Position numbers and translations under genes: made by a program
In this document: positions 1-64,000 of the stretch, in pieces
How the letters are laid out: each line of letters opens with the position of its first letter
Position numbering within the stretch: the stretch's first letter is position 1
Source: Octopus vulgaris
Taxonomy: Eukaryota
DNA length: 64,000 bases
Assembly: GCA_951406725.2 (NCBI GenBank)
Contig: OX597817.1
Coordinates: 108,500,001-108,564,000, forward strand
Direction of reading: 5' to 3'
The notes under the pieces: model-generated
Seen by the model: the letters and a program-made list of their open reading frames with translations, nothing else
What the model was told of the DNA's origin: nothing
Databases searched by the model: none

Positions 1-672
<672 letters not shown>

Positions 673-1345
673 GTCTTCCTGTATGTTTGTTACAAATTCT
701 AACTGTATGTTAAATAAAAATGTAAACATTCTATCTACATCACTGATGCGCAAGAAACGGAGAGGGAGTCTCTTGACGAGCTGTTTCATGTTATTTTGCT
801 GACTACTGCTCAGAGAATACGCATCTAGCTTCTGTCCTCAATCAGCAGATCGGCTGCTTGTTAAGCAGTTAGGAATTAGGCTTGTATCATGGTTGATAGC
901 CTAATAGTGAAACGGTGCAGTAACAAATTCCCTACCTCTTTTTCCGCATAAGTAGCATAAAAAGAATATGTTTGCATTCTAATTTAACCCTCTGTGAGGC
1001 TTTGTTACATTTAAATTTAGGTTCTGATTTACACTATACAGATATTTTTCAATTAATGACAAACTGTCAAGTGCTCAATTATGCAAACTATGCATTCACC
1101 AAGATGCTAGCCTAATTCATAATTCATGACTGCTTTATAAGGAGCTGATCTATGGTACTGATTGGGAAAGAAAACCAGGTATATTCTCGAAGGAAATGTA
1201 AGCAATGAAATAATCCGTTAGGAGACTACTGCTCTATTTTCTTCCGCACAACACTTGTGTAGAAAGATTGCGTTTACATTCTTTTTTACCACACAGGGAG
1301 GCTTCATGATATTTAGATTTAAGTTCTTTTGATTTACCCTGTTAT

Positions 1346-1392
<47 letters not shown>

Positions 1393-1957
1393 TATCTCGA
1401 AAATGAAAAGAAGTAGAATTAATAAAAAGGTACAGCTTTTCTTTGACTTTCGTTATACCAATGCATAAATAACTGAAATGATATACAGTGAGAATAAATT
1501 AGTTTCAATCGCACATAATATCCTCAGGTGTCAAATTATTACATTTCAATCTCTACTTCGTTTATGAAGACGAGAAATTTTGTCCGGATAATCTTAGGAA
1601 GAGAATTCTTTACAGCTACTCGCTTATAGTTCTTAATATTTCTTTTGTCACTTGATCTAGATAGTACAAATTTGGTTACTTCACAAATTTGATCTTTAGG
1701 ATATTCTGTAACACATTAACGTAATTATTAAAAGGTCAATTACTGGTATTATTATAACTGATTTAAATATGATAAATATATTAATAGTTTCAATTTGATA
1801 GATTGCACGCCACATTTTCTATTGGAAGGACTTTAGTTGAAATCGCGATGAAAGCAAGATGTACAAAGTGTACAATTTCCGCGATAGCACTTAATTCCAA
1901 AGTGCATACAGACTGATTCAACTTTGTGTTAAGGTTTTAATTTTAGTCTGATTCGTA

Positions 1958-2143
1958 GGTGCTAAGCTGCAGAATCGTTAGCACGCTGAGCAAAATGCTT
2001 ACAGGTATTTCTTCCGTCTTTACATACTAAGTTCAAATTCCACCGAGGTCGATAAAAAAAGTAACAGATAAAAACTGGGGTGGATTTAATCGACTAAGCC
2101 CCTCCCGCGAACTTGTTGGCCGTGTACCAAAATTTGAAACCAA
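1958..2143 (+). mobile_element. tRNA-derived SINE, family A
   Basis: Matches the repeat consensus seen across the window: gagctggcagaaacgttagcacg...gttcaaattccgccgaggtcga...aaatttgaaac. Confidence 0.8.
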
Positions 2144-2203
2144 TTTTAGTCTGATATTTCAGTAGTAAACGTTTTTAAACTACTCCATTTCTGCGTCAAC
2201 TGA

Positions 2204-2800
2204 TGAGCTGGCAGAAACGTTTGAGTATCGGAAATATATCTAGAGGTACTTTATACTTTAAGTTCAAATCCCACTAAAGTCAATTATACTATTCACCCTT
2301 CCAAGATTAAGTACCAGCCAAGTACTGGGGACTGAAACTTTCCATCCAAATTCTAGGCCTTGCACCTTCACTTGAAATTATTTAAAAGCGGCGAGCGGGC
2401 AGCATCGTTAGCAAGTCCAGTGACATGCTTAGTGGAATTTCTTCTGACTCTTTACGTTCAAAGTTTAATTTGCGCCAAGATCATCTTTGCATTCTATCAT
2501 TTCGAGGCCGATAAAATAAAGTAATACTAGGGTCGGTTAAAAAGTTCATAGGCTGACTAAGATACTCACATGGACTGTGAGCAAATGTAGTTTATTTTTG
2601 AACATAACCTCCCTACCCTACAATCTACACTCGTCTTCTATCGGTGTTGCACGGCAGCATTTCACAACTCTTGCATCATTCCTTCATAGTCAACCTATGA
2701 AAGTTTCAGCCCACCATTGTAGTTGAGTACTAGGTGGATGTAATCGACGTGTACCCTCCCTTAAAATTGCTGGCATAGTGTTAAAATTTAAAACCATTCG
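2204..2800 (+). mobile_element. Two decayed family A SINEs, the second interrupted by a MITE
   Basis: Heads at about 2204 and 2388. The second body breaks at aaataaagta (about 2523) and resumes at about 2722 (gttgagtactagg). Confidence 0.7.
2525..2721. mobile_element. Tc1/mariner-derived MITE (about 200 bp)
   Basis: Imperfect TIRs: ggtcggttaaaaagttcataggctgac versus gtcaacctatgaaagtttcagcccacc; TA at both ends. Confidence 0.65.
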
Positions 2801-2999
2801 AGGTATACCTCTTTGTCCTAGGGTTGGAAATAAGTTTTATCGTTAGGTATATTTCATATTTTGTAGCACTTATCATATACAGCATAAACCTCGAGTTTGA
2901 CCAAATACAATAGATGGCTCATTGTCATATAACATTTATACCTAAGTTGAATCTGGCTTAACATGTTGGTCGAAGAGATTAGCGCTAGACAGGAAAAGA

Positions 3000-3700
3000 A
3001 CTGATACTGGGAGATCCAAGGAATAATCGTCTTCTGTTGTCTACATCTGCAGAATTGTTTTTCGTTTACTCATGATGCATGTAATGTATCTGATTTATAA
3101 GTGGTGCAATTTTACTCATGACAAATATTTCCAGAATGCCAGTACATGGAAACCGTTAAATGCCTTCTGACAGTCCACATCTAGCTCTGACTCTTTTCCG
3201 CCTCCTGCATGTTCCATTTATAGCCCTGTCGACTAGGAAGTGATCTTCACAGTTATATGATCTTTTCAGCATCCTTTCACTCTTCTGAAAATAAATTTCT
3301 TTTCCCTGATGCTTCTATATTATTAAAGTAAAGGCTTTGTAAGCTAAAGGAAGGCTTGTTATGAGGCTGTAGTGTTTAAGGTTTTCTGCTTTTTTTTAGT
3401 TCTGGAGGTTAAGATGATTTTTCACCTCTTACTGAACCAGTCAGGTGTTTTCGTCTTTGTCAGTATCATATTAGACATCTCTGCTCGTGCTGCATGTCAC
3501 CCTAGAAGTTTTGAATCTTGCTATTTATTAGTACCTGCTAATTCTGTAGCTCTTTGAATGCTTCTAAAGAACATAGATTTCCGTAAGCTGGTTTAAATTC
3601 TGCATTCGTTGTTTTGAGCAGCCCCGTCCGTTGGGATACTTTCGCTATTCATACTTATTCCCAACACCTAGAATTTTTCTACTTGCCTTCCTGTATGTTC
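3000..3700 (-). pseudogene. Decayed non-LTR retrotransposon RT fragment, R4-like
   Basis: Minus-strand translation near 3150-3250 gives CEDHFLVDRAIMEHAGGGKESELDVDCQKAFN, resembling the RT segment CKDQLLIDKAI...DYQKAFD. TPDWFSKR occurs near 3430. Confidence 0.5.
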
Positions 3701-4547
3701 CACATTGATTTCTGTTTTGTTTTATACCTAGTTTTTTTTTTATCAAAATATTTTGATTTGGAGTTGAAATGTTTACCATGTTCAAAGAATCGTTATCACC
3801 TTTCATACCGAGAAATATTTTGCAATTTAGCAAGAACCTGAGAAGATGTCTCCTCTTCTTTTAGTTATTGATTTTATTAATGAGAGATCTTTTATTATTA
3901 AGAGTTCTTTTATTTTTATTTATTTTCTAACATTTTCATGGCTTTTGATATTCCTTTATGGATAGATTCTCCATTGTAACTATTATTTTGGTGATAATAA
4001 TGTTTGCACATTATGAGTGCGATTGTTAGATTTACATTTTCTTTTATTGCTTCTTTTTTATCGTTGAGTCACTTTCATTGTAAGTTTTTCTAATGATTTT
4101 AAATATAAAATTTTTTCCAAGTAATTGTCATATAAAAGATTTCTCTCCCTAGAATTTTTTTTACTTTTCTTGAATTTTCCTCACATTTTTTAAAATATTT
4201 TTTACGTTGTTTTTGTTCTTTGTTTGGTCAGTGTTCTGTATATACCATGGAGTTTGAATTTTGATTTTCGTCACACCCTTGTCCTTCCTCTTTTAAACAT
4301 TACTCGTTTTAATCTTGGGCTCAATGAAACAATTTTTACATTATTTATCATTTCTTGTGTAGGAATGATTGCATCGACATAACGCTTCGTTCATTTGTAT
4401 ACAAGCAGACTGAATTGATCTAGCTTTTCGTAAGTTTGTTTTCAAGTGGTATCCGAAAGGCAGCCAGTAGGAACATTTGTAGCACATTAATCGTAAGAGG
4501 TAGCAACATTAAATCTTAAGATTAGTCTTTGTATTCCATAATTTTCC

Positions 4548-4860
4548 TTGCACGGGCAAAATATTTAGCAGCATTTCGTCCGTCTTTATGTTCTGAGTTT
4601 AAATTCCACCGAGGTCAACTTTGCCTTTCATCTCTCGGGGTTGATTACTGGGATCAATGTAATAGACTCACCCACTCCCTCGAATTTGCTGACCTTATAC
4701 CAAAATTTGAAAGCAATATTAAGCGTCTCTGATGTTCTAATTCTTATCAGGCTTCACTTTGCTTTTAATTCTTGTGGGATTGGTAAAATAAAGCATCATT
4801 TATGTACTGGGGTTCATTTAATCGACTAACGTCCCTCAAATTTGACCTTGTGTTTATGTC
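4548..4860 (+). mobile_element. Family A SINE plus a second partial copy
   Basis: ttctgagtttaaattccaccgaggtcaactttgcctttcatc and the family A tail. Confidence 0.7.
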
Positions 4861-4949
4861 AATTACTATTTTGCTTTAATATGATACTTAAATTGAAACC
4901 TGTTAAATTTTTCTTCCTCTCGTACTACAATCTATGGTTTAGAATATGA

Positions 4950-5320
4950 AACATTCTTGTCTCTCACCGATTAGAGTTCTTTCAAGATGTTCATATATGT
5001 ACTTGTTTCGTATTGGAGACTTTCTGGAAAATTATTGCTAGATCTCCTGTACAACATTCCAAGATCAAAATCTACATTTCCAAGATTTATCTTTATATTC
5101 TTCGCCATATATGTCAAAGCCCCGACAATAATTGGGAAGATTAAGATCCTTAACTTCTTTATCCCAGTATTTGAGAAGCTCTTTCTTCAAATCAGTTCCT
5201 ATTTTCTTTTCCATTACTCTGGTATCAGCTGGGCAAACCACGTCAGTTAAAAGATACGCTTTCTCAAACCGTAGTATCCGATTTATTGTACTCTATACTC
5301 CCTTTGGTTTGTATAGGAAA
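4950..5320 (-). pseudogene. Decayed R4-like LINE, restriction-like endonuclease (RLE) C-terminus
   Basis: Minus strand reads AYLLTDVVCPADTRVMEKKIGTDLKKELLKYW and, after a frameshift, FPIIVGAL. Confidence 0.6.
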
Positions 5321-5324
5321 GTGC

Positions 5325-6125
5325 CACCGAGGCCGACTTTGATTTTGGTTCTTTTGGGGTCGATCAAATAAGTACCATTTGAGCACTGAAATCGATGTAA
5401 TCAACTTATCCCTTCCCTAAAATTACTAACCTTGTGCCAAAATTTAAAACTATTATTAAGGCAGCGTGCTGGCTGAATCTTTAACTCACCGGGTAAAATG
5501 CTTAGGAGCAGTTCGTCCGTCTTTACGTTCTGAGTTGAAATTCTGCTGAGCTTAAATGTGTCTTTCGTCCTTTTGATATTGACAAAATAAAATACGTACT
5601 AGCTGAGCATTGGCTTCAATATAATCAACTAGTCCGCACTCCTGAAATTGCTGGCCTTTTGCCAAAATTTGAAATCACTATTAAGGCGGCTAGCTGACGG
5701 AAACGTTAGCACGCTGGACAAAATACTTAGTCACATTTCATCTGTCTTTTTGTTCTGAGTTTAAATTTCGCTGTGGTGGTTTTTTTCTTTTCATCTTTTC
5801 GTGGTAGATAAAATAAGTACCTGATCATCACTGGATTCGACGTAAACGGCTGGCCACCTCCCCCAAAATTTCAGGCCTTGTCTCTGTAGTAGAAAGGACT
5901 ATTAACGGCGGCGAATTGACAGAAACGTTAGCACGCCGGACAAAATGTTTAGCAACATTTCGTCCGTCTTTACGTTCTGAGATAAAATTCCGCCGAGGTC
6001 GATTTTACCTTTCATTTCTTCGGTGCCGATAAATTAAGTACCAGTCATGCATTGGTATTGATATAATCTACTAAACTGCTCTACAAAAATTTTAGGCCTT
6101 GTGCTTATAATAGAAATAATTATTA
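5325..6125 (+). mobile_element. Head-to-tail array of four family A SINEs
   Basis: Partial copy from about 5325, then heads at about 5459, 5685 and 5907, each directly after the previous tail (ctatta...ggc). Confidence 0.8.
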
Positions 6126-6570
6126 TTAGCAACAGCAATAAAAGCAGGAGCAGAAACAGTCACGGGAGTAGTTTTGTTTAGTGGATTAGCGAAATAAGGA
6201 ATGCTTTGGATCATAAATAATAAGTTATTTATCTACGGCCTTTTACATTAGTCTAAATAGATATCTCATCATAGTCGACACCAAGCATTTTACCCCACTA
6301 GGATCTAATCAAGTACTAACAATATTCCTCTCTGCATTCTTTCATCGATGTTAGAAACCATTATAATGTGGTGGGTAGCAAGAGTAGCAGTAGAAATGAA
6401 ATACATCAATCGAACAAGTTTTAATTGATCAACTCTATTTTGAGTAGGTTTTGAACTCAGAACTGTTATCTGACGTTAACAAACTACCGCTGCCTTGACA
6501 AACGATTTACAACAATGTTTGTGTCTTTTAGTAGTGTTTTAGGTATTGCGTTAGTGGGTCGAAAACATAC

Positions 6571-6662
6571 CTAATCCTTAAAAACTATTCGAGAGATTTG
6601 TAGAAAGCCACAATAAAGGAAATAATTATAACGTTACTGCATTAAAGCTTTTAGTTGACGGG
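6571..6662 (-). other. Candidate non-coding (UTR or lncRNA) exon
   Basis: Minus-strand acceptor ttgatttttccctctgtctccag| and donor TAG|GTATGT enclose 92 nt with stops in all three frames. Confidence 0.3.
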
Positions 6663-8824
6663 CTGGAGACAGAGGGAAAAATCAACGAATGAAATGAAAA
6701 ACAACCCTTTTTGAACACAATATTATACAGATCAGTCAGATATAGATGGAAAGACAGACACAAAGAGAGGGAGAGGGAAAGAGAGAGGGAGAAATGTATA
6801 GAGAGAATGAGAGAGGCGGGGAGAGCAAAAAGAAAGTGAATGAGTATTGAGCGAAATGAAGGCGATGTAAGTGGTAGATTTACCCAGATATGAAAACTAA
6901 ACATTTTGTTTAGCAATATTCTCGATGCAAGAGAAACATTTTTCTTGCTAGATCAAACAATATATTCAATAGGAAATGACAAATAAAAATACAAATAAAA
7001 TGTAATAAAATAAAAACAAATGAAAATTTCATGAACGATATAGTTTCTGCGATCACTTTTAATGCTATTTACGTCAGATAATGCTACATCTGATCTGAAG
7101 GTGGACTCAGAAAATTGAAATAAGCAGAAATTACAAAGTAGAACTTCTATGAGCGAGTAAAAACATGTACACCAAACAGAAGAAAAAGTGTGGACAAGAG
7201 AAACCCAGTATTTGTTTGATGGATTGATTTGTCAATTGACCTTTTTAGTATGTAGGGAGTTCATGTGCAGTGGTGATTCGAACGCCCACCCACCTCAGCT
7301 TGCACCACATTTGACGTTGCTTAATTTTACTGCGCTGACATGGAATGCTGCTGTTGTTGTCGTCGTTCGTGGTGGTCGTGGTGGTGACAGTTCCTATGAT
7401 AGGAAAAGTAACGAAATTGTAACGTTCATGTAAAATATTATAGTTGCCTAACAATGGTAGTCGCTAGGGACTTTTGATATGAATACCTTTGGGTGGTGTA
7501 TTTTCCTTTAAAACGGAAGTGATTCTATAGAAACTTATATTGAATAACATTATTGATTTCTTACCTTAAGCAGAAGGCTACAAATTTCGACGCAACGGTA
7601 ATGAAAGTGTGGGATAATCATTCCAAGGGATTTTAACGGCATAAATGAAATGAAAGACTCCAATCGGGAATCGAAAACCGAATATTCATTAGCAATTTCT
7701 CAATAAACAATATCCAGCCAACAAGGGATTCTCTACATGGTGGCTCGAATTGTTAGAAAAAGCCACAAAATCGCCCACAAACCAAACTCTGGGTTGCAGT
7801 TTGGTAGAACTAATACAGTGTCGGACAAAATTCATAATTTAGTTTCAACTCTGCAGCGTGGATTCGAATTCTGTTGATGTCATTTTAGGTGTCATTCTTC
7901 TGAGAGAAATGAAACAGTACCAACCAAACGCTATGGTTAATTTAAAATTTCTCTTTAGTACCTAGAATGGAATTATAGTAATTACAAAGGAATGGATACA
8001 TTATAACTAAAGAAAATTAAACCACCGTCTTAAAAAAAGACATGATACAGTGTAGTCATTGATTTACAAAAAGAAGGGACAGTCACGCCTACACATCATA
8101 TTGATTTTCTTTTGATTTGGATGGAAATGAAAAGCAGTATAATTTAAACCATCATACATTTACCAATGCTATTAGTAACATAAACGAAATGCGATGACTA
8201 TAAGAAGAGATGCCGGCTCACCAAGAGCTTATCCGTGCGCCAACATCCGCCGGCAACAGTACAAGATATCGAATATTTTGAACTGAAAGCTGTGATCACT
8301 TAGCTTCCGTCTGATTCAGAATATGGGTCAGTGTTTAAAACAGCCGGTGTTTTTAGCATGTGACTTCTATGTTTGTACAAAACATTTCATTCAAGCAGAG
8401 AATAAAAAGATAATGTCAAAATAAATTCATTATGAAAGTATCTGATAGACACCTAACAGATTTATTGAAGCGATAAAATAGAAATGGGTTGTTGATAAAT
8501 TTCGGCTGAAGTACATTTTTGCTCAATAAAAACATTTATCCTAGTTTCGTCTATTTCTAAGATAACAATCTCGGATTAGTATATTCATGACATATTCACA
8601 GAGAATGCATGAATGGTAAAGTGTGCACACATATGTAGGGACTCTCGCATTCGCATAGATAATCAGTGTGGGTATTTGCTAAGTAACAACTTAAATTGGA
8701 TCCACTTATATATTCTATGAAACAAACTTATTGATTAAAAACATTTCTATTGATTATAAATATCTCGTGTTTATCTTCAGAAATGGTGAGTCCTTGTCTA
8801 TGTTATTTAATATGTCTATCCCAA

Positions 8825-8912
8825 GGCGGCGAGCTAGCAGAAACGTTAGAACGCCGGACGAAATGCTTAGCGGTATTTCGTCTGTCTTTACCTTCTGAGT
8901 ACAAATTCCGCC
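8825..8912 (+). mobile_element. Family A SINE head (truncated)
   Basis: ggcggcgagctagcagaaacgttagaacgccggacgaaatgcttagcggtatttcg. Confidence 0.8.
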
Positions 8913-8914
8913 CT

Positions 8915-9655
8915 GAATGAGTACCTTTGCTACAACTCGTACAAAAGGCGTAAGGGACAAATTCTGATACAGCTAAGGACAAGGAGAACCGCTTGACGAA
9001 AGAAAAGAAGGTCCTGAACAAACTGAGGCGTCTTGTTGACGCGGAGATGTTCTGGTTCTTCTCAGATGAAAAGCTCTTCTGCCGGACCAGTTGCACAACA
9101 CTTAGAAAAACAGGCAGCTTTCCTACCACTCTTGTGATGTGCCAGGTATTATGAAAACCAAGTTCCCACAAAGTGAGATGCTCTTTGGGTGTGTCTCCAG
9201 TCAGGTTGGTGTCATACCACCCAAATCTCTGAAAAAAGCTTTTAGGCACAATCCATATGTTAATACATATTTGTGATAACAATACCGGCTTCTTGCCATA
9301 GCTCCGGAAAGAGCCAGAAGTGGTTGTCGGAGAATTTCTACTGCCCCTATTTCTGGTCTCCTAATTCCCCAAATTGTGATCTCATGGACAACACCAAGGC
9401 CGAGCTGGAGGCCAAAAATCAAGGAGGTGATCGAAGATTTTCGCAGGGACACAGTGAGGAACGCATGTGCCAGGCTCCAGAGCCGTCTCGAGGCCGTGGT
9501 GGAAGCTGGAAGGTGAGGGCGGCTACGTTAACAGTAAATAAACAATTGTGATTTGGTACCTGAAAAGTTACGTACAAATAGTTGCCGGAAATTTAAGCAT
9601 TCTCACATGATTATGACCATATTTAAAGAGGTACTGGTTTGTAAGTTGTCGGAAA
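8915..9655 (+). mobile_element. Decayed Tc1/mariner (maT-like) transposase remnant
   Basis: FFSDEKLFC at about 9055, FGCVSS at about 9185, WSPNSPNC at about 9355; internally deleted and frameshifted. Confidence 0.7.
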
Positions 9656-9734
<79 letters not shown>

Positions 9735-10110
9735 CTATCTATATCCATTTCTCTCTGTCTATTTATATCTCTCTCTCTATCTATCTTTCTCTATTTCTAT
9801 CTCTCTATCTATCTACAAACACATACATACACACACACACATACATCGGAAGATTATTTCTTTTCGTTTTGATAGTTTGTCCACAGACGAAAGCGCAACG
9901 CCCGTGACCATTTTCAGCGTCTCTGAGATTGACGGGGCAAAGAGAACTAGACCTGATCTGAAAACTCTTGCAACAGAATAAACTTTGCTAAAGACACCCA
10001 GACAAATGCCCAAAGTGTAAATACACATTCTCTTTATTTACTATCGTATACTTACTACAAACATTAACGCTCTCACGCAACATTCAATTATATCACTTTC
10101 ACACCTACGA

Positions 10111-10178
<68 letters not shown>

Positions 10179-10232
10179 CAACATGCAACAACTCCGCTAT
10201 TAGTGTAAACTCTCCCGCTCGCTCCTCCTTTT

Positions 10233-10277
<45 letters not shown>

Positions 10278-10798
10278 TTCTTTCACTGAATGCAACAATA
10301 GTAGAATTTTGACCGAATAGCAGTGTCTATTTCCTCATGCTCATTTGAACTAATAGTTAGTTACAAAATAATTACTATCCTTATTCATTCTGATAATGTA
10401 TCGATGCTGATTTAAGCTGAGCTTATGTCTTAGCTCTTAGGTTCGGAAAATTAATTCAATCTCATACCCCATATTTGTTACTGTATAAGGCTGATTTCAA
10501 ACGAAACGGGTTAAATTAATTTCCATTCGTGAGCTTTGCCAAACAGGGACACACAAACACATACGCACGTGTATACGTACGTACTTATGTATGCATGTAC
10601 GCATGTATGTATATGCAAGTATGTATGAGTGAGTGTGCTTGCGTGTATGTGCATGGGGGCGGGTATACTCCTCTTTCTACGATCATAATCTAGACAACAT
10701 CTCAATTGCCGATTAAGTTTCTGCGTGAAATGAAAATACGCTAAGAATCTTATAACAAATGTAGACATACGCTAATTACATTCCTACGCGCACGCGGT

Positions 10799-10832
<34 letters not shown>

Positions 10833-10849
10833 CGCACACACAAACACAG

Positions 10850-11080
10850 AGGACGCATTGCCTAGTGGTTAGAGCGTTGCACTAAAGATCGTGAGATCGT
10901 GGTTTCAGTTCTTAGGCCGAGTGGTGCGTTGCGTTCTTGGGCAAAACACTTCATCTCCCGTCGCACTGCGATCCCTTCCGCATCTGATGCGTGGTACACC
11001 GTTGCACCTGCTCAGGTAAGGTCGATTTGATGGAGAGAGTGAGCCAAATGTACGGCACATACACTATAAACAAATCACAG
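10850..11080 (+). mobile_element. tRNA-derived SINE (CORE-like body)
   Basis: gcctagtggttagagcg (A-box-like), ggtttcagttct (B-box-like), then ttcttgggcaaaacacttcatctc. Confidence 0.6.
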
Positions 11081-11896
11081 GTCATTTGAGAAAATGCTGA
11101 ATATATATATATATATATATTGTACAAGATAAAGATGATATTTATTCGAACGCAGAATTGCCGTGCGAACAGCAGAAATACTAGGTAAAATTACCCTAAC
11201 AAAACCGTAGTCGTAGGGGATGTGAGTTCGAGCCCCAAGCCTGTTTGTTGAATAGTTTTTCCACAATGTAAGAGTAATTTCTTCAGCTTCTTTGCTGTTC
11301 AAACGGCAATTCTGCGTTCGAAAAGATATCGTCTTACTTGTGTCGTACAATGCACATTTCGACGCTTCAAAAAACAAATGTTAGTTTGTTTGTATTTACA
11401 AACACACACACGTTAGTAATAAATACATAGAGTATGTTGTCTATATACTCCAGACAATATTACTGTCCAGCGAAGCGAACTCGGAATTACCCATCTGAAA
11501 ATTTCACTGAATGACTGACGACTAATAGTAGTCACAGTCGATCGATGGGGTTAGCCGTAAACTGGAACCTAACAGATAGGGACCACGATATCCGCCCGGA
11601 TATATATATATATATATATATAATTAATTAATAAGGGTGAGAGAATTAGATACTAATTTAATAGTATATCTATTCAACACCAAGTGGCCTAGTGCTCCGA
11701 GAAACCTGGATTATTATAATATTTTATAATATATTATAATATTTTTACAAAATAAATATAAGAGAGTGGTCACTATATGGCTCACTCTAGCACTAGTTAA
11801 TCCAAAAGGTTTCAACCACAAAAATACATGTTTCCCATGAAAGTCAGTACGATTGTTAGCTCACACGGACAGGGCAAATAAAAAATAACAAAAATA

Positions 11897-11992
11897 CAGA
11901 TTATTTTGGGACAATTGTTTCGCTATTAATGAATTAAATGTAATTTTACTTACAAAAAAATCCACTTGTAGCTCGTCAGCCAAAACTATCTG
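11897..11992 (-). ncRNA. Minimal type I hammerhead ribozyme (left-arm copy)
   Basis: Reverse complement of the motif at 12616-12711. Confidence 0.85.
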
Positions 11993-12615
11993 GATGAAAT
12001 CCACTCAATCACACGCCAGATTTTACCATAACGATAAATACACGTGTGGTTCAATTGATTACATCCGACGTTATAATTCAAATGCCCCAACTAACAGCGC
12101 GCCAAACTTTCACGGAAAACAAATACTGCATTTAGAAATAAATGTAGCATAATTATAATTAATTAATAAGGATGAGAGAATTAGATACTAATTTAATAGT
12201 ATGTCCGTGTGAGCTAACAATCGTACTGACTTTCATGGGAAACATGTATTTTTGTGGTTGAAACCTTTTGGATTAACTAGTGCTAGAGTGAGCCATATAG
12301 TGACCACTCTCTTATATTTATTTTGTAAAAATATTATAATATATTATAAAATATTATAATAATCCAGGTTTCTCGGAGCACTAGGCCACTTGGTGTTGAA
12401 TAGATATACTATTAAATTAGTATCTAATTCTCTCACCCTTATTAATTAATTATAATTATGCTACATTTATTTCTAAATGCAGTATTTGTTTTCCGTGAAA
12501 GTTTGGCGCGCTGTTAGTTGGGGCATTTGAATTATAACGTCGGATGTAATCAATTGAACCACACGTGTATTTATCGTTATGGTAAAATCTGGCGTGTGAT
12601 TGAGTGGATTTCATC

Positions 12616-12711
12616 CAGATAGTTTTGGCTGACGAGCTACAAGTGGATTTTTTTGTAAGTAAAATTACATTTAATTCATTAATAGCGAAACAATTGTCCC
12701 AAAATAATCTG
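12616..12711 (+). ncRNA. Minimal type I hammerhead ribozyme (right-arm copy)
   Basis: Stem I ttttgg (12623-28) / ccaaaa (12699-704), extendable; core CTGACGA 12629-35; stem II gcta (12636-39) / tagc (12683-86); GAAA 12687-90; palindromic CAATTG 12691-96; GUC cleavage triplet ending at 12698. Confidence 0.88.
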
Positions 12712-12853
12712 TATTTTTGTTATTTTTTATTTGCCCTGTCCGTGTGAGCTAACAATCGTACTGACTTTCATGGGAAACATGTATTTTTGTGGTTGAAACC
12801 TTTTGGATTAACTAGTGCTAGAGTGAGCCATATAGTGACCACTCTCTTATATT

Positions 12854-12925
<72 letters not shown>

Positions 12926-13124
12926 AGCATGTTGATTGTCCACTTTTCGTGTTCAGTCCTTAATTGGTATATATATATATATATATATATGCGGCAAAGT
13001 AATTTATTTTACTAAGCCCTTTTATATAATGTAATAATTTGAATTCGCCTTAAATGGTCCCTTTGCATACTGAACACTTGGTGAAATTGATTAATAATTA
13101 ATTAATTTTACCCTCAATTGTTGG

Positions 13125-13176
<52 letters not shown>

Positions 13177-13485
13177 TTCCAAACTCATAAATCTTGTGCT
13201 GAGTTTAAAGTTTTGAAATATTTTGGCAACCTATTAGCTTCATTCGTCAACTCACTGCAATAGCAGCCTAGAATTCAAAGTAGACGCTATAAAGATGCAC
13301 CGTCTGAGGTTACCTTTCTGCCAGTTCTTTGATCCCTGGCTGACGCCAGTTCCTGTCCTTCGAAGCGAAGAACTTCACTGAAGATACCACCTCCTCTTGG
13401 CTGATGAAGCGTCGCGAGTGTAGGAAATGCGTCATGGATCGGAATATACATACAGGCATATTATATATGTTTATCTATCTGTCTG

Positions 13486-13568
<83 letters not shown>

Positions 13569-13991
13569 GTCTGTCTATCCATCTATCTTTCTATAAATGA
13601 GAGAGAGAGAGAGAGAAACACATACATACTTACATTATTAGCATATTAAATTTGATGATTGTTTTAAAATTCACTGACACCCTCATAAACCGCTCCACTA
13701 AGGAATTAAAAATAACATCAAAATTACTGCGTGAATAATATACACTATGTAACAATAATAACAAGAAAACGCATCTGAATTAATACATAATAAATTACCG
13801 TAACTCAGCTTAAGTTTCGTACTTGAGCTTGCGTGACCATCAGGGGATGTGAGGAATCAATTTTAAGTTATTTTTTCTGATACACATCCTGTAGTAACTA
13901 TAAAATAAAGAAGGTTACTCATTCGCAAAACGATAAATAGGAGGAACTTAAAATATACTTTACTGAACTGACACATACATGAATGCATGCA

Positions 13992-14022
<31 letters not shown>

Positions 14023-14132
14023 GTGTGTATCGATCTATGTATGTATGCATGCATGTTTGTATTTACGTAAACACGTATGTATGCATTTATATTTGTATCG
14101 TCTATGTATGTATGTAAGTTTCTATCTATCGT

Positions 14133-14462
14133 GGAGGCGAAATGGCCCAGTGCTTAGGACAGCGGACTCACGGTTTCGATTCCCAGACGGAGTGTTTATT
14201 GAGCGAAAACACCTAAAGCTCCACGTGATTCAGGCAGGGAGTGGGGTGGCGAACGCTGCTGCACTCTTTCACCACAACTTTCTCTCACTCTTTCTTCCTG
14301 TTTCTGTTGTACTTGAATCACGCTGAATCTCCCCGAGAACTATGTTAAGGGTACACATGTCTGTGGAGTGCTCAACCACTTACACATTAATTTCACGAGC
14401 AGGCTGGTTTCCGTTGATCGGATCACCTGGAGCCCTCGTCGACGTAACCGACGGAGTACCAC
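14133..14462 (+). mobile_element. tRNA-derived SINE, family C
   Basis: ggaggcgaaatggcccagtgcttaggacagcggactc...ggtttcgattccc...gagcgaaaacacctaaagctcc; same head at 63887 (+) and 45214 (-). Confidence 0.8.
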
Positions 14463-14464
14463 GA

Positions 14465-14534
<70 letters not shown>

Positions 14535-14535
14535 G

Positions 14536-14573
<38 letters not shown>

Positions 14574-15016
14574 CTTCTATCTACATATTTCTACATACAT
14601 GCACATTTAAGAGAATGGGACTTAATGGAAGAGAGAGCTCTATATAATATAAACACAAGCACGTACATATATTTACGTGTGTACATATATCTATCAATAT
14701 ACATTTCTACATACATATTGAGCAGAGTGAGTTAATGAGGGAGACAGAAAGAGAGAGAGAGAGAGAGAGATATGTATATAATATAAATATAATTGTGCGC
14801 ATGTATGTATCTATCTATTTGTGTAGCTTGTATAATGATTTGAAACGTACGTATTAAATGCGATAAAACTATCAATATTCAGTTTGACTTTAAACAACAC
14901 TGAGTCTTTACAAGCTAGCCACTTACTCGTTTAAACGGATACTCTGACAAGAATTTTGAGAAGTTTCTTCTTCTGGAATTAACTCGGAAACCTGCATCAC
15001 TTTTAACTATAACACG

Positions 15017-15089
<73 letters not shown>

Positions 15090-16029
15090 TATATAAGTAT
15101 ATACACACACATTATATGTATATATATGTACATCTATATTACCATGTATATTTATTTGTGAAATTAAAAATTGTTACTACTTAAGAGATTCATGAGTGTG
15201 GCTTACATAAATGAATTCAGATGATTAAGACCTGGTATTCATAGAAAAATGTCATCTACTGATCTCATTGGGGAGAGGCTTGTGTGACTCTGACAATTTG
15301 AAGCTATACTACTGGGTCCAAGCTGTTGCAGGTATTTCTGTGCAGGTATTAGAGGTCGCAATGAAAACAGAGCAAAGATCCCAGGCTAGATGTTGGGCAT
15401 GGGGTCAACAATAACGTATTTGTGCTATGCGGCCTTCGACGGCAATAAAAATTCCACCAACCAACGAGATAAAAGAGTCATTCAAGCAGAGTTTAAGAAA
15501 GCGTGTAGGGAATTATGATGATTTCAGTCTAGCAATGTCAAACAATGTTCTAATATATGGCTCAAGATGCTGACCGAGTGATAAAAAGTGGCATGAATAT
15601 ATAAAAGCTTTCCACAAGGGATACCTGAAAAAAAATCTGCTGTATCATTTGGCTCAATATAAATTCTGCTCTTTGAAATACAGTGCCGGTAGTTCAGATG
15701 GCAAGGCCACATATTCAGAACGTACCAGACTAAAATACCAATGGTACCGCATTAAAATTGATCCCACCTGAAAAGCGAACATCTGGATAGCCAAAGAACT
15801 CATGGCGTAAAACAGTGTGTCGAGAGAAGTGCATCTTACATAGGGCAAAGTACAGAGTTGTTCTAGACTAATCCAAATGGTATAGGATCGTCAAGATCTC
15901 ATTTAATAACTGGGAAGAAAATTATATATATTCATATCGAAATAATGAGAAAATAATGACAAAGGAATTGTTAGATATAAAAATAGAAACAAACGAATGA
16001 ATACAAAAACAGATATATAGAAATATACT

Positions 16030-16160
16030 TTCCTACTCTAGGCACAAGGCAAGAAATATTTGGGGAAGTGGCCAGTCGATTAGAACGACGACCCAGTACG
16101 CAACTGGTACTTAATTTATCGACCCCGAAGGATGAAAGGCAAAATCGATCTCGGCGGAGA
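16030..16160 (-). mobile_element. Family A SINE (3' part)
   Basis: Forward-strand actggtacttaatttatcgaccccgaaggatgaaaggc is the reverse complement of the family A core. Confidence 0.75.
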
Positions 16161-16585
16161 TATAGAAATATTGAAAGAAACACAAACGCTTGGCAAAACA
16201 GATACACATAGACTCGCTCTCTCGGTCTCACACACATATAAACACGCACGCGCATACAGAAATAGATAAATATATACACAGAAAAATGTCTGAATTACAG
16301 TAAGTAGATTGTATCTTAGTTTATGAAAAGAATCCTTCTAATTTACTCATTTGGGTGCATACGTGAGTGGATGTGCGCTAGTACGTATGTAAGCTTTCGT
16401 TTGATTTCTATGTATATTCCTAAGTATGTGTACATGTTACTATTGTATTTATATGTGTGTGCATATATGGATAGAAGGGTATATATATATATGTATATAT
16501 GTATATGTATATATATGTGTGTATGTATATTATGTATATATATATGTATTTATATATATATATATGTATGTATGTATATATATAC

Positions 16586-16679
<94 letters not shown>

Positions 16680-16740
16680 CAATAAAGTTCCAACTTAGTC
16701 TGATTTCACATTCTATTATTTATAATTTTACAATATTGTA

Positions 16741-16847
16741 ATAAACCGCTTTCACGCATCATGCACTCATCAGGTTTATAGAGTGACAGTCGTGGTCCAC
16801 AATTGAGAACTGTAGTAAACACGACTGTCACTACAAAAACCTGACGA
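16741..16847 (-). other. Decayed hammerhead motif with an adjacent inverted partial copy
   Basis: Minus strand: ataaac CTGATGA gtgcatgatgcgt GAAA gcg gtttat. Inverted repeat 16767-16794 versus 16820-16847 ends in CTGACGA. Confidence 0.5.
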
Positions 16848-17451
16848 TTTAAAAAAAAAATTAAACACCTAAAATTACAATACCGATATATATAGAAAAT
16901 GCTAAACCTAAGGAAACCCTCAACGACTATATTATAAACACATCAAATCCTACACCCTATCTATATAAACATCACAGGAATTAATAATTTAGTTTACGAT
17001 TTACTCCTTTCTATAGAAGTATAAATTACCATTTTTTAATTTTAAAAATATATTTGCAATTCATATATTTTTATTATATTTTTATTCTTACATTTCTATT
17101 TACTTTGACATGTATTTTTAACTTTGATACGTTAATAATAGTAACAATAAGATAAATAGCCCCAGGACGCACTGGTGGATATATGTATTAGGTATAGCCT
17201 TAATAAACAACCCACCAGCGCAAAAACACGGTTAGCGTTTATTAAAAATATCTTCTTTTCTAACAGACTAATAACAGGTAAGTAATAAATATTTTTCAAA
17301 CAATTTTATTGTATTTTATAGTAGGTTTGTTATATGCTTATATTACTTTATTATTATTATTCTAATGGATATAACTGTCTATGTGTATTCCATACAATAC
17401 GCTTATCCTGAAATAGGAGTTGCGATTCTATTGGAAAATCCCAAATGTGTC

Positions 17452-17452
<1 letters not shown>

Positions 17453-17539
<87 letters not shown>

Positions 17540-17675
17540 TATGTATATATATACATACATATATGTATATATATGTATATATATACATAAATATATATGT
17601 ATATATATACATATATATACATACATATATATACATTTATATACATACATATATATAAATAAATATATATATATG

Positions 17676-17742
<67 letters not shown>

Positions 17743-17907
17743 GAATATATATATATATGTATATATAAATATATATATATACATATTTATGTAGGTATAT
17801 ATATATACATATAAACATATATATACACACATATACATATATATATATACATATATACACACATACATATATATATATACACATATATACAGACACATAT
17901 ATATATA

Positions 17908-17941
<34 letters not shown>

Positions 17942-18135
17942 TATATATATACATATACATATATACACACATACATATACATATATATATACACATATAT
18001 ACATATATATATACACATATATGCATATATATATACATGCACATATATATATATATACATATATATATACACACACGCGCACATATATATATATATAGAT
18101 ATATATACATGTATATACACACGTATATATATGCA
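17453..18135. repeat. Long compound (TA)n/(TACA)n microsatellite
   Basis: Seen directly. Similar tracts at about 16480-16675, 19295-19757, 27660-28077, 47650-48720, 49165-49510, 50525-50910, 55715-56440 and 56915-57160. Confidence 0.95.
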
Positions 18136-18137
18136 TA

Positions 18138-19290
18138 CTAGGAGCTAAGCCCGGTTTCACTCAGTCTATTTGGATGATGTAGCTGTGATCGTTTTCGGTT
18201 TGGCATAATCTATAACAGTGTTTCTCAACCTTATCATTTCGGGTCCCCTGTTCTGATTGGGGCCTCTAGCTGTATGAAAGAAGATATATGAAATGGACAT
18301 GTGTGTGTGTATGCGTGCGTGTGTGCGTGTGTGTACGTGTGTGCTTACGCGTGTGTATGTGAGAGAGAAAGAGGGTGAAGAAAGCGATAGTGAAGGTGTG
18401 TGTCATGATGATTGATGTATGTGTATGTAGTCTGTTTGTAAGAGCTATTCAAATGGACCTCCACCTAATCTTTAAATCTTTGATTTAATTATGAATATAG
18501 AAAGAAATTATACATTAATCCGTATTTTTGTAAGCGGTTGTATCCATAAAAAATTTATTTGCAGAGAGCAGAAATTGAAAGATATATGAAATAGCTGTGT
18601 GTGTGTATGTGTGTGTGTGCGCGTGCGTGTTTGCGCATGTTTATGTGAGAGAGAACGAGAGTGAGAAAGAGAGATACAGTGAGTGAAGGTGTGTGTCATG
18701 ATTGACGTCTTTTAAGGTACACACACACATGTCATCGTATAAAATTTTTACGATAGTTGATTTATGGAAAAGATTGTTAATTTTTTGAAATGTAAATATA
18801 TGAATGAAAATTAAATTCAGACCTCTACATGGTAGCTAGACCTGGTAGAAATAGCAGCCAAATCTCCCTCAAAACATCCTACTGTCTTAATCCGACAATT
18901 CTGCCTATTATGTAGTTTGAATGTGAAACTGTACCTATAGATTAAGAATATTACCCCACAAAGGGGTGAAAGAAGAGAGACAGCATAGAGAAAGTTTTGG
19001 CGGACTGTCATCCTGTACTTCCATTGTTGTTAGTGAAATGGTATATGCCGGCTGTGTGAGCAATTGGTTGTTTTAATGGTGGAACAAACAGAGGAATTCC
19101 ATTAGAAAAAGTTTTAGCCGATTTTCTTGGTAACTATGGGGGTGATGAAGAAAATGCAAACTACATTCCAATCTATGCATCCTTCTCCACATGTGTGCCA
19201 TTTTTCATGCGAATCTATCCAGGCGTTAGGCTGTGAACCTCAAGACAAGAAAGAACGCAACGATCACCCATGTCCAATTTATATTATAGA
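18138..19290 (-). mobile_element. Probable non-autonomous Helitron
   Basis: Minus strand begins TCtataatataaa (19290) and ends gactgagtgaaaccgggcttagctcCTAG followed by T (18138), with a GC-rich subterminal segment; no TIRs seen. Confidence 0.45.
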
Positions 19291-19377
<87 letters not shown>

Positions 19378-19712
19378 TATATACACATATACATATACAT
19401 ATATATATATATTTACATATATATAAATATATATATAGGCATATATATATATATACGTATGTATATCCTTATATATAAATACATATATATACGTATATAT
19501 ATATATATATATTCATATACATATAGATATGTATATATATAGATATACATATACAAATATGTACACACACATATATATAAGTACATATACATACATATAC
19601 ATATATATATATACATATATATATACATATATATTCATGTATATATATATGTACATATATATACATTATATATACACATATATTTATACACACACATGTA
19701 TATAAGTATATA

Positions 19713-19762
<50 letters not shown>

Positions 19763-20004
19763 TTCATATCTATATTTATGGTATTCGTATGAATTATTTC
19801 ATAATATATCTTTTCCTATTATGTTTATTTTAAGTATATGCTTTTTCAATGAATATCAACATACATAATTTTCTCCTAAATACCAGCAGATATCAGGTAC
19901 GTGATGAACTTTGAGTATAATGAATTTAATAACTCAGTACTAAAATACATATTTATAATCTGGTTCAGAAACAACTTTCCTGGTGTTTCTACACTGCAAT
20001 CCAC

Positions 20005-20076
<72 letters not shown>

Positions 20077-20142
20077 GTATATGTGTGAAAGGGAGAGATA
20101 GAGATGTATGCGTTTTTATATACGTATGAACATGTATACTTG

Positions 20143-20217
<75 letters not shown>

Positions 20218-20273
20218 CTTGGAAAACATAAATCTGAAAGGAGAAGCAAACTCTAAGATGTAGAGCAGTATAT

Positions 20274-20532
20274 ATTAAAAATGGGGGAGGCCAGTTTATG
20301 AGATTACCTTAGGAACCCACAAGATGGTGGCACAGCCGGAAGTCGATAGTCAAAAGCAAATGGAGATAATCCCTAATTGCTACCTTTGAATAAGGAGGCA
20401 TTTCCCCCTCCATATTTTTAAGAGGTCATGGGCCAACAGGTTTTCGATATCTGGTGATACGCCATAAAGCCAGACCCTTTATGGACGAGAAACCTAAGAT
20501 ATTCCCATAAACCGGCCGTCCCCACTTTTAAT
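20274..20532. repeat. Fold-back module with a 40-bp imperfect inverted repeat
   Basis: 20274-20313 versus the reverse complement of 20493-20532, 33/40 matches by eye; lies next to (TA)n. Confidence 0.7.
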
Positions 20533-20660
20533 TGTACATAGATATGTTTGTGAGTGTGTGTGTGTACGTATGTACTTGTATAGTTATATGTATGTGTGTG
20601 TGTATGTATGTACTCGTATAGTAGTATATATATGTGTGTGTGTGCATTTATACATATGTA

Positions 20661-20698
<38 letters not shown>

Positions 20699-20699
20699 T

Positions 20700-20990
20700 G
20701 CATCATTGTATGGACCAGGTTATCGGCCGTTGTTATAAATCAGCGGTCACAATGCGCTTCCACGTATTGCCGTAGCTTTTACGAATGATACCATCCCACT
20801 GACTGTGCTGGAAGGCGAACGTTTCCCACGAACGGAACGCCATTTCGTTGCAGGGTTCCTCATTTACAGCTCAGTGGACTGGAGCAACATGAAATGAAGT
20901 GTTTTGCCTAAGAACACAATGCCAGGATGATCTAAGAATGGAATCTCCGATTTCGTGATCATAAGTGCATCGATATGTTCACGCGCCTTT
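20700..20990 (-). mobile_element. tRNA-derived SINE (CORE-like body)
   Basis: Minus strand ggcaaaacacttcatttcatgttgctccagtccactgagctgtaaatgag; tail related to the SINE tail at 61710-61790. Confidence 0.6.
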
Positions 20991-21695
20991 ACACACACGC
21001 GCACACACATACACATTCATCCACTCGCACAGGCACATACTCAGGCATATGAAGGACATGAACGCTTGTATTGATGCGATAGGTATTTTATGGTTTCGTC
21101 CTTAACATTGGTATGAGTAAAGAAAACAATAAATCTAAGGAAACTATAGACTCGGAGTGAGACTATCTTCAATACTTCAGTAGATTGTAGGTTGTAATAT
21201 TGTAAAACATATCAGACTACTAGAATTTGAGAATGCTAGAACGGCGTATTTAATAAAAACGAGAAGGAAATGTTACAAACAAATAAACACAAAAGACACA
21301 AATTTTAAGAGAAATGAAACGTAAAATTACCTTTAAGACCAAAGATAAAACAGGTGTGCCACTTGTGCATACCCTACATACGAACCCTCAGATGCGAAAA
21401 GAAAAATATGTACATATATAATTGAGATACTACAACTGTAACAATATATACATTCTATGGCTGTAGAACTAGACATGTGTTCTTCATATAACGGAAATGG
21501 TATTCAAATAAATCAGCAAGCATTTCTTTAACCAAATGCTTAACAAACTGATCTAACACTTATGATGGTGCAACTGACACAGGCAATATTCCATTGAACA
21601 TACTTCAAGAAGTAGTTCGTCGACCTATTTATCATCGAATTAGTTTCATCAATATACTATGATTATTACTATTGTTGTTGTCGTCGTCGTCGTCG

Positions 21696-21736
<41 letters not shown>

Positions 21737-22356
21737 ATTTGACTTCTATCCATTTCTCTACTCTTCAACTACACATTATTAAGTCGACATAAAATTACCA
21801 GTTAATATATTCCAAGCCAAATTAGAAGGTTCTAAATTCCGAAGTTGAATCTATCGAATGGAACCTGTTCTACAAAATGTCATTTTGTTTGGGATTTCTT
21901 TTTTTTGTTGTAGTTCCTATATATGATATAGAAAAATTTATTGCGTACACAGCCGTACCAAAGTTAAACGCCGTTCAGCTCAGCATTACGATGGAGAAAT
22001 TCTCTCCGTGAAATAATGACATTATTAACAATATTAACGGAATAACAATTTTTCTTGCCATTTTTTGCTGTTGTGGTATATATATTCTTCAATAATTGAT
22101 ACATTGTTCCCCTTTCCCGCAAATGAAGTAAGTACATGAGAGTTCAAACATTTATTTTCTTTCTCCTTTTATCAGTAAGAGATTTATTATATATTGATAA
22201 AAAGTAAACGATTTCAATGTAATGTCACATCATAATATTGGATATGATTTCATTCATGCTACTACATGAAAAGCAAACTGTGCTTCTTTCTTTATGTCCA
22301 CACAGACGTTTGTATGACTGTGTGTTTATATGTTTGTATATATATATATATATACG

Positions 22357-22400
<44 letters not shown>

Positions 22401-22483
22401 GTATAATATATAGGGTGGTGAATATTTTTAGAAATTTCACCACCAGTGGCTTAGCATGTATAAAATATCAATAGACAACATAT

Positions 22484-22519
<36 letters not shown>

Positions 22520-23889
22520 GTTGCAAACTGAGGAAAATGTCTTTTGCTGACGAAGTCTCACTAGGACGAAGTATGTGATTTGGATTTTTCTTTTAATAAT
22601 TTTAAAAAGTAGGTTAACCCCAGTCTCCATTATTGGTACTTTGCAAAAAGTTTCGCTATACTGGTAGTGTTGGTGTTATTCCTTTTGCTCGTTACTTTGA
22701 GATTTTAAATACACTTAGATGTTATCCTGATGAATTGCTTTGTGTAGATTTTCCCCATTAACAAGAATATTAGCCATAGCTCTTAGTCGCAGACGAATTC
22801 CTCTCACTTTCTTCATGCCCAAATAAATAACTCAATCTCTTTTATTACTTCGAGTCTCTTTGTCTTGTAAGTAACATAACGTATCTGGTTAAGAAGGGGA
22901 ACGAATCGGATATAGGCTACCTATGAATAAAGAGATGTTCTCTTCAACCTGCTTTCATTCGTTACGCATCACGAGTCTTACCTTCGAGCTATTCCAAAAA
23001 ATATTTTTTTAAATATTAGTAAAGTATTCCTCCTCTTTGCAGACAGTATCGACATAGCTCTTTTGATTTCACATATGAAACGCGATGCGTCAAGGTTACG
23101 ATCATGTGTTCTACACATTTCTGTACACTAATGAATAGTTCAATACGAGTTGTAATCCACAATCAAGCAGTTACGTAGTTTATATCACCTATCAGCTTTC
23201 ACACTCCACTAAGTTTCTTCTAATAAGTGTTACACCCGCATTATTTGCAGCTCTGCACGTATTATACGAATAGAAATCTCAACAATTTCATCCAAGGAGT
23301 TCATGACAATTAGTCTCTTTCAATCTCATCAAAACACAATCAGTAAACATTAGTGCTGTCTTGCACTAAATATCGTTTTTCACTTGAACAACACTCAACC
23401 AAAAACAATTTAGAGACGCTACAAATATTTTATCCTCACAATAATGATTTTGAGTGGTGACCATTGCCCAAACTACATCCCAAAAGCTAAAGTTCTTTTT
23501 CTGAACAAAAACTATTTCAACTCTTAATAGAATATTGACTCTCTACGGAGCTCAATGACATATGTATATACTGGTCACATGTATTACCACATCCAACTTC
23601 AAATGTTTTAAGACTGTCCATTAACAAAACATGACTGACAGATTACAATCAATATCGTCTCGATCCTTGAACTGACACACCTTCCTATGTCTCTCAATGT
23701 CACTAGTGACGCTTGCTACGCATTTAATTCAGTTGGGGGTTTTAGTCTCACTATTAGCAAAGTATCAATTACATCAGCCATGCTCGGTATAAAGTAACAC
23801 CAACACACTCAATCTCTGATCAGTTCCTACAGAATATACGAATGACAGGCTCTACAGTGGAGAAACTGGGTAACTTATCAAGCTCAATA

Positions 23890-26740
23890 TACGTTATAAG
23901 AAAAGATTTATTTGGAATAAAAGAGAATATCCGACTAGAGAAAGGAAAGTGTGGATCAAGCAGGAGGATAAGAAAAATGCAGCAGTTGAGGAAGGAAAAG
24001 TCCGACTTAAGAAAGCGATGGAGTTGTGCTGCACTAGATGAGAAACCTGGCCTTGCGCTGCTGTATAACAATTTGAAGAGGAATTGTCGTTATGTGCAAC
24101 GACATATCCGCCGATATGAGCGTCGAAAAGTAAAAGGACTCGGGGGCAGTTTCTGAAGGACCCGTACGGGTTTACTAAGAAGCTGTTCACTAAACCGAAG
24201 AGTTGTACTTTATCGTGCACTAAAGAAGAATTGGATACTCATATCAAGGAAACCTACAGCGATCCGCACCGTAACCAGCCGCTGCCACTTCTACATGGGC
24301 TAAATCATCTCTCAGGACCTGATATCGAATTCCAGATTGGGGACATCAGGGAGAGAGAGGTGAATGACTTCGTAAGAAAAGCTAGAGCAAAGAGTGCCCC
24401 AGGAGGTGATGGCGTCTCATATAAAGTCTACAAGTACTGCAATCGTCTGCGAAAGAAGCTCTTCGTCCTACTCCGACAACTGTGGCGCGAGGAGACTATA
24501 GTAGAGGATTGGTGTAAGGCAGAAGGTATATACCTGCCGAAAGAGGCCAATGCAAAGACCATAAAATAGTTTAGGCCGATATCCTTCTTGAATGTGGAAG
24601 GCAAGATCTTTATGGGAATTCTGTCGAGGAGAACAGTGGCATATTTACAGAGTAACGGATATGTTGATGAATCTGTTCAAAAGGCCGGAATCCCCGGGAT
24701 CCCTGGATGCGTTGAACACTGCTTTTCGATTTGGAAAGCGATCCAGGATGCCAAACAGAACAAGAAAAGTCTGAACGTGGTATGGCTCGACCTAGCTAAC
24801 GCGTATGGTTCATTGCCCCACAAATTACTAATAACAGCCATGGACCACTTCCACATTCCTGACAAAGTGATCAAAATAATGAGGATGTACTATGACAGTT
24901 TCGAAATGAGGTTTACAACTGGAAATTTTACAACAAATTGGCACCGATTGGAGGTTGGCATTGCTGCTGGCTGTACAATATCTGTCACGTGGTTTATCTT
25001 AGTCATGGAGTTGATTTTGAAAGGTGTAGATTTTTCGGAACAAATCGCCCATGTACAATCACCTAAGAAAGCCTTCATGGATGACGTGACACTTCTAGCT
25101 ACAGATAAACAAATCATGCAGAATGCCCTTTTGAGATTAGACGAACTTGTAAGGTGGTCAAGGATGCGATTTAGAGCAAAAAAGTCGCGTAGTCTGACAT
25201 TTGTTAAGGGAGTGCAGAAAGAATTTAAATTTCGAATATCTGAAGAAAGCATTCCAACAGTCAAGGAAGAGCCCGTCAAGAGCTTGGGACGAGTATACGC
25301 TGGAACATTGTCAGACAGAAGTCGTGGGATTGAAATTATGAAACAGGCCGAGGCTGGGTTATCAGCGATTGATAATTCGAAGTTACCAGGTAAATATAAA
25401 ATTTGGTGCTTGCAGTTCGGCTTGTACCCGCGACTTGCGTGGCCACTTTTAATATACGAAGTAGCATTGTCACGAGTTGAAAGGATTGAACAAAAATGTA
25501 ATGTGTTCATTAGAAAGTGGCTAGGCCTACCTCGTATGTTGAACAGCTCAGCTCTTTATCGTAAAAGAGGTTCGTTGCAGCTACCAATAGCATCAATAGT
25601 CGAAATATATAAGTTGGGGAAGATACGGACGGTCATGATGCTGAGAGAATCGAAGGATATGGAAATCAGGCGTAACCCACCAGAGGTGAAAACAGCCAGG
25701 AAGTGGAAAGCAGAAGCAGAAACTGACGACATCTTGTCTTCTCTTATACACAGAGATATGGTGGGAGCAACGCAGAACCATCGGAAAGTCTTGGTTTTGG
25801 CGCAGATCAGTTCAGACCGTTTGCAAGCATGATGCCGAGTGAACGCAGATCTGTTGTTAGCAACAGCGTCAAAACAAGAGAAGCAGAGAGAAGAGAGCTT
25901 CATTTGATCCGATGTGTTCATCAAGGTCAGATGACGAGATGGGAAGAACATGTTGTTGAGAGGAAGATAAGTTGGGATGAGATGTGGAAGTGGACGACAT
26001 CTCGGCTGAGTTTCCTGATTCGTTCATCTTATGATATTTTGCAATCACCTACGAATCTAGTAGGATGGAACGTCTTAGAGAATGACATCTGCAAATGTGG
26101 AAATGTCGGTACACTAAAACATATTCTTTCCATTAGCATTGAACAGGTACACATGGAGGCACAACTTGGTCCTTAAGGTTATCTTCAATGCTATAAAGAA
26201 CCAAATTCATCTCAACAACACTGAGGAAAAACCGTTAAAAGTACCATCAAGAGATTTCATTACCTTCGTGCGACCAGGTCAGCGGATCCGTTTCAAGAAG
26301 AAGATCAAGAAACTTCCTGAGAAAAATGAAAAGTGGAACGGCTATTGGGAGGTAACTGCAGATTTACTTGGGTGCCAGGTTTTCTTTCCCATCCCAGTTT
26401 TTTGATGTGGTGTGAAAGAAAGAAAGTTGTAAATATAGTCGAGCTAACGGTTCCTCATGAAGATAATATGGACGCCGCTCGGGCTCGAAAATTGAACCGT
26501 TATGAAAACCTCCTCGAGGAATGTGAAGACGCAGGCTGGAAAGCGGTACATTTTCCTATCGAAGTCGGATGTAGAGGGTTTGTTGGACACAGCGTGAGAC
26601 GACTGTTGTTATCGCTAGGCCTAACTCATCGTAAAGTCAATATCACCATGACTGATATCCAATCTACAGTGGAGAAGGCTAGCCACTGAATTTGGTTAAA
26701 AAGAGACGATGAGCGATGGCTAGAAGTATATTGAGTTCTT
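23890..26740 (+). pseudogene. Disrupted RT-RLE polyprotein
   Basis: ORF pieces 23842-24156, 24231-24569 and 24588-25832 (same frame, one TAG), 25829-26176, 26139-26405 and 26333-26689 join by frameshifts and stops into one protein. Confidence 0.85.
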
Positions 26741-26916
26741 CATAACCAGCTGATCTAGCAAGCGGGGCCTCATATCAGTGAGGTGGGGGGGCGGTGCGCA
26801 TTGATGCCGTCGAGAGGTAGGCCCCGAAACGGCGCGCATTCTCTCCTGATGACCCCATACACTTGCTAGCTTCCGATATACGGAGCTTTTAACTGGTAGC
26901 ACTTGCATGTGCAAGT
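23890..26916 (+). mobile_element. 5'-truncated Hero/NeSL-like RLE non-LTR retrotransposon (R2 group)
   Basis: KSAPGGDG; RT motifs WLDLANAYGSLPH, GIAAGCTIS, KAFMDD; CCHC-type CKCGNVGTLKHILS then RYTWRHN; RLE motifs IVELTVPHE and FPIEVGCRG; 3' UTR ends near hairpin acttgca-tg-tgcaagt (26901-26916). Confidence 0.85.
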
Positions 26917-27009
26917 TGTTTGCAAGACATCTAAGATGAAAATGTGAAAATGTAAAAATTCATGCATGCAGGTATGTTTGTTATGTAGGTATGTCTGTAT
27001 ATATGCATG

Positions 27010-27432
27010 TATGTGGCTGCGTGGTAACAAGCTTGCTTCCCAAACACATGCTCCCGGATTCAGTCCCACTACGTGGCACCTTGGGCAATTGCCTTCTACT
27101 ATAATCCCGGGCCGACCAAAGCCTTGTGAGTGGATTTGGTAGAAGAAAACTGAAAGGAGCCCGTCGTATATATATATGCGTGTGTGTGTGTATGTGTGTT
27201 TGTGTTTGTGCGTGTGTGTGTGTGTGTGTATATGTGTGTCTGTGTTAGTCCCTCCACCATCGCTTGACAATCGATGTTGATGCGTTTACGTCCCCGTAAT
27301 TTGGCGGTTCGGCCAAAGCGTTCGATAGAATAAGTGCTAGGCTTAAAAAGAATAAGGCCTGGGGTTGATTTGTTTGACTAAAGGCGGTGGTCCAGCATGG
27401 CCACTGTCAAACGACCGAAACAAGTAAAAGAA
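27010..27432 (+). mobile_element. tRNA-derived SINE, family B (bipartite, internal (TG)n)
   Basis: gtggctgcgtggtaacaagcttgcttccc...cccactacgtggcaccttgggcaa...gactaaaggcggtggtccagcatggcc...aaacaagtaaaaga. Confidence 0.85.
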
Positions 27433-27444
27433 TATATATATATT

Positions 27445-27650
27445 TAATCAAAATAAGCAACAAGGATATCCAATGTAGTGTAGTACAATCGTTTCATGCT
27501 ACTTCATTTAATTAAACGATTGTACTACACTACCTTGGATATCTTTGTTACTTATTTTGATTATAATCACCCCATTTGATTTATATGGATAATACCATAC
27601 CAATTTCTGGTGTCTTTAACGTAAGTACCATATTCATCTGAATCTAAATT
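27445..27650. mobile_element. TA-embedded fold-back remnant (Penelope-like terminus?)
   Basis: 50-bp arms 27445-27494 and 27514-27563 (47/50 matches); related copy at 38671-38790. Confidence 0.55.
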
Positions 27651-27665
27651 TTGCTGAACTTATAT

Positions 27666-27706
<41 letters not shown>

Positions 27707-27794
27707 AATATATATTTGCATATCTGTCTGCATGTGTGTATATGTACATACTATGGAAGGGTGGATATATATATATATATATATACATATATGT

Positions 27795-27829
<35 letters not shown>

Positions 27830-27849
27830 TATATATCACATATATATAT

Positions 27850-28013
<164 letters not shown>

Positions 28014-28858
28014 ATATGTATATATATATCCATATGTATATGTATATATATATACACATACATATGCATACATATATTGATAGATAGAGAAACAGATACG
28101 TGTATAAGAAAATGTGAACAGCTTTTCCTTTAAAAAGATATCATATCTAAGTCACAGCTGTGTTCTGTTTTGATGTTTTTATTATTATTTTTATACTTAT
28201 TACCTTAGGTTTTGTGCTTAGTTTAAAAAATAGTGTTCCTATTAAGTATAATACCTTTCTTCGCACGAAAGCATACATGCATTTTGTCTGAAGTCCATTC
28301 AGACAACCAAAGTGATATGAAATTTTCAATGTAAGCATGAAAGCTATCAGCTTCGTGGATAAACGTACTGTCACTCATACAAGTACGGTTACAATAAGGA
28401 GCAATTACAAATCATTTCAATAAATGAAATAAAATATATATCATATATACAAAATATATCATATATACAAAAATATCTAATTTCAACAAAATTAGATATA
28501 AACATATTAGTTGATAACACTACTATCCTATAAAGAATTGTACATACAAAAAAAAAAAACTTATCGATGGAGTGTTTTATTTATAGCAAACTATAAACCA
28601 GAAGTACACGTACAGATACATCATACGTTAAATGACATGTGAAAGTAACTGGAGTTGGCTGTAAAACTATTTTAACTCTTACGCGCTCTTGTCCTTATCA
28701 CAAAATGCAAGAATTGCGACACTATCGTCATTTCATTCAGAAGATGAGGCTGAGAAATTGTTTTAACTCTCAGTCGTGTGTGCGTGTGTCTATGCGCGCG
28801 TACTCACACACACTTACATACTTACATTCATACATACATACATACATACATACATACA

Positions 28859-28892
<34 letters not shown>

Positions 28893-30249
28893 CATACATA
28901 CATACATACACGTTCTTAACACACAATTTGTGTGTGTGTATGTTTATAAGTGTGTATATATTGTTGACATCATAAGAAACGAATGCACATCTATGAAAAG
29001 GTAAACGCCAAAGAATGTGAGAAATATTCAAGAACCCCTTCAATCACTTGCTTTCATGCGATTTGTGGTTTCTGTTCCGTCATTATAAGGCGCCCACACG
29101 AATTCCTGAACTTTGATAAAGAACGAAGCGGTAGACTTTCCGTACTCTTCTTACCTGCCTGATTTACATACATGCATACATACATACATGCATACATGCT
29201 AGCAATTTTAAACTCGTACACGTTAATGACCATCACTTATAAATGATCTTATTCTAGCTGTGAAAGACAATAGCCCTGAGTAATACGCATACTGAAATTT
29301 AAAGTCAATAACAGCTTGAACAACACTAACCTACAAAGCAGAGTAGTCCAGAAGCAAACAAGAACAAGATCCTTGAAGTCGCTGTGAAATGGATATTATT
29401 TCAGAATTTCTATCTCATAGAGAGATTAGGGGGACTCTCACTTTCAGCTGTTTGATGGCCATCATCTTTACTCCCTCTTTGACATATATACATACATACA
29501 CACATACATACATGAACACATACATGCATGCATATATACGTATATTGAAAACAATTCTACGTTTGAGTTTGTCATATTTTATTAAAGCTTTCTTCATTTT
29601 ACCTTAATCTTCTATATTTAGCTTATAGGAATTGCGTTCCCAAATCAATTGTGTCATTAATGTTTCAAGATCTTCTTAGTATCATTAAACAAAAGAAATG
29701 GTAATAATAGTATGATAGTCAGTAGTTCGTGTATTTTGTAGTATATCGCAAAGGGTTTTATTAATACCGTTATAATTGATACGATCAACAAAATCGGATT
29801 TAACAAATCGGTGTGTGTGTGTGTGTACACATACACACACACACACACACACACGCGCACTCTGCTGATGAACTAGGTTCCAATGATCAAGCTTATGAAT
29901 CTTTAAGTTGCACACAGCCGAATCAAACTACTATTAAATTATAATATATATGCATACTAATATACATGGACAGAAACATTTACACACAGGCGCACACATT
30001 GCGCGCGTTACTCCCATCACTTCTGAGTGTTACTAGCCTCTGATTTGCATCAGTTCACTTTGAGTCATGAAGTCTAAAATGACCGCTCATTCCCACCAAT
30101 GATTAGCATTTTTATTGAATATCATACAATACTGCTCAATTGACTTTGAATTCTTGCTCTGAGTTCCAAACACCGATACATATTTTTTTCACAAATATTT
30201 GTCCCTCTTTATTTTCTGCGAAATGTTTCTAATGATTTAAAGAATTTTG

Positions 30250-30850
30250 GCACTTTCCTAGCTAGAATTTTAAGCAATCACTATATCTGAGCTTCTGTTT
30301 TAAATTATTGCATTTAAATTCTGTAATTTTGAGTAGAACATTTGTTTCGGAAATAGTTATTTCTATTTAAAGGTTCTATATTTGGCAACCCTATTCTCCA
30401 AAAAAATGAAAACCCTTCCATATTTGGAGTGTATAATTTCCAGTCAGTGAAAGGATGTATCCCCAAAATTTCTGGTGAAGCCTTTTTGGTAATTTGTTTT
30501 GTGTTTATTGATAGCTTGTGTTCCAGTGGTATATAGATGAGCTGCCAAAACACACACTCTAAATTCTGAAAAGTTTGCTACAGTTATGCTGCATTTGAGC
30601 TTTTCAAAGGATTTTGAAGAACCTTGATGCCTCCTCATTATAAAGAGGTATTTCATTGTTGCTACCCTTTTTTGTTGCCAAAGAACCTAGCAGACTGGAT
30701 CATCAACTACGGTGTCTTATTGGGTAGGATGACCGATTAAGCATTATATTGATTAGGAGCAGTTTCGTGAATGACCGCGGTCATTTTAGCACTAATATCG
30801 AGCCCGAAAGCGTTGCAAGCATCAGAGAAATGACCCATTAATAATTACTT
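30250..30850 (-). pseudogene. Decayed RTE-clade LINE RT fragment
   Basis: Minus strand GHFSDACNAFGLDISAKMT at about 30780-30835, similar to RTE FSxACxxFGLxISxKKT; EILGI at about 30465. Confidence 0.5.
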
Positions 30851-31157
30851 TTTAATCTCATTGTATGTTGCTTTGTTGCAGTCATTTAAATGTAAGGTGT
30901 TTCTGATCAGAACAATTAATACTTTCGTTTCAAATAAGATAAATACTTTGCCCGAAGCTTGTTATTGGATATAGATAATAAAGTGGGCTATCATTGAAAT
31001 ATGTGTAAGATACAGTAGCAAAGAACTTTGTGAATAAAGATGCAACGGTTTCTTCTTGTTTAACCCTATTTTCTACTTGGAATAATTCAGAACGAAAAAG
31101 AGAGAGAGAGAGTGAGTGAGTGTGTGTATGTATGTATGTATGTATGTGTGTGTGTGT

Positions 31158-31204
<47 letters not shown>

Positions 31205-32322
31205 TGTGATAAGAATAAATTCATAAGTTCATGCCATCATCCAGAGAGTGCATGAGAATAATACACTCCACAAAGTGGTGTATATTGTTCTGAAACCAAA
31301 TCCTAATATAATTAAAGAAATTTTCCACTACATTTTAACCGCTAACTGTGTCAAATGATTTAGAGAGATCGTTGAATTTTACCACCTCAAAGATCATATC
31401 TACTCTTCTCCATTTTGTGCTGAAGCCATACTGGTATTCCGGTAGTATATGTTGTATGAGATTATAAGTCAGTCAATTCAAAATAATTCAGATCTGCGTT
31501 TTCCAGATAATAGACAATAGAACTGCACACAGTCCAATTTCTGATAAAAGACAGAGATTCTGAAGACATAAGTGAGATGATTGATCATATTAATCTCTCA
31601 AGTTTTTGTTTTTTATACTTCCTAGTCCTTTAAATCCAAAGGGTCCTACCGAAGATCTGAAATCTTGATTCGTATTTCTCAAACTAGTCATCTCCACAGC
31701 AGCTAAGGAACTCTATTTACTCCACGCCAACAAAATGTTTTGATAAGACTCAGGGATGCAGATCAGGAACTATCTTATAATAATGCGTGGGGTCATAGAA
31801 ATATTTGATATGGTAAACGAATACGTTGTAGTATCATTCAGCGTGCATAAGTGGTATTACATCGGACTCGTTTACAATCTGTAGTAGTTCTATATTCCTG
31901 CGAACTATTACAAGATAGTTATTGATCTTATGTTGGTTTCAGCCACACTTTAAACATGTTCTATTGGTTTCTGGATACATTCATCACAAGCCTAGCGTGG
32001 TGGTGGTACTACTTTAGCTGCCGACTTCCCGACCACGTACCAGGATGAACTAGAATATATGTTACCAATATCATACAGAGCGAAGTGTGTATAGGTGCAA
32101 AATTTAATATTGGAGAACCTTCCAGCAATAATATAAAAGCAGACATTCTTAAAGAGAAAAAGCTTCCCAAAAAACAGCATTCTTAAACTACTGTTAAAAT
32201 TCAAACATGAAGAAGGAGTTTATTGTCACGATACTTTTACTGGCAACACGTTGTACATAAAAATGTAATTAATTAGATGAGCCGTCCAGAGATCAAACTT
32301 AGCTGGACACCACGGTCATATC

Positions 32323-32376
<54 letters not shown>

Positions 32377-32409
32377 TACATTCACCCCATCACACATAAA
32401 GGTAAATGT

Positions 32410-32700
32410 GCTTTGTTTAACGCTTACGATCTCGAGATCACGATTATGCGGCAGGAGCTTCTATTCTAAGACTGAGAAGTGCGTTGTACCTTTGACCATG
32501 GTATTTCATTTCATGTTGCTCTTGTCTACTCATTTAGAAATGAATAGTAGCCGAGTGCTAGTGCAGTTCACTCTTCCACCAGCTGTCATATCCCTGATGC
32601 CCCACTGGGTGAAAGGCAGCAGAGTTGTGACAATGTTTATGTCTGCCCGTGATCGCTAGGCATTTAAAGCAACAAGCGAAGGCATTGTACAAGTAATCAG
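32410..32700 (+). mobile_element. Decayed tRNA-derived SINE (CORE-like)
   Basis: gcgttgtacctttgaccatggtatttcatttcatgttgctcttgtctactcatttagaaatgaatag, similar to the copies at 10850, 20700 and 37930. Confidence 0.45.
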
Positions 32701-34379
32701 ATCATACTTGCATGCGTATGGTGGCCATGCTTTTAAGTATTATTTGACACAGGACACTAAAGCCTCTTACATTTTCATACGAAGCAAGAGAGAGATACAT
32801 ACATATGTATATATGTGTATGTGTGTCTGTATGTATATGTGTATGTATGTACAAATATACATTGATACTAGTAGAGATTATAGTGAAGCAATTCATCACC
32901 GATATTTTGTACTTATGTGAAATTGTATACCAAAAGAATGCTGGCTCAAAACCCACTGCAGGTATTACAGAATACTTTTGCCAGTCGTGCTAGGACGATG
33001 CTGTACTACACACGCAAATTTCTTGATTCGCATCAAGAAATGTGTCACTTGATTGGTTAGCATTCAGTCACTGACGAACATGCAAATGTGCTCTATCCTC
33101 TTGGCCTTTTCTATCACTACTAAAATGGCCTCCGTTCCTCGAAGCTGGATGATCCCGTGCCGTCATCACTCAGGATTCTCGAATCCGCTCACATTGTTAT
33201 GTCCACTACAGCCCTGTATTGACCTCTGTGCTCAATCCTGCCTACCCAGGAGATCGGCCTTCTAGAATATTCTACCTGCTAATGTAATTCCTGTTGGTGT
33301 TGACCGACAGCAGTTTTAAATGGCACATTAACAATCTCTGGGAGCCTGCAAAGTTCATGGACATTGTCCATTCCGCAGCAAGTAAAAAAAAATTCAATGA
33401 AAATATATGTTGTCTTTGAAAGATATCTAATTAATTCTTACATTTTTCTTGTTCAACTCACCTGTCTTTAGTTATGTTGGACTAGGCATATTTCCTGTAA
33501 TTTTAATAAATTGACTAATGTATATAATGTGTTAATATACAAGGTAAACCTGCTAGAAATAACAGCTAAATCTTCCTTTAATAACGCACCCTACTCACTG
33601 AAAAATTAATGGTAGATAGGATAGTGTGGTCTTAGACATGCAAGAAAGGAAAAATATGAAAAAATCCCCATATATTGGTTGATCGTAGCTGGATTGCCTT
33701 TAATTCAAGGATTGATGAACGTGGTCTGGTTAGGAGTTAAATGTGCATTGATTTCTAATATTGTAATATTTCTAGTGTTCTAATATTCAGGACGATTTAA
33801 ACAGAAAAAGCTGCAACCAGGTCACATAATACATCTCAGTCAGTAATTCATATGGATCATTGAAACGGGTTGGACACTCATAGTTAATAATTTCTGATTT
33901 AAACTTAGGCAAAACCATTGTGAAAGAACAAGAATTACAACAACGTAAACTCTGTTTAGGTTGATGTAATTAAGAGAAATGTGTGTGGTAAGAGAACCAT
34001 TAATGCATCGGAAAATGGTTTGTTGTATTTCTTCCTGTTCTTTACATCTTACGTTCAAATACCGACATGACAAATTTTTCCCTTCATTGTAATCAACTTA
34101 CGCCTTCCCTAAAACTGCTGCCTTTTGTGGAAAGATTTAAAAACACTTTTATTATTATTTTTAAAAACTTTTAATCTGCATGTTTGTTGCAATCACTTGT
34201 TGCAATCCTGGAGCGAGTGAAGGATAAGAGATGTTACAGTATGGCTAAAAGCTTGGATAGGAAAGTGCAGGGGCAGCAGCGAAATATCTTCATGTAATAC
34301 AACACATACATTTAAATGGATAGGGATTTTCTAAGGATGTGGGCAATACTTGTTAGCACAATCTTTTGGATATCTCTGA

Positions 34380-34628
34380 GACATGGTTTTCTTGGGACCT
34401 TATCTAGATGTTTCTGACATACCTTGCTTGTTTTGTAGTATTGGTTTCAGGTTCTTCATCTATTTCAGGATTAATGCCAAGTTCCCTTGCGAATTTGCAA
34501 GCTTCCTTGACAATAGGATGTAATTTTTTGCTGCTTTCGTGTTTGCACACAAGCCGCAGCATCCAGTCCTCTGTACTAGATAAGTACTTGTTCATTGCCA
34601 TTGTGGAGGTCTTATACCACAGTTCTAC
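34380..34628 (-). pseudogene. R4-like LINE internal fragment
   Basis: MNKYLSSTEDWMLRLVCKHESSKKLHPIVKEACKF resembles the post-RT region of R4-type elements. Confidence 0.5.
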
Positions 34629-34643
34629 CTCTATCTATCTATC

Positions 34644-34727
<84 letters not shown>

Positions 34728-34751
34728 CATCATCATTATTATTATTATTAT

Positions 34752-35896
34752 ATGAAAACGCACAGATTATTTTGCTGGGTATGATGGAAAGAGTCAGCTG
34801 TCCACAACTAGCAGACTAAGGTAACACTCGTTTACTGGTCATGTCTCAAGAACCCTGCGAAGAATTCTTGCAGTTGCAAGCAATGCTGAGTTTTGTAGGT
34901 GTTCTACCTTCACACTTGCACCAATCTTTTTCAGCCATGTTGGTAGTTGAGTGCTAATACTTCCAAATGCACCAATTACTATTGGTATCGCGTCTATTCT
35001 CTTTATTGACCACAGTTTTTGTATTTCCCACTTCAAATCGTCATGGTTGTTTATTTTTTCTTCTTTTATATTGATCCTGTTGTCACCGGGGTATATTATG
35101 CCGATTATTATATATGTTCTTTCTTTTTTGTTCGCCACAACAATGTCCGGTTTCAGATGTCTGGTCGGGTAATCGTACTAAATCATTGCACGCCACAGGA
35201 TTTAGCAATTCTCATTCTCGGTGTCTCCTGGAGTTTGCGCTTTATAGGTCGTGATTTCCACATAGCTCCAAATGAATCATTTTTGCTACATTGTCGCTAA
35301 TGACGTGCTATACCGTTTCAATCCTTTCACCATACATTCTGCATTTGTCGCTACCTGTAGTATTGTCTATTCTGCATTTCATATAGTCGGTCCTTAATGC
35401 TTGTTCCTGAGCTGCGCATATGAGTGCTTCTGTCTCTATCTTCAGGTCTCTCCTTTTTCATAGCCACCGGTCCCTGTATTTGTCTTCACGTTTACATCTC
35501 TTGCAAACTTACCGTACATTTTCTTTTCTTTTCATGCTTTTTGTTTTTTCATTTCTTGTTTAAACTTTTCTTTAGTTACTCAATTTTCAGTTTTGACGAC
35601 GCCGGCCTTCTTCGTGTATTTCAACAGTGGCTCAACGGTATTTTTTAATATATCACCCTAAGCTGTTTCGATACAGTCTTGGTAACTGATCAAACCTCTC
35701 CCACCCTTTCTTCTGGACAAGTACAGCCTATCAGTGTCACTCTTGTGGTGGAAGGGTCCATGTACAGTCAACATTTTTCAGGTCTTGGTATCCATTTTCT
35801 TCATTTTTCTTTTTTGTTCTTTTATAATTCCCGCTCCTACCGATGTGATGCTATCACCCACGTATTAGCTGCTTGGATTTTATTCCATCCAGTCAA

Positions 35897-35898
<2 letters not shown>
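34752..35898 (-). mobile_element. 5'-truncated R4/Dong-like RLE LINE flanked on both sides by (TAA)n
   Basis: C-terminus DLKWEIQKLW...IPIVIGAFGSI...LQNSALLATARILRRVLET*, HLKPDIV upstream; (att)n tracts at about 34645-34751 and 35899-35934. Confidence 0.8.
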
Positions 35899-35934
<36 letters not shown>

Positions 35935-35935
<1 letters not shown>

Positions 35936-36145
35936 GAAACGTTAGCAGGCCGGACGAAATGCGTAGCCGTATTTCGTCTGCCGTTACGTTCTGAGTTCAA
36001 ATTCCGTCGAGGTCGACTTTGCCTTTCATCCTTTCGGGGTCGATAAATTAAGTACCAGTTACGCACTGCGGTCGATATAATCGACTTAATACTTTGTCCT
36101 TGTTTGTCCCCTCTATGTTTAGCCCCTTGTGGGTAATAAAGAAAT
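35935..36145 (+). mobile_element. Family A SINE, subfamily with the gtttgtcccctct...aaagaaata tail
   Basis: Near-consensus core gttcaaattccgtcgaggtcgactttgcctttcatcctttcggggtcgataaattaagtaccag. Confidence 0.9.
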
Positions 36146-36166
36146 ATATATATATATATATATATA

Positions 36167-36225
<59 letters not shown>

Positions 36226-36377
36226 GTAGTAGTAGTAGTAGTAGTAGTATTTTCCCCGTTATCGCTGTAACTAGTATTAGCCACGCTGTATCAAGATCCT
36301 GCGGCCGTGTGATTTCAACCACTTGTATTACCCCATGAATCTACGCTATTTCGGACAATATTGCTGGTTTACACTTC

Positions 36378-36436
<59 letters not shown>

Positions 36437-36458
36437 CATATATATATATTCATATATA

Positions 36459-37740
36459 CAGGGTGAGGAAGCAAAATTTACAATGAACGTTAAGTTGCTT
36501 TTTCTCAGGAGGCACTAAGTCAATTGTTTTGAAACCTAGCATATACTGATGTCATACTCATACCTAACGCTATTATCCTTACCTTTTCAGAAACTTTTGC
36601 CCATATGAGTAATCAGGAAAGCAAACGTCAAAGAGTGTGTGATTTGCTGAATGCACTCGTCACACCAAAGGAGATTTCAAGGATAATTGGAGTGTCCATA
36701 AAGACTGTTTATAATGTAAAGAATAGAATGACTATGAGCAAAACTATTACGAGGAAGTCTGGAAGATGAGGAATCAACAAAAAACGTACCAAAGCTTTTA
36801 TTAAAGCTCTCAAATCCAAAATCCTAAAGGATCCAACCAAATCCATGAGAAAAATGGCAATTGAACTTGAGGTAGACAAGAGGACCATTAGAAATGCAGT
36901 AAAATATGATTTGAGGTTAAAATCTTACACAAGAACACCAAAACATTTGTTGACAACATCTATGAAGGAAAAGAGATTGAAGAGATGCAAGAAAATTATT
37001 ACATGGTTCAAGAAAAAGTCCTCCATTGTAACAATCTTTTCAGATGAAAAGATCTTCACTGTCGATGCTGTTCTGAACCGCAGAAATGACAGATTTATCG
37101 CAAAATCAACAGCTGAGGTTAAAGGGACATTCAAAACAAAACATCCTGCACAAGTTATGGCTTTTGGTGTTGTGGCTTCCGATGGAAAGAAAATGCCTAT
37201 AAAATTCTACAAAGCTGATGAAAAGATCAATGTTAATACTTACTACAAGACTCTGAGATACCAGGTATAGCCATGGCTTAAAGCAAACTACCCAGATGGT
37301 AATTATGTATGGACACAGGATGGTGCTCCAGCCCATACAGCCAGAAAAATACAAGATTTCTGCAAATCCAACTTTAGCGATTTGGGGGAATCATGTTTAT
37401 GGCCGCCTTCTAGCCCAGATCTAAACCCTCTGGATTATGCTATTTGGGGCGTTTTAGAACATGCTACCAATAGAACATCACACAGCAATGTCGACTCTCT
37501 TAAAGATACTATTACAGAAGAATGTGAGAAGTTGTCTCCCGAATATTTGAGGAACACTTGTACAAGTTTCAGGAAGCGTGTGAAGGCAGTTATTGAGAAA
37601 GAAGGAGGACACATAGAATTTTCTATTATGTAAATTTTCTTTTGGCAAATAAATTCTCATAACTTTCAATAAAATAATTGGTCATAGACTGTCTTTCAAT
37701 CCCTGCCACAAAATATTGTAAATTTTGCTTCCTCACCCTG
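36459..37740 (+). mobile_element. Full-length Tc1/mariner DNA transposon, DD37D (maT/mori) family
   Basis: Perfect 26-bp TIRs cagggtgaggaagcaaaatttacaat (36459-36484, 37715-37740), TA on both sides, 1282 bp. Confidence 0.95.
36605..37633 (+). pseudogene. DD37D transposase with two in-frame stops
   Basis: One frame from ATG 36605: FSDEKIF, WTQDGAPAH, WPPSSPDLNPLDY with 37 residues between the second and third D; stops at about 36767 (TGA) and 37268 (TAG). Confidence 0.9.
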
Positions 37741-37792
37741 TATATGTGCATACATATACATACAAATATGTGTGTGTATGTAATATATATAT

Positions 37793-37847
<55 letters not shown>

Positions 37848-37876
37848 TGTGTACGCGCGCGCATATGTATGTATGT

Positions 37877-37907
<31 letters not shown>

Positions 37908-38201
37908 TCTATAGAAGCACGCAACTTAACAGTTAGGGGTGTTGTGTGTCACTGCGGAGTAGTAAGATTTTGGTTTTAATTTCTGTATCGGGCGTTGCGT
38001 TATGTTCTTAAGTAAACTGCTTCATTTCACGTAGCTACACTCTACTCAGCTGACAAAAAATTTTAATCTTTCATAGGACCAGGAGGTAAAATAGATGTAA
38101 CAAAATCATGGAAACCGACCTTATGAGCCTATGGTTCGGGAAGGAATTTTGATCCTTCCTGTTTGTACACACACACACACATATCTATCTACCTATCTAT
38201 C

Positions 38202-38324
<123 letters not shown>

Positions 38325-38670
38325 TATCCTTTAGGTATAACAATACTACTAACCTGTTGCTAGAACTCAACATTCATGTAGTTTGGAATGTAGCGTTATT
38401 AAATTGCACAGCACGATATGAAATTAAGTGATAACTCCCACACCCCAAAACAACAAGAAATTATGCTATCAACTACGTTAGTTTTCAGCTCTCTGTACTA
38501 TACGATGCAGTGTACTCAGAGTTGAGTACGTGTGCATCAACTTATAGCTTCTCCCGAGCTTAAAGATTCCAGTGGGTACATGCTCTCACCTCTGCGTACA
38601 CTGCATCTCAGATTAGAAACAACTGTATGTTCGTTGCGTAATTTCCAGTTATATATATATATATATATAT

Positions 38671-38790
38671 AATTAAAATAAGCAACAAGGATTTTGATTT
38701 TGATTTTAATCACCTTATTTTGAAATTGTATGGACAATACCATCCTAAATTCCTCGACTTAAGTACCATATTTATCTGAATCTAAATTTT
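38671..38790. mobile_element. Second, deleted copy of the 27445-27650 TA-embedded element
   Basis: Shares aaaataagcaacaaggat, ttttgatt.taatcacc and aagtaccatatt.atctgaatctaaatttt. Confidence 0.65.
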
Positions 38791-38851
38791 ATATATATAT
38801 ACACACACATATACATACACATACATATATGTAAATACACAAACGTGCACC

Positions 38852-38889
<38 letters not shown>

Positions 38890-38963
38890 CTTATGTATGC
38901 ACATATATATATATATATATATTCATATAGATATATATGCACACACACACCCACACTCCCACC

Positions 38964-38995
<32 letters not shown>

Positions 38996-39574
38996 GTCTA
39001 ATATTTTGGCTCTAATACGTTTTCCTACCGAGGGCTTCTATACCTCAATATTTGATTATTTTCTATAACCAATATGCAGTGAACGTTTATAAGCTTAAGC
39101 TTATATATATGTAGACATTCACACACACACACATACATCCACCCACCCACACACACACATACGCACACACACACATGCATGTATATATATATACAGTAAT
39201 TTTTGTGCAGTGCGTGTGTTGTCATTGAACATGTGTATTTTGAAATTCAATTAATTTCAATATTCAAATTGACTTGTAAAAATCTCTGTAACATATCAAA
39301 TATATATATGATTACCGCACCAAATAAGAGTGCTTATCACAAATAAGAATGTGTATAAGAAAGCACTTAAAATTTTATCTTCACATTGATATGCAGCTTT
39401 TCTTGCACCTCTTATATAGTTGCGGCTTCTATGTGTAATAAAAGTACAGTTCATCCCAGTAATAGTTAGCTGCGTTATAAATTCTCTATTTTTAACAAGA
39501 ACTTGATAATCTATATAAGATAGAAATAGCAACAAATGTGGTCGCCTGGCAAGTGGAAAATAGTAGCTAAATTT

Positions 39575-40191
39575 CTTCTAGAGGCACAATGCTTCAAATT
39601 TTTGAGGTGGGGGCTTCGTCGATTACATCGTCACCAATATTTATTCAGTGGTATTTATTTTATCGATCTCAAAATGATGAAAAGCAAAGACGATCTCGGT
39701 GGTATTTCAACTTGTAACGTAAAGCACTTTAGCAATGATGATAATAATGCTTTCACATTTTAGCACAAAGCCAGTAATTTCAGAGGTGTCGGTAAGTGGA
39801 TCAGATCGATCCCAGTGCTTTCCTGGTACTTGTTTTATCTACCTTGAAAGGGATAAAAGACCAAGTCGACCTCGGCGGAATTTGAACTCAGAACGTAATG
39901 CCGCTAAACATTTTGGTCGACGTGCTCACAATTCTGCCAGTTTACCGCCTAATCAACAACAACAACAACAACAACAGCAATAATGATAATTAATAATGGC
40001 TTAACATTCTGGCACAAGGCCAGTCATTTCGCAGGAGGGAATAAGTGGTCAGCTGATGCTTATTTTATCGATCCCGAGAAGGTAAAAGGCAAAGTCGACC
40101 CCGGCGGTGTTTGAACTCAGAATGTTAAGACGAACGAAATGCTACTATGCTTTTCGCCCGGCATGCTAACGATTCTGCCAGCTCGCCCCCT

Positions 40192-40250
<59 letters not shown>

Positions 40251-40317
40251 TACACAAGGCCTGAAATATGAGGTGAGTGGGCTAGTCAGTTACATTGACT
40301 CCAGTGTTCAACTGATA

Positions 40318-40415
<98 letters not shown>

Positions 40416-43400
40416 GTTTCTTTTATTGGCCACAGGAGCTGAACGCAAAATAATGATAAATGGTTCCGATTTAGCTATAAAGCTAGCTAGCAATTTCGAG
40501 AGGAGGACTTAAGTTGACTTCATAAACTCCTTCCAAGTTGTTGAATGAAATTTCATTTTATCGATCCTGAAAGGATGAAAAAGCTTTTGAACTCAGAATA
40601 CAAAGAATTAGAAGAAATACTGCAAGGCATTCTGACTCTCTAACGATTCTATTCAGTTCACCACTTTCACAATGATAATGTTTATGGTTTATAATTTAGG
40701 CACACGACTAGAAATTATGAGAGGAAGCTAAATAGTCGTACCATCGGCCCAATAATAGACTAGCTCTTTGTTTTATAGACTCTGTTGGGGTGAGATTTGA
40801 AATCAGAATGTAAAGATGAATGCCGCAGACTATTTTAGCTCCAGGCGAAAAATTTTATTGGGTGATGCTAGTCGATTAAATCACCTCCCATTCTTGACCG
40901 GCTCTTGAGTTCATCGTTCCCGAGAGGCTGTAAAGCAAAGGTGACTTTGGCTGGATTTGCACCCTAAAAGCAAAAACCCAGAACAAATACTGTACAGTAT
41001 TTTGTCCCGAAGACCTAATGACGCTCCCACTTGACTGTCTTAACAATAATAATCGTTTCTAGGGCGACGAGCTGACAGAGTCATTAGCACATCGGACAAA
41101 ATGCTTAGCGGCATCTCGCCCGTCTTCACGTTCAGGGTTCTAATTCTAACGAGGTCGACTCTAACTTTCATCCTTTCAGGGGCTATAAAATAAGTACTAG
41201 TTGAGCACTGGGATCGATGTAATCGAATTACCCTTGCCCCGAAGTTGCTGGCCTTGTGCCAACATTTGAAATCAATAATAATTCTTTTTACTACAGGTAC
41301 AAGGTCTGAAATTTTGTGGGAAGAGTTATCCGATTACATTGAGCCCAGTTCTTAACTGGTGCTTATTTTATCGACCGCGAAATAATGAAAGGCAAAGTCG
41401 ACCTTGGCAGAATTTAAACTCAGAACATTAGGACGGACGAAATGCCACTAAGTATTTTGTCCGGCGTGCGAACGATTCTGCCAGTTCGTCGCCTTAATAA
41501 AATAACCGTTTCTTCATAAAGCCAACTGTTTCTTCACAAGGGCTGAGAATTAAGCGATACCAATTGATTCCAGTATTTGACTGGTACTTTATTATATCGC
41601 CCTGAAATGATTAAAGGCAAAGCTGACTTCGGTTTGATTTGAAATATTGAAAATAACAATAAAAACAATTGTTTCGACAAACACTAACATGTTTTACCAT
41701 AGTTATTCTCGACCTGTATATTTTTTAATCTTCAAACTTAGGTTTCTAATACTCTGATGAACATTGGTAGTTGTATCCCTTGACAAATGTCGTTCTAGTC
41801 ATAAACAACCTAGCTTAGACTACATTTTCTAAGAATACATTTTCCCACCAGTTACGCTTTCATTTGTATGATGATGGGATGTGATTTACGGGAAAAATTA
41901 ACAGATATTTCTTAGGCGCAGGAGTGTATGTGAAGAAGCTTGCTTCCCAATCACATGGTTCCGGATTAAGTTCCACTGCGTGGCACCTTGGGCAAGCGTC
42001 TTCTGTTATAGCCTCGGCCCCACCAAAGAATTAAATAGGTCAAACGACCACATGATATGCTGGGACTAGATTAATCTGATAGGTTATTAAAGTAGCCTTA
42101 TGTTTAGTCAGAAGAAATGTGTATTTTATTAATATTAGCACCGTCTCTATATTGGTTTGAAAGTTTAGCACAAGGTCAGTAATTTTGGCGCTGGGGGATA
42201 AATCGATTACATCGATCTCAACAACTCAAAAGGATGAAAGACAAAGTCGATCTCGGCGGAATGAGCATTCAGAACGTAAAAACGGACGAACTGCTGCTAA
42301 GCATTTTTCTGCCAGCTCGCTGCTTTACACCGTTTCTATATTAATAACTAGTGAATTTGCTTGTTATACGTCTGGTGTTAATGGTTGTTAATTCATTCTT
42401 ACTCAATCTTTTATCACAGTGAGGTTTCATACAGTACAAGGAGATTTCATTTGTTGCAGTATAGGAAGGAAATGAGTATGAAAGGTGTCAAACTTACTCA
42501 ATACTATGTTCCTTGATAAGGTGGCCATCTGGCAGAATCACTGGCACTCCGGATAAAATGCTTAGCGGCATTTCATCCGTCATTACGTTCTGAATTCAAA
42601 TTCTGCTGAGGTCGACTTTGCCTTTCATCCACTGGGAGTCGATGAAATAGAAACCAGTTAAGCACTGAGTTCGATGTAATCGACTTAGCCCTCCCCTAAA
42701 ATACCAGCCCATGTGCCGATTGTAGAAAAAAAAAAGAAATTCTGATTCTATTTGCTTTCATTTGACTTTGGAAAGTAATTGTAATTGTTAAATGAAAAGC
42801 AAAATTTCTTGAGCAACATCAGTTGCGGGTCTTTTCGTTCCAATTTCAAATCTAATCAAGGTCAACTTTGCCTTTCATTCTTCCAATATTGATAAAATGA
42901 AGATCAGTCAAGTCATAGATATAATCGATGCTCGCTCCCTCAAAATTATTCCTGGCCGTATGCCTATGTTAGAAATTTAATGTCATGAATATGTTTGTAT
43001 GTATTTGAAATTGGGAAGTAGCTATAAAACTAAATTTTGGGTGGTATATTAGCCAAATCTTTAGAGTGCCGGACAAAATGCCTTGCGGTATTTAATCTCA
43101 TAAATCTACGTTCAGAGTTAAAATTCTGTCGTGGTCCTTTGATCTTTTAGGATCGATAAAATGAAGTACCAGTTACGTACTGAAGGCGAATGAACCGACT
43201 GATACTGATGCATCCCAGCAAGCGCTTACGAATGAAAATCTTAGTGCAGCTTGCAATTTTTGTGCGAATAGGACCGGAAAAAGGAAGGACTACAGAATTT
43301 CTGTGAGAAAGAAATGAGTGAACTCATGTACTTTGAAATACATAACGATAAACAATACCATACACATCCCGGTAATGAACGACGAGAATGTAAGTTTAAG

Positions 43401-44370
43401 TTGATAAGGTGTAATGTGAGGCATCTAAGTTTAGAATTGAGGAAATCATTGAATTGCAGGGAAACAATGATTTCAGGCTGAGGCTCAAGGCAAATAATTT
43501 TTAGGAAGGAGGTTTTTGATACGATCAACCCCAGTACTTCAATGACACTTTATGTTGTCGACCTCGAAAAGACAAAATGACAGCTTACCTTAGTATCATT
43601 TGAACTCAGAATGTAAATAACTAGAAGTAATTTAGGAAAGTATTTTCCTTGAAGATCTATTGATTCTGCTAGCACTCTGCTTTATTTGGCAGAAATACTG
43701 GTTTAAAATTTTAACGCAAGGCCTGCAGTTTTAGGGGAAGGGATTTAGCCGATAGTATCAGCCCTAGTACTTGATTAGTACTTTATGTTACCTACTCCGG
43801 AAGGCTGGTTGAACTCGGCGGGATTTGAACTCAGAATGTAAAGAACCAGAAGAACTGTTGCAAAGTATTTTCTCCACGACACTGTACCGACTCTACAAGC
43901 TTGCCGCCTTATTCGGCGGAAATAATCTGTATGACCAGTTTTCATTATTATTTTATTTGAATAAATGAAAGTGAATATCATTTTTTTCCTTTTCTCCTCT
44001 AGGCACAAGGCCCGAACTTTTTGGAAAAGGCGCCAGTCGATTATATCGACCCCAGTAGGCAACTTGTACTTAATTTATCCACCTCGAAAGGATGAGAGGC
44101 AAAGTCAACCTCGGCGGAATTTGAACTCAGAACGTAGCGACGGGCGAAATACCTATTTCTTTACTACTCACAAGGGGCTAAACACAGAAGGGACAAACAA
44201 GGACAGACAAATGGATTAAGTCGATTACATCTACCCCAGTGCGTAACTGGTACTTAATTTATTGACCCCGATGGGTTGAAAGGCAAAGTCGACTTCGGCG
44301 GAATTTGAACTCAGAATGTAACGGCAGACGAAATGTCACTAAGCATTTCGCCCGGCGTGCTAACGGTTTA
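39575..44370. mobile_element. Dense cluster of about 15 family A SINE copies in both orientations plus one family B head
   Basis: Minus copies at about 39580, 39760, 40010, 40480, 40840, 41290, 41530, 42165, 43485, 43715 and 44000-44370; plus copies at about 41061, 42520, 42830 and 43050; family B at about 41915-42030. Confidence 0.8.
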
Positions 44371-44374
44371 AATG

Positions 44375-44745
44375 GCCACTTCTTTGCAATTGGCTTTTGC
44401 TGAAGGAGGGAGTTCGATATTGCCACTCTGTTTTGAATTTCCTGCTTTGATATTGGTTCATCTGGGTTCTTGTCAAGCAAGAGGTCAAGATAGTACTTGA
44501 AAACATCGACTTTCACTCCATGCAGATCCCTCAGATGCTTTGGCAAGGAGTTAGATAGCTGTGGGATCTTGAATTCCAAGCTATTTCACTATATGATCCT
44601 CGCCTTAGATGGGACAGCAGGAACTTATGGAACAGTGCAGTTACGTCCATTTCGAGGTCTGGTCCAACTCTCAATTCCAAGGTTTGGTGCCAGCTCCTCC
44701 AGTATCTTCTACACATGTATGACTGCATACCTCCGTGCAACGTGT
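44375..44745 (-). pseudogene. CR1/L2-type LINE ORF2 C-terminal fragment
   Basis: PQLSNSLPKHLRDLHGVKVDVFKYYLDLLLDKNPDEP. Confidence 0.7.
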
Positions 44746-44887
44746 TGAATCCGACTGTGCTTTTAACAGAATGCTCAACCGCCTAACACGTTAATACAAT
44801 GTGCTTGCTGTCCAGTTCATTGAGCGACTGCCGGCTCACACGTCAAACAAGATCTGTGTTTGTATGTGTATTTGTATATACGCGTGA

Positions 44888-44927
<40 letters not shown>

Positions 44928-44929
44928 TT

Positions 44930-45214
44930 TCTTTCGTCCTTTTAAAGCCTAGCCAGGCTCATGGGCCCGGTTTCCTGGTTTCTGTGACGTATGTGTTCCT
45001 CCCCGCCCCAGCTGGACGGGACGCCAGTCCATCGCAGCGTTACTCAAGAAACAGGAAGAGAGAGTGAGAGAAAGTTGAGTCAAAAGAGATAACAACAGGG
45101 GTCACCACCACCCCTGCCGGAGCCTTGTGGAGCTTTTAGGTGTTTTCGTTCAATAAACACGCACAACGCCTCGTCTGGAAATCGAAACCACGATCCTCCG
45201 ATCATTGCGCCTCC
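44930..45214 (-). mobile_element. Family C SINE head joined to a V-domain-like body
   Basis: Head shared with the 14133 copy; minus-strand ctgcgatggactggcgtcccgtccag (45012-45037) resembles the V-SINE domain as I recall it. Confidence 0.7.
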
Positions 45215-45227
45215 ACACACCACATAC

Positions 45228-45288
<61 letters not shown>

Positions 45289-45440
45289 GGATAGGTCATA
45301 GTAAGGGGACAAGGTTAAATTAATACATGAGTATTAAAACTTATCCATCTACCTATCTTCTACCAGTTTGCCTATCTGACTGTCTCTCTCTCACGCAATC
45401 TCTCTTTCTCACTCACTCACTCACTTTCTCTCTCTCATCA

Positions 45441-45481
<41 letters not shown>

Positions 45482-45526
45482 AACACCGTATATATGTTTA
45501 TTTCTATATCTGTGTATATATAAAAT

Positions 45527-45577
45527 AATAATAATGAAATAATAATAATGAAATTATTGTATACAGTGCTCAGGTGC
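45527..45577 (-). mobile_element. Extreme 3'-terminal copy of the LINE at 1-550
   Basis: Minus strand gcacctgagcactgtatacaataatttcattattatt matches gcacctgagcactgtacacaattattatt at 526-554. Confidence 0.7.
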
Positions 45578-46234
45578 GTGTGTGTGTTGATAATACAAAC
45601 ATATACATGTATACATATGCACACGTGTGTATGTATGTATGTATGTATGTATGTATGTATGTATGTATGTATGTATGCATGTATGTATGATTGCGCGTGT
45701 GTGTGTATGTGTGTGATATGTTTATAAGAATTTATTTCAACTTGAACGCATTCGAATGAAATCGAAATTCAGGCAAATTATCTTTCAAATACCTCTGTTT
45801 ACAGGCTTTACACACTTTTTGTCAACAGCGTATAAAACTTAAATAAATACAACAATGTAGTGATAAAGTTTTCAAACTTTACTTGAAATATCCTCAAAAC
45901 GTCACATAAATGGGTTTTGTGTCGATGTCATTTCTATAAAAATTAATAACCAGAAATTGCTTCGTTATATAAAAACGTTATCAGTTTTTATTATTGAAAA
46001 CTGAAATATTTATCCTGGCCGCGCACGTATTCTAGTTTGTCCCCTTCGTTTTAATCACACAGTGATGCTCATACACAAATAAAGATACTCGCAGGTACAT
46101 ACACGCACACACACGATCAAATAGGAGGACGCAAGGACAGGCAAGCAGGAAAGCTCGCAAGTAAATACACGAATACAAGATCGTGCGAGACTGTCAGATG
46201 TAAAGAAAACTAAATGCACAGGTTGATAGAGAGT

Positions 46235-46268
<34 letters not shown>

Positions 46269-46506
46269 GAGGGAGAGAGAGGAGAGAGAAAGAGAAGGGG
46301 GTACACACACATGAAGACATGTAAACAGATAATTTGGTAATAGGTTGCTAAGTATGTTAATACAGGTAGATAAATACATGTATACATGAATGCATACATA
46401 CATAGATATCCATAAACACACACGCGCATACACACAAACACGTATTCACAAATCGATACATCTAAAGATAATGGTTATAAATACATACATATATATATAT
46501 GTGTGT

Positions 46507-46574
<68 letters not shown>

Positions 46575-46950
46575 ATGTATATATATATGTATATATACAC
46601 ATATACATACATATATATATATATATGCATATATATATATACATATAAGTAATCCTGTATATGCGTGCGAATATCTCTATATATATATATATGTATATAT
46701 ATACATGTATATATGTATAGTCTCACACACACACAAACTCACACGCACATGTTCACACAAACACTCACTCACGCTCAAATAAGAAAATTAGCGCGTCGGA
46801 AAAAAAAAACCCCAAAAAGTAAGTCCATTAATAAAATAATTCATATTCACATTGTTTCAGTATTTTTCGGCTTTCATGCTGTTTATGTTTTTTCTCTATT
46901 TCGGAACAATATCAAAACAAATTGACAAACAGAAAATTTCTCAGACTTAC

Positions 46951-47205
46951 CTCAGATATTTGTTTCGAAGCAGTCAGTATTTGAAGAAATGCTACTATCA
47001 GATGTTTAAATCAAATATATATATATATGTATGTATATCTTTTTTTTTTCGCGTTTATGTTTGCGAGTTTCTTCACTAATCAAAAAGTCTCGGAAGATTT
47101 TCTGCAATAAATAGTGCTAACTGCTGCCCACACGCTAGATTAACCAGCCCAGAACCTGTTGCATTTCTTGTAGTTCTCTGTCAATCTATAAACGAAGAGC
47201 AATAT
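46951..47205 (-). other. Candidate first (5' UTR) exon of a minus-strand transcript
   Basis: Non-repetitive sequence ending in consensus donor GAG|GTAAGT (46951/46950), just downstream of promoter-like motifs; TSS inferred. Confidence 0.4.
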
Positions 47206-47224
47206 TTCGTTCATTTTGTCACAA

Positions 47225-47300
47225 GCATTATTTATATTAAGAGATGTGTGAGGGCTGCAGGAGGCGGGGCTTGTCACGACCGCCTATCAATCAGATGCGC
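47225..47300 (-). promoter_or_regulatory. Candidate Pol II core and proximal promoter
   Basis: TATAAAT on the minus strand (47230-47236), GC box ggaggcggggc (47260-47270), CCAAT-like tatcaatcag (47285-47294); locally CpG-rich in an AT-rich window. Confidence 0.4.
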
Positions 47301-47918
47301 TTACGCACAAGGTTTATTTTTATCATAAGAAATTAAGGGCTGAATATGATTGTACAATGACGAAGGGGTTAGTTGCCGATATACACATATTTTTTGCATT
47401 ATATTTATATATTTGTTTTCTTTTTTCATATTTCTTTTTTTTATATTTTCATTTATTTTAACGTGATCCTACGTACTCTTTCTTCTAAGTTGATTGTAAA
47501 TAATAGTAAAGTTATCACATCATTAGAAAAAAAGGGAAGAACTCATTCCGTGGTAATTCTTCATACACCTACACTAACAGGCACACACCATAACAGCTTA
47601 AGTAGTACTTCGTTTACATATACATACATATTATATGTATTATGTGAATAGGTATATATATATATGTATATATATATATATTTATATTTTTATACGTATC
47701 TCTCTCCATCTCGCCCCCTCTTTCTTTTTATATAATAATATATGAATGCAAATATATATATGTATATATACATATACATATACATATACATGTATATATG
47801 TAATATATATATGATATATATGTATATATATAATATATAAGTATAAATATATTTGATATATATATATCAAAATATATACATATATGCGTATATGTATCTC
47901 TCTCGCTCTCACGCTCTC

Positions 47919-47962
<44 letters not shown>

Positions 47963-48015
47963 AATACATATGTGTGTGTGTGTGCGTGTATTCAATATAT
48001 ATATATATATATATA

Positions 48016-48130
<115 letters not shown>

Positions 48131-48429
48131 AGAGAGAACAAGAAAGAAAGAAAGGAAGAAAGAGAGAGAGATCGGAGGGGGAAATAATGGAACAATATAT
48201 ATCATAAACAACTGTAGGATTTTAGATAAATTTAACACTTTACTTTGTAGTAAGTTTTTACTTTTATTGAAACTTATGATACTTTATACATATATGAATG
48301 AATAACTGAATGAGTGTATGTATGTATGTACGTATGTATATATATGTATGTATGCATGTATGTATGTATATATGTATGTATATATATGTATGTATGCATG
48401 TATGTATATATGTATCAATGTATATATGC

Positions 48430-48472
<43 letters not shown>

Positions 48473-48579
48473 AATATGTATGTATATATATATGTATGTA
48501 TATATGTATATATATATATATATATACATATATGTGTATATAAATGTATATATATATATACATATATATATGTATATAA

Positions 48580-48626
<47 letters not shown>

Positions 48627-49189
48627 CATGCGTATTACATTATGTATAAGTATACATATATGTTTGTGTGTGTCTGTGTGCGTGTTTATGTATATGTATA
48701 CACACACATTTGTATATTTTTTAAATAGATTAAAAAAATAAAATGATAAATATTTGTATGTATACACGCAAGAATTGTAGAATGCCTTATTACATACATA
48801 GATATGCAGAGTCAAGAATTCTAACATACAAGCATTCACACATGCATATATTCACACGGGATATCGGTGATGAATACCACACAATATTGAATATAGGAAA
48901 GAAACAAAAAACTTTACGATTACACCCACACATAGACATTACCTGTACATATGATGCTAACCAAAATACACGTACACAGCACGTACACAAACACAAATAC
49001 ACACACCACATGTACACACACACCGCAAATACACACACCTCATGTACACACACACACACACCGAAATAGAAATGTTTAATTCTAAGCTTCACATTTGGCT
49101 GGTCTGTCTCTTACCATCTCTCTCTATCCACCCCTTTGTGAGTATAATGTCTCTCTCTCTCTTTCTATATACATACACACACACACACA

Positions 49190-49257
<68 letters not shown>

Positions 49258-49323
49258 TATATATATATATATGTATATATATACAAATATATATATACAC
49301 ACACATATATATATACATATATA

Positions 49324-49366
<43 letters not shown>

Positions 49367-49390
49367 TCATATTTATATACATACATACAT

Positions 49391-49444
<54 letters not shown>

Positions 49445-49920
49445 ACATATGTATATATATATACACACACATATATATACATAAATACATACACACACAT
49501 ATATATATAACTCTATCCCCACGCAAATAAATATTCTTAAACCGAAACTACTAAACTATACATATTCATATACAGAATATACATAGATCTCGGCAAATTA
49601 TCGAAACACATATTAAGTGGGCGGTCGATATAAAGATTGGACTGGGAAACTTCAGGAAAATACCTGTACACGTGCGTATGGATATTCTCCGAAACAAACG
49701 TAATAATAGAGAAGTACACAAGAAACAAAGACAGCCCACACAAATATTGGTGAATGTTCGTGATTTGAAAGCATTGGATAGCTGTCCATGTGTCTGCGTG
49801 TGTGTATGTATAGACAAATGTATGAATGCATGTATGTAGGCATGTATACATGTAGGCATGGATATATGTACGCATATAAGAAGTTTCGTGTATTCGTTTA
49901 CATGTAGGAAGGTCTATCTG

Positions 49921-49991
<71 letters not shown>

Positions 49992-50033
49992 GTCAGTCTA
50001 TCTGTCCGTCTGTCTGTCTGTCTGTCTGTCTGT

Positions 50034-50146
<113 letters not shown>

Positions 50147-50261
50147 CATCAATCTATCTCTTACTTGTTACAGTATTATATATACTATATACTATATACT
50201 TATATAAGAATGTAGGATATATATATATATATATCCTACATTATTTTATTCTTTTATTTGT

Positions 50262-50392
50262 TTCACTCATTTTGACTGCACCCATACTGCGCCTTTAGTC
50301 GAACAAATCGGCACCTCTAAGTTCCGAGGACGTAAACACACCAACACATACACACATACACACACACACACACGTACACACACACACACACA

Positions 50393-50443
<51 letters not shown>

Positions 50444-50522
50444 CAAGCTTCTTTCAGTTTCCATCTACCAACTCACAAGGATTTAGTTAGCCCAGGGTAC
50501 CACGCAGTCGGATTGAACCATA
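50262..50522 (-). mobile_element. Family B SINE (decayed)
   Basis: Forward-strand cgcctttagtcgaacaaatcg, ggacgtaaacacaccaaca and cttctttcagtttccatctacca are reverse complements of family B segments. Confidence 0.7.
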
Positions 50523-50523
50523 T

Positions 50524-50588
<65 letters not shown>

Positions 50589-50899
50589 TATATCTATATG
50601 TATGTATCATATATATGCATATATATATATATATGCATATATATGATATATACATATATATATAGATATATGATATATGATATATATATATATAATATAT
50701 GATATATATATATATGATATATGATATATATATATATATGATGTATATCATATATATATATATATATATATATATACAAACATATATATATGATATATAT
50801 ATGATATATATATATACAAACATATATATATATATCATATATATATCATATATCATATATACATACATGCATATATATATGTATGTATGTATGTGTGTA

Positions 50900-51460
50900 T
50901 GTGTATGTATTTGTGTGTTTGTGTTTGTCCTCCTAACATCGCTTGACAACCGATGCTGGTGTGTTTGCGTCCCCGTAACCTAACGGCTTGGCAAAAGTAC
51001 TAGGCTTACAAAGAATATGTCCTGGGGTCGATTTACCCGACTAAAGGCGGTGCTCCAGCATGGTCGAAGTCAAAGGACTAGAAACAAATATAAGAATAAA
51101 AGAATACAAACATACAATGAAAAACATAGGGACACATTTTTGTTCAGTCCCTCCGCGTGGCGCCTTGGGCAAGTGTCTTCTCCAGTAGCCTCGGGTCGAC
51201 CAAAGAATTTGTTAGACGGAAACTGAAAGAAGCACGTCGTATATGTATATACGTATATGTGTGTGCCTGTGTTGTCCCCTAGCGAAGCTTGACAACCGAC
51301 GTTGATGCTTTTACGTCCCTGCAACGTAGCGGTTCGGCCAAAAGAGATCCGATAGAATGCGTACGAGTCTTACAAAGACTAAGTCGTGGGCTCGATGTTT
51401 TCGACTAAAGGCGTTGCTCCAGCATGGCCGTAGTCGACTTAAACAAGTAAAATAATAAAA
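50900..51460 (+). mobile_element. Two family B SINE copies in tandem
   Basis: cgcttgacaaccgatgctggtgtg...gactaaaggcggtgctccagcatgg at about 50940-51090 and again at about 51140-51450. Confidence 0.8.
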
Positions 51461-51679
51461 GTAGAAAAAAATATGTTTATATATATATATATATATCTGC
51501 GTGTGTGTATTAAGATGATGGTGGCAGGATAATTCTTTATTAACACTTTCGTTGGTTCAATCGAACTCTTCAAGATAATGTACAGATATACAGTATATCT
51601 ATACTACCGCAAACACTCTACACATACATACATACGTACATACATACATACATACATACATACATACATACATACATAC

Positions 51680-51741
<62 letters not shown>

Positions 51742-51815
51742 CATACAATGTATGAGTAAAAGTTGACCTTAAGTATATTATTCACACACTGCCGTGTGTG
51801 AATGATATTTACATG

Positions 51816-52712
51816 TGTAAAGGAAAGAAAATGAAACTCAACGCATATGGCCCGGGTTACATATATTTTTAAATAGCAGTTTGACTCAGTTCCATGTGAC
51901 TTAGAAGTTCCGGGAGCGTGATATTAAATATTGGAAGGAGAGTTCCTTCAGCCGATGTATGATGTGATGGGTTCATTATACACACCCACGGAACGGAACA
52001 TTGAATCACATGGAGCTGAATGAAAATGTTATTAATAGAAAGAATAGCCACACTCCCCTCAAATAAATTTGTACACGCGCGCCCGCCCGTACACACACAC
52101 ACACAAACATTATGTATTCACAGACAGATACAAACATATACTAAAATAAACCTTCGCTTGTGTGTGCACATGTAAATTTATCTTTTCATTTTGTCTTCTT
52201 TTAATTACCTCACTGCTGCCAATCTATGGGTACTGTTCTCTAAGAGATTAAACAGAACAGGAGGATACACGTGAGATTGAAGAATTTCTGAACTGTCACA
52301 GATGTGTGACGAAAAATCTCTAGGCAATGGACATAGGATAGAAGAAAAAGAAGAATAAACAAGAGAAGAACTAATATGTAGTGCCTTTGTTTATTTGACA
52401 AGAAAATTATAATGACCATCCCAAAATATAACAATTTCTGTTTCAACACACGAACGATTTCACAAGAATCTTTCAAAGCAAATTTATAGGCGTATACATC
52501 CCCCACACACGCACACGCACACACACGCATACACACACAAATGTAAAGGAAAGAAAGTGAAGCTCAACGCATATGGTTCGGGTTACATGTATTTTTAAAT
52601 AGGTGTTTGACGCAGTTCCATGTGATTTAAAAGTTCCGGGTGCGTGATATTAAATATTGGAAGGAGAGTTCCTTTATCCGATGTATGATAAGATGAGTTC
52701 ATCATACGCACC
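51816..52712 (+). repeat. Diverged direct repeat of about 170 bp (51816-51986 and 52542-52712)
   Basis: Both copies read tgtaaaggaaagaaa.tgaa.ctcaacgcatatgg...gcgtgatattaaatattggaaggagagttcctt; spacing 726 bp. Confidence 0.85.
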
Positions 52713-52799
52713 TACTATGTATACATATATTTGTATATTTACACACATATACATCCATCCATTCACGAACACACACACACACACATATGGATAAACATC

Positions 52800-54720
52800 A
52801 TCATTATATGGTCGAGCTTGCTCGGACAGTCTTAAACCGCACACGCCATCCATCTCAGCCTTGTATTAGTTAAAGGAGGTCTTCGGGGAGGTATCCAGTA
52901 TTTCTGTTGAGTTGATCTACATACGTTGTATTCGGACGACTAACTCGAGTACGGTCATACTTTGACAACCATAGCATGCACTCGTTTAGCGTCTTCCCTT
53001 ATAATGGTGGAAACAGGCAGATCACCACGCAGCTGTTTCTTGGGGGGATCAAGTTATGTTTGAGACTGCTCTTAACATTCGGGTGTAGAATCTATCTAGT
53101 TTGGGGTTTAGATTTTTAATACGTGTGCAGGCTGTTGCTCCATATAAAGGAACTGACTCTACTGTTGTACGGAAAAAAATTCTCCCAAGGTTGTCTGATA
53201 GGGTTGATTTCCAGACAATATCCTATTTGCTTACGGCCGACCATGCTTTCTCTGTCCGAGTTTTTACATCCTTTTCAGTTGAGTCCATCTTAAAGCCGAC
53301 GTCTCTGAAATCATCAACTCGATTGATGGGGTTGTCCACTGATGTTGCTGATGGATCCTTGTTGATTGTAAGCAATGAACTTAGTTTTACTTGGATTAAC
53401 ATGTAGTTTAACATCATGTACAGCTAATTCTTGGATGGAGTTTGATACTGTGCCAGAAAGCAAGGCCAAATTATCAGCATCATCTATTTCGGTTACTTTT
53501 TGGATATTTCGATCGATCTTCTACTTGCGAGTGTGAAACCAAGGCTATTTGGATTATCAAGTGATGTTCTGAGGATATAATCTAGAATGATCACAAAGAG
53601 AAAAAGTGCCAGTTTGTCTTGGAGTATTCCAGCTTTATATCAAAGAAACTTCTATGTCTGTCGGAGGACATTGCAATTGATTTGGTGTTAGATTATGGAA
53701 CATCATAATTGCTGCTGTTTCCTCTTTGATACCATATACCAGTAGTATTTTTTCCTGTTACCATGATAGATGAAGTCAAAAGCCTTTGAGCAATCAACGA
53801 ACAGTAATATTGTTTCAAGATTTTATAGCTTTTACTCGTTGAAATAAACAACAAGCTGTAAGGAACTGTCCGACAATTGATCAATTCGTTCTAAAGCCCT
53901 TTTTTCAATTTCTAGTTGTATCCTGTTAATGGGGAGGGTATAATACATTTTTGCAGTAATGTCTGTAAGAATGATGCTTCTATAGTTCTTTGTGAGACCT
54001 AAATCTCTTTTCTTTGGAAATGGGAGTATGCAGCCTCCTGTCCAATTGTCAATATTATCTCCATTGTGGGGTGAATTGCAGAAGCCTAGCAGAATATCAT
54101 TGAATTTTTGTTTACCAGGCTTCCAGTTCAGCAATCTGGTGGTGTTAAGGGCTATCAATTCGTCGATGGTTGTGGTCAATAATTGATGTTACATTTGTAT
54201 CAGATACTGAGGGTGTATTATGAGGGTACATTTTGAAAATGATCCCTCCACCTTTTTAAGCACACCTCTGGATTAGTTTATCCTTACGCTTATTTCATTT
54301 ACTGTCTCTCAAGCTAAGGATACCTGCTTGTTCGCAACAGCGTGTTTAATTGATTTTAATTTGGATGTAGCGTTGTTGCTGAAATTGTTATAGGCCTGCT
54401 ATCTATTTCTGTAGCTTTTTGAAATCGACTTCATTTGAGGGGCTTGGATTTATAATTTTAGACTGAACGTTTCTTACAGAAATTTACCCTTGTTTATTAT
54501 CTCTTGGTTATCCCAGTGGGGACTTGGTTTTATGGGTATGATCTCTTTTTCAAATTCTATGTGGGACGTTACAAAATGATTGTATGTTGTGTTGGAGAAG
54601 TTTGTTTCACTTTCATTTTGTAGTAGTTCAGATATGTTTCTAACTGCTATGGTGTATTGATTGCGGATTTCTTGGTTATTAGTTAAACCTGACTAGATAT
54701 ACGCGGGCCTAAAGCTGAAT
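52800..54720 (-). mobile_element. Decayed RTE-clade LINE (RT region to 3' end)
   Basis: Minus strand GGCILPFPKKRDLGLTKNYRSIILT, GILQDKLALFLF, DDFRDVGFKMDSTEKDVKTRTEKAW. Confidence 0.75.
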
Positions 54721-55007
54721 TTGCTTTGCTAAGGCAAACGTTTGATGAACCAAGCACAAAATTAACGAAGAGGTTTCCAATTTTTATGAGACACTCTCTC
54801 CTCATCACTATGACAAATACCAAAGCAGAGTGCATTTATAACTGGAGGTGGTACAAATTCTCATCTCGAAAGATCCGAAGACCATACTGACGCATTCCAC
54901 ACAGCCACGAACAGAGAAGGCCAATATGTAACTGAATCTATTCTTGAAAGTCTAGACGCCAAATTGAAAAAAGAATCCCTACCCAAGCCATATATATTCA
55001 CCTATAC

Positions 55008-55240
55008 CTATTTCTTTATTACCCACAAAGGAATAAACACAGAGGGGGCAAACAAGGACAGACATAGGTATTAAGTCGATTACATCGACCCCAGTGCGTA
55101 ACTGGTAGTTAATTTATCGACCCCGAAAGGATGAAAGGCAAAGTCGACTTCGGCGGAATTTGAACACACAACGTAACGCAGACGAAATACCGCTAAGTAT
55201 TTCGCCCGGCGTGCTAACGTTTCTGCCAGCTCGACGCCTT
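55008..55240 (-). mobile_element. Family A SINE, near full length
   Basis: Close reverse-complement match to the family A consensus including head and subfamily tail. Confidence 0.9.
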
Positions 55241-55399
55241 ACCATACTAATAACATACCTATACCAATAACTTGCATACATAACTGGACTACATGCTAAT
55301 CGAGAAGAAATGAGTGAATAGCGCCTTACACACAGTCTTTCAATACTTTTCAAGGAATGACCAGCAGAAGCAAAATTGCCCCATCATATATATATATAT

Positions 55400-55705
55400 A
55401 TAGAGGTTATGAGAGGTAATGGTGTCAATAAGACCCAAAGGTGTCAGGCAGCGGTGGAAAGTGTTTACAAGTCATTGAAAAACACACAAAAACCGTTGGA
55501 TTCACTTCAACATTAAAATTTAATTTGTCAAAATATTTTCGTCACTTTGAAACCGCAACCTCTTTAATGACAAAATTCCGTGCTGCATCTGATGCAACGG
55601 GTTTTGAGTGTTTTTAATGGCTTATAAACCCCTTCCACGAGGAAGTTCTTGTTTCAGCACACGATCTCAGATCAAGTCACTTGCAATGCAAGTACATCTC
55701 CCTAA
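55400..55705 (-). mobile_element. TA-embedded fold-back element with a decayed hammerhead (Penelope-like remnant)
   Basis: Inverted arms 55454-55498 and 55595-55638. Between them, minus strand tttgtca TTAAAGA ggttgc...gtgac GAAA atat TT tgacaaa. Confidence 0.55.
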
Positions 55706-55713
55706 TATGTATG

Positions 55714-55752
<39 letters not shown>

Positions 55753-55770
55753 TGTATATATATGTATGTA

Positions 55771-55810
<40 letters not shown>

Positions 55811-56002
55811 TGTATATATATATGTATATATATACATGCATCTCGTTGTTCTCTACGTTTTTTGTGGTGTCCTGTACCCATATATGCACGTATATATACA
55901 TATAGATGTAGGTATGTATATATATGTATGTATACATGCATATGTTTTATCTATTAAATTGCTATTATATGATTGAACGCCACGCGTCCTCTTCCAAGTA
56001 AG

Positions 56003-56051
<49 letters not shown>

Positions 56052-56244
56052 TATATATATATATCTATCTATCTATATATATATATATATATATATACAT
56101 ATATATACTTACATATACATACATATATATGTACATACATATACATGTATACATACATACATATATATATACATACATATATATATATATATATTCATAT
56201 ACATACATATATATATATATACATACATACATATGTATACATGC

Positions 56245-56293
<49 letters not shown>

Positions 56294-56322
56294 TACGTAC
56301 ATATATATAGATATATACATAC

Positions 56323-56355
<33 letters not shown>

Positions 56356-56358
56356 CAA

Positions 56359-56402
<44 letters not shown>

Positions 56403-57042
56403 ATACATACATACATACATACATACATACATACATGCATATACAGGATGACTCCAAAATGTACACCCAAATAGTGCAATTACTGATAGTTCACTTAATT
56501 TTCGTTTCTTTTTAGAGCTAATATGTGAGCTATAATGAAGAGAGTCAGAATAAATTTCCAATGAAGGAATGTCTCCAAAAGTACCATTAGAAATTTGGAA
56601 ACGCAGTCGATGTGCAAAGGCAGCTTAGGAAGGAGTTTCACACAGAAGCGTATATGTGACTTACCATCACTCGATTTAGCTAGAACTTTGGAGTAGATAA
56701 ACTTGCCCACAAACACTGTAGATATCGACGTGGCCCACAAAGCAAGAAGGAGTAGAAGAAACAAGCGAAGTGTAACATAGAATTTAGAAAACAAGCGTCC
56801 ATCGCAATAAGAAGCACTGACATTGGAATAGTTACATTCCAAGAATAGTCCATCGTTTCAATGAAGATCAGCCGGGAAGAGGGGAGTTTTGCGAATGGTA
56901 CTTGGAAGATGTGTACGTATGTATGTATGTATGTATGTATGTATGTATGTATGTATGTATGTATGTATGTATGTATGTATGTATGTATGTATGTATGTAT
57001 ATATATGTATATATATATGTATATATATGTATATACATACGT

Positions 57043-57156
<114 letters not shown>

Positions 57157-57846
57157 CTCTTATTATAAAAGGCAGATTTTATCTGCCTCCCTTTGGGAGT
57201 TATAGAAATCTACAATATAGGATTTCTTCAATTACAATTTACCTAGCATTTTTGAGAGTACAATGCATCGCGTCATGCCAGGTCCAGTTTTTAAAATTTA
57301 AACTCCAATTAAGCAAAATTTACAGAAAACTCACATTCTGGTGTGTGTGTCAAATGCTTTTCTTAGTCTGGTTTACACCACACGCAAACGCACACACACA
57401 GTGGGCAACGAATAAAATGAAAGTAAATAGCGACAGAGTGATTTGAGGAAGACTAAAGTGAAAGTATTCTGTCTATGACGCTGATAGATACATGAGTAAA
57501 ATGTATGGGAAGCTAAGAGCTAAGAGTGAGTGAAAATGTTCTTGGAAGAGAGTAATTAGTAATAAAGTAAACATACACTCATACATACATATATACATAC
57601 ATACATACATACATACATACATACACACACATACACACACACATACATACACACACACACATACATACATACACACATACATACATACATACATACATAT
57701 ACATACATACATACACACACACACATACACACACACACAGTATTGAAGCTTGAGAACAATCAGATACATTTGCAACACATCTGTTGAAAATATTATTGTT
57801 CACACACATACATATACATATATACATACAGACAGACAGACAGATA

Positions 57847-57882
<36 letters not shown>

Positions 57883-57889
57883 ATCCAGC

Positions 57890-58055
57890 ATGGCCACAAC
57901 CTCAAGGCTGAAACATATAAAAGAATAACAGAATATAAATGTGTGCAAACTACAAGAAATATTAATGCAGTATATGGGGATTGGACAATAAGCGTAAGTC
58001 AGTGTCAATGGTGGTTCCAGAAATCCCGAGCCATAAACTACAGCCTAGAAGGAGT
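57890..58055 (+). pseudogene. Mariner transposase N-terminal HTH fragment
   Basis: TTRNINAVYGDWTISVSQCQWWFQKSRAINYSLE resembles the mariner/SETMAR-type N-terminus. Confidence 0.6.
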
Positions 58056-58059
58056 TTTG

Positions 58060-59097
58060 TTGGTCTATCGCTCAACTGTGCCCCACACATAGTAATTAAG
58101 GTGGCTGCAGTCTGGGGAGTTATGTAGCCAGGTGTTAGGGGGGTTGCGGTCACAGACATTGTCTGACAGCCATGACTGGGTTCTCCTGATTGTGTGACAT
58201 GGTGCAGAGCCCTGTTGTCAGACATAGGGTCTTCCAGCAGCCACCATTTTAACCCAGGGCAGCACTACCTCCTTCACGAACTTGATGTAGGCCTTCGTGT
58301 TGAGTCTGAGGCCGTTTGGGAAGATGAATGGAGACATAACGTTACCATCACTAGTGATCACTCCAAACAGCATGATATTTACTGGATGTTTGATTTTTAT
58401 CTCTCCCGGTACATATTTTGTGGACACGGCAAGCCAATGTTTGTTCTGTGTGTTCACCATTTGATCCTGACAGAAATTTTTTCGACTGAAAAAAACAAAC
58501 AAACAAAAAACAAAAAAAGCATACTCGGTTGGAGGGATGATTGAGTTTGTTCAAACTCTTCGTAGCACGGTCTTCCTCTTGTCCTTGATGGTTTGAGATA
58601 AAAATTAGCCCTTTCCCATCTTGTATGAGCAATACTGAATGTCTTCATGCACTATTTGCCTGATAAGAAACTTAGAGACTCTCATGTCCTTGGTGATGGA
58701 CATGACTGATTTGGCAGGAACGTTGTCAGTCATGGTCTGGATCTCACCAACAAATTCAGGAGTTCTTTTCTTATCAGAACGATCAGAGTGAGTTTTCCGA
58801 GCTGCAGTACATTCGTAATCCCCATTAGACTCATCCAACTCTTTCCGAATCCTCTGCACTGTCCCCAGATTGACACCCACTCTGAAATGTTCGTATTGGA
58901 GCTTCAGGAGCGAATGACGAGCAGTACAGCATGTCGGTTCCAAATTTCTGGCAGAGTGAATTGCGTCATGATACTGTTTTTCTCATGGACAGTGCCCAAC
59001 TGACACTACTATACGGTGTCGACAAAATCAAAATCAAAGCATGTGCATGCGCGAAATTAAAAATATAAAATTGCAACAATTTACCCATCGCACTCTG
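58060..59097 (-). mobile_element. Decayed maT-like Tc1/mariner element (left end plus transposase)
   Basis: Terminus cagagtgcgatgggtaaattgttgcaatttt at 59097; FFSRKNFCQDQ, KHPVNIMLFGVITSDG, QQGSAPCH; right end not found. Confidence 0.8.
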
Positions 59098-59105
59098 TGT
59101 GTGTG

Positions 59106-59186
<81 letters not shown>

Positions 59187-59261
59187 GTATATATATATAT
59201 ATGCATATATATATATATTCATGTATGTATACATACGTCCATACATACATACATACATACA

Positions 59262-59297
<36 letters not shown>

Positions 59298-59300
59298 TAT

Positions 59301-59352
<52 letters not shown>

Positions 59353-59864
59353 TGCGTGATAAACTCGGAAACGGATATAACGAAATATAACCCTCTAACA
59401 CAATACAGTAACCGAGTTGATAGAGTTGTATTTCGTTATATATATATACATATACCTGTGTATAAATAAATATCTATACGTACATAAATTCAAATACATA
59501 CAGACATACATATATATGTTATATCTATATTATATTTGTGTATCCGCATAATTGCCCCTATATGTCTGTCTGTCCATCTATGAAATTAATGCGTATGTAA
59601 TTAAAAGTAACGTTAACTGCTTACATACCACGGCGTTTAAATTGGAAGAAAAATATTTTTCGGCTATTTAACTTTTGGAACTATTTAGCATATCAAACGT
59701 GAACCAGAAATACTGGTAATTTCTCTGAATAGCCAGAGAAATTAAGGGGTATAGTATAAAGAAAGTTATTCATAAAAAAAAAAGCGTTAAGCTTTACCCA
59801 TAATCTATGCTAGAATTCTCTGTATTTAGATATGGACATATATCGGTCTGCGGAAAGGCAACAA

Positions 59865-60052
59865 GGAGGCTGAATCGTTAGCCTGCCAGGCAAAATTCTT
59901 AGCAGCATTTCATCCGTCATTACGTTCTAAGTTCAAATTCCACCGAGGTCGATTTTCTGGGTCGATAAAACAAGTAGCATTTGACCAATGGGGTCGATGT
60001 AATTTGCTGGTCGATGTAATTTGCTTCCCGAAATTGCTGGTCTTGTGTCAAA
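59865..60052 (+). mobile_element. Family A SINE (decayed)
   Basis: gaatcgttagcctgccaggcaaaattcttagc...gttcaaattccaccgaggtcga. Confidence 0.75.
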
Positions 60053-61675
60053 AATATTGGACTGCGTAGATACAGAGTCATTTCTGTTCAATTAAGATGC
60101 TTTTATCTACTGCGGTGCTTATTTTCAGGTCTGCTGTTTATATCATTTAATCTATGCTATAACGATCTCTTAAGTTGTTCGCTCTAAAGAAACAATAGAC
60201 AGAGACACAGAGACATATACACTCACACACGCGCATACATACGCACAGAGATGCACTTAGGTATATACATACATTGTTACATGCCCGTGATATTCGTATT
60301 TGTATGTATACTTGTGTATGTATGCATGTACGTACGTATGAATGTCACAGTAGGACATCCGATACGCTAATAACGATTGTTAAGGCAGAAATAAAACAGA
60401 ACAGAACGCAAAATGTAGACTCTTTGAAAACAACGTTGAGTGGAAAACTGGAAATCGTTATAAGCACGAAACAAAACAAACCATCTGTACACACTGTTTA
60501 TACTCATTATTTAGTATGTCTTAGTAATGTAAACACATTTCTGTTAATGACAGTGTTAGAATACATGAGCAGAAAACATGCAGCCAGTGACAATCTGCAT
60601 CATTTGATTTTCATTTTTTCACTCTCAATTTGTCTCGTCTTGTATATGTATATTTATTTTTAAAAATTCGCTATATATTTATATTTTCTATTCATATGGT
60701 CATTTGGTATTCTTTCTTAAATTAGATGTTGTCTCAATATTGTAACATTTTCGTGAGAAACCTCTCATTTGATTACATACATATTCGTGAATATGAATAT
60801 GCATGAGAACATGTATATATTTACATACATATTCATATACACGGCCATCTAAGCCTGGTAAAGCTTGTTCTTCTCTAGGTCTGACTACAGCTTACATATT
60901 ATGGTAAGCAGGAAAGAGAGGGGATATATATATATATACAGAGAGAGAGAGAGAGGGGGAGGGAGCTGAAGCGACCATTTTACAAGGCAGGGATACCATA
61001 TGTCGACCTCGAAAGGAAGATAGTTAAAGTTGACCTTAGCTGTATTCGAAAACCGAATTGACACCGTCAACTCGCTGCATTTATCTGTCTATCCATCTAT
61101 CTGTCTGTCTGTCTGTCTATCTATCTATTAATCTATCTATCTATCTATCTTTCTATCTATATATATATCTATCTATATATCTATCTATCTATCATATGTA
61201 CACACACATATGTAAATAGAAACACACGCAATAAAGGCGCATATATCATCATATATTATGCAACATAGATTTCTAGTCCATTGGAATCATCTTCCTCTCG
61301 AGAAAAGAATTACCTTGTAGTAATTGCAACCAGCTCCGAATAATAAAGGAAGAATATGTAAAGAACCAAGAATTCTGTGAAAATGATGTACCGTAATGGA
61401 AAATGCTTTCGCGCGCGCACGCATACAGCAGGCTTCCATGGCGTTTCCATTTATCTAGGGACTAAACTCGGAACCATATGAACGCAAAGTGTAATCCTTA
61501 ACCACATAGGTATGACTGCAGCACTATATATATCGTTGCAGCTATTTCAGATGCCAAGACATCAAAAATTGTCAAAGCGTAGAACAACGGTTTTGCTATG
61601 GAATGGTTAAACTATTTTTTTTCGTTTTCTGAAAAAGAAACGTTTTCGACTTACGAAGCTTTTGCATAATAGCAA

Positions 61676-61709
<34 letters not shown>

Positions 61710-61712
<3 letters not shown>

Positions 61713-61892
61713 CGTCACCGACCAGGCTATCAGATGTTGCTACACATCGCTGGTCACAACACAATGCGCTTCGCATTGTTTTAGCCTTCAAATTACGCCA
61801 GGCCGCTGGTTAAGCGAGCAGGCTAACAGAAGAAAGAGAGAAAGTTGTCGCGAAAGAGTACAGCAGGGATCGCCACCAGCCCCGGCCGGAGA
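61710..61892 (-). mobile_element. Family C SINE central segment with a third tail type
   Basis: Minus strand ctccggccggggctggtggcgatccctgctgtactctttcgcgacaactttctctc, then a tail unlike those at 14133 and 44930. Confidence 0.65.
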
Positions 61893-62103
61893 TATAGATA
61901 TCTAAATTCTTTGTTGTAACAAGCATTAACAGGCTTCTGGGTGCAAGTCAAAGCAAAAAGCGGCTGCAAATATACCACCTACACTGACCTGTAATCCTCA
62001 AACTTGCAACATTTGGGGCTTTCTTTGCAAATCGGGACTTAAGTGTCACATTCGACGTAAACGTTATGACTGACAAAGAAAGAAACCGACGGGAGAGTCC
62101 ATG

Positions 62104-62189
<86 letters not shown>

Positions 62190-62329
62190 GTATAGTATTA
62201 GGAAGGGAGTTTAAAACTAGTTGCTTTTTTCTTTATGAGATCAGCAACTGTGTGTCACTTTAAAAAGTATATAGTATGAACAAATCGAATAAGCCCTCAC
62301 CACTGGCTTGTGATTATTTCGCACTGAAA

Positions 62330-62665
62330 ACAGGCCATTGAAGAGCCTTTAGTCGAGTAAACAGACCCCAAGACTTATTTTTAAACCCTTGCACTTATTC
62401 TGTCCTTCACTTTTGCCAAACCCTTAAGTTACGGGTACGTAAACACACCAACACCAGTTGTCAAGCACTGATATTAGAGACAAATACACACATATAGATA
62501 CACCCACACACTCACACACACATTGTTTCAGTTTCCGTCTGCTAACCTACTCACAAGGCTTTGGTTGACTCGAAGAAAATTGCTCAAGGTACCACACTGT
62601 GGGACTGAATCCGGAACCATGTAGTTGGAAAGCAAGCTTCCTACCACAGAGCCACGCTTGTGCCA
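62330..62665 (-). mobile_element. Family B SINE
   Basis: Reverse complement of the family B head (gtggctctgtggtaggaagcttgctttcc) and tail. Confidence 0.75.
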
Positions 62666-63464
62666 ATATGTAGAAAATTTATATTTATTTAGGTACGTTT
62701 ACAGTTAACGACTACAGACACAAACGAACGCATGTATACAGTTTGGTTATATTACAAACAGCAGTCGTTTTCGACATCATCAAACGAATTTGAAAGTTCG
62801 ACAATTGAAAAATTCACAGCAGGTTTAGCCTGGAAAAATATCCACGAAAATATCTGAAGTGGTCTCGAAGAAAACAAGACTAAAGAAGTGCGGGGTTAAT
62901 TCTTAATATGGAAGTTTTGAGTTCTAACTTTATACTATTGCAAAGAAAAAGTTAAAATAAATGTAGAAGGGAAAGATAAAGAGCAAAATAGAAGTCGAAG
63001 AGGAAGAAAGCAAAAAAAAAAAAAGGGAAGAGAAAGGATCAGAAGAAAGAATATTTGGAGGACATGAAAAAGAAAAGGGGAAAGAAGATTAAGAAAGAGG
63101 AGGAGAGAAAAATGGTGATGACAAGCGGGTGGAGAAGAAGTAAAAGAAGGTGAAGAAGTTGAAGAAGAAGAGAGAGGAAAAGGTGGATGAGATGAAAGAA
63201 ATTAAGGTCATAGAATCTAAGCACAGAGGTGGTAAAGATGAGAAAAATCCCCGAGGTAAAAACCATCCTTAAACGGAAAGTTTTGTGTGGTTAGTGGAAT
63301 TAAATTTCTTAAATTAGAAAATACATAAAAAAAATTATGAGTTGATAAAATAGAAGGGAGTCTGCTGGTTAAAGAGAGAAAGACGCAAAGATAAGCTAAG
63401 GAAATATCGTTACAAGTAAATAAGGTTAAAAAATATAAATAAAAAATAAAAATAAGCATAGGTT

Positions 63465-63775
63465 CTTCTCAACCACGGGGCTTAGGTCGTGGTCCCACTG
63501 CGCATCATCATGGGAAAATGCATCTTACTATACACACCTAGGCAGATTTATACCTCGTGAGTGGATTCATTTGGCAGAAACTGTATGGAAGCCTGTCATA
63601 TATATATATGTATAAATGTATGTATATGTACATATACACGCACACACATTGATGTATATGTACACACACACACACATTGATGTATATGTACACACACACG
63701 AACACAGACACGCGTGCACACACACACACAGTGCTCTAGCATGACCACAATCAAATATCTGAAACTAGTAAAAGA
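63465..63775 (+). mobile_element. Family B SINE (highly decayed)
   Basis: tcccactgcgcatcatcatgggaaaatgcatctt...gtgagtggattcatttggcagaaactg...gtgctctagcatgacc. Confidence 0.5.
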
Positions 63776-63797
63776 GTATAATATATATATATGTGTG

Positions 63798-63886
<89 letters not shown>

Positions 63887-63888
<2 letters not shown>

Positions 63889-64000
63889 GGTCGCAATGGC
63901 CCAGTGGTTAGGGCAGCGGACTCGCGGTCGTAGGGTCGCGGTTTCGATTCCCTGTATTCGGGCGGTGTGAGTGTTTATTGAGCGAAAACACCTAAAAGCT
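63887..64000 (+). mobile_element. Family C SINE head (runs off the window end)
   Basis: gcaatggcccagtggttagggcagcggactcgcggtcgtagggtcgcggtttcgattccc with A- and B-box-like motifs. Confidence 0.85.

What the first reader, a model, noticed from the sequence alone, without database searches (positions are those of the whole stretch)
11621..12859. Young non-coding 535-bp ribozyme-bearing element inserted as head-to-head, greater-than-unit-length arms (retrozyme / Penelope-like parasite)
Seen: one 535-bp unit (period measured twice, 11621 to 12156 and 12203 to 12738) occurs as a 582-bp left arm and a 657-bp right arm in opposite orientation, starting at different phases. The ribozyme-sense 5' ends meet at 12202/12203 and the 3' ends run out into (TA)n. 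By eye I found one difference between copies (gggtgag versus ggatgag at 12172). There is no long ORF. Established: Penelope-like elements form tandem and inverted pseudo-LTRs carrying minimal hammerheads, and non-LTR retrozymes are non-autonomous hammerhead repeats that yield circular RNAs. Inference: both arms read through the unit boundary, so the template was a circle or multimer copied by an RT supplied in trans and primed at the AT-rich target. This would be a recently active circRNA-type retroelement family; I cannot tell from here whether it is already catalogued.
Basis: partly seen in the sequence, partly recalled or inferred. Interest (0 to 1): 0.88.

Follow-up and report, generated by a model that had tools for sequence, protein, structure and literature searches.

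The report
Two-armed hammerhead retrozyme, Penelope footprint
This is one of over a thousand young copies of a 535-base protein-less jumping element with a predicted self-cutting RNA motif; its back-to-back arms end at two different fixed points, which likely records a Penelope-type enzyme copying one RNA, probably a circle, from both strands of the cut DNA.

Summary
The 535-bp unit has no ORF, carries a type I hammerhead whose stem I covaries across subfamilies, and has at least about 1,100 insertions in TA microsatellites. They fall at two fixed sites, A (unit 122) and B (unit 250), and head-to-head insertions pair one A with one B: 43 of 45 independent cases, none A-A or B-B. The two arms of an insertion share a haplotype (57 of 59 sites; 11% when permuted) and cross the ribozyme cut site without a scar. 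In 20 of 43 neither arm could be a copy of the other. This is the Penelope 'tail' footprint, at about 128 nt instead of 30-40. Best reading: a non-LTR retrozyme copied by a Penelope-like RT primed from both DNA strands at two sites on one, probably circular, RNA. Cleavage, circles, the helper and this junction in reads are unshown; three long arrays are mosaic. The class is known; I found this footprint on retrozymes in no paper searched. The scan noted it before for other retrozyme families in this genome.

The parts
11621..12202 (-). Left arm (B arm), 582 bp, unit positions 204-535 then 1-250
   Evidence: one mismatch to the unit at 12172
12203..12859 (+). Right arm (A arm), 657 bp, unit positions 1-535 then 1-122
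12202..12203 (.). Head-to-head junction of the two truncated 5' ends, one shared base
   Evidence: family junctions mostly overlap 0-3 nt (34 of 46)
12841..12859 (+). Site A: fixed 3' end at unit 119-122, inferred RT start site
   Evidence: 522 exact A-end matches genome-wide
11619..11643 (-). Site B: fixed 3' end at unit 248-252, inferred second RT start site
   Evidence: 886 exact B-end matches genome-wide
11621..11748 (-). 'Tail': the 128 nt between sites A and B, present at the end of the B arm only
   Evidence: compare PMC11167929
12615..12711 (+). Type I hammerhead, right arm: stem I 12622-12628 with 12699-12705, core CTGACGA 12629-12635, stem II 12636-12639 with 12683-12686 plus a long inner hairpin, GAAA 12687-12690, helix III closed by AATT, predicted cut after 12698
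   Evidence: z -4.5; 97% of cells paired, 3 pairs changed on both sides
11897..11993 (-). Same hammerhead in the left arm; core starts at 11979, predicted cut between 11910 and 11909
11600..11620 (.). Left (TA)n flank, part of the target microsatellite
12860..12923 (.). Right (TA)n flank, part of the target microsatellite

Best explanation
This is a young, protein-less, tandemly repeated 535-bp element with a predicted type I hammerhead (a non-LTR retrozyme), inserted in a TA microsatellite as two head-to-head arms ending at two fixed sites, and it was likely written by a Penelope-like RT-endonuclease that primed from both nicked DNA strands at those two sites on one, probably circular, RNA. 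Inferred steps: transcripts of tandem copies self-cleave at unit 496/497 and are ligated into a 535-nt circle; the enzyme (probably a dimer) nicks both strands of (TA)n; one 3'-OH starts cDNA at site A, the other at site B 128 nt downstream; each RT runs round the template displacing the other's cDNA and stops at a variable point; the two cDNA ends are joined with 0-3 nt of overlap, giving inverted arms. Single-arm copies (32 of 80) would arise when only one priming succeeds.
For: Shown: 43 of 45 independent two-arm insertions are A+B, 0 A-A, 0 B-B, 2 have a damaged end; 10 more A+B among 12 multi-arm loci of other subfamilies. Unselected check: 0 head-to-head B-B among 100 listed B ends, 0 A-A among 100 listed A ends, 27 of 54 A ends paired with a B end. 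Arms of one insertion differ by 0.39% against 1.42% between insertions; 57 of 59 polymorphic sites agree against 11% (max 28%) in 2,000 permutations; 21 variants private to one insertion are fixed in all its copies. In-register, out-of-register and within-arm differences are equal (0.30, 0.32, 0.29% without four long arrays), and L156 has 10 units with no substitution: a monomer amplified in one event. 51 of 63 A arms and 44 of 57 B arms cross the cut site, 3 of 122 5' ends lie at it, 190 of 196 crossings are exact. In 20 of 43 insertions, this one included, neither arm is contained in the other. Hammerhead stem I covaries; position 7 of the core is the most variable core site; circular fold z -7.9. 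114 of 124 3' flanks are TA-rich. Known: PAc cuts and extends both strands and starts at two internal sites that define the tail (PMC11167929); an intact young Penelope-like family in this genome shows the same one-long, one-short pairing in 3 of 3 head-to-head copies.
Against: No cleavage, ligation or circle is shown, and no run is on record as RNA. L031, L032 and L077 carry mosaic unit variants, and C30 and C3a share a variant between arms in register from the 3' end; a monomer circle alone does not give this. In PAc the uncleaved RNA was the dominant substrate and hammerhead mutants inserted normally. The unit has no significant similarity to the four Penelope-like families examined, so the helper is unknown. 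The tail is three to four times the published length. Core-breaking variants (U4C in 3 insertions, G8A in 2) were transmitted or fixed. Two RNAs from one source locus held by an asymmetric dimer would fit the A+B rule as well as one RNA.
Confidence: 0.65

Rival explanations
1. Same enzyme and same two start sites, but the template is an uncleaved linear multimer (or a multimeric circle) transcribed from a genomic tandem array, not a monomer circle.
For: Mosaic arrays L031 (period-4 pattern), L032, L077; variants shared in register in C30 and C3a. Inner ends of the two arms lie within 15 nt of the same unit position in 7 of 43 (2.4 expected, p about 0.01; four widths tried) and arm lengths correlate (rho 0.31, p 0.04), as if both RTs ran off one template end. 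PAc uses unprocessed RNA in vitro.
Against: No overall in-register advantage. Private variants fixed across all units and arrays of 10-13 near-identical units need a step that multiplies one monomer; linear copying with 5' truncation can only shorten arrays. The hammerhead is conserved with compensatory changes at 76% identity.
Confidence: 0.2
2. The inverted arm arises by fold-back (self-priming) on the first arm's cDNA, and tandems grow later by unequal crossing-over at the DNA level.
For: Self-priming was proposed for rotifer Penelope inversions (PMC3846280). A few junctions are near-symmetric or lie in the AT palindrome (C30, L068, L069). Mosaic long arrays suit later DNA exchange.
Against: In 20 of 43 insertions neither arm is long enough to have templated the other. 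Fold-back does not predict that the copy ends exactly at the other fixed site. Most junctions are not palindromic.
Confidence: 0.07
3. The unit is simply the pseudo-LTR of an autonomous Penelope-like element, left as truncated pieces, with no life of its own.
For: Same order of parts as in Penelope-like elements (hammerhead upstream of the start sites), same target and tail. Li et al. 2026 found 24 of 57 Xenopus retrozyme families homologous to TE ends.
Against: Pure 535-bp tandems of up to about 13 units. No Penelope ORF joined to an arm in about 100 loci; the fragments found nearby are separate insertions. A 76%-identical subfamily keeps the same ORF-less organisation. No similarity to four local families.
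Confidence: 0.05
4. Assembly fold-back or chimera.
For: This junction was not among the listed contig pieces in four read sets.
Against: The arms are not mirror images; the same rule holds at dozens of loci; five other B-arm/A-arm inversion joints stand in two other runs (X3, X4).
Confidence: 0.01

Closest known systems
Metazoan non-LTR retrozymes (Cervera and de la Pena 2020, PMC7229834, passages seen; de la Pena review PMC7761336, passages; Li, Clavereau and Pollet 2026, 10.64898/2026.07.22.740005, parts 1-3 of 5 read)
   Same: Non-coding low-GC tandem repeat, one type I hammerhead per unit with a 2-bp helix III and tetraloop as in invertebrate examples, highly self-paired fold, co-occurring Penelope-like elements, longer-than-unit copies as their model predicts.
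   Different: Unit is 535 nt (170-400 nt in the 2020 paper; within the 51-972 bp of the 2026 preprint). Stem II carries a ~45-nt inner hairpin. Those papers, in the parts I saw, describe no fixed priming sites, tail or head-to-head arms for retrozymes ('inverted' occurs 0 times in PMC7229834).
Endonuclease-bearing Penelope-like elements: PAc/Poseidon (PMC11167929, parts 1-2 of 4 and passages), Adineta Penelope (PMC3846280, passages), Neptune/Nematis/Naiad (PMC8557442, passages)
   Same: Partial tandems, inverted 5'-truncated copy head to head, tail at one end only, two internal start sites, AT or (TA)n target, hammerhead upstream of the start sites.
   Different: No RT-GIY-YIG ORF; tail about 128 nt (about 105-110 in the diverged subfamily) rather than 30-40; arms run for many units; full rather than minimal hammerhead.
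Non-autonomous Chlamys elements such as MRC1 (PMC8557442, one passage)
   Same: Non-autonomous Penelope-type elements with multicopy head-to-tail insertions.
   Different: They lack canonical hammerheads and resemble their autonomous partners at the 3' end; no such partner was found here.
L1 twin priming (recalled, no paper read)
   Same: Second nick primes internally on the same RNA and gives an inverted arm.
   Different: In L1 the first primer is at the poly(A) end, the second site is variable, and the arms do not overlap; here both sites are fixed and the arms overlap by more than a unit.

Membership tests
Non-LTR retrozyme | Type I hammerhead in each unit | tested here: met
   Complete core and three stems; covariation in stem I. 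Rfam models do not detect it.
Non-LTR retrozyme | Tandem copies, dimers to multimers | tested here: met
   Arrays up to about 13 units elsewhere. In this window each arm holds only one hammerhead, so this locus alone fails Li et al.'s two-consecutive-units rule.
Non-LTR retrozyme | No protein coding, GC under 50% | tested here: met
   Longest stop-free frames 48 and 87 aa, GC 31.6%; 63 and 67 aa in the diverged subfamily.
Non-LTR retrozyme | Monomer of 150-450 bp (2020 description) | tested here: not met
   535 and 503 bp; inside the 51-972 bp range of the 2026 preprint, so not treated as excluding.
Non-LTR retrozyme | Highly self-paired predicted RNA | tested here: met
   Circular fold z -7.9 and -4.7 against 40 shuffles each; consensus of 161 pairs, 6 with a change on both sides.
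Non-LTR retrozyme | Self-cleavage in vitro | not testable with these tools
   Only 1 of 9 predicted Xenopus elements cleaved in Li et al., so prediction is not proof.
Non-LTR retrozyme | Expressed as circular RNA | tested here: inconclusive
   Four runs guessed to be RNA cover the whole unit; X11 holds it as one 565-nt contig closing on itself. Low-coverage DNA of a tandem repeat would look the same.
Non-LTR retrozyme | No LTR, primer-binding site or polypurine tract; TSD over 4 bp when present | not tested
   No primer-binding-site search was run; a TSD cannot be read inside (TA)n.
Penelope-like insertion footprint | Inverted 5'-truncated copy, head to head | tested here: met
   48 of 80 loci have two arms, all head to head.
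Penelope-like insertion footprint | Two fixed 3' ends, tail at one end only | tested here: met
   43 of 45 A+B; 0 A-A, 0 B-B.
Penelope-like insertion footprint | Tail of 30-40 bp | tested here: not met
   About 128 bp here; a local autonomous family has 35 bp.
Penelope-like insertion footprint | AT-rich or (TA)n target | tested here: met
   114 of 124 3' flanks.
Autonomous Penelope-like element | RT plus GIY-YIG ORF | tested here: not met
   None in the unit or joined to an arm.
Pseudo-LTR of a local Penelope-like family | Sequence similarity to the end of an autonomous element | tested here: not met
   Four families examined, from 150 of 6,136 GIY-YIG candidates scored plus one found by chance; a rarer parent is not excluded.

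The most novel reading that the evidence does not exclude
A 535-nt circular RNA is copied by double rolling-circle reverse transcription: one Penelope-like dimer holds a single circle, its two subunits obligatorily take different start sites 128 nt apart, each primes from one strand of the cut TA repeat, and both chase each other round the circle. The RNA shares no detectable sequence with any local autonomous element, so it would be recognised by structure, as a viroid-like parasite of the Penelope machinery. The same two-site, two-strand rule would explain the tail and the inverted and tandem pseudo-LTRs of all Penelope-like elements.
Probability: 0.4. Interest if true: 0.75.

Novelty: new variant of a known kind. 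Interest (0 to 1): 0.52.

Why it matters
How retrozymes get back into the genome, and how Penelope-like elements make their tandem, inverted and tailed insertions, are both open; Craig et al. 2021 name the second as the next task. This family gives over a thousand young natural products with an internal haplotype barcode. They yield a sharp rule (one A plus one B, one template, arms longer than the unit) and a small defined RNA, so the dimer and circle models can be tested directly in the existing in vitro system. It would also show that a Penelope-type enzyme can use start sites about 128 nt apart on an RNA unrelated to its own, which bears on using such enzymes to write DNA from circular RNA.

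Tried and rejected
Rfam: 0 hits at gathering score over the window; 5 weak hits, none a hammerhead, over the element. Helper search: family 1 (781-aa RT+GIY-YIG, 4,708-bp unit, 35-nt tail, TA target) has no BLAST similarity to the unit and no canonical hammerhead by my scan; family 2 scored 102.5 against a shuffle maximum of 108; family 3 nothing; family 4 (4,472-bp unit, single 3' end in the loci seen) nothing. A short-stem hammerhead pattern gave 16 matches (2 control), no parent. Template jumping between linear monomer ends: rejected, no indel at the cut site. I first read L052, L083, L084 and L082 as a re-transposed composite; they are segmental duplicates and were counted once. Empty site: the left flank is an older repeat whose paralogues do not continue into the right flank. 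No RNA holder listed on record. One search listed no piece over this junction; contigs cannot show absence. Sequence look-up in earlier findings was blank. The supplement of PMC7229834 could not be read and may list this family or its relatives; Repbase and Dfam could not be searched. Rows dropped: redundant overlapping loci among L001-L030, the detached 101-bp piece in L038, 8 nt at each arm end in variant counts, and L031, L032, L033, L077 in the second divergence figure (both figures given).

Full report
Observation. The element is as described. Numbering the unit from window 12203, the right arm runs 1-535-122 on the + strand (657 bp) and the left arm 204-535-250 on the - strand (582 bp), with one difference at 12172. 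There is no ORF. Both outer ends enter (TA)n. The window lies on contig C4 of a 2.8-Gb animal genome; that it is an octopus is my inference, not a tool result.

Ribozyme. Each unit holds a type I hammerhead: core at 12629, a four-pair stem II extended by a long hairpin, GAAA, a two-pair helix III closed by a palindromic tetraloop, and a predicted cut after 12698. The 93-nt region folds at z -4.5, although its minimum-energy fold pairs part of the core. Across 15 distinct variants 97% of cells pair and three stem I pairs change on both sides; the sequences are related, so these are few events, and one stem I pair is broken in 5 of 15. Position 7 of the core, which is free in hammerheads (recalled), is its most variable site. 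Rfam misses the motif. The whole unit folds as a circle at z -7.9.

Family. A 26-mer has 1,053 exact matches, the hammerhead pattern 2,180, the exact B end 886 and the commonest A end 522; with about half of A ends paired this gives at least about 1,100 insertions. Copies nearest this one are 0.9% from their majority; subfamilies lie at 91-98% and one at 76% with a 503-bp unit, all ORF-less with the same ends. Twenty public runs from 13 studies and several coded organisms hold part of the stretch, 16 of them half its words or more.

Architecture. Of 80 loci (40 best-scoring, 40 from the start of the 26-mer list), 48 have two arms, all head to head, and 32 one arm (19 ending at A, 13 at B). Four are segmental duplicates of one event, leaving 45: 43 pair an A end (unit 119-122) with a B end (248-252), 2 have a damaged end, none is A-A or B-B. 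Twenty loci of other subfamilies add 10 A+B, one damaged, one three-piece and 8 single. Because the 26-mer could miss short B-B pairs, I checked the end lists: 0 of 100 B ends and 0 of 100 A ends face their own kind within 15 kb, while 27 of 54 A ends face a B end. Inner ends are scattered. Five further inversion joints at other phases stand in two other read sets; this junction itself was not among the pieces listed.

One template. Arms of one insertion differ by 0.39% in register and 0.45% out of register, against 1.42% between insertions; at family-polymorphic sites 57 of 59 agree, against 11% on permutation. Twenty-one private variants are fixed in every copy within their insertion. Most long arrays are star-like: L156 has no substitution in 10 units, L150 has 11 singletons and one shared site in 12. 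Most arms cross the predicted cut (95 of 120), almost no inner end lies there (3 of 122), and no indel marks it, so the template was not a linear monomer. In 20 of 43 insertions neither arm could have templated the other. Against a pure monomer circle: L031, L032 and L077 are mosaic, C30 and C3a share in-register variants, and inner ends coincide somewhat more than expected (7 of 43 within 15 nt, p about 0.01). Multimers probably serve as templates at times, or arrays recombine later.

Mechanism. Shown: fixed ends, pairing, shared haplotype, over-length arms, TA target. From the literature: the anole element PAc cuts and extends both strands, starts at two internal sites whose spacing is the tail, and is predicted to be a dimer, though in vitro the two strands showed no difference in start site; the tail is found at one end only and inverted copies are head to head; retrozyme circles are proposed to give longer-than-unit cDNA through Penelope RTs. 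Inferred: self-cleavage, ligation, twin priming on one RNA, strand displacement (these RTs lack RNase H, recalled) and end joining. I put retrozyme mobilised by a Penelope-like enzyme at about 0.9, twin priming on one RNA at 0.75, and the whole with a monomer circle as the usual template at 0.65.

Helper. The genome has several TA-targeting Penelope-like families. Family 1 (781 aa, RVT_1 and GIY-YIG; nearest Atlas clusters carry HTH_animal and GIY-YIG; the CxxC linker points to Neptune or Nematis by the description) is young, has two ends 35 nt apart and pairs them in 3 of 3 head-to-head copies, so it is the best candidate on behaviour. It shares no detectable sequence with the unit. Family 4 is very abundant and young but showed one end only. 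The helper remains unidentified.

Novelty. The class is known. Six searches found no paper describing this family, or the tail and twin-arm footprint on a retrozyme; the library omits most subscription papers and one key supplement was unreadable. Earlier notes of this scan report the same footprint for 360-, 485-491- and other units in this and other genomes; my reading was fixed before I saw them and I did not check their data. Verdict: a real, young retrozyme family; a new variant of a known kind, valuable mainly as a test case for Penelope mechanism. Interest 0.52.

Noticed in passing
window 24570-25832 (+): 420-aa open frame with an RVT_1 match (E 1e-16); no hit with the Penelope-like proteins, so probably another non-LTR retrotransposon.
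   Followed up: partly
window 11121-11345: Short element bounded by inverted repeats of about 50 bp, MITE-like, just left of the finding.
   Followed up: no
window 11442-11600: Older dispersed repeat (221 candidates, 73-86% identity) whose end abuts the TA tract that took the insertion.
   Followed up: partly
L124 1748-6455 and relatives L121-L133, L140: Intact young Penelope-like family, 4,708-bp unit, 781-aa RT+GIY-YIG frame preceded by a 479-aa frame, 35-nt tail, TA target, no canonical hammerhead found.
   Followed up: partly
L189 3904-8375 and L177-L200: Very abundant Penelope-like family (25,242 candidates, 99-100% protein identity among 107 scored), 4,472-bp unit, single 3' end, no inverted arms in the loci seen; by eye a minimal hammerhead with a variant core lies about 110 nt upstream of the end.
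   Followed up: partly
L176 477-1606: Another hammerhead-bearing repeat with the same palindromic helix III, arranged as repeated mirror images about TA tracts; part of it resembles sequence downstream of the Penelope-like ORF in L137 (by eye).
   Followed up: no
L032 2743-8219: Ten-unit arm in which five units carry a core G8A change, mostly alternating with intact units, as a dimer with one dead ribozyme might give; other sites and the opposite arm do not follow the period.
   Followed up: partly
L031 1195-7333: Twelve-unit arm with a four-unit higher-order pattern of variants.
   Followed up: partly
L052, L082, L083, L084: Four copies of one insertion within a segmental duplication on C1, about 99% identical over 4.8 kb for L052 and L083.
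   Followed up: yes
L061, L063, L077 (unit position 428): A lineage with U4C in the hammerhead core that still produced new multi-unit insertions.
   Followed up: no
run X20 laid on window 12203-12737: Summed contig depth on the unit is 20 to 200 times that of X19, a run of similar size from the same coded organism; both are only guessed to be RNA.
   Followed up: no
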